From Eledone cirrhosa (lineage: Eukaryota), in the NCBI GenBank assembly GCA_964016885.1, contig CAXHJY010000706.1, positions 1 through 64,000 of the forward strand: 64,000 nt of DNA. The letters are read 5' to 3'. Positions within the stretch are counted from its first letter, which is position 1; each line of letters starts with the position of its first letter. The translations under genes were made by a program, and so were the position numbers. Of the stretch, positions 1 through 64,000 are shown piece by piece. Below the pieces are notes generated by a model. It had not been told where the DNA came from, did not search any database, and saw only the letters and a list, made by a program, of their open reading frames with translations.

Positions 1-194
1 CCCATTCTAAGACAGAATGCTATGATATGTTTTAAGACTAAAGGGTATGATATGAAAGAGATCTGGCTGCTATTTCATTGATTCATTGGTTAGTGTAAGT
101 ATTTTATAAAGTACCAGTCACGCACTGGGGTCGATTTAATTGACTTTTCCTTCCCAAAGAATTGTTGGCCTTGTGCATAAATCAGAAACCATCA

Positions 195-410
195 GTATCG
201 GTAGAGCACCAGACATCATGCTTTGCAGCATAGAGTTATGGCTGTTTACGTTCTGAGTTCAAATCCCGCCGAGATTAGTTTTGCCTTTCATCCTTACGGG
301 GTCTATAAAATAAAGTACCAGGTAATGCACAGGGGTCGATTTAATCGACTTTTCCCCTCCGCCAAAAAAACTGCTGGCCTTGTTCCTATAGTAGAACTCA
401 TTATTATTAT
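195..410 (+). mobile_element. tRNA-derived SINE, family A (5'-truncated, tandem with next copy)
   Basis: B-box GAGTTCAAATCC followed by the core TTTGCCTTTCATCCTTACGGGGTCTATAAAATAAAGTACCAG and an (ATT)n tail; repeated about 20 times in the window. Confidence 0.85.
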
Positions 411-418
411 TACATAAT

Positions 419-615
419 GGGCGGTGAATTGGCAGTATCGGTAGAGGGTCGGACGCCATGTTTTCCAGCATAGTTACGTCCTTTTACGGTCTGAGTTCAA
501 ATCCCGCCGAGGTTAACTTTGCCTTTCATCCTTACGGGGTCGATAAAATAAAGTACCAGTAATGTACTGGGTAATTGCTGGCCTTGTGCCAAAAGTAGAA
601 ACAATTATTATTATT
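419..615 (+). mobile_element. tRNA-derived SINE, family A (full length)
   Basis: Head GGCGGTGAATTGGCAGTATCGGTAG (A-box-like), B-box GAGTTCAAATCC, conserved core, GCCTTGTGCCAAAAGTAGAAAC-(ATT)n end. Confidence 0.9.
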
Positions 616-1122
616 ACATAATGATGATAATAATGATGGCGAAGGAGGAGGCGGAGGAGGAGAAAGAGGATGGCGATGTTGATCTTGAATGCAAAGAACG
701 TAATTAAATGGAACAGAGAGAGAAAGAGAGAGAGAAAGGGGGAGAGAGAGACAAGGGAGAGAGAGAGAGAGAGAGAGGGCCATAGATATTTTGTATGTAA
801 AGTTGTATACAACTTGGAGGTTGTCAAATTTGTTAAAGGGGAAGTGGAAGAGAGGGTGTCTGTGGGAAATGAAGGGGGTTTGCTGTCAACCAGAAAGAAA
901 CAGGAGAGAGAAAGAAAATGAAAGAGAGTAAGTACTATAGAAAGGGTGGGAGGGAAGGAGGGAAGGAGGAGTGAAGAAGAATTGAATGAGAATTTCATGA
1001 TTTGAAAAATCTTAAATCAAAATTGAATGCAAAAAATGTATATGCTGCATATAGAGTAAGTTGGTTTTACAACATGTCATAAACAATTAGAGAACAAAGG
1101 TTCAGGCAGGGCGGATACACAG

Positions 1123-1217
<95 letters not shown>

Positions 1218-1244
1218 CAACCGAACACATAAATACACACACAT

Positions 1245-1279
<35 letters not shown>

Positions 1280-1959
1280 ACCGAACACATACACACACAC
1301 ACAAACACACACTCACAAAACACACACACACACACATAGACATACAGACACAAACATACAAACAAACGCATAAACACAACACACACAAAAGAAATACATA
1401 CACATAACAAAATACACGTGCACACAGAAGCGTACACAACACATACACTCAAACACAATACACAAACACACACAACGCATATTCTACACATATATACTCA
1501 CATAGAAACACAGAAGCACACACAACATATACACTCACACACAAACACAAAACACACACAACACACAGAACTACACACAAACACAACAAACAAACACAAC
1601 AACACACAAACAAACACAACACATATACTCACACCGAAACACACAAACAAACATAACACATATACTCACAGACAAACACAAACACACAAACAAACACAAC
1701 ACATATACTCACACCGAAACACACAAACAAACATAACACATATACTCACAGACAAACACAAACACACACACACAAACACACAAACACACACAAACACATA
1801 AACACACACAACTCATACAAACACACAAAAAACCGAAATACACAAACAAACACAATACATATACTCAGAGCTTACATAGTACAGACAGCCATTAGTACAT
1901 AGAGTCATGCGTACATACATTCAAGTAACTAGGTTTTTTTAAATAAAGAATAACTAAAC

Positions 1960-2790
1960 TTCACTCCCAAACCTCACTCAACAACCTCACTCTCCAACCT
2001 CTCTCTCCAACCTCTCTCTCCAACCTCTCTCCCCAACCTCTCTCCCCAACCTCTCTCTCCAACATCTCTCTCCAACCTCTCTCCCCAACCTCTCTCTCCA
2101 ACCTCTCTCCCCAACCTCTCTCTCCAACCTCTCTCCCCAACCTCTCTCTCCAACCTCTCTCTCCAACCTCTCTCCCCAACCTCTCTCTCTAACCTCTCTC
2201 CCCAACCTCTCTCTCCAACCTCTCTCTCCAACCTCTCTCTCCAACCTCTCTCCCCAACCTCTCTCTCCAACCTCTCTCCCCAACCTCTCTCTCCAACCTC
2301 TCTCCCAACCTCTCTCTCCAACCTCTCTCCCCAACCTCTCTCCCCAACTTCTCTCCCCAACCTCTCTCCCCAACCTCTCTCTCCAACCTCTCTCTCCAAC
2401 CTCTCTCCCCAACCTCTCTCTCCAACCTCTCTCTCCAACCTCTCTCCCCAACCTCTCTCTCCAACCTCTCTCCCCAACCTCTCTCCCCAACCTCTCTCCC
2501 CAACCTCTCTCTCCAACCTCTCTCTCCAACCTCTCTCCCCAACCTCTCTCTCCAACCTCTCTCTCCAACCTCTCTCCCCAACCTCTCTCTCCAACCTCTC
2601 TCCCCAACCTCTCTCCCCAACCTCTCTCCCTAACCTCTCTCCCCAACTTCTCTCCCCAACCTCTCTCCCCAACCTCTCTCTCCAACCTCTCTCTCCAACC
2701 TCTCTCCCCAACCTCTCTCTCCAACCTCTCTCTCCAACCTCACTCCCCAACCTCTCTCCCTAACCTCTCTCCCCAACTTCTCTCCCCAAC
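1960..2790. repeat. 13-bp minisatellite (CCAACCTCTCTCY)n
   Basis: About 60 tandem units; explains the REVGERGW ORFs. Confidence 0.95.
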
Positions 2791-2869
2791 GAAAATGAAA
2801 ATGTACATCACCGCCATTTTAAAATGTCTTGTCACAATATTTTAAAATGAAAACAAAGTTAACAAAAAC

Positions 2870-2873
2870 AAAA

Positions 2874-2920
<47 letters not shown>

Positions 2921-3127
2921 AACCACTACTACTACTACCACCACCACCACTACTACTACTATTACTACTGCCACCACCACCACTACTACCACAAATACCA
3001 CCACCACCACCACCACCACCAGCACTACTACTACTACCACCACCACCACTATTACTACTACTATTACTACTGCCACCACCACTACCAGCACTGCTACTAC
3101 AACCACCACCACCACTATTACTACTGT
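2870..3127. repeat. (ACT/ACC)n trinucleotide microsatellite
   Basis: Direct inspection. Confidence 0.95.
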
Positions 3128-3447
3128 AGAAATGAATATCTAAAAAAAGGGAGCGGAAGAGAGAGAAAGACAGAGAAAGGGATGAGACAGAGAGAACGAG
3201 GGAAAATAGGAGAAAAGGAGAAAGAGAGGAGAAAGAAAGAAAGAAAACAACAACCAAAAAATCTGGAAAATATTTGTCCAGAAAAATAGTCTGAAGAATT
3301 TCAAAGTTTTAAAAACTAACACACACACATATACACATGTACACACACATATATATATATACACACACATGTACACATATACACACACCTTTCTATAGTA
3401 ATAGTAGCAATTTTGTTTTCTGATCGTTTTTTTCATTTTAACATATT

Positions 3448-3550
3448 CAGTGTGTTCCAAAAAAATGTATACACACTTTGATTACCTGGACGGGCAATAT
3501 TTATTAGAATGCTGTTGAAGTCTGTGTATACATTTTTAGGGGACACCCTG
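3448..3550. mobile_element. Tc1/mariner-type MITE
   Basis: Imperfect TIRs CAGTGTGTTCCAAAAAAATGTATACACA / TGTGTATACATTTTTAGGGGACACCCTG followed by TA. Confidence 0.75.
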
Positions 3551-3610
3551 TATATATATATATATATATGTGTATATATATGTGTGTGTGTGTGTATAAA
3601 TATATATATA

Positions 3611-3840
3611 TAGGAAAAAGTATGACCCCGACGGCAGAGTTCAAGCCGTTTCGACATAGTAGAGCACTTTCCGACTCTACCACTCCATATCCCAACTTTT
3701 CCACCCAGCTCAAGTTTCTTTTAGTCCAGAAATAGCCGTCGAAACGGCTTGAGCTCTGTAATGCAATGGGTCATACTTTTTCCTATTACCCACCTAAGTA
3801 TTGAGTATTTTGGTGCGTTATGGTCCATCTGGTTCCTTAC

Positions 3841-3842
<2 letters not shown>
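3611..3842. mobile_element. Short fold-back element ('GACGGC-GAGCTC' family), probable Penelope-like relic
   Basis: Inverted partial copy plus forward copy with tail ...AAGTATTGAGTATTTTGGTGCGTTATGGTCCATCTGGTTCCTTACCAC; flanked by (TA)n. Confidence 0.65.
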
Positions 3843-3875
<33 letters not shown>

Positions 3876-4010
3876 GAAAAAAGTTTGTCCTTCATCAGTG
3901 ATCTTCCAACCATCATAGGCATTTCATCGCTTTAAAGACCATATACCTCCGGTTGGTGCGAGCAACGGCTAAAAAAAGTCGTTGGGACACGTAAATAAAG
4001 GGGACGCGAG

Positions 4011-4059
<49 letters not shown>

Positions 4060-4161
4060 ATATATATATATACACAAACACACAGGCGCACACACACACA
4101 CACACACACAATCTAGCTGTCGAAACGGCCGGAGCTCAGCCGTCGGGGTCCTGAATTTTTC

Positions 4162-4206
<45 letters not shown>

Positions 4207-4819
4207 ATATACACACACACATAATCCCCATCCCCATATGTATATATATACGTGTGTGTGTCAGTGTGTATGTCTGTGTGTATGTCTGTGTGTGTGTGTG
4301 CCCGTGTGTGTGGCAGTGTGTATGTCAGTGTGTATGTCAGTGTGTAAGTCTGTGTGTGTATCTGTGTGTGTGTGTCCGTGTGTACGTCTGTGTGTATGTC
4401 AGTGTGTATGTCAGTGTGTCTCTGTGTGTGTATCTGTGTATCTGTGTGTGTATCTGTGTGTGTGTTTGCCCGTGTGTGTCCGTGTGTGTGTCAGTGTGTT
4501 TGTCTGTGTGTAAGTCTGTGTGTGTATCTGTGTGTGTGTGTCCGTGTGTGTGTCAGTGTGTACGTCTGTGTGTATGTATGTGTGTGTGTTTGTGTGTGTG
4601 TGTCTGTGTGTGTGTGTCTGTATGTGTATATGTGTGTGTGTCTGTGTGTATGTATGTGTGTGTGTTTGTGTGAAGATATAAAGTAAGAACTAAGAAATAC
4701 ACCAACAATACTGAACAGCCCCCCACCCCCATCCCCTCAATTTTGCATGTTTTTGCATACTAATTCGTTTTCGTTGTACCATAGATTAAATGTCGGTTTT
4801 TCACATAAAAATATCCCTA

Positions 4820-4833
4820 TACTTATATATACA

Positions 4834-4883
<50 letters not shown>

Positions 4884-4952
4884 CATGCATATATATATAT
4901 ATATACATGCATATATATATATATATATATACATGCATATATATATATATAC

Positions 4953-5002
<50 letters not shown>

Positions 5003-5022
5003 GCATATATATATATATATGC

Positions 5023-5067
<45 letters not shown>

Positions 5068-5173
5068 CGTGTGTGTATGTATATATACATATATATATAT
5101 ATATGTATATATATACATATATATATACATATATATATATATATATGTGTGTGTGTGTCTATGTATATACAAA

Positions 5174-5240
<67 letters not shown>

Positions 5241-5328
5241 TCTATATATACATGTGTATATATTTATATACATATATACATTTATATACATATATACATG
5301 TATATACAAACATATATATATATATACA

Positions 5329-5383
<55 letters not shown>

Positions 5384-5716
5384 TGCTCGTTCTGTTATAT
5401 AAAAAACCTACTACCATTCCAATATTTATGTTTATTCTCTGGGGGTGTCATTATAATCAATAATACACTTATCACATTTAAACACATTGCTGCTGTTGTT
5501 GGTGTTGTTGGTGTTGTTGGTGTTGTTGCTGATGTTTTGCCTCTGTTTACTATTTTAAAGGGGACGTCTCTCTCTCTCACACACTCTCTCTCTCACTCTC
5601 TCTCTCTCTCACACACACACTAACTCTCTCTTTCTGTCCTTCTCATCTCTGTATCTCTCTCTCTGTATATATATGTATGTATATATATATATATGTGTGT
5701 GTATATAAAATAAATA

Positions 5717-5809
<93 letters not shown>

Positions 5810-5818
5810 GTATGCATG

Positions 5819-5915
<97 letters not shown>
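4820..5915. repeat. (TA)n-rich microsatellite tracts
   Basis: Direct inspection; source of the YIYI ORFs. Confidence 0.95.
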
Positions 5916-5917
<2 letters not shown>

Positions 5918-6103
5918 CCATCTATTTAATCTCTCTCTCTCTCTCTCTCTCTCTCGCTTTCTCTCTGTGACTTTTTTTTCGGTATATTTTATATATTCGA
6001 TTGATTCATTCCTAAATGAAGTGCCTTTACCCCACCCCCACCCTCAGCCCCGTATTCATACGCATACACATTTTCAGTTTCACACATACACACACACACG
6101 CAG

Positions 6104-6134
<31 letters not shown>

Positions 6135-6660
6135 AACACAGACAAACACAGACATGCATATGCATACATGGACACTCATATAGATATATACTCTTGCATT
6201 TTCACGTATACAAGCACACATGCGTATATTCAGTCTCGTATACACATACATTATATATACACACGAAGATATATATACACACACAGATAAGTATACACAC
6301 ACACACACACACACACATAGTCTCTCTAACACCAATATATATATATATATATATATATACACAAATATATATATACACACAACGATACACAGTCTCACTC
6401 ACACAAAGATATATATATACACACAAAGATATTTACACACGAAGATACACACACAGAGTCTCACAAAAATATATATATATATATATATACATACATACAA
6501 AGATACACACACAATCTCACTTACACAAGAATATAGACACACACACAAAGATATAAATGCACACACGTCCACATTCTTCACAATGACAGTTAGTTAAAGA
6601 TGTAAAATGAATTTCTAGGATAAATATTTCATAAAATAATTTTACTTTTATTTTTACTTC

Positions 6661-6702
<42 letters not shown>

Positions 6703-6824
6703 ATTTGTGCGTGTATTTATATATTTTATATATTTATTTTGTTTGTGTATTTATTTTATTTACATTCCTTCCCAGTTTAAATTACCAAGGAAAGAAACTT
6801 CGTGCGATAGTGTAGTGAGTGTGT

Positions 6825-7130
6825 AAAGGTGTGTGGCTTTGTGGTTAGTGTGTTCTGCTAATGATCGTAAGGTTGTTAGTTCGAATCCCGGCGTCATATT
6901 GTGTCCTTGAGCAAGACACTTTATTTCACGTTGATCCAGTCAACTCAGCTGGCAAAAATGAATTGTACCAGTAATTCCTACTGCCTTGTTACACACTGCA
7001 GCATGCTGAATCTCCCCCAAGAACTACCTTAAAGGTACATGTATCTGTTGAATGCTCAGCCACTGATACGTTAATTTTACAAGCAAGTTGTTCTGATGAC
7101 CGAATATTGGTCATCGAAAATGACGGAGGT
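6825..7130 (+). mobile_element. tRNA-derived SINE, family B
   Basis: GTGTGGCTTTGTGGTTAG A-box, AGTTCGAATCC B-box, core TGTGTCCTTGAGCAAGACACTTTATTTCACGTTG; degenerate relatives at about 13120-13175 and 22833-22940. Confidence 0.75.
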
Positions 7131-7189
7131 CCAATAGTTTGGAGGTCAAAATAGTCGATATTCTTCTCAACGTAAAAAACAGAGTAGTA

Positions 7190-7525
7190 AAGGCATTGAA
7201 TTGGCTGAATCGTTAGAACGTCGAATAGAATGCTTTGTGGTATTCGTTCCGGCTCACTGCTCCCTGAGTTCAAATCCCGCCGAGGTCAACTTTGCCTTTC
7301 ATCTTTTCGAGGTCGATAAGAAATATTACCAGTCTAGTACTGGGATTAATTCTCCCTTTATATCTCTTTCTCATTCCCATTCTCTCACTTTCTATCCATC
7401 AATCTCTAGAAGAAATCTGCTGTGTTCAGGCCTGGAGAAGAGATGGGCTTGAAATACCCAAGAAATAAGGTTTGCCATTGCAGCGTCCCTGCGGCTTCTT
7501 CAAGTGTTGCAGGATCATACCATCC
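7190..7525 (+). mobile_element. SINE family A head/core with alternative long 3' tail
   Basis: B-box and core, then AGAAATCTGCTGTGTTCAGGCCTGGAGAAGAGATGGGC..., homologous to 32681-33010 and 63651-63790. Confidence 0.75.
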
Positions 7526-7696
7526 CAAAGATAGCCTATATTACAGTGAGATCTATGAAATAGATACCCCTATATAGATACTCCTACATTACTCCAATCT
7601 ATGGAATAGATACTCCTATGTTACTCCGATCTATAAAATAAGTCAATACTGAGGAGATACAATCAACTGCAATCAAAGAATCAACCAAATTTCCTC

Positions 7697-7895
7697 CTGA
7701 CCATCTTCAGATCTGACGAAAAAAAAAATTAAGGATTTCGTTAAAATAGACTCTTAAAAAAAGAAAACCTTGTGTCCATTTTAAAAAAGAAGTGATGTCT
7801 ATTTTTTTTTTTTTAATTCTTATGCCTGTCAAAAAAATGTCTTGCGTTTATTTTAATGAAATCCTTAATTTTTTGTCAGATCTGAAAATGGCCAG
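7697..7895. repeat. About 200-bp inverted repeat (MITE/fold-back-like)
   Basis: About 50-bp arms CTGACCATCTTCAGATCTGACG(A)nTTAAGGATTTCGTTAAAATA / TATTTTAATGAAATCCTTAA(T)nGTCAGATCTGAAAATGGCCAG. Confidence 0.75.
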
Positions 7896-7997
7896 AATAA
7901 AGTTAGCATTTTCATTGTTTCTTTGAGTCTTTTTGTTATTGTATTTCGGTTTCAAAATTTGAATGGTTGATTAGTAGGCCGTCGTTTAGTAAAATAG

Positions 7998-8059
7998 TGC
8001 AAATAGTCTGCTGGCGTTGAATGCAGTCGTGACGTTTAGTAGCCAGCAGATTAGTGGTA
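7998..8059 (+). ncRNA. Candidate pre-miRNA-like hairpin
   Basis: TAGTCTGCTGGC-GTTGAATG pairs with CGTTTAGT-A-GCCAGCAGATTA (20 bp, 5 G:U pairs, one bulge, 9-nt loop) in non-repetitive sequence. Confidence 0.45.
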
Positions 8060-8884
8060 GAATAATGTCCGTCTCATTGGGTGAAATATGATAGAGAGAT
8101 GTCAAGTGGGATTTAGAGGATTATATTGATTCAACAACAGACGGCGCCAACGAAATCTTCATGTTTGAGATTTCTGCCATTTATGATCCTCTTTCTTGTC
8201 CGACACTTTATTCGACCGGGCATCTAACCCAACCGGTGTCTCTCCTCGCCTCCATCCACACTACAGCATCACTGTATCACTGCATCTGTTCTGCTATGAC
8301 ACCGGGCTGTCGCTGAGGACGATTATTCAGTGGTAACAACTTAACTTTAACCACCACGTGATTTTTTTTGTTGTTTTGTTTTGTTTTGTTTTGTTTTGTT
8401 TTGTTTTGTTTTGTTTTGTTTTGTTTCTGTGAATAGAAGAAAATTCATTACTAATGGCACGAGAACAAAAATAATAAATTTTAATATATACATAAATTTA
8501 TAGTCACACGCATAAGAACTACGAACTAACAGCAACGTTTCTTGATGCGACCGTCAGTAAAATTAGACTGAAAATTTGAAATGATTTGCACATCTAGTTT
8601 TACATGCAATAAAATCGTATTAATTAGGATCCTTTTCGTTATGTGTGTCTCAGAACAAAAGGCAGTTTAGACTCTATCTTTTGTATTCTATGTTCAAATC
8701 ACGCTACAGTATATAGATATATATATGTGTGTGTGTATATACAGGGAATCTTGTTCTTTCTCTGATGACATGTAACATTGATGGTAAATTACTGCGAAGG
8801 TTTTTCGTACTAATTAAACTGTACGATAAATCCTATGTAATTCTTGCTTTCTTTTTTAATGTTAAACAGATTATTACTTTTTGA

Positions 8885-9005
8885 ACTTCCTGAAGAGATA
8901 CGGCCTAAGGTAAAGCGACTATGTCGAGTTAATTAACAGCAACTCTTTCGGTATTTTCCACTATTGATGTATAATTTCTGACAGCATTGAAACGTTCGTA
9001 GATGT
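8885..9005 (+). ncRNA. Possible type-I hammerhead with long helix-II insertion
   Basis: ACTTC-CTGAAGA-(about 92 nt)-GAAA-CGTTCG-TA-GATGT; stem I has 4 of 5 pairs; about 50 bp upstream of (TA)n. Confidence 0.35.
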
Positions 9006-9048
9006 GTAAATAAACATCAATAATTTTAATCCTTGGTCTTACTGAATT

Positions 9049-9509
<461 letters not shown>

Positions 9510-9529
9510 GTGTGTGTGTATGTATATTA

Positions 9530-9906
9530 TCTATGTATCTATCTATCTAAGGCGGGTAAAATTCCCGAGATCCATGGACGAGTTCTCTCCAGCGGTCTCT
9601 GTCCCTCATTATCGCTGCCATATCCTGCATCTCCAACAGACCAGTGTCTGTCCTTAGGGCATCAACATATGTTAACCTTGGTCTTCCTCTTCTAGTGTGT
9701 CCATGTAGGGGCTCCCAAAGGAGCACTGAGTGCAATGTCAACTCTGGATGTCGGTGAGCATGTCCAGCCAACCTCAGTCTCCTCTGTGTCACTTTTAAGC
9801 TGACTTTTGGGATGCTCCCATACAGCTCTGAGTTTTTCATCCTCAGTGTATACTGATTAATGTTCAGAGCCATCCTCAGCATTCTCGTGTAGCACCCATC
9901 CACCAT
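9530..9906 (-). mobile_element. RTE-superfamily LINE, 3' fragment (RT C-terminal region)
   Basis: ORF 9547-9906: DGCYTRMLRMALNI...RRLRLAGH...LLWEP.HG...RGRPRLTY.D.L...DRDRWR, a typical RTE ORF C-terminus; (ATAG)n tail. Confidence 0.85.
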
Positions 9907-10468
9907 ATATATTTCTATATATATGATGTGTAGGTGGCAGTGTAGTTATTATTGTTAATGACACAAACTGACATTTACCTAGTTGTCTGCTTTATTCCCA
10001 AATATGTCCACTTTATATTTTTAAAAAATGTTGAATGCTAATAAATGTTAGATTAACTTACTGTTACAGAGCCGGATTCATAACTTAAATAGATACGTGT
10101 TGCATTGTGTTGTTGTTGTTTTGAATTAAGATCCATATTGTTTCCTAGCAATTTCTCTCTTCAATAGTTTCATTTGGAATGGAACATGGCTTAAGTATGA
10201 TACTTTTGTTTAGAACAAAGATTTTGACCCAGGTCAAGATTTGTTCATTACGAATGTTTATGATTGACTTCGCTTTCATGCTGTTGAAAGATTTCTTAAA
10301 GTACACAATCGTTGAGATCTTTATCCGATATTTCTATTTTTCTGGTTAATTTCTTCTTTCTCCTTTAATGCGATGAAATACCAATGATCGTTGGCAAATC
10401 ACTGATGAAGGACTAATTTTATAATATGTAATCCATGTGCAACCATGCAGTATTCTTCTCCCCATGTT

Positions 10469-10531
<63 letters not shown>

Positions 10532-10543
10532 AACATATATATG

Positions 10544-10590
<47 letters not shown>

Positions 10591-10593
<3 letters not shown>

Positions 10594-10773
10594 ATTATGT
10601 AATAAACAACACAACTTCTGAGGATCCCGTTAAGGGTGAAAGCAGCGATTCTTTGCTTAAAATTTAATCTGTTATTTTAATAAATATTTACTCTAGGGTT
10701 CTTATTTATTTGATATGTATTTATCCTTATCGAGCCCTCTTTGGATTTTAGTCTTCACATTTATTATTATTAC
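10591..10773 (+). mobile_element. Short (TA)n-associated element with degenerate hammerhead-like core
   Basis: CTGAGGA-TCCCGTTAAGGGT-GAAA; a second, rearranged copy (tail inverted) lies at 15297-15417. Confidence 0.55.
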
Positions 10774-10775
10774 TA

Positions 10776-10835
<60 letters not shown>

Positions 10836-10919
10836 ATTTTTAAAATAATAATAATAATTAAGCTCTGTTGCCTACATAGAGCACTCTTTTTTCCTGGACT
10901 TTTCCGATGGAATTACTTC

Positions 10920-11031
<112 letters not shown>

Positions 11032-11562
11032 ATATGCATGTATGTATGTATATTGATGAAAAGGTGAGTTTTATTATTTTTAACGTAAGGAGTAACCACA
11101 GTATGATATAATACGATGGTAAAAGGGAATATAAAGAGTTTAGTAGCATAGTTCTCTGATCAAAGAATTATTTAAATAAAAGGGTTTCCAGTTATGAATT
11201 TCTATACAATACATAAGAATAATTATATCATTAGTTGGGGATTATATGTGTGTATGTGCGTGGTTCGTAAATAACTGAGGAGGCGCATTGTAGGCAAATT
11301 TATAAGCCTTTACTACTTTCTAACGATGCCTTCGTTTGATTAGGAGAGGGACAGTAGTTGGCTAAATATTGAAGCTATCGGCAGCTTTAGAATCATAATA
11401 AAAATAAATGTGTGTGTGGAAGTTAATCATGTTTTGTAAGGGTATTAGTTACTGATGAAGGAACATTAACAGAGCAACATAGTAACTATTCGACCGTAAC
11501 AAAGATGTGACAAAACACTTGAGAGCGTAAATGTTACTAACGAACTTGGCTGTATATTAACT

Positions 11563-11621
<59 letters not shown>

Positions 11622-11660
11622 GTATATATATATATATGTGTGTGTGTGTATGTATGTATA

Positions 11661-11835
11661 TAGGTAAAATTCGGTTATAACGAATACAATTATAACGAAT
11701 TTTTCAGTATGACGAAATTTTTTTTAATCCCCAACCACATGTTCGATGTGTTAGGTCAATCTCGTTATAAAGAATTTTTAATTACAAGGAATTTTTTTTA
11801 TACTCTGTGAATTTCGTTATAACAGAATTTCACTG
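11661..11835. mobile_element. pogo/Tigger-like MITE
   Basis: TIRs ...AAATTCGGTTATAACGAA / TTCGTTATAACAGAATTTCACTG-TA with internal TATAACGAA repeats. Confidence 0.75.
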
Positions 11836-11930
11836 TATATATATTATATATAAAGTAATTAATATAGAGCCACGTTCATTAGTAACATATATAGGATTGA
11901 AAACATATCTATACACACAAACATATCTAT

Positions 11931-11964
<34 letters not shown>

Positions 11965-11974
11965 GTTCTGTTGT

Positions 11975-12126
11975 CTATTTGTAAATTTATAAATTTATAA
12001 ATTTATAAATATATAATAAATTGAAGTGAAAGCATCTGGTGCGTGTGTTTCTTATTGGCAACATGACCCTCCCAAAGTATAACAATATCGGTTTCAACAC
12101 ACGATTTCAGATAAAGAATCTTGCTA
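11975..12126 (+). mobile_element. Fragment of the 53.3-54.1 kb hammerhead-bearing element (tail part)
   Basis: AAATTGAAGTGAAAGCATCTGGTGCGTGTGTTTCTTATTGGCAACATGACCCTCCCAAAGTATAACAATATCGG; also at 15893-15985, 53252-53453 and 53979-54115. Confidence 0.8.
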
Positions 12127-12173
12127 TATATAATAGGAATAAATGGAAGATATAACACTATAGCATCACTATT

Positions 12174-12233
12174 TATTTCATTATATATATTTCTGGGATG
12201 CTAAATTATACCATGCCTTCTTCAGACAAAATA
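12174..12233 (-). ncRNA. Minimal type-I hammerhead ribozyme (family 1, copy A)
   Basis: Minus strand: TATTTTGT-CTGAAGA-AGGCATGGTATAATTTAGCATCCCA-GAAA-TATATA-TA-ATGAAATA; 8-bp stem I. Confidence 0.75.
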
Positions 12234-12310
12234 CAATGTTAACTGTATAAGATGTTATATGACATACTCATAACATTGACCGTATCCGATCAATTCTAAA
12301 GTCTCTAATA

Positions 12311-12449
12311 TCATCATCATCATCATTTTACGTCCGCTCTTCCCTGCTCGCAAGGGTGGGACGGGTCTTATTCAGCACAGCATCTCTCCACTCGTCACGG
12401 TCCGTCGTCATCTCCACCGTGAGCTTCAACGATCTGAGGTCTGTTCTCA

Positions 12450-12450
<1 letters not shown>
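12311..12450 (-). mobile_element. RTE-like LINE extreme 3' end
   Basis: Minus translation RTDLRSLKLTVEMTTDRDEWRDAVLNKTRPTLASREERT* followed by a (GAT)n tail. Confidence 0.7.
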
Positions 12451-12480
<30 letters not shown>

Positions 12481-12512
12481 CTATATATATATATATTTTA
12501 TATATATATATA

Positions 12513-12554
<42 letters not shown>

Positions 12555-12563
12555 CTATATATA

Positions 12564-12625
<62 letters not shown>

Positions 12626-12667
12626 TATATATTATATATATATTATATATATATATTATATATATTA

Positions 12668-12794
<127 letters not shown>

Positions 12795-12800
12795 ATATTA

Positions 12801-12896
<96 letters not shown>

Positions 12897-12899
<3 letters not shown>

Positions 12900-13056
12900 A
12901 GAAAGTATGACCCCGACTAGTCCAGAAATAGCCGTCGAAACGGGTTGAGCTCTGCCGTCGGGGATCATACTTTCTCCTATTACCCACTCTACTACCCTAA
13001 GTATTGAGTACTCTGGTGCGTTATGGTCCATCTAATTCCTTACCACAACTCCTTCG

Positions 13057-13058
<2 letters not shown>
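12897..13058 (+). mobile_element. 'GACGGC-GAGCTC' fold-back element
   Basis: Short inverted 5' piece plus full unit with tail, between (TA)n tracts. Confidence 0.75.
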
Positions 13059-13114
<56 letters not shown>

Positions 13115-13791
13115 TTAATAATTCCCGAACCGGGACTATGCGTTAAGTCCTTACTTTATTTCACGTTGCTCTTTCTTCCAGGAACTGCGACCAGTATATA
13201 GTATCAGCAATGGAAAAACTAATAGAAACATTGTTTCCTTGATCCGATTTGACGAGTTCCACCCCACTCGGTTAGCGAATGAGGTCTGGGATCTTGTCCA
13301 TCATTTCTATGTTTTTTATTTACTTAAAATACACACGCGGTTATATTTCGGTCTTATCATCCCAACAGCCAATCTAATTCCTTGTCACTTTTATCATCAC
13401 TCACCAAAGAACACTTTAAAAAAAAGTATATGCTGCCCTGCACCATCTTCATTATATATTGCAGCATTCGCATACATACATGCACGCAAGCACGCACTCA
13501 CACATAGGGATAGAGAGAGAGAGGGGTTGGGGAGAGGCACACGTACTCACATATACATAAGTACATTAAAACGGACACACAGAAATATCGAAAGAGAGAC
13601 GTCGAACGAAAGAGGGAGAAATATAGACACGCACGCACATACACACACATACACACACATACACACACACACACACACATAAGCACACATAAGCACAGAT
13701 AAGCACACACATAAGCACACACATTCGAATACATACATACAAGCACGCACAATCACACAGAAGAACACACAAATACACACATGTACGTATG

Positions 13792-13864
<73 letters not shown>

Positions 13865-14297
13865 ACACGCACACACGCACACACGCACATACACATACAC
13901 ACAGGCAGCTTTCTCAATATCAAATTTGGTAAACATATATCTCTTTATCTGTAAATGATGAAAGGGGTGACAAGACAATCCGATATGGGAGAAATTGGAA
14001 GTTAGAGTAATGAGAATTAATCGACGGCTTTAGTATATTAATAGTGGTGTATAGCAAGAGGTTAAGCCCACAAGGAATCCAGCCAGTGATCCGTTTTCGA
14101 TTGAAGATTGCAGAGTCTTTGGCACACAAAAAAATCTAAATAAAGAAATAAAAGAAGCAAAATAAGAAAGAAGAAAACAGATACATAAATTATATAAACG
14201 GTATCTTCCATTGCTTCAGAGCCTCAAATTTGTTAATAGAAGTTGGTTGAAGAGGTTCTATTGACCATCGTATTATCGGTCTTCGGTCTTGGAATGA

Positions 14298-14492
14298 GGG
14301 CAGAGGATTAACAGTATCGGTAGGGCGTCGGACAATATGCTTTGCAGCATAGAGTTTACGGTCATTTACGATTTGAGTTCAAATCCCGCCGAGGTTAACT
14401 TTGCCTTTCATCCTTACGGGGTCGATAAAATAAAGTACCAGTAATGTATTGTAAATTGCTGGCCTTGTGCCAAAAGTAGAAACAATTATTAA
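14298..14492 (+). mobile_element. SINE family A
   Basis: A/B boxes, core and tail as at 419-615. Confidence 0.9.
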
Positions 14493-14529
14493 TAGTAATA
14501 AATGGAAAATATCACTATAGCATCATATT

Positions 14530-14590
14530 TATTCTATTATACGTATTTCAAGGGATACCAAATTATAGTATGCTTTCATCAGATAAAATA
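14530..14590 (-). ncRNA. Minimal type-I hammerhead ribozyme (family 1, copy B)
   Basis: Minus strand: TATTTTAT-CTGATGA-AAGCATACTATAATTTGGTATCCCTT-GAAA-TACGTA-TA-ATAGAATA; 8-bp stem I, AAG/CTT-closed stem II, palindromic loop III. Confidence 0.8.
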
Positions 14591-14814
14591 AAATGTTTGA
14601 TGCAAAAGATAGTGACATACCTAAAGTATAAACTTTCAACTTCAGCTTACAGTGGCATGTGGAATGAAAAATATATTTGTATATATATATGTGTGTGTGT
14701 TAAGTATTTCCATAGAAGAGGTAAAGTAACGAAGAGTGCTCTGTGTATAGTACAGAGGTATTTAATTATTTTCCTTTGTAATTTTTACATGCCCCAAAAA
14801 AATACATATATATA

Positions 14815-15300
<486 letters not shown>

Positions 15301-15426
15301 ATAATAATAAATTTGAAGACTAAAATCCAAAGAGGGCTCGATAAGTTTCAGAAGATCCCGTTAAGGGTGAAAGCAGCGATTCTTTGCTTAAACTTTAATC
15401 TGTTATTTAATAAATATATATATATA

Positions 15427-15746
15427 TAGTTGTCCCCCGGTATTCGCGGGGTTTATGACCCTAGAGCACACGCGAAAAGTGAAAAACTGTGAACATTTGA
15501 CTCGGTCCATAATAGTGCCTATAAACGTCAAAACATAACGTAAAATATAGTCCGGCAACTACGGTATAATGTGATTAATAATTTAGCGTTAAAAGGTGTG
15601 AAAAAAATATATTTATTGCTACGAAAAAAAGCCATAAAAAAAGTCGCGGAAGATATTTACGATTCCGCGAATATGCGGTGGTTTCCAGGGACGATTATTA
15701 GTTAGGTTCTAAGGAAAATTCCGCGAATAACCCGGACTCTCTACTA
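15427..15746. mobile_element. pogo/Tigger-like non-autonomous DNA transposon
   Basis: Imperfect TIRs TAGTTGTCCCCCGGTATTCGCGG / CCGCGAATAACCCGGACTCTCTACTA, internal CGCGAA repeats, TA context. Confidence 0.6.
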
Positions 15747-15786
15747 TACATGTATGTATTATATATATATATATATATATATATTG

Positions 15787-15872
<86 letters not shown>

Positions 15873-16039
15873 CTATATATATATATATATATTACTTGGC
15901 AACATGACCCTCCCAAAGTATAACAATATCGGTTTCAACACACGATTTCAGATAAAGAATCTTGCTAAACAAATTCAGAAACGAAATATATATATATATA
16001 TATATAGATATATAGATATATATTACTATATATATATAT

Positions 16040-16163
<124 letters not shown>

Positions 16164-16259
16164 TGTAAGAGAGATGAGGAGTTACCAGTTGAACGTATAA
16201 GAACATATTCAGCTAAGTACTCGATACTTGGGGAAGTAGAGTCGGACACTCACTTTTAA

Positions 16260-16334
<75 letters not shown>

Positions 16335-16385
16335 AGAGTCGAGATCTGACGGTTGAGCTCTTGCCGTTTCAACAACTAGCTCCAT

Positions 16386-16435
<50 letters not shown>

Positions 16436-16439
<4 letters not shown>

Positions 16440-16632
16440 TATAGAAGGAGCTTCTACAGGACTAGTACTGTTTCATTCAGATGAAATCTTCAGGGCTTCC
16501 TGAAGATTTCATCTGAATGAAACAGTACTAGTCCTGTAGAAGGCTCCTTCTATAAAATAAAAAAAATGTTACTCTGCCATGTATTGAGTACCTTACTTAC
16601 TGTGGTTATCTCCCACTCAACCCGGGACCTAC
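16436..16632. mobile_element. Palindromic mini-element with back-to-back hammerhead-like cores (family 2)
   Basis: About 58-bp near-perfect arms around loop GCTT; each arm reads CTGAAGA-TTTCATCTGAAT-GAAA-CAGTAC-TA; tail GTATTGAGTACCTTACTTACTGTGG on the right. Confidence 0.75.
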
Positions 16633-16639
16633 GTATATA

Positions 16640-16734
<95 letters not shown>

Positions 16735-16792
16735 GGACTTGAACATCATCTGAAACTACTTCGCTTTTCCTTATTCTATATATATGTATATA

Positions 16793-16848
<56 letters not shown>

Positions 16849-16850
<2 letters not shown>

Positions 16851-17068
16851 GGATCGAAGTTGTTGTTACTGCATACATATAAACTTTATTGGCATATTAC
16901 AATCGTTACCATATCGATCAGCTCAGGATACAATAATCATAATGACGAGATATCGAAGAAAGGTCCTGCCCCAGTCATTATGATTGTACTCGGAGCAGAT
17001 CGATATTGAAACAATTGTAATATGTCAATAAAGTTTGTTTATATGCTGCAATAGTGACTTCGATCCTA
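16849..17068. mobile_element. Inverted-repeat element with degenerate hammerhead
   Basis: About 95-bp imperfect arms; GAGATAT-C(-)GAAGA...GAAA-CAATTG-TA-ATATGTC. Confidence 0.6.
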
Positions 17069-17154
17069 CTCACTTTTATTTACCCTCTTCTCATTACATC
17101 CGCCCTTAACTCAGGTCTGGGACGCAACCCAACATTTAGTTAACTCTCTTAACA

Positions 17155-17495
17155 TCCTGGGTTCAAATTCCGCCGGGGTTATTAAATAAAGGGCGGTGGA
17201 TTGACAGCATCGGTAGAGGGTCAGACGCCATGCCTTGCAGCATAGAGTTGTGGCCCTTTACGGTCTTGGTTCAAATCCCGCCGGGGTTATTAAATAAAGG
17301 GCGGTGGATTGACAGCATCGGTAGAGGGTCAGACGCCATGCCTTGCAGCATAGAGTTGTGGCCCTTTACGGTCCGGCTTCAAATCACGCCGAAGGTTAAC
17401 TTTGCCTTTCATCCTTACGGGGTCGATAAAATAAAGTACCAGTAATGCACTGGGATAATTGCCAGCCTTGTGCCAAAAGTAGAAACAATTATTAT
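17155..17495 (+). mobile_element. SINE family A with tandemly duplicated head
   Basis: Two near-identical head units of about 108 bp followed by core and tail. Confidence 0.85.
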
Positions 17496-17504
17496 TGGTT
17501 AGTT

Positions 17505-17735
17505 GAGGATATGATCGACTCTGGCCTGAGATCGGCTCTGGTGGGTCGTCGGCTAGGACCATCTAAGCAGACTCCTCTAGAGGATTTCAAGCTTGGGATT
17601 ATGGGCATTTTCCAAGCATCTTAAGCAAGGCAGTGTTATAGAATGGGTATTACTATTTCGAGACATGATCCAGAGGCACAGAGGTGCCAACAGCCGAACG
17701 TGTCCGAGATGCACGCAGAGTGTTGAACCCGTAGA
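17505..17735 (+). mobile_element. Degenerate Tx1/L1-clade LINE ORF2 fragment (cysteine-rich C-terminal region)
   Basis: RTCPRCTQSVEPV (CPRC at 17701-17712) preceded by a frameshifted QCYR...RD motif; similar to 36840-36930. Confidence 0.5.
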
Positions 17736-17811
17736 CAGGATCAAATATTAACCCCGACAAATCAGTGGATTCGCAGTTGACCACTTGCCGGAAAAGAGTA
17801 AAAGATAGATA

Positions 17812-18006
17812 TAATTGTTTCGACTTTTGGCATAAGGCCAGCAATTATCCCAGTGTATTACTGGTACTTTATTTTATCGACCCCCGTAAGGATGAAAGAC
17901 AAAGTTAACCTCGGCGGGATTTGAACTCAGACCATAAAGGGCCGTAACTCTTTGCTGCAAAGCATGGCGTCTGACCCTCTACCGATACTGTTAATCCACC
18001 GCCCTT
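17812..18006 (-). mobile_element. SINE family A
   Basis: Reverse complement of the consensus. Confidence 0.9.
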
Positions 18007-18261
18007 TAATAATGTGTGTGTACGAGTGTGTGTCTGTGTGTATGTGTGTGTGTGTATGTGTGTGTGTGTGCATTTTCTTGAAACAGTGAAATGCATCGTT
18101 TCACGTAGTGTGCCAAGATCAATTATATCTGATTACGATAAATAAATCACTTGGTTTAACTGATAATTGTGTCTACATCGAAAACTCGGCTCAACACAAG
18201 CTTACATCAAACACAAATACACGGACGCGCATTGACACACAGAGAGAAACTTACAGACAAG

Positions 18262-18347
<86 letters not shown>

Positions 18348-18548
18348 TATATATATGTTTGTGTGTGCTTACATCTGTGTACGTACACGCACACGTATAC
18401 ATATACGCAAGTACACTATAACTTTTTCAACGTAAAGCCACATTTCGATGAACACACACACACACAATCTCAAAGAAGGACACGCTTGAACGCAGCCCAA
18501 ATAACTGACAAACAGACGCATACACGCGCTCACACACACACACACACA

Positions 18549-18590
<42 letters not shown>

Positions 18591-18888
18591 TTGTATATAC
18601 AGAAAACACATACATGCATACACACATATTCACCATCTGCCATTTTCTTCCCACGCGTGTTTTTCCAAATCCTCTTTGACTGACATTTCACCAGATTTTT
18701 TATTGTCTCTTTTTTTATATATTTTTTCTTTGTTTTGTATTTCTTTTACTTCTCTCCTCCTTATTCGCCGATGATGGAGGACTAGCATCCGAAACATTAA
18801 GATTCTTATATTGCTTATATTAATTGTTCAACTAATACACTGTTACTGCTTTGTACTACTTACTACCTTGTGCCGTTGTTTTCTTTTA

Positions 18889-18959
<71 letters not shown>

Positions 18960-19518
18960 GTGTGTGTGCGTGCGTGCGAGCGTGCGTGCGTGTGTGTGGT
19001 CGTGCGCGTGTATGCGTGTGTGTGTGTGCGTGTGCGTGCGTGCGTGCGTGTGTGTGTGTGTGTGTATGTGTGTGTGTGTGCGCGCGCGCGTGCGCGTGTG
19101 TGTGTGCGTGTGTGTGTGTGTGCGTGCGTACGTGCGTGCGTGTGTGTGTGTGTATGTGTGTGTGTATATATGTGTATGTGTGTGTGTGTGTGTGTGTGCA
19201 TGCGTGCGTGTGTGTGTGAAGTATATATTTATTGTGGTCAATTGGCATTATAGTTAAAGCTTTAAACAATGTCTTACGAGATATTTGTTCAAATTACTGC
19301 GAGGTCAACTTTGCCGTTTGACTTTACCAGTATGGTGCTGAAGTGTAGCCATCTTCTCTTCCTCCTGGAGGAATGGATCGAGAAGATGTCTGTGTCTTCT
19401 AACAAATACTTGGGCTCCACCCCAACACATACATAAATAGTATTAGCGAAAGTCATGCTACATGGTGATACCAAATTATATTCGATTGCGAATGGCGGTT
19501 GAATTATATTATATTAGC

Positions 19519-20115
19519 TGCTTCTTCTTCTTCTTCTTCTTCTTCTTCTTCTTCTTCTTCTTCTTTTATCTTCTTCTTCTTCTTCTTCTTCTTCTTCTTC
19601 TTCTTCTTCTTCTTTCTTCTTCTTCTTCTTCTTCTTCTTCTTCTTCTTTTTATCTTCTTCTTCTTCTTCTTCTTCTTTTCTTCTTCTTCTTCTTCTTCTT
19701 CTTCTTCTTCTTCTTCTTCTTTTTATCATCTTCTTCTTCTTCTTCTTCTTCTTCTTCTTCTTCTTCTTCTTCTTCTTCTTCTTTTTATCATCTTCTTCTT
19801 CTTCTTCTTCTTCTTCTTCTTCTTCTTTATCATCATCATCATCATCATCTTCTTCTTCTTCTTCTTCTTCTTCTTCTTCTTCTTCTCTTCTTCTTCTTTA
19901 TCATCTTCTTCTTCTTCTTCTTCTTTATCATCATCACCATCTTCTTCTTCTTCTTCTTCTTCTTCTTCTTCTTTATCTTTATCATCATCTTCTTCTTCTT
20001 CTTTAGCATCATCATCTTCTTCTTCTTCTTCTTCTTCTTCTTCTTCTTCTTCTTCTTCTTCTTCTTCTTCTTCTTCTTCTTCTTCTTCTTTATCATCATC
20101 ATCATCATCTTCTTC
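19519..20115. repeat. (TTC/ATC)n microsatellite
   Basis: Direct inspection; abuts the 3' end of the RTE relic. Confidence 0.95.
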
Positions 20116-20310
20116 TCGCACCTATTCCAGAGAGGGTTGTGTGGGAAGACAAAGACCTCAAAGACGCCATCTAGCGGGTCCTGTCAGAAGCAACTGTCTC
20201 CAATTAATCTAGCTGAATCTCTTAAGCGAGACCAGCCGAGTTGTTTCGACGTCATCCAACCATCTTTCTCGGTGGTCTATCGTTGAGTCTTCTTCTACCG
20301 GTTGCTTTTG
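20116..20310 (-). mobile_element. Degenerate RTE-like LINE 3' end
   Basis: Minus translation with stops and frameshifts: ...GRRR..RP.RK(W)...LETVA.DRTRW..L. Confidence 0.5.
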
Positions 20311-23189
20311 TCTAGTCTAAATGTTTAATTCAGTACAATAGATTTTGTGAGTACACTGTAGACTTTAAAATCACCAAATTTATCTAACTACAACCTTAAT
20401 GTATTTATTACACTTGCCTTTTTTAGATAATTGGAATAAACATCACAATTATTGCGTTGTTCAGTGTTATTTCAATGAAGGTCGATGTGTTTTAAGTTAG
20501 TAATTATGATCTAATGGAGTAACGTACCTTACACAATTTTTAATATCATTTCCTAAATATAACAAATACTCTAATTTTTATATAAAATTCTATTCAAAAT
20601 CCGCATAGAAAATTGATAGTTTTTATTTTCTTCTTCATTTCTTTGTTTTTTAAAATACATTTTCATTTTTCATTTTTTTTTTTTTTTTAATCTGTTTTGT
20701 TTTTCTTTTGCTATTGTTTTATTCAAGAATTTGTGAATTATTTTGTTTCCCTCACGCCGCAGAAAGTTAATGTTCATTGCACATATATCATTGTAAGAGA
20801 GAAAATGGCGCCAGAATGATGACGACTATTAAAGTTGGACCAGATTATCCTGTGGGGAGTTGAAATCAAGAACACGCAATAAAACTGTGTGCGACTTCAA
20901 TGATAAATGAAGCCACATGCAAACGTATTGTGCTCAGTAATGCCAGACAGTCCATGAATCAAGAGAAAACGCCAGGTAGCTTTGTAATCAGCTTCAACTT
21001 TGGTAGGTGTAGCAGAGCAACGCAACACTAATGAACTTCGAAGGGGAGAGGTCAGTAGATTTCTCAAGTGATGGATGGTCTAACGACTTGCCGAACACAA
21101 CTCATCCTTTTCCATTTTTCCTATGTGCATTTTCCTCTTCTTCTAACATTTTTCGCTAGTTATTTATTTATTTTCATTACATTGTATTTTTCTCCCCTTC
21201 TTTTGGGGTTTTGTTTTGTTTCTAAGTATGAGAAGCAGAAGAAGCCATTAGGAAACGACGGAAATATACATAACAAAAGAAAGGGCATCTGAGAATATAT
21301 ACTAAGTGTACATCCATATATATGTGTATGCGTGTGTATGTGTGTATATGCATGTATAGGTGCGCGTGTGTGAGCGTGTGTGTGTGAGTGTATGTGTGTG
21401 TACGTGTGTGTGTACGTGTGTGTGTACGTGTGTGTGTACGTGTGTGTGTGGGCGTGTGTGTGTGGGGGGGGGGGGGTACGTGTGTGTGTATGTGTGTGTG
21501 TGTACGTGTGTGTGTACGTGTGTGTGTGTGTATGTGTGCGTGCGTGTGTGTGTGTGCGTGTGTATGTGTGTGTACGTGTGTGTGTACGTGTGTGTGTACG
21601 TGTGTCTGTGTGATCTTGAATAAAAAGGATATCTAAAATTCTAATTTGTTTCTTATTTACGATTTAAATTTCTTAGTTGTGTCAACTATTCTCGTTATTC
21701 CAACAATACTGGGACATCTCCGATATAATACCAAACTCCTATAGGTTTCAACGATCTCAACTCTTTATAATAACAACATAATGCAGTACATAAGGTAGAA
21801 AAACTCAAACTTTCAGGCAATATTAGTAATGGACGTATCTCTGGAGTAGTTCAACTTCCACTCTCTTGGTAAAGTAATATTGATGTGATTTTATTAGAGG
21901 CAAGATAGTTACTTACTTAATAACAATGAATCATTTTTCATATAATAGGTGAGTCATGGAATTCTGTTTACCAGATATTGAAAATTGGAACAGAAAATAT
22001 AAAAAAAAAAGATAAAAAAACTTTGCGTTCTTTTATTCACGAAAGCAACGTTTTTAATCATTCACTCGACGTGAAGTTTTCAGACAATTGTGCCTTTACA
22101 GATACCTAAGAGAAAAGTTAAGATAAAAGCTAAATAAAGCTCTGAATGAATTTAGACGTAGTTGGTCTCATTGTTTGGATTATATAGCCATTATTCTTTT
22201 TCTCTAAGAAAGTGGAAGAGTCACAAAACGCCAAATGTAAAATTTTCTCTAAGATATTCACCAATGAATGATAAAAGTTGTTGATATATGAATGAGATCA
22301 TACCAGAGGCTATTGATAATTTCAATATCTTCTTGACTTTGCTACCAGTGTCAGGGTACCATATTTCAATTCGAGACAAGCTATTTTAGACTCGTTGTCT
22401 AACACGAAACGAATGTAGAGACACTGTAGCTAACATCCTCTACGCTGTATGCAGGTTTGCTAGTCTATAATGCTGTTGCTCTGAAGAGGGGATGGGCTCC
22501 GCTAGGCTTAAAACTGCCTTAGAATGCTGACGGCAATATGGCGCCTCTACGACTCATTCGGGAGTTATGGGTGTAGACATACATTGTTGTTGCTAATGTT
22601 TGTGTAAATGACTATGAACGGATTCAACTGTGAGAATTATCAATCCGTGTTTTGGACAGCTTAAGAGTAATTCAGGAAGTGGCTTCTGGTGGCTAAATTT
22701 CCAAATTCTACGAGTTCACTACTCTTGTATAATCCTTACTTAAGGCAATCTGCTTGTCGAGGAAATAATATGGGAGGTAAGTGAAGTCTAACCATGCGTA
22801 AATGAATAGACAGAATTTAAGGTTAGGATTACTGAAGACATGTGGCCTAGTGGTAAGGTTGATGGACTTACGATTATAATGTTGTGGGTTTGATTCCTAG
22901 ACTGGGTTGTGTGTTGCGTTCTTGAGAAAAATACTTTCCTGGTGGAAAACTCGCTGTTGAAATCAGCAGATGAAATTTTGTTGTCGACGATCTTATTTTT
23001 GAAAAATAATTGAGTGGCATATTTGAAAAACTAACACCGGTTTAGCCCTAAAGAGCTACAGGTAAAGAAAACCTTACCAGCTCACGAAAATACTGATTAG
23101 TTTAACTCTAAAACAATATTAAATGTTCAACAAAATACGTTGGATAACTATGGCATAACAACAAACTTACGGGAGCGATCTGCAACATG

Positions 23190-24045
23190 TATCGATAAAG
23201 TACCAGTAATGCACTGGGTAATTGCTGGCCTTGTGCCTAACGTAGAAACAATTATTATTACTATGACACTTTACGATCTGAGTTCAAAATCCACCGAGGT
23301 TAACTTCGCCTTTCATCCTTACGGGGTCGATAAAATAAAGTACCAGTAATGTACTCGGGTCGATTTAATCGACTTTTCCCCCTCCCCAAAATTACTGGCT
23401 TTGTGCCTATACTAGAAATCATTATTATTATTATGGCCCTTAATATTCTGAGTTCAAAATCCGCCGAGGTTAACTTTGTCTTTCATCCTTACGGGGTCGA
23501 TAAAATAAAGTCCCAGTAATGCACTGGGAAAATTGCTGGCCTTGTGCCAATAGTAGAAACAATTATCATTATTATTAAGACAATTAAGGAGGGTGGATTA
23601 GCAGTATTGTTAGAGCGTCGGACACCATACTTTGTAGCATAGAGTTACGGCCCTTTACGGCCTGAGTTCAAATTCCTTTCATCAAATTCAAACTTTGCCT
23701 TTCATCCTTACAGGATCGATAAAATAAAGCACCAGTAACGTACTGTGTTCGATTTAATCGACTTTCCCCTCCCCCAAAATTGCTGGTCTTGTGCCTAAAG
23801 TAGAAATCCTTATTATTAAGTCAATTGGATTACAGAATTTGTAGAATGTGTTGGGCACTATGTTATGATTTTTATTATTTCGATATATTCTAGGTTTAAA
23901 TCTTGTTGATGTCGGCTCTGCTTTTGAACCTTCCAGGATCGATAAAAAGAAGCACCATTAAAGTACTGTGGTCAATTCAGTCCACCTTACCCCAAGACCT
24001 AAAAATATTTATTATTATGTCTATATTAGAAATCATTATTATTGA
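23190..24045 (+). mobile_element. Cluster of about 5 head-to-tail SINE family A copies and fragments
   Basis: Repeated B-box, core and (ATT)n tails; the last copy is highly diverged. Confidence 0.85.
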
Positions 24046-24839
24046 TAAGAAATTATAGTTGTAATTATTATCATCACCCCCGTCACCCTCCTCCTTTCCA
24101 CCATCTTCATCGTCATCATCTACTTGTTATTATTACTATTATTATCAGCCTCACCTGAACCTATTCGTCTGCGTTTGTATCACCTTGTCCGGTGAAGCTA
24201 CTTAGCTTCGATTATTAGGGCATATTTCTATAATTGTTCAGTCATGCATAATACATCAGGACACAGACTCTTTTCATGTAGAAAATGTTTAATTGTTAAT
24301 CAAACAACCCACCTATTTGTCAAACACATAATATGCCTCACTTTACTTCCTGTTTTGTTTTACATTCTTTTTTTCTTTCAGTTATTCTATCTTTCCTTCA
24401 TGCTTTTTATTGATCCCACCTCGGGCTCTTTCAAGCAATATATAATCGATCTGAAACTCAGATTTTTTTTTTTTTTTTTTCTTTATCACTGATGTCTAAT
24501 ACCAACTCTTTCGAAAGTAGATAAACACTGGTTGTGTGACCAATCACAGCACTTGTTGGAATTTACTGCAATATTTTCAATGAAATGAAAATGATAAATC
24601 TAAACCGGAGATTGGGGTTGAAGGCGAAAAGAGTTTTATGTATTTATATATATATTTTTTTTTATCTATTATTGCTTTTATCTGTCTTCCACCAACATAC
24701 ATACATACGTACATATACACACGCCAATATATATATATATATATATACACACGCACATATATATATATATGTGTGTGTATATATATACATGTGTATATAT
24801 ATATATATAAATGTGTGTATATATATATATATATAAGTT

Positions 24840-25023
24840 TATCCCAGGTTCAATCGGGGGGAGGGGACCATAGTCAGTAAGTTACTCAATACATAGCAGA
24901 GTATAAATATTTAATATAGAAATGGCTTCTACAGGACTAGAACTGTTTCATTCGGGAGAAATTATCAGGGCTTCCTGATGATTTCTCCCGAATGAAACAG
25001 TTCTAGTCCTGTAGAAGCCATTT

Positions 25024-25028
<5 letters not shown>
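24840..25028. mobile_element. Palindromic mini-element family 2, second copy
   Basis: About 55-bp arms around loop GCTT; CTGATGA-TTTCTCCCGAAT-GAAA-CAGTTC-TA; tail (reverse) on the left. Confidence 0.75.
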
Positions 25029-25102
<74 letters not shown>

Positions 25103-25261
25103 TTACTATGATATTTTGTAATATATTTTACATAGATCAATAATAGAATGGATATACGGGGAACTACCCCCCAGAAACGATCGTAAAATAATGAGTTTTA
25201 TTATGAATTAACCATGTTTTTTTTATTTCATTGTTTTCACTACTTGTGTATATATATATAT

Positions 25262-25410
25262 GAGTCCCGGGTTCAATCGGAGGTAATCACAGTAAGTAAG
25301 GTACTCAATACATTAGTAGAGTATACACAAAATTTAATAGAAATGATTTCTACAGGAATAGAACTGTTTCATTCGAAGAAAATCATCAGGCTTGTGATAG
25401 ACAGATCGAA
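25262..25410 (-). mobile_element. Non-palindromic copy of family 2
   Basis: Minus strand: TCACAAGC-CTGATGA-TTTTCTTCGAAT-GAAA-CAGTTC-TA... plus the same tail. Confidence 0.7.
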
Positions 25411-25606
25411 CCAGAAAATTAGTTCTGATTGACACATTCCATCCGATATAATGTTTTGATTTAAATATTCACGTCTGATGAGCAGATTGATACCTAATAC
25501 AGGTCTACCATACAGATAAAAACTTTGAGCCGATCATCTGTAAAAAATATGTAACTTTGGATATGAAATAAGAACATTTTAAAATGAAACTTCGTTATCT
25601 CAAACA

Positions 25607-25797
25607 TAATTGTTTCTACTTTTGGCACAAGGCCAGCAATTATTCCAGTATATTACTGGTACTTTATTTTATCGACCCCGTAAGGATGAAAGGCAAAGTT
25701 AACCTCGGCGGGATTTGAACTCAGATCGTAAAGGGACGTAACTATGCTGGAAAGCATGGCGTCCGACACACTACCGATACTGCCAACTCACCGAACA
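25607..25797 (-). mobile_element. SINE family A
   Basis: Reverse complement of the consensus. Confidence 0.9.
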
Positions 25798-25809
25798 TAA
25801 TATATATAT

Positions 25810-25976
25810 ACGACAGGCTCTGTGGTTTCTGTCTACCAAATTCCACTCACAAGATATTGATTCACCTGAGGCTATGTACTAAAAGACACTTATCCAAAAT
25901 AATGCACAACGGAACTGAAGACAGAACTACTTGGCTACGCAGCAAACTCCTTAACCACACAGCCATGCCTACGCCT
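25810..25976 (-). mobile_element. tRNA-derived SINE, family C (diverged)
   Basis: Minus strand AGGCGTAGGCATGGCTGTGTGGTTAAG...GGATAAGTGTCTTT...GTGAGTGGAATTTGGTAGACAGAAAC; resembles abundant octopus SINEs as I recall them. Confidence 0.65.
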
Positions 25977-26309
25977 ATACATATATGTATGTAGGATAAG
26001 TCGTGTGCATGTTGGGATGTTACGTATATATATATATATATATGTGTGTGTGTATATGTGTATATACATATACATATATATATATATTGAAGGATAAGTA
26101 TTTACCCTTAATTTTATTCTGAGTTAAGACTCTATTGATTTTTTTCCCTGTATTACACTAAATCTGTGGATAAAATATCTGTCTTGACTCTTTTTGAATT
26201 GAGATTGAATTATTTTCCCATATCTTACGTTAAATATTTTCCATCTTGACGTAATAGTTACTTATATGTATGAATAGCTGTTGGCTTCTTGCTCACATTA
26301 ATTTCTCTA

Positions 26310-26478
26310 GTATCAGTAGAGGGTCGGACGCCATGCTTTCCAGCATAGTTACGTCCCTTTACGATCTGAGTTCAAATCCCACCGAGGTTGACTTTGCCTT
26401 TCATCCTTACGGGGTCGATAAAATAAAGTACCAGTAATGCACTGGGTATTTGCTGGCCTTGTGCCTAAAGTAGAAACA
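26310..26478 (+). mobile_element. SINE family A, 5'-truncated, with TSD
   Basis: 13-bp direct repeat ATTAATTTCTCTA at 26297-26309 and 26479-26491. Confidence 0.9.
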
Positions 26479-26496
26479 ATTAATTTCTCTATTTTC

Positions 26497-26535
<39 letters not shown>

Positions 26536-26893
26536 ATGTGGTCTACCTTTCGTGGTAGGGTCTATACCGTAGTTAGAACTCAATGTAATCCGTTTAGCAT
26601 GTAGTTCAGTGATATTCAGTGATTGGTTCTGTTTCGCTGAGCCAGTCTTTCAGATACAGAGTCTGATATATTACATATTATATTATTTAACAATGATAAC
26701 AAAGGCAAGTTATTTTACATATATCATTCGTTGTATTACGATCGTTTCGGAGGGTTGATCATATCGATATATTTACTGATATATATCAGTTAGAGAACTG
26801 TATACTATCAGACATACTATATGGGTTCAATCATACCGACTTCTTTAAATGTCTTTGGTAGTGTACAGAATAAAATATTAATATGGTATCAGT

Positions 26894-26988
26894 AATAAAA
26901 CACTGTTTATCACTTGGGTCAAAAATATAACAATAAAATGTAGTACATTATTAGATATTTTTACCCAAGTGATAAACAGCAGTTTATT
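26894..26988. repeat. About 95-bp imperfect palindrome
   Basis: CTGTTTATCACTTGGGT(C)AAAAATAT / ATATTTTTACCCAAGTGATAAACAG. Confidence 0.8.
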
Positions 26989-27015
26989 GGTTCTTCTGAC
27001 AATGTTACTTTATTA

Positions 27016-27114
<99 letters not shown>

Positions 27115-27335
27115 TATATATGTATGCATTTATGTATGTATACACATATATATGTATGTATTTATTTATGTATATATATATGTATATATGTATGTATTCA
27201 TTTATGCATGTATGTACGTATCTATTTATATATGTATGTATGTATGCATCTATGTATATATATGTATATATATGTATATATGTATATATGTATGTATGAA
27301 TTTATGCATTTATGTATATATATGTATGAATTTAT

Positions 27336-27943
27336 GTCGGGTGACTCTTGAGTGCTACTGGTAACATGTAACCCAGTACAACCTGTCGCATGGTCGAGTC
27401 GTCGGCGACTAAACTGGCAACCCCACCAAGATTTCTTGGTGAGGAGGGTGACTTTGGACATCCTGCAGGACTAAAAACAAAACCAGTCAAAGAGCAAAGG
27501 AGCTCTTAAGAGTCAATGGCCATCCAAAATCACCGGGAGAGATGACCCCTTAACCTTTGTCAAGGCAGAATTCTAGGAGAAGGAAAACTCTGATATAACA
27601 CCTGCAACCCTGATGGTATCCAATGATTTTGACTTGTTCTTCTTTTTGGTAAATATCATCTTGGTTAAGAGAGTGGGACTGGCTTTGTGCAGTGCCTTTA
27701 CTCACTATAAAAGCTTCACGGCACAGGCATTGCTTTATATCTGGAGATCTCTCTGCACTTGTCGTCACATGGTACCATGGGCCCAGCACTATGTATCAAT
27801 AATTGTCACAAGTGTAGTGTTTGTACCAGAGTTTTCAAGTCGCTGGCTGGACTAAAAAGTCACACTCGTTCAGCGCATTGGTAGTGGTTCTCCTACATGG
27901 ATATAAAGTAGTGGCCGTACTCGAAAACGAGTTGGCAGCCACC
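27336..27943 (+). mobile_element. About 600-bp non-autonomous retroposon (RTE-derived-like) with (TATG)n tail
   Basis: Near-identical inverted copy at 57867-58458; both are embedded in (TATG/CATA)n; no long ORF. Confidence 0.75.
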
Positions 27944-28105
27944 ATGTATATATGTATATATGTATGTATGAATTTATGCATGTATGTGTGTATTTATATA
28001 TGCATGTATGTATGTATGTATGTATTTATTTATGTATGTATATAAATATATGTATATATGTATGCATGAATTGATGCATTTATGTATGTATGTATATGTG
28101 TATGC

Positions 28106-28136
<31 letters not shown>

Positions 28137-28158
28137 CATGTATGTATATATTTATGTA

Positions 28159-28211
<53 letters not shown>

Positions 28212-28502
28212 ATGTGTCTATGCATCTATCTATCTATCTGTATACATGCATAGGCACATTTTATTGCTGTTGACTTATTTACACTATACGTTGTTAATCG
28301 TTTAATTGCCGCCCAAGACATACACGTTTTTTCTATTAAAGTTGCTATCGTCTGGAGTTGGGAAGGGCGGGTCATACCATGTTTAGGTGCTAACAACTAG
28401 ACTTTGGCTTTATACTTTATACTTCTTGTTTTTCTTCTTCTTTTTTTTTTGGGGGGGGGGGTTGTTTGTTGTTTGATGTTTGTTGTTTGTCTGTTGGCGA
28501 TA

Positions 28503-29690
28503 TTGATAGTAAATAGTAGTAGTGGTTTTGTTATGGTGTTTTGTTTTTTTTTACTTTAGTGGTGCTGATGGTGTTGTTGATGGTGATGATGGTGGTGGTG
28601 GTGGTGGTGGTGGTGGTAATGGTGGTGGTGGTGGTATCGGTGGTGGTGGAGTTTATGGTGATGAAGGTAACGGTGGTGGTGTTGATAGTAAATAGTAGTA
28701 GTGGTTTTGTTATGGTGTTTTGTTTTTTTTTACTTTAGTGGTGCTGATGGTGTTGTTGATGGTGATGATGGTGGTGGTGGTGGTGGTGGTGGTAATGGTG
28801 GTGGTGGTGGTATCGGTGGTGGTGGAGTTTATGGTGATGAAGGTAACGGTGGTGGTGTTGATAGTAAATAGTAGTAGTGGTTTTGTTATGGTGTTTTGTT
28901 TTTTTTTACTTTAGTGGTGCTGATGGTGTTGTTGATGGTGATGATGGTGGTGGTGGTGGTGGTAATGGTGGTGGTGGTGGAGTTTATGGTGATGAAGGTA
29001 ACGGTGGTGGTGTTGATGGTATTGATGGCGATGATGATAGTAATGCTGGTGGTGTTGGTGGTGGTGGTATTGATGGCAATGGTTGTGGTGGTGATGGTGG
29101 TGTTGATGGTAATTGTGGTGGTGGTAGTGGTGTGGTGTTAATTGTAATGGTTGTGGTAGTGGTGGTGGTGGTATTGATGGCAATGGTTGTGGTGGTGATG
29201 GTGGTGTTGATGGTAATTGTGGTGGTGGTAGTGGTGTGGTGTTAATTGTAATGGTTGTGGTAGTGGTGGTGGTGGTATTGATGGCAATGGTTGTGGTGGT
29301 GATGGTGGTGTTGATGGTAATTGTGGTGGTGGTAGTGGTGTGGTGTTAATTGTAATGGTTGTGGTAGTGGTGGTGGTGGTATTGATGGCAATGGTTGTGG
29401 TGGTGATGGTGGTGTTGATGGTAATTGTGGTGGTGGTAGTGGTGTGGTGTTAATTGTAATGGTTGTGGTAGTGGTGGTGGTGGTATTGATGGCAATGGTT
29501 GTGGTGGTGATGGTGGTGTTGATGGTAATTGTGGTGGTGGTAGTGGTGTGGTGTTAATTGTAATGGTTGTGGTAGTGGTGGTGGTGGTATTGATGGCAAT
29601 GGTTGTGGTGGTGATGGTGGTGTTGATGGTAATTGTGGTGGTGGTGGTAGTGGTGTTAATTGTAATGGTTGTGGTGGTGGTGGTATTGAT
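28503..29690. repeat. GGT-rich higher-order tandem repeats (about 177 bp x3, then 104 bp x about 6)
   Basis: TTGATAGTAAATAGTAG at 28503/28682/28858; TGATGGCAATGG at 29071/29175/29279 and onward. Confidence 0.9.
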
Positions 29691-30018
29691 GGTGCTGTTG
29701 ATGGTGGTGGTGTTGGTGGATGGTAATGATGGTGGTGGTGGTAATGGTGGTGGTGGTGGTGGTGGTAATGGCTGTGATGATTGCAGTTAATAATGCCTGT
29801 GGGTGTTATTTACATGACGGGATAGTTATTGTTGTTGTTTATTTAGATGTGCCGCGCGCGCGCGTGTGTGTGTGTGAGTGAGAATATGTGTGCATATGTG
29901 CATGTGTGTGTATGCTTGCGTGTATGTGTATGTATGTGTGCGTGTATGCGTATTTGCACATGTGTGCGAGTGTGTGTGTGTATGTAAGAGAGAGAGAGAG
30001 AGAGATACAGAGAGAGAT

Positions 30019-30246
<228 letters not shown>

Positions 30247-30559
30247 GAGAGAGAGAGTGCGACAGAAAGGAAGATGTTTTTGTTTTTGTTATTGGTGCAG
30301 TGATGTGTGGGGAGGGAGGGTATGGCAGTTGATTGTAGCACGTGCATGGTGGCTAAGGGGTTAGGGGTTAGGGCGTAGGGCATTTCAATCGGAAAGGACA
30401 ATAAAAGATTAACAACAAAAGAAGATAGGTAACACACGATGAAACACAAAAGGGAAGATATCCAATATAATGATTTCTACTTTAGGCACAAGGCCAGCAA
30501 TCGATGAGATCGATTATATCAAAACCAGTATTTCAGTGGAACATTATTATATCGACTCC

Positions 30560-30720
30560 GGGCGCCATGCTTTGCAGCAAAGAGTTACGTCCCTTTATGG
30601 TCTGAGTTCAAATCCCGCCGAGGTTCACTTTCCTTTCATCCTTACGAGGTTGATAAAATAAAGTACCAGTAATGTACTGAGTAATTGCTGGCCTTGTGCC
30701 AAAAGTAGAAACAATTATTA
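30560..30720 (+). mobile_element. SINE family A (truncated, inserted in an older reverse copy)
   Basis: B-box, core and tail; reverse fragments at 30468-30558 and 30722-30775. Confidence 0.8.
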
Positions 30721-30789
30721 TATCAACTCTAGAAAGATGAAAGACAAAAGTTGACATCGGTGGGATTTGAACTGAGAGAGAGAGAGAGA

Positions 30790-30873
<84 letters not shown>

Positions 30874-31160
30874 ACTAGTAGGAACAAAAGAGAAGAGAAG
30901 AGAGATCGTTAAAGAGAGAAATAGAGAATATGTAGGGCGAGCTAGAAATACAAGAGCGAGAGAGGGAGAGAGAGAGAGACTATACAGAGAGGAATAGTAA
31001 TAAAAGAATGAGAGAGAGAGAGATTGTGCGTGAGGTGAGTGTGAGGCAGTGAGTGAGAGAATGGGTGTGAGAAGATGAGGGAGGTGGTTGGGGTGGAATT
31101 GAGAATAGAGATGAATACAGAGTACAGAGAAATATAAAAAGAGAGTGAAGGAACGAGTGT

Positions 31161-31229
<69 letters not shown>

Positions 31230-32680
31230 TGTGTGTTTGTATATACGTGTACATTTGACTATGTGTGTGTTTGTATATACGTATATATGTGTGTGTTTGT
31301 ATATACGTGTATATACGTGTATATGTGAGTATGTGTGTGTGTGTGTGTGTGTATGTGTGTTTGTTTGTATATACGTGTATATGTGAGTATGTGTGTGTGT
31401 GTGTGTATGTGTGTTTGTTTGTATATACGTGTATATGTGAGTATGTGTGTGTATGTGTGTTTGTTTGTATATACGTGTATATGTGAGTATGTGTGTGTGC
31501 ATATATGTGTATGTGCATGTGTGTGTGTATGTGTGCGTATATGTGAGTGTGTGTGTATGTATGTGTTGTATTTGTATATACGTGTATATGTGAGTATGTG
31601 TGTGTGTGCATGTATGTGTATGTGTATGTGTGTGTATGTGTGTGTATATGTGAGTGTGTGTGTGTATGTGTGTGTGTTTGTATATACGTGTATATGTGAG
31701 TATGTGCGTGTGTTTGTTTGTATACACGTGTATATGTGAGTATGTGTATGTATGTGTGTGTTTGTTTGTATACACGTGTATATTTGAGTATGTGTATGTA
31801 TGTGTGTGTATGTGTGTGTGTATATGTGAGTGTGTGTGTGTTTGTTTGTATATACGAATATATGTGAATATGCGTGTGTGCGCATGTGTATGTTTGTATA
31901 TATGATGTGTATGTTTGTATATACGTGTATATGTGAGTGTGTGTGTGTCTATGTGTATGTTTGTGTGTGTTTGTTTATATATACGTGTATATGTGAGTAT
32001 GTGTGTGTATGTGTGTGTACATGTGAGTGTGTGTGTGTGTGTGTGTATATGTGCGTGTTTGTTTGTTTGTATATACGTGTATATGTGAGTATGTGTGTAT
32101 GTGAGAGAGATTATATGCGTCTGTGTATGTTTGTCTGTTTCTGTGAAAAAAAGAGAGGCAAAGAGAGAAAGAGAGGGAAGAGAAAAACAGAACGCAAGCA
32201 AATACACGTGGAGATTGAAAGAGAAACAATGGAACTAAGACTAAGAGATGGGGGGGGGGGGGGCAGTTTATAATATATGAGAGGCTGATGAGACAGCTTC
32301 TGGCTAAATAAGATAAAATTAAGCAGAATTTAAGAATTGGGTTGCTTGTAGAGGTTATAGAATAACATTTTAAATTGCACACTAAATGGACATTTCATTC
32401 GGAATCATGTGGAGATATTTTCAAGCGAACATTGAATATGTTCCTTATTTATGACAATACGTCAATGTCGACCACATAAACCAACACCAGAGTATGGTGT
32501 AAAGATCATAACGTTATTAAAAATGTCCGCTCCTACCAAATAAATCCGAGTTCGTGTGTCTCTGATTTACAGGTGAAAGGAAATTGGTTTCTGCGACGTA
32601 AGTAATGGGTCTTAAACGAGAATCGAAACTAAGTCATGAGTCAGGAACCTGGTCAGACAGCGTTTGGTGTAGTATATATA

Positions 32681-33010
32681 TAGTATGTTATGGTATGGTA
32701 TGGTTCAGTAACTCGTGAGGGAATAGTAGGGGCGCCATATTAACAAACGATGTTTCTATGGCATTTTAAGCTTAGCAGAGCCCATCTCCTCTCCAGGTCT
32801 GAACACAGCAGATTTCTTCCAGAGAAAGGTAGAAAGTGAGAGAACGGAAGTCAGAAAGAAAAATAGAGGAAGAATCGACCCCAGTACTGAACTGGTACTT
32901 TTTTATCGACCTCGAAAGGATGAAAGGTGAAGTTAACCTCGGCGGGATTTTACTCAAAGAACAAAGAGCTGGAACGAATACCGCAAAGTATTCTATGGCG
33001 TTCAATTCGT
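32681..33010 (-). mobile_element. SINE family A with long alternative tail ending in (CCATA)n
   Basis: Homologous to 7190-7525 and 63651-63790. Confidence 0.75.
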
Positions 33011-33079
33011 CGCCTATAACCTTTTTTATACTAACATACCATCTCTGCTACTTTGTTATCTCCCCTGTCTTTGCCTGTA

Positions 33080-33270
33080 TTGGATTGGCAGTATCGGTAG
33101 AGAGTCGGACGCCATGCTTTGATGCATAGAGTTACGGCCCTTGTCATTCTGAGTTCAAATCCCGCCGAGGTTAACTTTGCCTTTCATCCTTACAGGGTCG
33201 ATAAAATAAAGTACCAGTAATGCACTGGGTAATTGCTGGCCTTGTGCTGAAAGTAGAAACAATTATTAAA
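33080..33270 (+). mobile_element. SINE family A
   Basis: A/B boxes, core and tail. Confidence 0.9.
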
Positions 33271-35036
33271 TTGCTCACGGTTAGTCTGTATTACAACAAC
33301 CACACAAATCATTTACCTTTCATCCTTTCGAGGATGTGATAGCCTGAGAGAACCGATTAAATAAGTACCAGTAATACACTGAGGTAATATCAATTGGCTA
33401 TCATTTCTTTCTCTTTACAAGAAAAAGAAAATTCTTCCTGCTAACGAAATCCTTTAAGAGCTTTCCTTTCGTAACTCTGTCTATTGCTTGAGAACTCTAT
33501 TCATGTCTCTTCCGAGTAAAGCCATCAGTACTCTATGTTTGTTTCATCTAGCATTGAATGAAAATAACTCACTGAAAGGATAATAGTATTATCTCCTTGT
33601 CGATGACAAATAAGTGAGATAAAATCGAACATCTTAGTGGAAGAAGAAAACATCGATTGAGACGGTTTAGTTTTTTAAAAACCACAAGACTAAAAAAAAT
33701 CAAAAACAGGAAAGCATGATTTTGTTGTTGTTGAAGTCGTGGTGATGGTTTGATTTTGTTGTTGTTGTTGTTGTAGTCGTGGTGGTGATGGTTTGATTTT
33801 GTTGTTGTTGTAGTGGTTGTGGTGATAGTGGCGGTATGATTTTGTTGTTGTTGTTGTTGTTGTTGTGGCTGTTGTTGTTGTTGTTGTTGCTGTTGTTTCT
33901 TTCGGGTTTGTTAGGACAGAAAAATTAGAGAGATCGAAAGAAATTCAATCAAACAGAAAAAATAAATTTAAAAATCGGCCAGAAAACCAAACAGAGTGAC
34001 AGGAGAGACAGAGAGAAGAGAATAACGACAAAAGAGAGAGAGGGAAATAAAGGGAAGTAAGCAAAAGAGAGAGAGACAGACAGAGGGAAAGAGAGAGACT
34101 GAGAAAGACAGAGAGAAAGAGAAGTAAGCAATGTAGAATGAGAGAGAGATGAGAGAGAGAGAGAAGAGAGTAAAGACAAAAGAGAGAGAGGGAAATAAAG
34201 AGAAGTAAGCAAGAGAGAGAGAGAGAGACAGACAGAGGGAGAGAAAGAGAAGTAAGCAATGTAGGATGAGAGAGAGAGAGAGGGGGGAGAGAGACAGAAA
34301 GAGAGAGAGCGATACAGTGAAATTGTGTTCAGATCTGCTTGATAGCAAGAAGAAACTTCAAGTAGGGCGATGATACTGTGATAGGAGCTTGTATGTCAAG
34401 TTTTGTACCATCGTAACTAGAGTTGGGATGTAATGCCAGCGTGACAGGCCTTAATTGACTAAGCATATTCACATCTCATAAAATCCATCTCGGCAATTTT
34501 ACAACAGATCACAACACTAATTGAATAAAAGTGCTTAAAAGGATTTGATGTAGATAGAACCCGGAGCGGGGAAAGTCAACAAGCGAATGACTTCCTCATT
34601 TTTTTTTTTTTTAGTATTTTCTCTCTTTTTTTTCCCCTATTTTTTTTTATTTTATTTTATGTATATATTTACTTTTTTTTTTTGCTGAGATGTGATAGAG
34701 TGTCCGGTATTATGGTAGTTCTGACGCGGCTCTGATCACAAACTCAATTCGTTCCTTTTATCTGCACAGAGCGAATACCTTGGAAATTGTGTAAATTTCC
34801 CCCGATACGAACCGGAACGAGAGGATCACATTGGAAACAGAAAGGCGATGAATATAATATATCTGTTAGATGAAGCGCTGGGAGATACATTAAGTTAAAC
34901 CTCGCTGTATTATACATGTGCAAATAAGAAATATTTGTCCGGAACTTCATACTGTACAGACTGGTGCTGCCTAAAACATTATTAAAGATAATTAGCCACC
35001 ATTAATAAGTGTTAGTTTTACCGGTGAATAAAAGAA

Positions 35037-35060
35037 GTGGTGGTGGTGATGGTGATGTTG

Positions 35061-35092
<32 letters not shown>

Positions 35093-35329
35093 GGTGGTGG
35101 TGGTGATGGTGGTGGTGGTGGTGGTGATGGTGATGGTGATGATGGAAGCGGCGGCAGCGGTGGTGATGGCGGTGGTGATGGTGGTGGTGATGGTGGTGAT
35201 GGTGGTGACGGTAATGATGGTGGTGGTAGTGGTGGTGGTGGTGATGGTGATGGTGATGGTGATGATGGAGGCAGCGGCAACGGTGGTGGTGGTGGTGGTG
35301 GTGGTGGTGGTGGTGGTGGTGGTGGTGGT

Positions 35330-35361
<32 letters not shown>

Positions 35362-35552
35362 TGGTGGTGGTGGTGGTGGTGGTGGTGGTGACGGTAATGA
35401 TGGTGGTGGTAGTGGTGGTGATGGTGATGATGGAAGCGGCGGCAGCGGTGGTGGTGGTGGTGGTGATGATGGTGATGATGATGGTGATGGTCATGGTCAT
35501 GATGGTCATGATGATAATGATGATGATGATGGTGGTGGTGGTGGTGATGATA
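35037..35552. repeat. (GGT/GAT)n microsatellite
   Basis: Direct inspection. Confidence 0.95.
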
Positions 35553-35719
35553 ATATAGTTGTGTAGTGAAAGTCGGAGTAGTTTTGTATTGGTAATATGA
35601 ACCAATGTGTACATATCTGTATATATGTGTATATGTGTATGTGAGTGTCTGTATATATGTATATATATATGTGTGTGTATCTGTATATATGTATGTATAT
35701 ATGTGTTTGTGACAATCTG

Positions 35720-35798
<79 letters not shown>

Positions 35799-36194
35799 AT
35801 TAGTAGGATTTAACTGTGTTGCTGTATTGTGTAATTATTTGCATAACATGTATGTATATTTGTTAGCATAGATATAAGTTTGTATATCAATGTGTGAGTC
35901 ACAGCGAGAAAAAAAAGAAAGAGAGAAAGAAAGAAGGGGAGAGAGAAAAAGAGAAAGAAAGAAAAAAAAAGAAAAAAAAAGAGGGGAGAGGGGAGAGAAA
36001 ATGTGGTTATGTTTGTGTGTGTTTATAGATGATAGCAGAAATAACTGGTATAAAAAAAAACAATGTGTTCATGGTTTCGTAGCGTGAGGCAGTGATATGT
36101 AAATATTATAGATATTTATGGATCATCTGGTCTTCCATATTTAATTAACTACTGTACTAAAATTCTCTGTTATATTTCCTTTTTAAGTATAATA

Positions 36195-37165
36195 TACATC
36201 TTATGCCATATATTAACACATGGCCGCCGTATCTTGCTCCAGTTTTCGTCTGACTAGGTTAAAACCTCTGCACTTTTGCTTCTTGTGGAAAGGATTCGTT
36301 CCACTGGCTAGAAAGAACATCTATTTCCAATATCCTCTGTGTGGAGAGTTTGATATGCTATCACTGATGGTGCAGATAATCCCGGGTTTTGAGCAAGGTT
36401 AACACATCTGCACTTTTGCTTCTTGTGGAAAGGATTCGTTCCACTGGCTAGAAAGAACATCTACTTCCAATATCTTCTGTATGGAGAGTTTGATATGCTA
36501 TGACTACTGGTGCAGATAATCCTGGGTTTTGAACAACTTATGTCGCCGTTTGCCAGACAAATTTTCCCTTAGCTCATCTTTGGAGGGGGCGGTTGTAGTC
36601 ATGGGTCAAGTAAAGATGAAGACTGGGCGCCTTATATAGAGAATTTTGTCATATGTCCACAGCTCCTCTCTACCAATTGGACTATGCGGTCGATGGAACT
36701 TCCACGCTAGATATCTATAGATCAGTAGTGGTACGGAAGAGTTACATTATTCTCGAGAAAATTCTAAACATCGAAGAGAGTCATCTAGCTGGTAGAACTT
36801 TCAGCCTGCGTAGAGGATAACTTCCAGAAATTCGTGGCCTTACAGGGCTCTGAGGGAATTAGTCAGGCCTGCCCAAGATGCGAACAGGATGGCGAAATCA
36901 TCTGCACACTCGAGTTCAGTGTTCGAACCTTGCTGACTTATGGAGTTTTTTCGAACTGCCATTGTCATGTATTGGGTTGATCCAGCTCTTGACCGAGCTC
37001 ATCTTCAAATAATAAACCTATTAGATATCCCGCTGGTACATCGTTCTGGGGTCCAGAGTGTCACGGAGAACTCTGCGTATATCTAACATCCCTACTTTAA
37101 AAAAAACTCACAGGCCCTTTGAATTTTGAGACGGGTTTACCTCTTTCCATTCACGATTTTCTTTG
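36195..37165 (+). mobile_element. Degenerate Tx1/L1-clade LINE ORF2 3' half with internal 140-bp tandem duplication
   Basis: LTRLKPLHFCFLWKGFVPLARKNI.FQ.PL.G (post-RT motif FLWKG...P..GG); ACPRCEQDGEI..LH...QC zinc-knuckle near 36870; duplication at 36257-36536. Confidence 0.7.
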
Positions 37166-37579
37166 GTTTTTTTGGTTTTTTTTGTTCCCTTTGATAATTG
37201 TTTCTTCTTTTGGCACAATGCCAGAAATTATCCCAGTGCATTACTGGTACTTTATTTTATCGACTCCATAAGCATGAAAGGCAATGTTTTGTATTTCAAT
37301 ATATGAATCTATAAGTCATTTGTAAAAAAAAAAAACGTAGTAACACATTTATTTTCAGACTGACCCTTAGAAATAAAATACTAGGGCCTGTGTTCAAGTA
37401 ACTACTTAGCAATCTAGCCGTGGCAACACTACAGCTGCCAGATGTCCGTCAACGTCCTACACTTCACTCAACACTGGATTGTGGACCCCCCCTCCTCCTC
37501 CTCCTCCTATAATTAGTAAGACCACAAATACTAATAATAAATCATCAATCCTCTCATTAACATAATCTCCAACGTCACA

Positions 37580-38029
37580 ACCACCACCACAACAACCACT
37601 ACCACTACCACTACTACCACTATCACCATTATCGCCATCACTACCTCTACTACCACCACTACCACCACTACCATCACTACCACCACAACCACCATTACCA
37701 CCATTATCGCCATCACTACCACCACTACCACCACTACCACCACTACCACCACTAGCACCACTACCACCACTACCACCACTACCACCACTACCACCACTAG
37801 CACCACTACCACCACTACCACCACAACCACCATTACCACCATTATCGCCATCAGTACCACCACTACCACCACTAGCACCACTACCACCACTACCACCACA
37901 ACCACCATTACCACCATTATCGCCATCACTACCACCACTACCACCACTACCACCACAACCACCATTACCACCACTACCATCACCACCATGACAACTACCA
38001 TCTCCATCACGCCTATTATACAACGTACT

Positions 38030-38100
<71 letters not shown>

Positions 38101-38130
38101 TGTAGTAGTAGTAGTAGTTGTAGTAGTGAT
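37580..38130. repeat. (ACC/ACT)n higher-order repeat followed by (GTA)n
   Basis: Direct inspection. Confidence 0.9.
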
Positions 38131-38139
38131 GATGCAGGA

Positions 38140-38189
<50 letters not shown>

Positions 38190-38465
38190 CATGGTCAGTG
38201 TATTGGTTGATGCGTGAAAAGAACGGGGATGGTGTGGGTAGCGGGTAGACAGGGGCTAGGTGGAGAGTGGGTAGGGGGGAGGGAGGTGATAGGGGTCGGG
38301 GTAAGGGTAGGTAAGGTGCAGGGAAGAATGGCGGAGTAGTTTTGCCACGTGTCCTTAAACATAAAATCTTTTAAGCATTGATTTTATTGTATTTTATTGT
38401 ATTTTATTGTATTTTATTGTTTACCAGGGATTAATCGTAAATAGTGGAACCAGGAATAAAATATA

Positions 38466-38845
38466 TAACAACAACAACAATACTAACAACAACAACAATA
38501 CTAACAACAACAACAATACTAATAACAACAACAACAATACTAATAACAACAACAACAACAATACTAACAACAACAACAATACTAATAACAACAACAACAA
38601 TACTAATAACAACAATAATAATACTAATAACAACAACAACAACAACAATAATAATACTAACAACAACAACAACAATACTAATAACAACAACAACAATACT
38701 AATAACAACAACAACAATAATAATACTAACAACAACAACAACAACAATACTAATAACAACAACAACAATACTAATAACAACAACAACAATAATAATACTA
38801 ACAACAACAACAACAATACTAATAACAACAACAGTAATAGTAATA
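38466..38845. repeat. (AAC/AAT)n microsatellite
   Basis: Direct inspection. Confidence 0.95.
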
Positions 38846-38959
38846 TCTCATTTATTCGCCACAAGGGCCGACATGTAGGGGACAATACAAAGACAGGGAC
38901 AGTAATAACAACAACAACAATAATACTAACAACAACAATAATAATACTAATGACAACAA

Positions 38960-39600
38960 TAATTGTTTTTGCGTTAGGCACAAGGCCAGCAATTTTTTTT
39001 TTTTGGGGGGGGGGGGTCGATTAAATCGACACTAGTACATTACTGGTACTTTATTTTATCGACCCCCGTAAGGATGAAAGGCAAAATTAACCTCAGCGAA
39101 ATTTGAACTCAGAACGTAAAGGGCCGCAACTCTATGCCACAAAGCATATTGTCTAACAATAATATTTTCTCATATAGGCACAAGGCCAGCAATTTTGGGG
39201 GGGGGGGGAGTCGATTAAACCGACACCAGTACATTACTGGTACTTTATTTTATCGACCCCCGTAAGGATGAAAGGCAAAGTTAACCTCGGCGGGATTTGA
39301 ACTCAGAACATAAAGGGCCATCACTCTATGCCGCTAAGCATGTTGTCCAACACTCTACCGATTCTGCCAATCCACTGCCCTTAATGTTTTCTGATTTAGG
39401 CACAAGGCCAGCAATTTTGGGGGGAGGGAGGGGAAATTCGATTAAATCCACCTCAGTGCATTACTGGTACTTTACTTATCGGCCCAGTAAAGATGAAAGG
39501 CAAAAACTAACCTCGGCGGAATTTGAACCCAGAACGTAAAGGGCCATAACTCTATACCGCTAAGCCTGTTGTCCAGTGCTCTACCAATACAGTCAATCAG
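38960..39600 (-). mobile_element. Three tandem SINE family A copies
   Basis: Three repeats of AGGCACAAGGCCAGCAATTTT...GGATGAAAGGCAAA...TTTGAACTCAGAAC. Confidence 0.9.
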
Positions 39601-39837
39601 TAATAAGGATAATGTAAAAAAGAAATAAAGAGAAAAATATAAACATGAAAATACCAAAAACACAAGAAAAACAAAGAAACATTATTTGTGATACAATTCA
39701 TTAGCGGGAATAGAATTAGCGTTCAATAAAAACGATGATGAATCGAATATATATATATATGTACATATGTGTATATATATATGTACATATGTGTATATAT
39801 ATATATATTTATATATATATATATGTATACATATATA

Positions 39838-39896
<59 letters not shown>

Positions 39897-39920
39897 CTGT
39901 GTATATATATATATATATGT

Positions 39921-40188
<268 letters not shown>

Positions 40189-40189
40189 C

Positions 40190-40268
<79 letters not shown>

Positions 40269-40345
40269 CTGTGTATATATATATATATGTATATATGTAT
40301 ACATATATATATTTATATATATATATACATATATATATTTATATA

Positions 40346-40393
<48 letters not shown>

Positions 40394-40432
40394 CATATCT
40401 GTGTATATATATATATATATATGTATACATAC

Positions 40433-40470
<38 letters not shown>

Positions 40471-40580
40471 AGAGGTTATATTTAATTTGTTGGGATACAA
40501 CAAGCAAAATATTTATATATATATATTATATATATATACATATATATATATACATTATATATATATACATATATATATAC

Positions 40581-40652
<72 letters not shown>

Positions 40653-41305
40653 TTGCAGACATATATGCACGCCGCCTCAGCCAGCACACACGCACAAGTT
40701 TTATGGCTCACATTTGTATGTTTCATTCTCTATCGTATTTTTAAATACCGTATTCTGACTTCATGTCGATAAGGCGGTGGTGGAGATAGCGTTGCCGTCG
40801 TCGGTGGTCGATGGTAAGGGCTGGGTGGGTGGGTGGTTTGTAATGGATTGCTGTTTTTATTGTTATTTACTACCAAATCAACCCTAATCGAGAGTAGATA
40901 TAAAAGTGTTGTTTTTTTTAATTTATGCACAATGCTAACAATTTATGAGGAGAGATAAGTTGATTACCTCGAATCCCAGTATTTAACTGGTACTTTTTCT
41001 TTTCAACCTTTGAAGGATGAAAGGCTAAGTTGATCTCGGGGGGATTTAAACTCGGAATGTAATGAGCTGTAATTAAATATTGCAAACAGTTTTGTCTAGC
41101 GCTCTAACGATTTATATCTGTATTTTTGACCGTTGGTCAGTCAATGATAAACATTGAGGACCAAATGGAGATATAAAAGATACAGAAGCGAAAACCAACC
41201 AAACAGTGAGTGTGTTCTGTTATTATTTCTGGCAATATTATTACAACAATATGACCCTCCCCAAGTATAACAATATATATATATATATATATATTATGTA
41301 AACAA

Positions 41306-41379
41306 GCTGTCTGATGATGTCACGACACTCGCACACAGAACAGTGTGGCCAGTGTCGTCATTGAAATATATATCACAGC
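41306..41379 (+). ncRNA. Type-I hammerhead ribozyme with extended stem II
   Basis: GCTGT-CTGATGA-[TGTC ACGACACT CG CACAC AGAACA GTGTG GCC AGTGTCGT CATT]-GAAA-TATATA-TC-ACAGC; perfect 5-bp stem I, 8+5-bp stem II, AUC site. Confidence 0.8.
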
Positions 41380-41530
41380 ATTATTATTAAAGAAGTTGAA
41401 CATCTGAAACTACTTCGCTTTTCCTTATTCGATATTTACTCCGTCACTCCTATGTGGAAAAAGTACGTTGAGTGCTTGAATTGAATTGCATCAATATTTA
41501 CCCTAAGTATATATATATATATATATATAT

Positions 41531-41826
<296 letters not shown>

Positions 41827-41940
41827 ATAATAATAAATGTGAAACCGGTAAAGGAAACAAATAAATATTCTTAAAAAGACTCCAGTTGCATTTTCGATTT
41901 CTTTTCCTTATACTTTCACTAGTGTAGGGCACCTACATTT

Positions 41941-41997
<57 letters not shown>

Positions 41998-41998
41998 C

Positions 41999-42062
41999 AT
42001 TTTGTCTGAGGAAGGCATACCATATTTTTAATATGATATCCCAGAAATATATATAACGAAAT
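41999..42062 (+). ncRNA. Minimal type-I hammerhead ribozyme (family 1, copy C)
   Basis: ATTTTGT-CTGAGGA-AGGCATACCATATTTTTAATATGATATCCCA-GAAA-TATATA-TA-ACGAAAT; 7-bp stem I; between (TA)n tracts. Confidence 0.75.
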
Positions 42063-42103
42063 AAATATGGTTTTATAAATATAGTTTCCATTTGTTTAAT
42101 ATC

Positions 42104-42166
<63 letters not shown>

Positions 42167-42214
42167 TACATGTAATAAAGCGCTTTCAGGTGATGACAAT
42201 CCCGTATTTTGTTT

Positions 42215-42262
<48 letters not shown>

Positions 42263-42619
42263 GAAGAGGCGGGGGGGGGGGAGAAGGAGGGGGGGGGGGG
42301 CTTCTCAAAGATCTTCATATCTTCAAATTCTAAGGGAGCTACGTTTCGTCAGAGATGTCCTCTTTGGTGACTTGTCTTGACCTGTCCAAAACTAAATGTT
42401 TTTCTCCCTGGCCTGGCGACATCCTTATAGATAATATATATTGATACATCGTGACATATCAATAGATTCCTTAAGGAACTCCACACCCCACACCCTACAT
42501 ACACACACCACATTCTTTTCACATTAGATGAAACTGCGTTATGAAAACTAATACATCTGCAAGACTACGGCTTTGGACATCGCTTCTTTGTTTACTGTAC
42601 ACACACACTCACACAACAG

Positions 42620-42650
<31 letters not shown>

Positions 42651-42675
42651 ATGTGTGTGTGTGTGTGTGTATGTA

Positions 42676-42790
42676 CCGCGGTGCTGAAAGTCCCTGACTT
42701 TGAGTAAAAGAAAGTACAGGAGGATCAGTTAATTAGGATTTTATTCAATATATTCCCCTCTCAGGTGCAGATACTTATTGCAGCCGTCCT
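42676..42790 (+). mobile_element. mariner-like transposon end fragment
   Basis: TA-...GGTGCTGAAAGTCCCTGACTT resembles mariner TIRs (compare 51583). Confidence 0.45.
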
Positions 42791-43489
42791 ACCCCTCCTG
42801 TTGAACACAATAAGAAACAGAACCTCACCTGGGAAGGTAACAGCTCTCGGTTCGATTTAAATACCAGTAATGCACTGGGGTCGATTTAATCGACTTACTC
42901 CGTCCCCGGGTGCCTAAATCAGAAACCATTTAGAACGTTGGTTAGAATGTATTGCAGTATTCGGCCCCTTGGTCTGCGATCTCTGAGTTCAAATCCCGTC
43001 AATGTCAATTTTGTCTTTCATTATTCCGATGTTCTTTAAAATAAAGTACCAGTGAAATACTGGTGTTGATTTAATTGATTTCCCCTCCTCGACTTGCTGG
43101 CCTCGTGCCTATGTTAAAACAATTATTTACCCTACCCTGGAAAAAAAGAAAATACTGCTATACCCTCCCCCTTCATAAAGTATACTAGTTTCCTTCAATG
43201 TTTCGCTTATATAGGATCTACGCCTCCGACTACAAATTTAAAATGTGAGATATTGATCTTCCTCAATTCTGTGACTCAGCAGGATGTAAGGACATTTCTT
43301 ACAAGCATCATCAGTAGATATTCATTACTAGGTGGAGTTAAACTAACATTTTAGCTTCAACGATATTAAACCTGCTCATCTTGCATTCATATTAAGATAA
43401 AAATATGTTTCAAGATCCTTCCAACTGTTTAAAAAATAAGGAAGAAAGAAAGAAAGAAAGGTAAAAAGAGAGAAATAAATAACTAAATA

Positions 43490-43528
<39 letters not shown>

Positions 43529-44714
43529 GATCGAATGCTATAGGGAAGCATTTTTAGTAGACTTTAAATTTTAATGCTTAAAAACGTAGGATAATGTCCC
43601 AGCTCATGAAACTGATACAGGCATTGTATTGAAGTGAAGACATAAAAGTTCAAACATGAGTATTGTTTAAAAAAACTGTCATTTGATCTTGTTGGTGTGG
43701 TTTACCGAACAGATGAAATTTATTAGAATTTTGTGCTTGTTCTTTTGCCAATAATTAAATTCTATTATATTTTTTTCATAAGCTTTCCGCAGAATTCTCG
43801 TTAAAGATTGACAAAATTTATCATGGGGTGTTTCTAATTAAAAACAGCTGCATTTATGAAATATTGTTGAATAATTCTTATTTAATTTTGTTCTACTTAT
43901 TCATCATATTTTTGTTGTTTATTTCTGTCGTGGAAGGATCTTATTAAATGAAGTTACGTTCTTGTTCTTCACTAAATTTGTGTCACTCATATTGCCAAAT
44001 TTGACCTTCTAAAAGGGTAAATAAAGACTTTAAACTCAAAGTTTCACCCACAAACTAAACTGGCTTTAACTTAAGGGGCTTTAATTTAAAAGAAAATGCT
44101 GCCGCCCTTCAGCAAATCTGTCTATAGTTTTGTATTCTATAACGTCCATTTTAAATGTCCGTCTCATAGAAACTCGGCGGGATAGCTACAGAACTCCCAA
44201 AGGGAAATCTATCTCATGTTGAAAGAAGGGTGGAAAGAGTGACAGACTCAACGACGGCGACAACAGAGATGGTATAGAAGAAGAAGAAGAAGAAGAAGAA
44301 GAAGAAGAAGAAGAAGAAGAAGAAGAAGAAGAAGAAGAAGAAGAAGAAGAAGAAGAGAGAAAGAGAGGAGAGAATATAAGGTAGAAGCAAAAGAAAAAAG
44401 TTTGTTTTAGGCCGCTAGAGCCATTTAGTGCCGTAACAAAGTGTCGTGTGTATTTGATTATATGATGTGATTCACGTAAACAAATCTCTGTCATTAATAC
44501 GACATCTCGTTTGTTTGTGTTTAGTAGTTAATTATTGGTAGATTAGGGAGGCTGTCAACAATACGACATCAACGACGACAGCCAAATGATACAGTGAAGC
44601 AATGGCGGCGGCGAGAGAGGGAAGAAGGAGAGATCACGAAAGGAAAATATACACACCACACGTCCTCACAAAACAGTCGTCTGCTTCCTCCAATCTCTCC
44701 TTCCCTCTCTGTTT

Positions 44715-44716
44715 TT

Positions 44717-44759
<43 letters not shown>

Positions 44760-45495
44760 TCCCTCTCCCTTTCTCCCTCTCTATTCTTTCCCTTCTACAT
44801 ATGTTTAGCTTCTCTCTTCCTTCCTCTCCCGCTTTCTCACTCTTCCTCCCCCTCCCTCTTCCGTCCTCTCTCTCTTCTTTCCTCTCCCCTCTCTCTTCCC
44901 TTTTCTCTCCCCCTCTCTCATTCTTCCTCTCCCTTCTCTCTTCCTTCCTCTCCTCATCTATCATTCTTCCTCTCCCCTCTCTCTCTCTCTTCCTTCCTCT
45001 CCTCCTCTCTCACTCTTCCTCTCCCCTCTCTCTTCATTCCTCTCCTCATCTATCACTCTTCCTCTCCCCTCTCTCTTCCTTCCTCTCCTCCTCTCTCACT
45101 CTTCCTCTCCCCTCTTTCTCTCTTCCTTCCTCTCCTCCTCTCTCACTCTTCCTCCTCCTCTCTCTTCCTTCCTCTCCTCATCTATCATTCTTCCTCTCCC
45201 CCCCTCTCTCTCTCTTCCTTCCTCTCCTCCTCTCTCACTCTTCCTCTCCCCTCTCTCTTCCTTCCTCTCCTCATCTAACACTCTTCCTCTCCCCTCTCTC
45301 TTCCTTCCTCTCCTCCTCTCTCACTCTTCCTCCTCCTCTCTCTTCCTTCCTCTCCTCATCTATCACTCTTCCTCCTCCTCTCTCTTCCTTCCTCTCCCCT
45401 CTCTCTTCCTTCCTCCCGCCCTCTCTCACTCTTTCTCTCCCCTCTCTCTTCCTTTCTCTCCCCCTCTCTCACTCTTTCTCTCCCCTTCTCTCTTC
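44715..45495. repeat. Polypyrimidine (CT-rich) minisatellite
   Basis: Imperfect units CTCTCTTCCTTCCTCTCCTC...; source of the 401-aa L/S/P ORF. Confidence 0.9.
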
Positions 45496-45719
45496 ACTCA
45501 CTAGTATAGAAATCGTATTTATTCGAAAGAACAGTGATTCCGAAAAAAAGGTTCCACAAAGGAGTGCCTGGGGTCCCATGAAAAAAGATAGAGGAGTATA
45601 TTTATATTACGACCCTATAACAACAGTATCAGACTTTGGAGTCCCCCCAAAAAACGTTTCAGAACCAAAAAGAGGTTCCGCGTTTGAAAAAAGTTTGGTA
45701 AACCCTGTATTAAATAGAT

Positions 45720-46268
45720 GTTTCTTTATTAGCCACAGGGGCACAAAAGAAGGGGACAATTACAAAGAGGGGGAGTTTACATACAACAAAAACGTGTAAA
45801 ATATTATCACAATTGTAAATTAAAAGTTAATCGATTTTCCCCAATAGGGGGAGACATTACATATGGGTAGCACATACCCCCGAAAAAAAATGTGCAACCC
45901 TCATCTCCAGGAGTACGAAGAGTTTGTACCCCTTTCCTCTCTTTCTCTTTTTCCGCAACCTACAGGCTGATATAGAGAGAAGGCCCATTCACTCGGGCCA
46001 TTCTCGCCACTTTCACCCACCTTTCATAAAACTTGCTGGGGTACAGCACCTCTCTCTCCATCCTGACTCTTCTTCCAAAGTGGTATTTGAAAAAAAGAAT
46101 CAGTTGTTGGCCGGAGAGATCGTAGTCACAGATAGATAGATATACTTCTTTATTTGCCACAAAGGCGCACAAGAAAAGGGGACAATACAAAGACATGCCG
46201 GGGATTTTACATACAATCGTGTAAAAATATTGAAGCAAACAAATTAAACAATCGAAATCCCCAATATT
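45720..46268 (-). mobile_element. Two nested 3'-end fragments of Tx1/L1-like LINE
   Basis: Minus ORF tail LSGQQLILFFKYHFGRRVRMEREVL...ERWVKVARMARVNG*; 3'UTR with AATAAA; outer 14-bp direct repeat TGTATTAAATAGAT. Confidence 0.7.
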
Positions 46269-46606
46269 TGTATTAAATAGATAGAATTGTTGCCAGACGT
46301 TCTGGTAGGTATTCCTAACAGCTTGTAGTAATACACTTAGAGACATGACGAAACTCTTGCAGCGATTATCCAATAACTTACCTTCTTTGAGAGTTCCAGA
46401 ATTCTCGGATATATCAGTCAGTCCTGCCAGGCGAATTATATCCGATATCCAGCTAAAATGTTTAATGAACCTTACTTTATATAAATACAGGGAATCTTAG
46501 GGACCTACCTAGGTCACCAAAACCCCACTAAATTATCTGGGGGAAAATCTTGACTTCACCGAGCAATATTTTCTCTTCCTTGCGTCCTGTCAACCACCTC
46601 CTCCTG

Positions 46607-48390
46607 CTTCTTCTTCTTCTTCTTCTTCTTCTTCTTCTTCTTCTTCTTCTTCTTCTTCTTCTTCTTCTTCCTTCACCTTTTTCTTCTTCTTTTTCTTCTT
46701 CTTCTTCTTTTTCTTCTTTTTCTTCTTTTTCTTCTTCTTCTTTTTTTCCTTCTTCTTCTTCTTCTTCTTCTTCTTCTTCTTCTTCATCTTCTTCTTCCTT
46801 CATCTTCTTCTTCCTTCACCTTCTTCTTCTTCTTCTTCTTCTTCTTCTTCCTTCACCTTTTTCTTCTTCTTTTTCTTCTTTTTCTTCTTCTTCTTCTTCT
46901 TCTTCTTCTTCTTCCTTCACCTTTTTCTTCTTCTTTTTCTTCTTTTTCTTCTTTTTCTTCTTTTTCTTCTTCTTCTTTTTTTCCTTCTTCTTCTTCTTCT
47001 TCTTCTTCTTCTTCTTCTTCATCTTCTTCTTCCTTCATCTTCTTCTTCCTTCACCTTCTTCTTCTTCTTCTTCTTCTTCTTCTTCCTTCACCTTTTTCTT
47101 CTTCTTTTTCTTCTTCTTCTTCTTCTTCTTCTTCTTCTTCTTCTTCTTCCTTCACCTTTTTCTTCTTCTTTTTCTTCTTTTTCTTCTTTTTCTTCTTTTT
47201 CTTCTTCTTCTTTTTTTCCTTCTTCTTCTTCTTCTTCTTCTTCTTCTTCTTCTTCTTCTTCTTCCTTCATCTTCTTCTTCCTTCACCTTCTTCTTCTTCT
47301 TCTTCTTCTTCTTCTTCCTTCACCTTTTTCTTCTTCTTTTTCTTCTTTTTCTTCTTCTTCTTCTTCTTCTTCTTCTTCTTCCTTCACCTTTTTCTTCTTC
47401 TTTTTCTTCTTCTTCTTTTTCTCCTTCTTCTTCTTCTTCTTCTTCTTTTTCCTCATTATCATCACCATCGTCGTCGTCGTCCTCAACATCATCGTATCAA
47501 CGTCCTCCTCCTCCTCCTCCTCCTCATCACCACCACCACCACCACCACCACCACCATCACCATCACCACCACCATCACCATCACCACCACCATCACCACC
47601 ACCACCACCACCATCACCATCACCACCACCATCACCATCACCACCACCATCACCATCACCACCACCATCACCACCATCACCACCACCATCACCACCACCA
47701 CCACCACCACCACCATCACCACCACCACCATCACCACCACCACCACCATCACCATCATCACCATCACCATCATCACCGTCACCATCACCACCACCACCAC
47801 CACCACCATCACCACCACCATCACCATCACCACCACCACCACCATCACCACCATCACCATCACCATCATCACCATCACCATCACCACCACCACCACCACC
47901 ACCATCACCACCATCACCATCACCATCACCATCATCACCATCACCATCACCACCACCACCACCATCACCATCATCACCATCACCACCACCACCACCACCA
48001 CCATCACCACCATCACCATCACCATCATCACCATCACCATCACCATCACCACCACCATCACCATCATCACCATCACCATCATCACCGTCACCATCACCAC
48101 CACCACCACCACCACCATCACCACCACCATCACCATCATCACCGTCACCATCATCACCATCACCACCACCATCACCACCATCACCATCACCACCATCACC
48201 ATCACCGTCACCACCACCACCATCACCACCATCACCATCACCACCATCACCACCATCACCATCACCACCATCACCATCACCACCACCACCACCACCACCA
48301 CCACCACCATCACCACCATCACCATCACCACCACCACCATCACCATCATCATCATCATAACCATCACCATCACCATCATCATCATCATTT
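46607..48390. repeat. (TTC)n higher-order repeat followed by (CAC/CAT)n
   Basis: Direct inspection; explains the 629-aa poly-L/S/F/H ORF. Confidence 0.95.
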
Positions 48391-48737
48391 TTTTTTTTTT
48401 TTTCCTTTTAATCTTAATCATCGTTCTCCGTGCCAGTGACTACGGGTGGTGGTGCTACCACAAAGATGTGTTTGGAAATAGCAGCATCATGATTGATTGT
48501 CTGACATTTTCACCACCCAGACAATCTTCCTACATACATTAAATATTTCCCCTTCTGTTAAATCGTATTTTATCTCCTAGAGAGGACATCGGACTATTAA
48601 TGCGATCGATAAACGAGATCATATTACCTAAGGTCCAGGTTACCCTTTGCTCCCATTTTCATATTTGCTGTTCTTACTTCCTGCCTGCCTTCCCTACTTC
48701 CTTGCGCTCCCCTGTGGTCCCAGAACTCTGTGGACAC

Positions 48738-48772
<35 letters not shown>

Positions 48773-49204
48773 TAGAAGTCAGCAAACATCACAAAATATT
48801 ATATATATGGTTGTAGAAATATATATGTCGTTCGTTGTCTTTTCCTTTTCTCTTCCTCGAATGCCTCATTGCAGCTGTGGTAGGTTATAACATAATTTAG
48901 GTCAAACTTGACCTTAAAGAGAGCAATGGGATGGTACTTTTGTTGTTGTTGTAATATGGTTTTAACCCCACACCCGGTTTGACGGAGCGGCCCGACTAGA
49001 TTACTTCTGCCTGCGTGTGGTTAGTAATTGAAATGTCTTCTAAACCTCTGTGGGTAGCACAGCATAGACGTTATTTTCTTTGTTATTTGTGTCTTTGTAT
49101 TCAGATATAGATAGATGGGCAGCCATTTAGCCATATGTAGGTACACACATACGCACATAGTCACACATAAACACATGAACACACACATACATGCAGACAC
49201 ACAC

Positions 49205-49243
<39 letters not shown>

Positions 49244-49244
49244 C

Positions 49245-49285
<41 letters not shown>

Positions 49286-49324
49286 TTCGTATATATATAT
49301 ACATATGTATATATATATATATAT

Positions 49325-49556
49325 AAAACAAAGGAATTGTGGTAAGGAACCAGATGGACCATAACGCACCAGAGTACTCAATACTTAGGGTAGTAGAGTG
49401 GGAAATAGGAAAAAGTATGACCCGACGGCAGAGCTCAAGCCGTTTCGACGGCTATTTCTGGACTCTATTAAAATTTTTAAAATTCTAATTTAGTCCAGAA
49501 ATAGCCGTCGAAACGGCTTGAGCTCTGCCGTTGGGGTCATACTTTTTCCTATTTTT

Positions 49557-49560
<4 letters not shown>
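49325..49560. mobile_element. 'GACGGC-GAGCTC' fold-back element
   Basis: Reverse tail plus arms of about 58 bp separated by an AT-rich spacer; between (TA)n tracts. Confidence 0.8.
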
Positions 49561-49611
<51 letters not shown>

Positions 49612-50773
49612 TACTGCAATAACAATAACAACTGCAACAACAATAACTGCACCACCACCACCAACAACAACAACAACAACAACTGCAACAACAACAGCAA
49701 CAACAATAGCCCCAACAACAACTACTGCAACTGCAACAACAACAACTGCACCACAACAAAAACTGCACCCCTACCACCACCACCAACAACAACAACACTA
49801 CCATAACAGCAACAACAGTTACATCAGCACTAAAAACAAGAATAACAACAGTAACAAAATAAGAAGAAAACTAAACTGTTTAAACCGAGGGAACAGTGCA
49901 AGCCCTAACGTCCTAGACAGGGGTCAGGATGAAAGAATGGGGAGAGGTTGACCATCAAAACTTTCCAATTACTTATTTACAGAAGTTTTTAAAACACAAA
50001 CGAGAAAACAATGGAAAGAAGATGACAAAAACTAAAGATTTCTTTCGTTTACTTATTAATTATATATTTTTTATATCATCTTATTTATTTGTTACTTTTA
50101 TTTCTACTTCTCTAAGACACAATGAGGTATTTGTATTTGTATTGTGTTTATGACTGGGTAATCCTGGCTTCAGTGTTTGGGGGCTTGGATAGCTTGTTCC
50201 GTGCCTAACGTTATTGGTATTTTAACGATAGTTCCCGATAACGGGTTTCAAGGAAGAAGGAATAGTAGCAATGTTTATAACTGATTACTTCCGGTATTGC
50301 AAAAGCTGTGTGAACGACAATCATATCACGGTAGGGTTGTTTACTACAGCTCCGCATAAAATACCTCCAGAGTCAAGGATAAACTTCTGTATAGGTCATG
50401 TGACGAGAAAATGTTACGTTGTTCCGGAAACATTGACTGATATTTAAAAATTCAGTAGAACGTCGTGAAGAGTCGATAAAGGGGTTTAAATGAGACTAAA
50501 CCACAATAAGCAAATGTCTTTCCTTTTTATACACAATGAACAAAGACAAAAATAAACGGAAAGAACTATATAATTTTGAATTAACTCCGGATATTTTCGC
50601 AACTCAATGGATAGTTTGTTTTGAGACAAGAGACATTACTCGGTGGTAAAGCATTTTAGTCGGAAATCACAGAAATTACGAGAGATTTTCATTTCAAATT
50701 TTCTATTCTTCTATTTTCTAGTGAATGCACTGCAGAAATTATATGTATACACACGTGCAAGAAGCGTGTGTAC

Positions 50774-50990
<217 letters not shown>

Positions 50991-51060
50991 TAATGGAAAA
51001 TTTGAACAGGAACAAAACAGAGATATATATGTATGTATATATATACAAATATATATATAC

Positions 51061-51129
<69 letters not shown>

Positions 51130-51208
51130 GTTGTATACGTAAACACATATATACATTTGTAGACAGACAGACACACAAATAGACGGTTAGATAGATATAC
51201 AGATAGAT

Positions 51209-51283
<75 letters not shown>

Positions 51284-51582
51284 CTAAATAATACGCAAAT
51301 GGGTATGTGTGGGGGGGGGGGGGCGAAATTGTTATTATGTCACACTGAGATCAATAGTAGGTACTCTAACTATGCTAAAATTTCAATAAATACCCTAATA
51401 AAATAGATTTCTCTATATTTCAAAAAATAAATTTGTTATTGAGAACATATTCTGTAGAATATCAACAATAATAAAAACAAATATTTCGACTTTTATTCAG
51501 TTCTTCATCCACCAGAAACATTTATGAAAATATGTTTTAGATAAAGATCTATTAAATTATTAATTTGTTTATTATGTATGTA

Positions 51583-51879
51583 GGAGGGTCAGCTGAAAAG
51601 TTCATAGGCAGATTAGTTCATAGGCTGAAACGTTCATAGGCTGATTAGTTCATAGGCTGAAATGTTCATAGGCTGGAAGGTTTATAGGCTGGAAAGTTTA
51701 TAGGCTAACCAAGATACTCTGATGGAATAACTAAATGAGAAATAACTAAATTTTTTAACATAATTCCTGGAAAAAAATGCATTTATTAATACGAAGAGTT
51801 GAAATTAGTGCATGCAAGATTTCACAGCTCTTGCATCACTGCTTCATAGTCAACCTATGAACTTTTAAGCCGACACTCG
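51583..51879. mobile_element. mariner-like MITE with TA target duplication
   Basis: TA-GGAGGGTCAGCTGAAAAGTTCATAGG / CCTATGAACTTTTAAGCCGACACTCG-TA; about 7 subterminal GTTYATAGGC repeats. Confidence 0.8.
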
Positions 51880-51918
51880 TAGTTAAATTGGTAGTAAATT
51901 AGCAGTATCTCTCTATCC

Positions 51919-51996
<78 letters not shown>

Positions 51997-52949
51997 TATT
52001 AAGTTAGACATAGCCTGGGCCAATACTGGCCGAAACCTATCAAAGTTATATATATATATATATGTATATTTGTCTATCTGTCTATCCATCCATCTTGCAT
52101 ACATAGGCATGAACGTCAAAATATACCATCCTTATTTTACTAAAATTAAGAACATTTGAACTAAATTTAAAGAAACTTATATTTAGCTCTGGTATGGATG
52201 GAGGGGTTTACTTTTAACCTTACATTTTTATCTCATTTTTATGATTCCAATATGGCATAATGTTTTACCCGAGTAAAGAATCAATACACACAGTTGAAAT
52301 AATATCCTGGTATGAGATGGCAAATATTAAATTCATACACAAGGAAAGAGAAGTGCCTATCAAATAACACAAAATTTCAAAGGCAACATTTAAAAAAATG
52401 AAGAAAATTTTAAATTATTGCTAAACGGCATATAAATACCCTTCTTCTTCTGTTACTCTTTGATTTAAGTTCCTGAAACTTTCAATAAAAGATTTAAATT
52501 GAAGCAAGCCTGGGCCGATGATATTCCTCTGTTGATTATTAATTTCAAGACAGATGGAGTTATCACGCAAAGATGCCATTTTTTTAGGCAGCCTCATCAG
52601 TTTTCCCCTAGGAGCATTAACCTCTCACTATCGGCTGCTGTTCTCGCCTTCGCCCAATATTCTAGATGAATATGCAAACAAAGAGAAACTACAACAGAAA
52701 TATACCAATTGTAAACGTGTAGGATTCGAATTTTTACAGTCGTTAGACAAACTCTACGTTACTTCAAATCTTTGGAGTTCATCTTACGGAAATATTTAAC
52801 GATATTTTGTAGTCATATAAGTCTCTTTTAAATAACTGACTGAAAATTTATGATTTACACAGACAACTAAATCTTCGTAAGAGTATATATCAATAACACA
52901 TTGATGTTTATAAATTAGCATACTGGTCTCTACCCCTCTTAGCTAATTA

Positions 52950-53007
<58 letters not shown>

Positions 53008-53009
<2 letters not shown>

Positions 53010-53180
53010 CGAACGAATTGTAGTAACCAGATGGACCATAACGCACCAAAGTACTCAATACTTAGGGTAGTAGAGTGGGTAATAGGAACAAGTATGTCCC
53101 TGACGGCAGAGCTCAAGCCGTTTCGACGGCTATTTCGAAACGGCTTGAGCTCTTCCGTCGGGGTCATACTTGTTCCTATA
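53008..53180. mobile_element. 'GACGGC-GAGCTC' fold-back element
   Basis: Reverse tail plus palindrome at 53082-53180; between (TA)n tracts. Confidence 0.8.
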
Positions 53181-53251
53181 TATATATATATATTATTAAT
53201 TCTGGCAATATTACACAAATATGACCCTCCCCAAGTATAACAATATATATA

Positions 53252-54107
53252 TATATATATTTTGTTTCTGAATTTGTTTAGCAAGATTCTTTATCTGAAA
53301 ACGTGTGTTGAAACCGATATTGTTATACTTTGGGAGGGTCATGTTGCCAATAAGAAACACACGCACCAGTTGCTTTCACTTCAATTTATTATAGATTTAT
53401 AAATTTATAAATTTACAAATCTACAAACTTATAAATTTCTGGTTGGTTGGTTGATATGAGATTAGAGAACATAGAAATAAAAATAGAATCCACACACAGA
53501 AAAGATGCAATGTTTAGGCAAATTACAGAGGCAGTAAGCATAAAAGAATTACAACCAAAATTAAATAGAAAATATGAGTGGAACAGTAACATCACAACTT
53601 ACAATTAAGGACAAAATGAAAACACACATAGGACAAAATGAAAACACACACACACATAGAACAAACAACTTACAATTAAGGACAAAATGAAAACACACAC
53701 AGGACAAAATGAAAACACACACACACATAGAACAAACAACCAACCAACAATAAATAAATAAATAAATAAACAAATAGATAAATGAACACAAACACACACA
53801 GACACCCGGATGTGGCGCATGCGCAAACTGAGCACACAACACACACACAGAAACAAAATGGCGTAGGATAGAAGAAAGGCACAGAAACAAAGAAAGGAAT
53901 CCCCAGTCACTGAAGAGGTCACAGAGTGTGTGACGAAAGGACTATGACTATATATAAACAACTATCTGGTTGTGGAACCAACCAACCAACCAGAAATTTA
54001 TAAGTTTGTAGATTTGTAAATTTATAAATTTATAAATCTATAATAAATTGAAGTGAAAGCAACTGGTGCGTGTGTTTCTTATTGGCAACATGACCCTCCC
54101 AAAGTAT

Positions 54108-54115
<8 letters not shown>
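53252..54115 (+). mobile_element. About 860-bp element with about 137-bp inverted terminal copies and an internal hammerhead (Penelope-like pLTR architecture)
   Basis: Arms 53317-53453 and 53979-54115; internal tandem repeat at about 53594-53740; hammerhead at 53905; (TA)n on both sides. Confidence 0.7.
53905..53949 (+). ncRNA. Minimal type-I hammerhead ribozyme
   Basis: AGTCA-CTGAAGA-G-GTCACA GAGTG TGTGAC-GAAA-GGAC-TA-TGACT; 5-bp stem I, 6-bp stem II, CUA site. Confidence 0.8.
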
Positions 54116-54189
<74 letters not shown>

Positions 54190-54472
54190 TAAAGTCCAAG
54201 TTGATTATTCAAACTTCGTTGCAGAGAATTAGTTCCAGTGCCACTTAGTTCCAGAAAATTTGCAAATCAGGTGGTGGATTGAAACATCTGAACATACGCA
54301 ATAAGCAAACCCAAAGTGTTAACAAGAACGAAATGAGACATCCTTGTATTATTTGTGAAGGGGTCTTTCACAGGCTTTGAGGACTCAAACGCTATTTGAG
54401 ATCTCATGCCAGGAAGGAATAGACATAAAGTACAAGAAGTGGTCAAGATGTGTATGGAGTAGACGACCTTCA
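54190..54472 (+). mobile_element. Degenerate RTE/BovB-like LINE 3' end with C2H2 finger remnants
   Basis: FQCHL...ICKSGGGLKHL and HPCIICEGVFHRL*GLKRYLRSH, short 3'UTR, (TA)n tail. Confidence 0.55.
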
Positions 54473-55046
54473 TATATATATATATATGAAGTTTTGTGTT
54501 AGATCCTTGGTACAGTTAGATATATTTGAATAAAGGAAAAGAATGACTTCACTCATATAATTTTACAATTTTAAAATTTTATGAATTTACTATAATTTCG
54601 GTCGAAATTTTTTTTTTTTTTTAATCCTGGTTAACTTTCTGGAGAACTTTCTCGCATTCGTCGGTGGCAATTGTCAAACTGAGCTTAAGTTGTAATGTGT
54701 CAATGTATATATAGAGAGAAAGGAGACTGGCATGCATGGGTGACTGCTGATCTTCCACAAATACACTTTTCCTACAGTTGTGCCTCGGAGGGTAACTTTA
54801 TAAGTGCGAAACCATGGACATTCGTAACTGAAGGAAGCGTACGATACATATACATGTGTATGTTTATGTGTGTATGTCTGTGTATGTGTATGTCTGTGTA
54901 TACATATGGATGTATATGAGTACTCAATATACGTAGTTCATTTTTTTTTTTTTTTTTAAACGAAAGGAATGACTTCACTTGTAGTTCTAAAGAATTTGAT
55001 TTAATTTTATATTATAATATTATGGGTTGGTAGATCTACCAACTCA

Positions 55047-55203
55047 TAATTGTTTCTACTTTTGGCACAAGGCCAGCAATTACTCAGTGTATTACTCGTA
55101 CTTTATTTTATCGACCCCATAAGGATGAAAGGCAAAGTTAACCTCGGCGGGATTTGAACTCAGAATGGCAAGGGCCGTAACTCTATGCGTCAAAGCATGG
55201 CGT
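55047..55203 (-). mobile_element. SINE family A (5'-truncated)
   Basis: Reverse complement of the consensus. Confidence 0.9.
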
Positions 55204-55307
55204 AAGATTAAACCAAATTGTTTAGAACTACAAGGGAAGTCATTCTTTTCCTTTTTTCAAATATACCTAAGTGTACCAAGGATTTCACACATTTTCCAAT
55301 ATATATA

Positions 55308-55420
<113 letters not shown>

Positions 55421-55934
55421 TATGTACAGATTAGATTGGATATCTGTTTCCAGCTAAGGAAACAAGGGCGGATGTACCTTAACGGAATCGAATAATTAAA
55501 ACGGCAATTATAATTCGAAGGTTGAAGGTTTCGTATGTCGTATGATGGGTGTATGCTGTCTTCTCTGTCACTCTACCAGTTTGTGATATATCTTTACCCA
55601 ATACACACATTATGTAAATATGAATGTGCGTGTGAGAGTGTGTGTGCATGCTTAAAAATGTCTGCCAACTCTTCGCCAACACCAGCCAACTTCATGAGTA
55701 TTTTCATAATCGCCATTTTGTTTCGCGTTCGTTTATGCATTTATCTCCTGTCCCCTCTATCACACTCTCTCTCTATCTGTCTATCTGTCTTCTCCTTCTT
55801 CTCTCTCTCTCTCTATCTACTGTCTTATCCCCCTTCTGTCCCTCTATTTTCTCCTTCTATATTTTCCCTCTCTCTCTATATATCTGTCTTCTCTCCTTCT
55901 CTCCCTCTATCTTCTCCCTCTATCTTCTCCCTCT

Positions 55935-55991
<57 letters not shown>

Positions 55992-56041
55992 CTCTCTATC
56001 TATCTCTCTATCAGTCTTCTCTCCCTTTTCTCCCTCTATAT

Positions 56042-56153
<112 letters not shown>

Positions 56154-57091
56154 TTACTCTCTATCTCTCTCGGTAATATTCACCGATCAGGAAACGGTGT
56201 ATTAAAATAACAACAGCGGTAAAATCACATGATAAACAATAGCATGTAAACTTATACTTCTGCTGTAAATTGAGTGTGTAGAAGCTGACTATCACACGAC
56301 AACTATTTGGTGGCAATATGACATACGGGCAGCAGTAAAATGTATTCGTCAAAAGTCAGGAAAGCCTAGATCATTCCCTCCGGAGGTGAGGATAACGACG
56401 AAACGACCTCATTCCCTTCTTCTTCTTCTTCTTCTTCTTTTTTCGTCTTCTTCTTCTTCTTCTTCTTTTCTTGTTCTATCTTCTTCTTCTTCTTCTTCTT
56501 CTTTTTCTTTTTCTTTTTCTTTTTCCACTTCCTCTTCTTCTTTTTCTTCCTCTTCTTCTTGATTTTCGTCTTCTTCTTCTTCTTCTGTCTCTTCTTCTTC
56601 TTCTTCTTCCTTCTTCTTCTTCCATCTTTTTCTTCTTCATCTCTCCCCCCTCCTCCTCCTCCTCCCGCCTGTCCCCCTCCTCCTCATCTTACCTATCCCT
56701 CATTCAATTCCTCCTCCTCCATCAACACCACATGCCTTGCCAAAGAAACTAAACTATAAAGGTGTCAAGTAATCACAGACCAATTAATTTTTGGTTGTCG
56801 GATGGAGTCGGTTGTTATGTGAAAACAGAGACATTCGTTTGATTCGGAAAAAAAACTGGATATGAGACGTCTAAGGGAAAAGACCCTGGTCGGAAGTAAG
56901 AATAAAGATGTCATCATTTCAGTTGACTGTAATAGCGTTAAAAGAGCCAATGTTGCCGGTGGGACGCTAGATGTTTATAATAAACGCAGAAATATAGCTA
57001 TTATCCTGTTTGGGTTTTTTTAACTACGCCATATTGTTTTTTTACAGAGATACAGAATCCATTAATATTATGTTGTTATTAAACGATGCAA

Positions 57092-57275
57092 AAGGGCGGT
57101 GGTTTGGCAGTATCGGTAGAGGGTCGGACGCCGTGCTTTGCAGCATAGAGTTACGGCCCTTTGTGATCTGAATGCAAATCGCGCTGAGGTTAACTTTTCC
57201 TTTCATCCTCACGGGGTCGATAAAATAAAGTACCAGTCACGCAAAATTGCTGGCCTTGTGCCTATATAAGAAACC
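57092..57275 (+). mobile_element. SINE family A, full length, with 17-bp TSD
   Basis: GTTATTAAACGATGCAA at 57075-57091 and 57276-57292. Confidence 0.92.
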
Positions 57276-57866
57276 GTTATTAAACGATGCAATAATTATA
57301 ATTAACGATGTGTCCAATACATGAAGAGTTGTAATGGTCGAGAGATGAGACTCTGGGTTCGTATCACTGTCGCTGACGCCTCCTGTCTCAACTCTATACA
57401 ACTCACTAAACACACTAATTACAAGACGATTGATTTGGTCATAGAATATATTTTAATGATCTGAGTTGAATTGTTTGCTAACGAAACAGCTTTGGTGTAT
57501 TAATTTGACCTGTTAAAAATAGCAGTTAAATGTCCATCAAATCACACCATACTGGGGGGAGGGTTCTTTTTTTTTAGGATACAGTGGATAATGTAGTCCT
57601 GTGGGATACGATGTTTTACATACGGGTTTTATATCAGAGTTTTCCTTCTAAAATAATGCCCTAACAAGAACTAGGGGTCTCTCACTTCCGGTGGGCTAAC
57701 CGCGCCCTCGGACACCAAACCGAGTATATCCATACATCCATCTATAGACACATACATACATCCATACATCTATACATCCTTCCATCCATCCATCCATACA
57801 TACATACATACAGTACATATATACATGCATACATACATACATACATACATACATACATACATACAT

Positions 57867-58458
57867 GGTGGCTGCCAACTCGTTTTCGAGTACGGCCACT
57901 ACTTTATATCCATGTAGGAGAACCCCTACTGATGCGCTGAACGAGTGTGACTTTTTAGTCCAGCCAGCGACTTGAAAACTCTGGCACAAAGACTACACTT
58001 GTGACAATTATTGACACATAGTGTTGGGCCCATGGTACCATGTGACGACAAGTGCAGAGAGATCTCCAGATATAAAGCAATGCCTGTGCCGTGAAGCTTT
58101 TATAGTGAGCAAAGGCACTGCACAAAGCCAGTCCCACTCTCTTAACCAAGATGATATTTACCAAAAAGAAGAACAAGTCAACATCATTGGATACCATCAG
58201 GGTTGCAGGTGTTATATCAGAGTTTTCCTTCTCCTAGAATTCTGCCTTGACAAAGGCTAAGGGGTCATCTCTCCCGGTGATTTTGGATGGCCATTGACTC
58301 TTAAGAGCTCCTTTGCCCTTTGACAGGTTTTGTTTTTAGTCCTGCAGGATGTCCAAAGTCACCCTCCTCACCAAGAAACCTTGGTGGGGTTGCCAGTTTA
58401 GTCGCCAACGACCCGACCATGAGACAGGTTGTACTGGGATACATGTTACCAGTAGCAC
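57867..58458 (-). mobile_element. Second copy of the 600-bp non-autonomous retroposon
   Basis: Reverse complement of about 27352-27943; (CATA)n on both sides. Confidence 0.8.
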
Positions 58459-58567
58459 CAACTACATACATACATACATACATACATACATACATACATA
58501 CATACATACATACATACATACATACATACATACATACATACATACATACATACATACATACATACAT

Positions 58568-59020
58568 AATGCAGAACTGATGAGAAATCTGCAGATACTC
58601 CACCCTGACTACACCTTCAGATTTATGCCTGTGATTATTGGGGCACTGGGGCATGTTAGTAACTGCCTCAATAGAAATCTTGAGAAGCTAGGCTTCATAG
58701 AAACAGAAAGAACACAACTAATTAGGAAACTACAAGTACAATCCATTAATGGAACAGTAAAAATATGTAAAATATTCCAAAAACTTTGCATCTAATAACT
58801 GCATATACACATGTACAGATACAAAGCATATACACATGCACACATACAACTCAAAACATCCACATCCACACATACAATAACATCCATATCTACACATGCA
58901 TGCATACATATCTACCTAGTTGATGTTGTGTAAATTCCAATGAGAGAGTCTTGTGTCTATGTTAGAAACCGACTCTCTCTCTATTGGTAAAACTTTGTGA
59001 AATTATAAAACCAGAAGAAC
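58568..59020 (+). mobile_element. Dong/R4-clade non-LTR retrotransposon 3' fragment
   Basis: AELMRNLQILHPDYTFRFMPVIIGALG...GTVKICK*, the C-terminus after the restriction-like endonuclease (P.IIGALG motif); 3'UTR; (CATA)n on both sides. Confidence 0.75.
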
Positions 59021-59583
59021 ATACATACATATACTTAAATATTCTCTTGCAAATGCACATATCATGTAAATGATTTGGTTAAAGCTTATTTCAAAAAATT
59101 AACTTAAGTTTCTGTTATTGTTGTTGTTGTTGTTATTGTTGTTTTAATGTTTAACATGAAAGATATTAAGAGAAAAATAATAACTGAAACATTGATTCGT
59201 GACGTTTGGTCCCTGAATCTTAACACGGAACAAAAACAAACAAACAAATGATAGAATAAAATAAGTTAAAGTAAGAAAGAAAGAAAAGTCCCCATTTAAT
59301 CATTCATTAGTTTTAAGTTTGACTTACGTATCTATTTATTGCATGCTAAAAGCATCTAGTTGGCAGTGGTTAAGTTAATCGAATTAATATACTATCGATT
59401 TAGAGCTGTTGGTGAGTTTACGTTGAAGCATCTATCTATTGATGACATTTCAAAGTCATCGTGATGACTTCACCTATCAACGGTAATAATATTTATACGT
59501 TCTCACTTTTAGTGAAATAATTATTATGGTGACATTTTCATATTTCTTGACATACACGCTCTGACTATCTCTCTCTCTCCCTA

Positions 59584-59614
<31 letters not shown>

Positions 59615-59668
59615 CTACCTACCTCCCTATATCCCTCCCTTTCTATCTTCCTCCCTATCTCTCTTTCC

Positions 59669-59705
<37 letters not shown>

Positions 59706-59944
59706 CATATATATATCGTTTTCTCTTACTTTCTCTTTCACCATCTCTCTATCTACCCCCTCTCTCTATATCTATCTATCTACCACCCCTCTCTCTCTCT
59801 CTCTCTCTCTCTTTCCTGCTCACATCATTTAATAAATACTATGCAGTCTCTAATTTGTAAACATTCTGTTAACTTTTCTAAGTTTTAAACTTAAACTCTC
59901 TATCACTCATTTTTATACCCACCTTCCCCGTATCTCAAACTCTG

Positions 59945-59976
<32 letters not shown>

Positions 59977-60307
59977 TGTGTACTAGAAATGATAAAAGGC
60001 AAAATGACCTAGGGATTTGAACTGACTGAGCAAAGAGTCGAAATAAATACTCTATACGACGTTCTAACGACTCCGCCAATTCACCGCCTTTAGTTCAGGG
60101 AAAGCTAAAAAGTAAAGTTGAGCTAGGTGGTTTTTTTAACCCAGAATGTAAGAGAATGTAACTAAATACTGAAGATCATGTTCTCCATTGCTCTTGGAAT
60201 TTAACCAAATATTGACCCCACTAGAACCAATATTGAATATTAATTTAAGCACAAGGTCAGCGAATTTGGTAAAACACCATTTATTTTATTAAAAGCTTCT
60301 TAAATCT

Positions 60308-60718
60308 CGTGGTCATTGGAGCACTTTGGCTGCCTCATGTGTCTCAAGATGTGGAATAGTGTGTTGATAGATGCAACTGACCATGGTTATTGGAACACTT
60401 TGGCTGCCTCATGTGTCACAAGACGTGGAAGGATGTATTAATAGATACAACTGACCGTGGTCATTGGAACACTTTGGCTGCCTCATGTGTCTCATGTGTC
60501 TCAAGACGTGAAATGGTGTGTTGAAACTGACCGTTGTCATTGGAACACTTTGGATGCCTCATGTGTCTCAAGATGCTGGATGCATTGATAATGCAACTGA
60601 CCGTGGTCATTGGAACACTTTGGCTGCCTCATGTGTCTCAAGATGCTGGATGCATTGATAATGCAACTGACCGTTGTCATTGGAACACTTTGGCTGCCTA
60701 ATGTGTCTCAAGATGCTG
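60308..60718. repeat. About 70-bp minisatellite, 6 copies
   Basis: Unit GTGGTCATTGGAACACTTTGGCTGCCTCATGTGTCTCAAGATG...GCAACTGACC. Confidence 0.9.
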
Positions 60719-61163
60719 TAGGTTCTAAGTTTAAGATACGAACTGATGAACCTTCGGTTTAAAATCTAGTCCTCCATCAACACAACCATCTGCTGTTCTT
60801 ATTCAGGATAATACACTATAGTTACTGTTATTGTTAATATTGCCGTTGTTGTTGATGTTGCTAATGCCATTGTTGTTGTTTCACTAGTATAATTACATTC
60901 AGTGCGGTTTTATTTTATTTATTTTATTTGTTTTATTGTCAATGTGATTACAATAATTTTTTAATCGTTTTCGTTATGTCTTTACTAATATTTTATTCTT
61001 TATTTCTTTTAGCCTAATGTTTTATTTTAATTTTTTTTTTTTCATTTTTTTTTTTTGCTGCTTCTGCTGTTGTTGCTGCTGTTGTTGCTATTGTTGTTGC
61101 TGCTGTTGTTGCTATTGTTGTTGCTATTGTTGTTGTTGTTGTTGTTGCTTCTGTTGTTGCTTC

Positions 61164-61215
<52 letters not shown>

Positions 61216-61369
61216 GGCTTTGCTTTTGTTGTTGTAAAAAGTACTGCAGCAGCTATTTTATAGTTGTGTTTTTATTTCGTTTATTGGAATTAGTATAGTT
61301 TTCTATTGTTACAAATGAAGATGCTGGTGATGATGATGATGATGATGACGATCATGAGGAGGACGATAT

Positions 61370-61428
<59 letters not shown>

Positions 61429-62354
61429 ATAGTAACAACAACAACAACAATAAATATCATCACCATCGCCATCTTGTTATATTCGCCCGCTGCGATTGCC
61501 AATACATTATTCACAGATTCAGTTTTGAAAATGAGCTAGCAGCGAGATTTTCCTCTCAAAGCCAAAGGATAGACGAGGAGGGGAGAAAATAAAAAACACA
61601 TAACTAACTAAGAATTAGTGTAAAAGAAAAAGTAATGGGGACTTGGAGACTGGGGACTGGGTGGGGGCCTTTGTGGGCTGGGGGCCCAACTGAGTGGGAA
61701 TATTGATGGAATAGGAGGTAAATGAGACTGATGGTGAAGGAGAGGAGATGAAGGAAGGGGATGGAGTACAACCAGAGTTGTGGGATGTTGTGGGGTATTG
61801 TAGGTTGTTGTGGGATGTTGTGGGTGCTGGGATAAGATCGATTGGAATTAAGTGAATGACAAAGAGAAGAAAAAAAAATGTGACCTGCAAAAATAATGAC
61901 TTCTTTTAACTCGGTAAACGGTGATATATATGGGGGGGGGGGGGCAAGAATATAAATAGAATATTGTGACAACGGTATCACCTTTAGCGTCAGTCACATA
62001 AATGAAGTATAATAACTCCAAGCAAGAATTGAAAATCTTGAGCCAGGTTCCCCAAGAATTTACCCCTAATGAAGTGAAATAACTCCAAGCAAGAATTGAA
62101 AATCTTGAACCAGGTTCCCCAAGAATTTACCCCTATCCTACAACGCTTGTTCATACACGCCAACGAAAGAGCCTTTATGGGGTGACCCGTTTTGCAAGAA
62201 GTAGCATTCATATTCCCCCTATCCTCACACAATATCTGATCAAATATGAACACGTTGATACACTGCAGTCCTGGTTATGTTATTGCAGGGAGGAAAACGC
62301 CGGATGATGGACATGCCTTGTGTACCTTGGATTATAGATCTGCTCGATCATAGC

Positions 62355-63650
62355 TGGTATGGTATGGTATGGTATGGTATGGTATGGTATGGTATGGTAT
62401 GGTATGGTATGGTATGGTATGGTATGGTATGGTATAGTGTGATATAGTATAGTATGGTATGATATGGTATAATATAGTATATTATGGAATAGTGGGGTAT
62501 GGTATGGTATAGTATGGTATGGTATAGTATGATATGGTATGGTATGATATGGTATAGTATGGTATGGTATAGTATGATATGGTATAGTATGGTATGGTAT
62601 AGTATGGTATGATATGGTATAGTATGATATGGTATGGTATGGTATAGTATGGTATGGTATAGTATGATATGGTATGGTATGATATGGTATAGTATGGTAT
62701 GATATAGTATGATATGGTATAGTATGGTATGGTATGGTATGGTATGGTATAGTGGAGTATGGTATGGTATGATATGGTATGGTATAGTGGGGTATGGTAT
62801 GGTATGATATGGTATGGTATGGTATGGTATAGTATGATATGGTATGGTATGATATGGTATAGTATGGTATGATATAGTATGATATGGTATAGTATGGTAT
62901 GGTATGGTATGATATGGTATGGTATGTGGTATGATATAGTATGATATGGTATAGTATGGTATGGTATAGTATGGTATGGTATGGTATAGTATGATATGGT
63001 ATGGTATGGTATAGTATGGTATAGTATGATATGGTATGGTATGATATGGTATAGTATGGTATGATATAGTATGATATGGTATAGTATGGTATGGTATGGT
63101 ATGGTATGGTATGGTGGAGTATGGTATGGTATGATATGGTATGGTATGATATGGTATAGTATGGTATGGTATGGTATGGTATGATATAGTGGAGTATGGT
63201 ATGGTATGATATGGTATGGTATAGTGGGGTATGGTATGGTATGATATGGTATGGTATGGTATGGTATGGTATGATATGGTATGGTATGATATGGTATAGT
63301 ATGGTATGATATAGTATGATATGGTATAGTATGGTATGGTATGGTATGGTATGGTATGGTGGAGTATGGTATGGTATGATATGGTATGGTATGATATGGT
63401 ATAGTATGGTATGATATAGTATGATATGGTATAGTATGGTATGGTATGGTATGGTATAGTGGGGTATGGTATGGTGTGATATGATATGGTATGGTATGGT
63501 ATGGTATGGTATAGTGGGGTATGGTATGGCATGGTCTAGTATGATATGGTATGGTATGGTATAGTGGGGTATGGTATGGTATGGTATAGTATGATATGGT
63601 ATAGTATAGTATGGTATAGTGGGGTATGGTATGGTATAGTATGATATGGT
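62355..63650. repeat. 1.3-kb pentanucleotide satellite (ATGGT/ATAGT/ATGAT)n
   Basis: Direct inspection; source of the YHTIP ORFs. Confidence 0.97.
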
Positions 63651-63790
63651 CCCGTAACTCCTGATAGAGTCGTAGGGGCAACGTAATGACATACGACGTT
63701 TCTCGGGCATTTTTAAGCATGGCGAAGCCCATCCCTCTCCTGGTCTGAGTACAGCAGATTTCTTCCAGAGAAGGATAGAGAGTGAGAGGA
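63651..63790 (-). mobile_element. 3' part of the long-tail SINE
   Basis: Aligns with 32705-32845 (GTAACTC...GTAGGGGC...ACAGCAGATTTCTTCCAGAGAA). Confidence 0.75.
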
Positions 63791-63930
63791 AGTGAGGAAG
63801 ATGGTGGTGATAAAGGTGATAATGATGATAATGATGTTGATGGTGATAATTATGCTGATAATGATGTTGATAGTGGTGGTGATGGTGATGATGGTGATAA
63901 TGATGATAATGATGATAATGACGATGACGA

Positions 63931-63993
<63 letters not shown>

Positions 63994-64000
63994 TGATGAT

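What the first reader, a model, noticed from the sequence alone, without database searches (positions are those of the whole stretch)
16436..16632. Palindromic mini-elements with mirrored substitutions and a flip-flop loop (16436 versus 24915)
Seen: both copies are palindromes with arms of about 55 bp that turn at the same point (CAGG-GCTT-CCTG), right beside the CUGANGA core. The copies differ at about 8 positions, and these differences are mirrored in both arms, while the arms within a copy differ by only one. The tail lies right of the loop in one copy and left in the other, yet the loop reads GCTT on the plus strand in both, so the loop is inverted relative to the tail. A linear form exists at 25262-25410. 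Inference: one arm is templated from the other by fold-back or hairpin-primed synthesis (or arm conversion), and flip/flop loops recall hairpin-transfer replication. Stem I is poorly formed, so catalytic activity is doubtful.
Basis: partly seen in the sequence, partly recalled or inferred. Interest (0 to 1): 0.72.

Follow-up and report, generated by a model that had tools for sequence, protein, structure and literature searches.

The report
Penelope stubs joined at RNA start
These 200-base mirror-image inserts are two of thousands of short stubs of a Penelope-like jumping gene. Each was likely built at its landing site from two DNA copies of the first 60–130 bases of one capped RNA, joined head to head, so the 'flip-flop loop' is a variable joint and not a sign of hairpin replication.

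Summary
The palindromes are real, but they are not a separate mini-element. They are the shortest insertions of an abundant Penelope-like retrotransposon with mostly Hydra-clade motifs: an intact 758-codon RT + GIY-YIG frame, a hammerhead, and (TA)n targets. A head-to-head inverted arm plus a one-sided tail is published. The 'loop' is a joint: 30 different centres occur in 100 copies of copy 1's subfamily, in both orientations. The mirrored differences between the two window copies are subfamily differences; within a subfamily, 3 changes are mirrored and 17 are in one arm only. Arms stop at a fixed point 29–30 bases below a conserved TATA box: 43 of 92 ends fall within 13 bases. An extra G absent from the parent often precedes that point (714 against 255), as expected from copying an mRNA cap. 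Best reading (about 0.65): both cut target strands prime cDNA on the same RNA, run to its cap and are end-joined. No RNA data were found. This scan has reported the same reading on other DNA.

The parts
16436..16494 (-). Copy 1, tail-less inverted arm: hammerhead core, stems II and III, cleavage triplet and the A-rich linker that joins (TA)n
   Evidence: the outer end varies and has A/T-tract expansions across 57 subfamily-1 copies
16495..16498 (.). Copy 1 centre GCTT: the joint of the two arms, at +2 to +5 of the inferred transcript (parent reads CC|AGCTT)
   Evidence: GCTT is 7 of 100 centres in this subfamily
16499..16556 (+). Copy 1 tail arm: type I hammerhead (CUGAAGA at 16500-16506, GAAAC at 16519-16523, GUA cut site after 16538). 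A one-base insertion in the 3' strand shortens stem I
16557..16635 (+). Copy 1 tail of about 75 bases, with a short TACTC...GAGTA inverted repeat. In full elements this stretch is the start of the open frame. Its end is sharp
   Evidence: 55 of 57 copies end in the same 9 bases
24834..24912 (-). Copy 2 tail (older subfamily)
   Evidence: L061
24913..24969 (-). Copy 2 tail arm: hammerhead core changed to CUGAUAA, stem I 5' strand cut short by the joint
24970..24973 (.). Copy 2 centre (AAGC relative to the tail)
24974..25029 (+). Copy 2 tail-less arm. From 24969 it holds a hammerhead with intact core and a 6-pair stem I; this is its minimum-energy fold, but not beyond shuffles (z = -1.4)
25262..25394 (-). 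Copy 3: single-arm stub (hammerhead plus tail) that ends near the same start point, with no promoter upstream

Best explanation
These palindromes are the shortest insertions of a Penelope-like retrotransposon, and each was likely made at its (TA)n landing site from two DNA copies of the 5' end of the element's RNA, joined head to head. Shown: full elements in the same genome carry this hammerhead and tail at the start of an intact RT + GIY-YIG frame, with a TATA box 29-30 bases upstream of the turn point. Shown: almost every mini has a tail on exactly one arm, both arms stop near the same base, and the centres are heterogeneous joints. Inferred: the turn point is the capped transcription start. 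The endonuclease would cut both target strands. One strand would prime at the tail end (about +130) and the other at the A-rich site (about +60), probably on the same RNA. Both cDNAs would run to the cap, often copying it as an extra base, and would then be joined through 1-4-base microhomology, blunt ends or short templated inserts. Priming at the downstream copy of the same sites in a read-through RNA would give the long and full-length insertions. The minis lack promoter and frame, so they would be dead ends.
For: Link to the autonomous element: a 6.9-kb palindrome starts at the same tail-less site, runs through UTR and endonuclease frame, and ends in hammerhead plus tail. Thirteen fetched full-frame loci show promoter-hammerhead-tail overlapping the frame start. 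Start point: TATA-to-start spacing is 21-22 bases in 48 of 52 promoter-bearing copies across three subfamilies whose spacers differ. Of 92 copies picked on the tail alone, 43 end within a 13-base window and 1 ends in the next ~80 bases upstream (counted from the printed rows). Cap-like base: in the subfamily with parent CC|AGATT, G precedes AGATT in 714 arm ends and A, C or T in 255; only 10 of the first 100 non-G rows are A or T. In a subfamily where stem-I snap-back would add a different base, 11 of 15 unambiguous non-parental additions are cap-type (by eye). Untemplated G marks cap copying in L1 and SVA (PMC4859970, passages). Two primings: the tail is on the shorter arm in 5 of 10 long insertions. 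Both arms are complete around a 1-base centre at 11 of 84 places. Mirror centres are common. The Anolis enzyme cuts and extends both strands from two start sites that bound the tail (PMC11167929, main text). One RNA source: loop II is identical in both arms in 18 of 20 and 15 of 18 copies, against 0.35 and 0.22 expected. Two-tailed minis number 27 against about 2,090 one-tailed. Tail-less pairs are few: 371 centres against 346 with a tail (the patterns differ slightly).
Against: No RNA run was available, so start site, cap and cleavage are inferred from DNA only. In copy 1's subfamily the tail arm is the more complete one in 26 of 37 asymmetric centres (p = 0.02), the direction that fold-back predicts. 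The strict one-tail rule also follows naturally from fold-back, and in vitro the Anolis start sites did not differ between strands (PMC11167929). In the large count the extra G is also what stem-I snap-back or slippage would give, and some centres do show snap-back. The discriminating subfamily gives only 15 ends. Two or three minis carry different known variants in their two arms (L050, L224, L267), which could mean two RNAs. The intact frame was shown for a sister subfamily, not for the subfamilies of the two window copies. One RNA cannot be told from two RNAs of one source locus.
Confidence: 0.65

Rival explanations
1. Fold-back (self-priming): one cDNA primed at the tail reaches the RNA 5' end, folds on itself and copies itself to the A-rich site. 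Mirror centres arise later by inversion between the arms.
For: It explains identical arms and a single tail directly. The tail arm is more complete in 26 of 37 centres in the youngest subfamily. Some centres show short stem-I snap-back. Self-priming is proposed in PMC3846280 (passages).
Against: It needs about half of the long young insertions to have inverted kilobase spacers, since the tail is on the shorter arm in 5 of 10. Centres with both arms complete and 0-2 bases between them are common. In another young subfamily the two orientations are about equal (13 against 10 by eye), with no trend with age.
Confidence: 0.17
2. Two cDNAs are joined as in the best reading, but the shared end point is a reverse-transcriptase stall or a processing site at the edge of hammerhead stem I, not the transcription start.
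For: Stem I begins exactly at the turn point. An extra C on the cDNA can come from snap-back onto the mirror of stem I in two of three subfamilies.
Against: A TATA box is conserved at -29/-30 while the spacer diverges. Cap-type bases dominate where snap-back predicts another base. A second family in this genome, with no canonical core in my scan, also often turns near a point about 21 bases below a TATA-like box, though less sharply (by eye).
Confidence: 0.12
3. The palindrome is a fixed non-autonomous unit that moves whole (MITE-, retrozyme- or hairpin-replicon-like), with arms kept alike by conversion and centres eroded after insertion.
For: Hundreds of near-identical copies exist. The perfect palindrome is the commonest centre, 30 of 100.
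Against: Many centres are longer than the perfect palindrome and hold extra bases. Turn points and arm lengths run from about 45 bases to kilobases with the same two outer ends. One-arm changes outnumber mirrored ones 17 to 3. The minis have no promoter.
Confidence: 0.05
4. The palindromes are assembly fold-back artefacts.
For: No read or contig was found that spans the whole of copy 1.
Against: The outer ends are fixed and biologically defined, arms have diverged, centres differ per locus with unique flanks, and centre variants appear in short-read contigs.
Confidence: 0.01

Closest known systems
Insertion architecture of endonuclease-bearing Penelope-like elements: inverted 5'-truncated pLTR plus a one-sided tail (Craig et al. 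2021, PMC8557442, passages; Arkhipova et al. 2013, PMC3846280, passages; Schostak et al. 2008, PMC2377424, passages)
   Same: Head-to-head inverted copy, tail at one end, hammerhead in the pLTR, pLTR and tail overlapping the frame start, TATA and initiator-like motifs in the pLTR, microhomology at junctions.
   Different: Here it is shrunk to about 200 bases with both arms ending at one fixed point. The tail is about 70-75 bases, not 30-40. PMC3846280 reads the junction palindromes as self-priming on an antisense template, which these data disfavour.
Hydra clade of C-terminal GIY-YIG Penelope-like elements (PMC8557442, passages of the Hydra section; supplement searched for two terms only)
   Same: DKT, CxCx5C linker, CxxC and CxH near the C-terminus, canonical hammerhead, (TA)n targets.
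   Different: RWR in place of RWK. The unit is 4.7-5.7 kb because of a long TG-rich 3' UTR, against 'generally under 3 kb'. Two cysteines lie inside the GIY-YIG core. No tree was built.
PAc (Anolis Poseidon) in vitro reaction (Frangieh et al. 2024, PMC11167929, main text and start of methods read)
   Same: Both strands cut and extended, two internal start sites bounding the tail, AT-rich targets, uncut RNA as template.
   Different: In vitro the start sites did not differ by strand; here nearly every insertion pairs one tailed with one tail-less end. In the parts read, that paper does not treat the inverted junction or the RNA 5' end.
L1 twin priming and cap-derived untemplated G (PMC4859970, passages)
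   Same: Both target strands prime on the RNA, the junction has small indels, and an extra G marks a full run to the cap.
   Different: In L1 the two cDNAs copy mostly different parts of the RNA (recalled). Here both copy the same 5' segment, which gives a palindrome.
Parvovirus flip/flop hairpin ends (recalled)
   Same: Superficially, a palindrome whose centre occurs in two complementary forms.
   Different: There are about 30 centre forms, not two. The palindromes are internal genomic insertions, and the partner protein is RT + GIY-YIG, not a rolling-hairpin nickase.

Membership tests
EN+ Penelope-like element | Single frame with RT and GIY-YIG endonuclease | tested here: met
   758-codon frame with YRDD and VYKC..YIG. 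The Pfam GIY-YIG match is weak and below cut-off (E 0.005 and 0.096); no Pfam RT hit and no informative PDB hit. Shown for a sister subfamily of the window copies.
EN+ Penelope-like element | Partial tandem pLTRs and inverted 5'-truncated copy | tested here: met
EN+ Penelope-like element | Tail at one end only | tested here: met
   27 two-tailed against about 2,090 one-tailed minis; the tail is longer than the published 30-40 bases
EN+ Penelope-like element | Hammerhead in the pLTR | tested here: met
   Rfam at gathering score found nothing in the window
EN+ Penelope-like element | Target-site duplication | not testable with these tools
   The flanks are (TA)n, so a duplication cannot be read
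Hydra clade | DKT in place of DKG; CxCx5C linker; CxxC and CxH near the conserved E and N | tested here: met
   read from the translation against PMC8557442
Hydra clade | RWK motif | tested here: inconclusive
   RWR at the matching place
Hydra clade | No CCHH motif in the endonuclease | tested here: inconclusive
   No CxxC in the GIY-YIG core, but two cysteines 9 residues apart lie there; no alignment to reference elements was made
Hydra clade | Insertion into (TA)n | tested here: met
Hydra clade | Generally under 3 kb | tested here: not met
   Hammerhead-to-hammerhead unit of 4.7-5.7 kb in six loci; the paper gives this as a tendency, not a diagnostic
Hydra clade | Placement in the RT phylogeny | not tested
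   no reference proteins were fetched
Type I hammerhead ribozyme | CUGANGA / GAAA / NUH core with stems I and III | tested here: met
   94.9% of cells paired in 12 sequences, and two stem-I pairs change on both sides between subfamilies (related sequences, so few independent events)
Type I hammerhead ribozyme | Stem II closed by a pair next to the core | tested here: inconclusive
   three pairs plus a U-U next to the core; the single-sequence fold is not beyond shuffles
Type I hammerhead ribozyme | Self-cleavage | not testable with these tools
   no RNA data; in the palindromes the long hairpin would out-compete the fold
Rolling-hairpin (flip/flop) replicon | Exactly two inverse-complement loop forms | tested here: not met
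   30 centres in 100 copies
Non-LTR retrozyme | Tandem hammerhead-bearing monomers | tested here: not met
   minis are head-to-head pairs continuous with an autonomous element; definition from the abstract of 10.64898/2026.07.22.740005

The most novel reading that the evidence does not exclude
Penelope-like elements insert by a coordinated double priming on one capped mRNA. Two reverse transcriptases, one on each cut target strand, start on either side of the tail, and both can run to the cap. The thousands of minis are 'strong-stop' by-products that record the transcription start, the cap and the joining chemistry. This would explain the inverted pLTR, the one-sided tail and the pLTR-first hammerhead with one mechanism, and would replace the published antisense self-priming idea.
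Probability: 0.5. Interest if true: 0.62.

Novelty: new member of a known kind. Interest (0 to 1): 0.4.

Why it matters
How Penelope-like elements make their inverted repeats and one-sided tails is stated as open in PMC8557442 and PMC11167929. This family supplies thousands of young junctions at one fixed point. That allows counts which separate fold-back from double priming and which point to a capped start directly before the hammerhead. The element and its architecture are ordinary. The value lies in the junction statistics, above all the cap-like base and the near-strict one-tail rule, which give sharp predictions for an existing in vitro system. I did not find the start-site or cap reading in four full-text searches, which miss most subscription papers. 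This scan has noted the start-site and double-priming readings on other DNA.

Tried and rejected
Rfam at gathering score: no match in the window. The whole-window inverted-repeat listing was swamped by TA tracts. Pfam and PDB sequence searches of the full frame gave no RT hit and nothing useful. Sequencing-run search: no RNA holder listed; the four runs were contigs of unknown kind and cannot show RNA ends. A generic hammerhead scan of the loci found one unrelated hammerhead (L224) and no canonical core in the second family. A decayed inverted arm in copy 3 is not significant. My first guess of the Neptune clade was dropped after reading the clade motifs. Rejected: a flip/flop replicon, a whole-unit MITE or retrozyme, strong ongoing arm conversion, and an assembly artefact. 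The tail-to-tail pair L179 is no closer than unrelated copies (1.76%) and was treated as two insertions. The first loci were biased toward GCTT centres and were not used for orientation counts, but they are in the pooled sets. Rows dropped before counts: 4 of 59, 3 of 22 and 0 of 20 for poor left-arm alignment, plus 1 more gapped copy. One search skipped tail hits with under 420 bases upstream, and its printed positions are one base low. In one search, two ambiguous centres and nine parental continuations were set aside.

Full report
OBSERVATION. The window lies in a 3.0-Gb animal assembly; nearby short repeats look like octopus SINEs (recalled, not tested). Copy 1 (16436-16635) and copy 2 (about 24834-25029) are palindromes that turn at GCTT (16495-16498 and 24970-24973), with the tail on opposite sides. 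The arms differ by 1 of 58 and 2 of 56 positions, and the copies by 9-11 of 57. Copy 3 (25262-25394) has one arm and the tail. All sit in or beside (TA)n. The family is large: the tail 21-mer occurs 17,710 times and its control 0 times.

WHAT IT BELONGS TO. Copies picked on the tail alone include longer ones that share upstream sequence. Locus L092 holds a 6.9-kb palindrome. One end starts at the same tail-less site as the minis, runs through a TG-rich UTR into an endonuclease frame, turns, and ends in hammerhead plus tail. That frame finds 150 scored matches at 97-100% identity in the genome, many in open frames of 758 codons. Among 20 fetched stretches, 13 carry the 758-codon frame (one locus twice), with promoter, hammerhead and tail overlapping its start; the units are 4.7-5.7 kb. 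The protein has YRDD, a C-terminal GIY-YIG, DKT, CxCx5C, CxxC and CxH, which PMC8557442 lists for the Hydra clade (passages). Pfam support is weak and no tree was built. The frame belongs to a sister subfamily (S3). For the subfamilies of copy 1 (S1) and copy 2 (S2) I saw promoter-bearing longer copies but did not trace a frame. The inverted 5'-truncated copy with a one-sided tail is the published architecture of these elements.

THE 'LOOP'. A pattern that fixes tail orientation but leaves the centre free found 346 S1 copies. Counted by eye, the 100 listed centres are AAGCTT 30, AGCTT 19, AAGCT 8, GCTT 7, AAGCGCTT 5, AAGC 3, and 28 copies with 24 further forms, many of them with inserted bases. 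The window's two forms are therefore two of about 30 joints. The tail arm is the more complete one in 26 of 37 asymmetric cases (p = 0.02). In S3 the split is 13 to 10 (by eye).

MIRRORED CHANGES. Within S1, arms differ by 0.31 per 45 bases and copies by 0.36-0.42, with 3 mirrored and 17 one-arm changes in 55 copies. The mirrored differences between the window copies are thus subfamily differences. The arms do share a source: loop II is identical in 18 of 20 S3 and 15 of 18 S2 copies, against 0.35 and 0.22 expected. Among 105 minis, the 7 discordant calls are single changes or small deletions, not subfamily hybrids, although 2-3 copies carry different known variants in their arms. In six long head-to-head insertions the arms differ by 0.06-1.04% against medians of 1.6-2.1%, and the partner arm is the nearest relative in 5 of 6. 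Arms start alike and then drift apart.

THE TURN POINT. Parents read TATAAATA, then 21-22 bases, then AGATT, AGCTT or GGCTT, in 48 of 52 promoter-bearing copies across three subfamilies with divergent spacers. Of 92 copies chosen on the tail only, 43 end in a 13-base window around that first base, 1 ends in the next ~80 bases upstream, 17 reach further upstream and 31 end further downstream. Hammerhead stem I starts at the same base and shows changes on both sides at two pairs. In S3 the parent has C before AGATT, yet at joints G precedes it in 714 arm ends and A, C or T in 255. Sixteen of the first 84 places have the G on both arms, 11 of them with one base between the arms. Untemplated G is the accepted mark of cap copying in L1 and SVA. 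Caution: in S3 and S1, snap-back onto the mirror of stem I or slippage would add the same base, and some centres show it. In the S2 variant where snap-back predicts another base, 11 of 15 non-parental additions are cap-type, 3 are snap-back-type or plain A, and 1 is other (by eye). No RNA was available to check this.

ONE PRIMING OR TWO. Fold-back of a tail-primed cDNA always leaves the tail on the longer arm. In 10 long insertions with both ends readable, the tail is on the longer arm in 5 (L031, L046, L092, L170, L177) and on the shorter in 5 (L166, L168, L172, L176, L180). A hairpin with a 1-base loop cannot self-prime (established: at least 3 bases are needed). The tail end is sharp (55 of 57 identical), while the tail-less end varies with A-tract expansions, as slippage at a priming site would give. 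The two ends are coordinated: 27 two-tailed minis against 346 + 1,740 one-tailed, and 371 S1 centres against 346 with a tail. The Anolis enzyme extends both strands from two start sites that bound the tail.

MECHANISM. Shown: membership of the element, fixed inner and outer ends, variable joints, one source for both arms, the one-tail rule. Inferred: a capped start at the turn point; both target strands priming, at about +130 and +60, probably on one RNA; run-off to the cap; end joining. Confidence is 0.65 for the whole mechanism and above 0.95 for the element class. Fold-back with later inversion keeps 0.17, because of the one-tail rule and the 26:11 bias. A stall at stem I in place of a start site keeps 0.12. 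The minis lack promoter and frame, and a transcript would fold as one long hairpin, so they are probably inert.

WHAT WAS READ. PMC11167929: main text and start of methods. PMC8557442, PMC3846280, PMC2377424 and PMC4859970: passages; one supplement of PMC8557442 was searched for two terms. Preprint 10.64898/2026.07.22.740005: abstract and outline only; its supplements were not seen. Searches showed no paper on start-site-anchored or cap-marked inverted Penelope junctions in their listings. My reading was formed before the look-ups of earlier scan notes. Those notes report the same architecture, start-site clustering and double priming on other DNA; they are not independent evidence.

VERDICT. 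A real but ordinary new family member with a known architecture. The junction counts make an open mechanistic question testable. Interest 0.4.

Noticed in passing
window 41573/41600, 49446/49510, 53124/53137 (paired cores); single cores at 3652, 4122, 9387, 12937, 16370: A second, very common family with the same layout: head-to-head arms, one tail with a similar TACTC...GAGTA motif, (TA)n flanks. Its centre is less sharply fixed, often near TTT|AGTCC about 21 bases below a TATA-like box, and my scan found no canonical CUGANGA core in it.
   Followed up: partly
window 16180-16265 and 16336-16390: Two more Penelope-like end fragments (a tail piece and a ribozyme-like arm) lie in the same TA tract as copy 1, so the tracts collect nested insertions.
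   Followed up: no
L041, L044, L008 (second copy), L182:459-564: The tail arm begins at about the hammerhead cut site and is joined to a full inverted arm through the stem I repeat. This may record a cleaved RNA, or a deletion between the repeats.
   Followed up: partly
L163-L182: Among full-frame copies with a readable 3' end, the long arm lacks the tail in 10 and has it in 2. The tail-less priming site may give the longer cDNA.
   Followed up: partly
L092:5900-8200: The element's 3' UTR holds 2-3 kb of TG/TA simple sequence of variable length and a second copy of the tail-like motif just after the stop codon.
   Followed up: no
L170:4542-6818: The first in-frame ATG is codon 47 of the 758-codon open frame, and several very short ATG frames lie in the hammerhead before it, so the true translation start is unclear.
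   Followed up: no
L224:1234-1280: An unrelated well-formed type I hammerhead, present as an inverted pair.
   Followed up: no

What the first reader, a model, noticed from the sequence alone, without database searches (positions are those of the whole stretch)
53252..54115. Inverted-terminal element carrying a third hammerhead family (53905-53949)
Seen: about 137-bp near-identical inverted arms enclose about 525 bp of non-coding sequence. This ends in a compact hammerhead (AGUCA/UGACU stem I, GUCACA/UGUGAC stem II, CUA site) 30 nt before the right arm. Arm fragments recur at 11975, 15893, 41215-41275 and 53195-53245, always at TA runs. Established: Penelope-like elements often carry an inverted partial pLTR at the 5' end and hammerheads within pLTRs. 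Inference: this is the most complete non-autonomous unit in the window, and it could be mis-annotated as a TIR DNA transposon.
Basis: partly seen in the sequence, partly recalled or inferred. Interest (0 to 1): 0.75.

Follow-up and report, generated by a model that had tools for sequence, protein, structure and literature searches.

The report
Truncated, inverted Penelope-like retrotransposon copy
This is a shortened, partly flipped copy of a protein-coding Penelope-type jumping gene with a predicted self-cutting RNA motif, a known kind of element, but its relatives almost always have one short end and one long end, which likely records the enzyme copying RNA into both sides of one DNA cut from two fixed starting points.

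Summary
The inverted arms (53317-53453 and 53979-54115, 100% identical) and the hammerhead motif (53905-53949) are real. The interior is not all non-coding: 53459-53608 is the end of a reverse transcriptase plus GIY-YIG endonuclease gene. The genome holds many 98-99% identical long copies, one with an intact 1,269-residue ORF. So this is a 5'-truncated copy with an inverted 5' piece from an autonomous, Neptune/Nematis-type Penelope-like element. It is neither a non-autonomous unit nor a TIR transposon. The layout (inverted copy, one-sided tail, minimal hammerhead, TA targets) is published. Family statistics add detail. 58 of 59 two-armed insertions have exactly one tailed end, on the longer or shorter arm about equally often. 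5' ends pile up beside a YY1-like motif (11 of 30, and 6 of 20 in a held-out sample) and not at the ribozyme cut (0 and 0). At least two insertions join arms from different subfamilies. Best model: both cut strands prime separately at two fixed RNA sites, often on uncleaved RNA. The scan noted similar layouts in other families of this genome. New member of a known kind; moderate interest.

The parts
53244..53259 (.). (TA)n target run at the left end; the boundary with the tail is ambiguous by a few bases
53257..53316 (-). About 59-nt 'tail' on the inverted arm only; it is ORF sequence (codons 9-29), the long (L) end
   Evidence: tblastn: 53342-53256 = residues 1-29, 97%; in 17 long copies the same sequence runs on into the ORF
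53317..53453 (-). Inverted, 5'-truncated arm: last 137 bp of the pLTR, including the ORF start (ATG at 53342-53340)
53454..53458 (.). 5-nt filler at the head-to-head junction that matches neither arm's continuation
   Evidence: gap 5
53459..53608 (+). Last 49 codons and stop of the RT/GIY-YIG ORF (end of the endonuclease, with the conserved E and N of 'ITEAVSIKELQPKLN')
   Evidence: 96% to residues 1221-1269 of the intact ORF in L074
53594..53735 (+). 71-bp tandem duplication at the start of the 3' UTR/pLTR; length varies between copies
53815..53824 (+). Palindromic GC box resembling an NRF1 site (label recalled, binding not tested); also kept in the sister family
53837..53863 (+). Zone where 5' ends of family copies pile up; contains a YY1-like motif (53854-53863). 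Inferred transcription start of the element
   Evidence: YY1 core and L1 analogy from passages of PMC11602158 and PMC10620060
53905..53949 (+). Minimal type I hammerhead motif: stem I 5 bp, CUGAAGA, extra G, stem II 6 bp, GAAA, 2-bp stem III, CUA; predicted cut after 53944
   Evidence: stem II kept by two double changes in the sister family
53979..54115 (+). 3' end of the main arm (pLTR end with ATG at 54090); stops at the short (S) end, no tail
54112..54187 (.). (TA)n target run at the right end

Best explanation
This is one insertion of a protein-coding Penelope-like retrotransposon, made of a 5'-truncated main copy and a shorter inverted copy, and it was likely written by the element's own enzyme priming separately on both strands of a cut TA repeat at two fixed RNA sites 59 nt apart. 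[quoted passage not shown] (2) Shown: insertions end at two fixed points inside the ORF start, one of each per two-armed insertion. (3) Inferred: the endonuclease makes a staggered double-strand cut and two RT active sites, probably a dimer, each extend one strand, one from each site. (4) Inferred: the two cDNAs stop at variable points and are joined head-to-head through short overlaps or filler bases. (5) Inferred: many cDNAs run off the RNA 5' end at a YY1-positioned start, so those templates were not cut by the hammerhead. The hammerhead is conserved but probably weak alone and would need a second copy or protein help.
For: Intact 1,269-aa ORF in L074. Model pLDDT 89, best Foldseek match a telomerase RT, E 3e-8. 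C-C-C linker and YIG residues invariant in 40 homologs. One short plus one tailed end in 39 of 40 insertions not selected on the tail (p 4e-11), 10 of 10 selected on it, and 9 of 9 in a held-out sample. Tail on the longer arm 17, shorter arm 16, equal 11 of 44, which excludes simple fold-back of one cDNA for the 16. 125 of 147 termini are followed by >=3 TA units against 9% of random positions. Duplications of 13, 11 and 7 bp flank whole two-armed units at non-TA sites (L046, L056, L031), so both arms come from one event. Arms of one insertion are closer than other copies (median 0.8% vs 2.3%, n=39), but L093 has arms from different subfamilies (12 of 33 diagnostic sites). 5' starts: 32 of 137 in a 27-nt zone at the YY1-like motif, 3 of 137 within 13 nt of the ribozyme cut. 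In vitro precedent: two internal RT starts that define the tail, both strands cut and extended, hammerhead not needed (PMC11167929).
Against: No RNA or biochemical data for this family; steps 3-5 rest on insertion structures. One two-armed locus (L014) has two short ends. In the anole enzyme the two start sites were used alike on both strands in vitro (PMC11167929), so strict one-of-each use is not shown there. The first sample required the hammerhead region and inflates the pooled 32 of 137. Pfam support is weak: RVT_1 E 3e-4 below cutoff on one half-ORF, no GIY-YIG hit on the protein itself; I-TevI match only E 0.22. Foldseek TM-scores are low (0.35) and group II intron RTs score nearly as well. 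11 of 17 long copies carry a 5' pLTR reaching beyond the inferred start, which a simple linear transcript does not explain.
Confidence: 0.7

Rival explanations
1. Same element, but the inverted arm arises by self-priming or fold-back (of an antisense RNA or of the first cDNA), not by a second priming on target DNA.
For: Proposed for rotifer Penelopes (PMC3846280 Discussion). Many short insertions are near-perfect palindromes, 11 of 44 have equal arms, and 32 of 36 arm pairs differ at <=1 diagnostic site.
Against: In 16 of 44 insertions, including the window copy, the tailed arm is the shorter one, so neither arm contains the other. L093 and L014 join arms of different subfamilies. The antisense-RNA version was not tested directly.
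Confidence: 0.12
2. The main template is a circular RNA made by hammerhead cleavage at both pLTRs; priming on the circle gives more-than-unit copies, and only the short copies come from linear RNA.
For: 11 of 17 long copies have a 5' pLTR reaching past the inferred start, and none of the 17 showed a complete upstream unit within the stretch fetched. The two pLTRs of one copy differ by about 1%, like arm pairs. The hammerhead is conserved with compensatory changes. Circle model proposed in PMC4209133.
Against: No pile-up of 5' ends at the cut site (3 of 137; 0 of 30; 0 of 20), which linear cleaved RNA should give. The motif is minimal, and such motifs cleave poorly in vitro (PMC4209133). A template jump at the RNA 5' end explains the same copies. 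This rival is compatible with two-sided priming.
Confidence: 0.25
3. The pile-up of 5' ends marks a reverse transcriptase pause or a joining hot spot (CA/A-rich microhomology), not the transcription start.
For: The zone is CA- and A-rich, and junctions often show short overlaps (24 of 57). No RNA data are available.
Against: The sister family has a different, AAAT-rich upstream sequence, yet 5 of its 20 sampled loci also begin within about 25 nt of the same YY1-like motif (read). The strong palindrome 30 nt upstream collects only 1 of 137 starts. Mouse L1 truncations and start sites cluster at YY1 sites (PMC10620060).
Confidence: 0.2
4. A non-autonomous pLTR-derived element (retrozyme-like or MITE-like) with fixed inverted ends, or a TIR DNA transposon.
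For: Perfect 137-bp inverted arms and TA flanks look like TIRs. Short pLTR-only palindromes are common in the family.
Against: The interior carries the ORF end in frame. No sampled locus repeats the window's two breakpoints as a unit, arm lengths vary widely, the two ends differ by the tail, target duplications vary in length, and the family protein is an RT.
Confidence: 0.02

Closest known systems
Endonuclease-bearing Penelope-like elements, Neptune/Nematis type (Craig et al. 2021, PMC8557442)
   Same: Single ORF with RT and C-terminal GIY-YIG; CX2-5CxxC linker and CCHH-type motif; 5' truncation, partial tandems, inverted 5' copy, one-sided tail, hammerhead in the pLTR, (TA)n targets.
   Different: Tail is about 59 nt against the 30-40 bp described; ORF is 1,269 aa with an Asn/His/Thr-rich stretch in the N-terminal half; DKG reads DKS. 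Neptune versus Nematis not resolved by a tree.
Poseidon_Ac of Anolis carolinensis (Frangieh et al. 2024, PMC11167929)
   Same: Two fixed ends inside the 5' part of the ORF define the tail; AT-rich targets; no sign that hammerhead cleavage shapes insertions.
   Different: In Poseidon_Ac the hammerhead overlaps the start codon; here the cut site lies about 150 nt upstream of it. The Penelope/Poseidon clade lacks the Cys linker (PMC8557442). One-of-each use of the two sites per insertion was not reported in the parts I read.
Minimal PLE hammerheads (Cervera and De la Pena 2014, PMC4209133)
   Same: [quoted passage not shown]
   Different: Nothing substantial; a new sequence family. Cleavage untested.
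Adineta vaga Penelope elements (PMC3846280)
   Same: pLTR includes the first codons of the ORF and the tail extends them; inverted pLTR; asparagine-rich inserts lengthen the ORF.
   Different: The N-rich stretch here lies upstream of the RT. A self-priming model was proposed there, which these arm geometries do not favour.
Non-LTR retrozymes (bioRxiv 10.64898/2026.07.22.740005)
   Same: Type I hammerhead, PLE pLTR affinity.
   Different: Retrozymes are non-coding tandem repeats; this copy has one hammerhead, coding sequence and no tandem unit.

Membership tests
EN+ Penelope-like elements | Single ORF with telomerase-like RT | tested here: met
   Intact 1,269-aa ORF with Y[VL]DD; AlphaFold model's best Foldseek match is a telomerase RT, E 3e-8, TM 0.35. 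Pfam RVT_1 below cutoff.
EN+ Penelope-like elements | C-terminal GIY-YIG endonuclease with CCHH-type motif and R, H, E, N residues | tested here: met
   VY..YIGE..R..EH..H..EA..LN seen directly; Y601, C605, Y617, G619 invariant in 40 homologs. Profile support is weak: I-TevI E 0.22, Pfam GIY-YIG only on distant homolog P0057.
EN+ Penelope-like elements | pLTR-ORF-pLTR partial tandems, 5' truncation, inverted 5' copy | tested here: met
   17 copies run from a 5' pLTR into the ORF; 57 head-to-head junctions.
EN+ Penelope-like elements | One-sided tail derived from the ORF start | tested here: met
   58 of 59 two-armed insertions; tail = codons 9-29. Longer than the published 30-40 bp.
EN+ Penelope-like elements | Hammerhead motif in the pLTR | tested here: met
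   Motif and covariation.
EN+ Penelope-like elements | Hammerhead self-cleavage | not testable with these tools
   Needs an assay; no genomic trace of cleavage.
Neptune/Nematis clades | CX2-5CxxC linker between RT and EN | tested here: met
   CIDKKCITC; C578, C583, C586 invariant; criterion from PMC8557442.
Neptune/Nematis clades | Placement in an RT tree with named Neptune and Nematis references | not tested
   No named reference sequences were among the tool results; homologs are unnamed or 'hypothetical'.
Hydra clade PLE | CxCX5C linker, no CCHH | tested here: not met
   Linker is CX4CxxC and the CCHH-type residues are present.
Naiad/Chlamys PLE | N-terminal endonuclease, no canonical hammerhead | tested here: not met
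   EN is C-terminal; hammerhead present.
TIR DNA transposon / MITE | Fixed-length, symmetric terminal inverted repeats | tested here: not met
   Arms vary from tens of bases to over 3 kb and the two ends differ.
TIR DNA transposon / MITE | Fixed-length TSD and DDE transposase partner | tested here: not met
   Duplications of 7, 11 and 13 bp at readable sites; 34 of 44 unreadable in pure TA; the family protein is an RT.
Non-LTR retrozyme | Non-coding tandem repeats each with a hammerhead | tested here: not met
   Single hammerhead, coding interior.

The most novel reading that the evidence does not exclude
Penelope-like elements integrate through an asymmetric two-enzyme complex that always starts one cDNA at each of two fixed sites in the 5' end of the ORF, sometimes on two different RNA molecules. 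Because those sites sit only about 290 and 345 nt from a YY1-positioned transcription start, the first product is a 'strong-stop' cDNA: it either ends there (the observed pile-up) or jumps to the 3' pLTR, as retroviral minus-strand DNA does, and so rebuilds the pseudo-LTRs. This family, with an intact ORF, would be a direct in vitro test.
Probability: 0.3. Interest if true: 0.72.

Novelty: new member of a known kind. Interest (0 to 1): 0.38.

Why it matters
The copy itself is ordinary. It matters for annotation, because such two-armed insertions are easily filed as TIR transposons or non-autonomous elements. How Penelope-like elements form inverted copies, tails and pseudo-LTRs is stated as open in PMC8557442 and PMC11167929. 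This young family gives countable rules: one tail per insertion, 5' ends at a likely promoter and not at the ribozyme cut, and occasional arms from two donors. With an intact ORF in hand, those rules predict specific outcomes in the existing in vitro assay.

Tried and rejected
Rfam scan: no hammerhead among the 150 of 268 matches shown; these were mostly microsatellite-driven miRNA hits. Folding energy gave no support for the hammerhead or for a hairpin at the two ends (z -1.37 to +0.91); the hammerhead fold without stem III is 1.3 kcal/mol above the minimum and the stem III dimer duplex only -1.7 kcal/mol. Test for a recombination break at the inferred start site: none; subfamily markers stay linked across it in 70 long arms, so frequent jumps between different subfamilies are not supported. 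Test for 5' ends at the ribozyme cut: no enrichment. Sequencing runs: no RNA holder listed; no reads were laid, so expression and RNA ends remain open. No dimer prediction was obtained, so dimerization rests on the anole paper's model only. Literature searches for YY1 with Penelope (0 papers), twin priming (3 listings, none on PLE mechanism by title), strong-stop (1 unrelated listing), octopus hammerheads and tails found no report of the counts given here. The library lacks most subscription papers, and I read no supplements, which may hold such counts or this family's sequence.

Full report
Observation. The arms 53317-53453 and 53979-54115 are 100% complementary over 137 bp with 525 nt between them. 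A type I hammerhead motif lies at 53905-53949: stem I of 5 bp, core CUGAAGA, one extra G, stem II of 6 bp, GAAA, a 2-bp stem III with a GA loop, and CUA, so the predicted cut follows A53944. With stem II >=6 and stem I >=5 required, it is the only hit in the window, against none in 100 shuffled windows. Rfam showed no hammerhead among the 150 of 268 matches listed and the motif does not fold better than shuffles. That is expected for minimal PLE hammerheads, whose described features (extra nucleotide between 9 and 10.1, long stem II, short stem I, small palindromic stem III) it matches (PMC4209133, parts 1-2 of 4 read).

The interior is partly coding. Copies elsewhere in the 3.0-Gb genome continue upstream of 53459 into an ORF. 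L031 shows the whole layout: an inverted 2.1-kb truncated copy, then a pLTR remnant, ORF, pLTR and tail. A search with the ORF's 5' part gave 40 of 40 scored candidates at 98-100% identity. Of 22 long copies examined, one (L074) has an intact ORF of 1,269 residues. Against it, window 53459-53605 is residues 1221-1269 (96%), and 53342-53256 on the minus strand is residues 1-29 (97%). The window's main arm differs from L074 at 9 of 624 aligned bases. So the window holds the last 49 codons and pLTR in one direction, and the pLTR end plus ORF start in the other, joined head-to-head by 5 filler bases.

The protein. It has Y[VL]DD, a CX4CxxC linker and a C-terminal VY...YIGE...R...EH...EA...LN domain; the three linker cysteines, Y601, C605, Y617 and G619 are invariant in a 40-sequence alignment. 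The best named homolog is a hypothetical RT protein labelled Octopus vulgaris, 68% identical, so the host is likely an octopus. An AlphaFold model of residues 566-1269 (pLDDT 89) matches telomerase RT best (E 3e-8, TM 0.35), with group II intron RTs close behind. Pfam evidence is weak and the I-TevI match is E 0.22. By the motif criteria in PMC8557442 (passages) this is a Neptune- or Nematis-type element, not Hydra, Naiad or Penelope/Poseidon; no tree was built.

Ends. Copies end at two fixed points 59 nt apart inside the ORF start: short (window 54115) and long (with tail). Of 147 unique termini, 72 are short, 75 long, and 125 are followed by at least three TA units, against 9% of random positions in the same loci. 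One search listed 57 head-to-head junctions. I dropped 10 where one arm left the fetched stretch, was interrupted or was an internal piece (L032, L040, L042, L050, L059, L062, L073, L077, L090, L097) and added three with wider gaps or overlaps by hand (the first L016 insertion, L014, L089). Of these 50, 49 have one short and one long end: 39 of 40 not selected on the tail (p 4e-11 against 0.5) and 10 of 10 selected on it; L014 has two short ends. A held-out search gave 24 further loci, 20 of them new insertions; 9 were two-armed with both ends visible and all 9 were mixed, and 3 more had one end out of view (counted by eye). The tail is on the longer arm in 17, the shorter in 16 and equal arms in 11 of 44. 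At 34 of 44 sites the flanks are pure TA; at readable sites direct repeats of 13, 11 and 7 bp flank the whole two-armed unit. The two arms therefore belong to one event with a staggered cut, and the structure is not a TIR element.

Templates. Arms of one insertion differ by a median 0.8% against 2.3% to other copies (n=39, p 9e-6), and 32 of 36 pairs differ at no more than one diagnostic site. L093 differs at 12 of 33 with a clean junction, and L014 joins an old and a young subfamily. So arms usually share a donor lineage, but two RNAs can contribute; gene conversion or a second insertion is not excluded for those two.

5' ends. Of 137 arms with a visible 5' start, 32 begin in a 27-nt zone (window 53837-53863) at a YY1-like motif, and 3 begin within 13 nt of the ribozyme cut. 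The pooled number is inflated by the first query. In the tail-selected sample it is 11 of 30 against 0 of 30 (p 2e-9 among the 19 starts in a 450-nt range), and in the held-out sample 6 of 20 against 0 of 20. YY1's core is GCCAT and it sets the start of human L1; mouse L1 truncations and start sites cluster at it (passages of PMC11602158 and PMC10620060). I infer that the zone is the RNA's 5' end. An NRF1-like palindrome (label recalled) lies 40 nt upstream. A sister family, whose ends are the fragments at 41110-41276 and 53195-53246, has an otherwise different pLTR but keeps both motifs, the two ends, and a hammerhead whose stem II is preserved by two double changes. That comparison is one split between two families, not many independent events, and its stem I is imperfect.

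Unexplained. 11 of 17 copies that run from a 5' pLTR into the ORF have pLTRs reaching upstream of the inferred start, 1 ends near it and 5 downstream. A linear RNA starting there cannot template these without a jump to the 3' pLTR, a circular RNA, or a longer tandem source. Subfamily markers show no break at the start site, so any jump is mostly within one donor lineage.

Mechanism. The element's enzyme likely cuts both strands of an AT-rich target, and two RT sites each prime a cDNA, one at each fixed RNA site; the cDNAs stop at variable points and join head-to-head. This fits the anole Poseidon enzyme, which cuts and extends both strands, starts at two internal sites that define the tail, is predicted to be a dimer, and does not need hammerhead cleavage (PMC11167929, parts 1-2 of 4 and passages). 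Fold-back of one cDNA fails for the 16 insertions, including this one, where the tailed arm is the shorter. Self-priming on antisense RNA (PMC3846280, passages and Discussion) was not tested directly. A circular template (PMC4209133) remains possible for the long copies.

Novelty. The layout is published, so this is a new family of a known kind. The counts were not found in my searches (listings only, limited library, no supplements read; part 1 of 5 of bioRxiv 10.64898/2026.07.22.740005 read). Earlier notes of this scan describe the same layout in other, mostly non-coding families of this genome (read after my own counts); they are not independent support. What this family adds is an intact autonomous ORF and a promoter-linked pile-up separate from the ribozyme. 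Interest 0.38.

Noticed in passing
window 53008-53178: A short palindromic insertion of another family sits just left of the finding, between TA runs. Its two arms begin at a fixed point beside a GAAAC half-motif, and one end carries a tail of about 77 nt while the other does not; most of the 12 loci fetched (including the window and one overlapping pair) show the same layout.
   Followed up: partly
window 41110-41276 and 53195-53246: 3' ends of a sister Penelope-like family with the same ORF start, a related GIY-YIG end, its own hammerhead (CUU site) and the same short and long ends, plus an intermediate end about 45 nt into the tail.
   Followed up: partly
window 52953-54187: Three different Penelope-type insertions are stacked in consecutive TA runs, suggesting each insertion leaves a target for the next.
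   Followed up: no
window 14528-14592, minus strand: Another hammerhead-like motif with a palindromic stem III; related motifs occur in L016 and L041.
   Followed up: no
window 11978-12126 and 15896-15987: Two more short copies of the focal family: one ends partway through the tail, the other has the full tail.
   Followed up: partly
L074 ORF residues about 250-470: Asn/His/Thr-rich, microsatellite-like stretch inside the intact ORF, variable in length between copies; recalls the N-rich inserts of Adineta Penelopes (PMC3846280).
   Followed up: no
L039 7910-9703, minus strand: An unrelated Penelope-like ORF with DKT, RWK and CxCX5C motifs, the Hydra-clade signature in PMC8557442.
   Followed up: no
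hammerhead across subfamilies (L085, L058, window): Older copies have a CUU site, an AA loop and a 4-bp stem I; younger ones have CUA, a GA loop and a 5-bp stem I, a shift towards a more canonical motif.
   Followed up: partly
L002, L053, L157, L003, L041: Apparently single-armed copies carry tiny (6-20 nt) inverted remnants of the opposite end type, so the one-of-each rule may extend to them; seen by eye and not included in the counts.
   Followed up: partly
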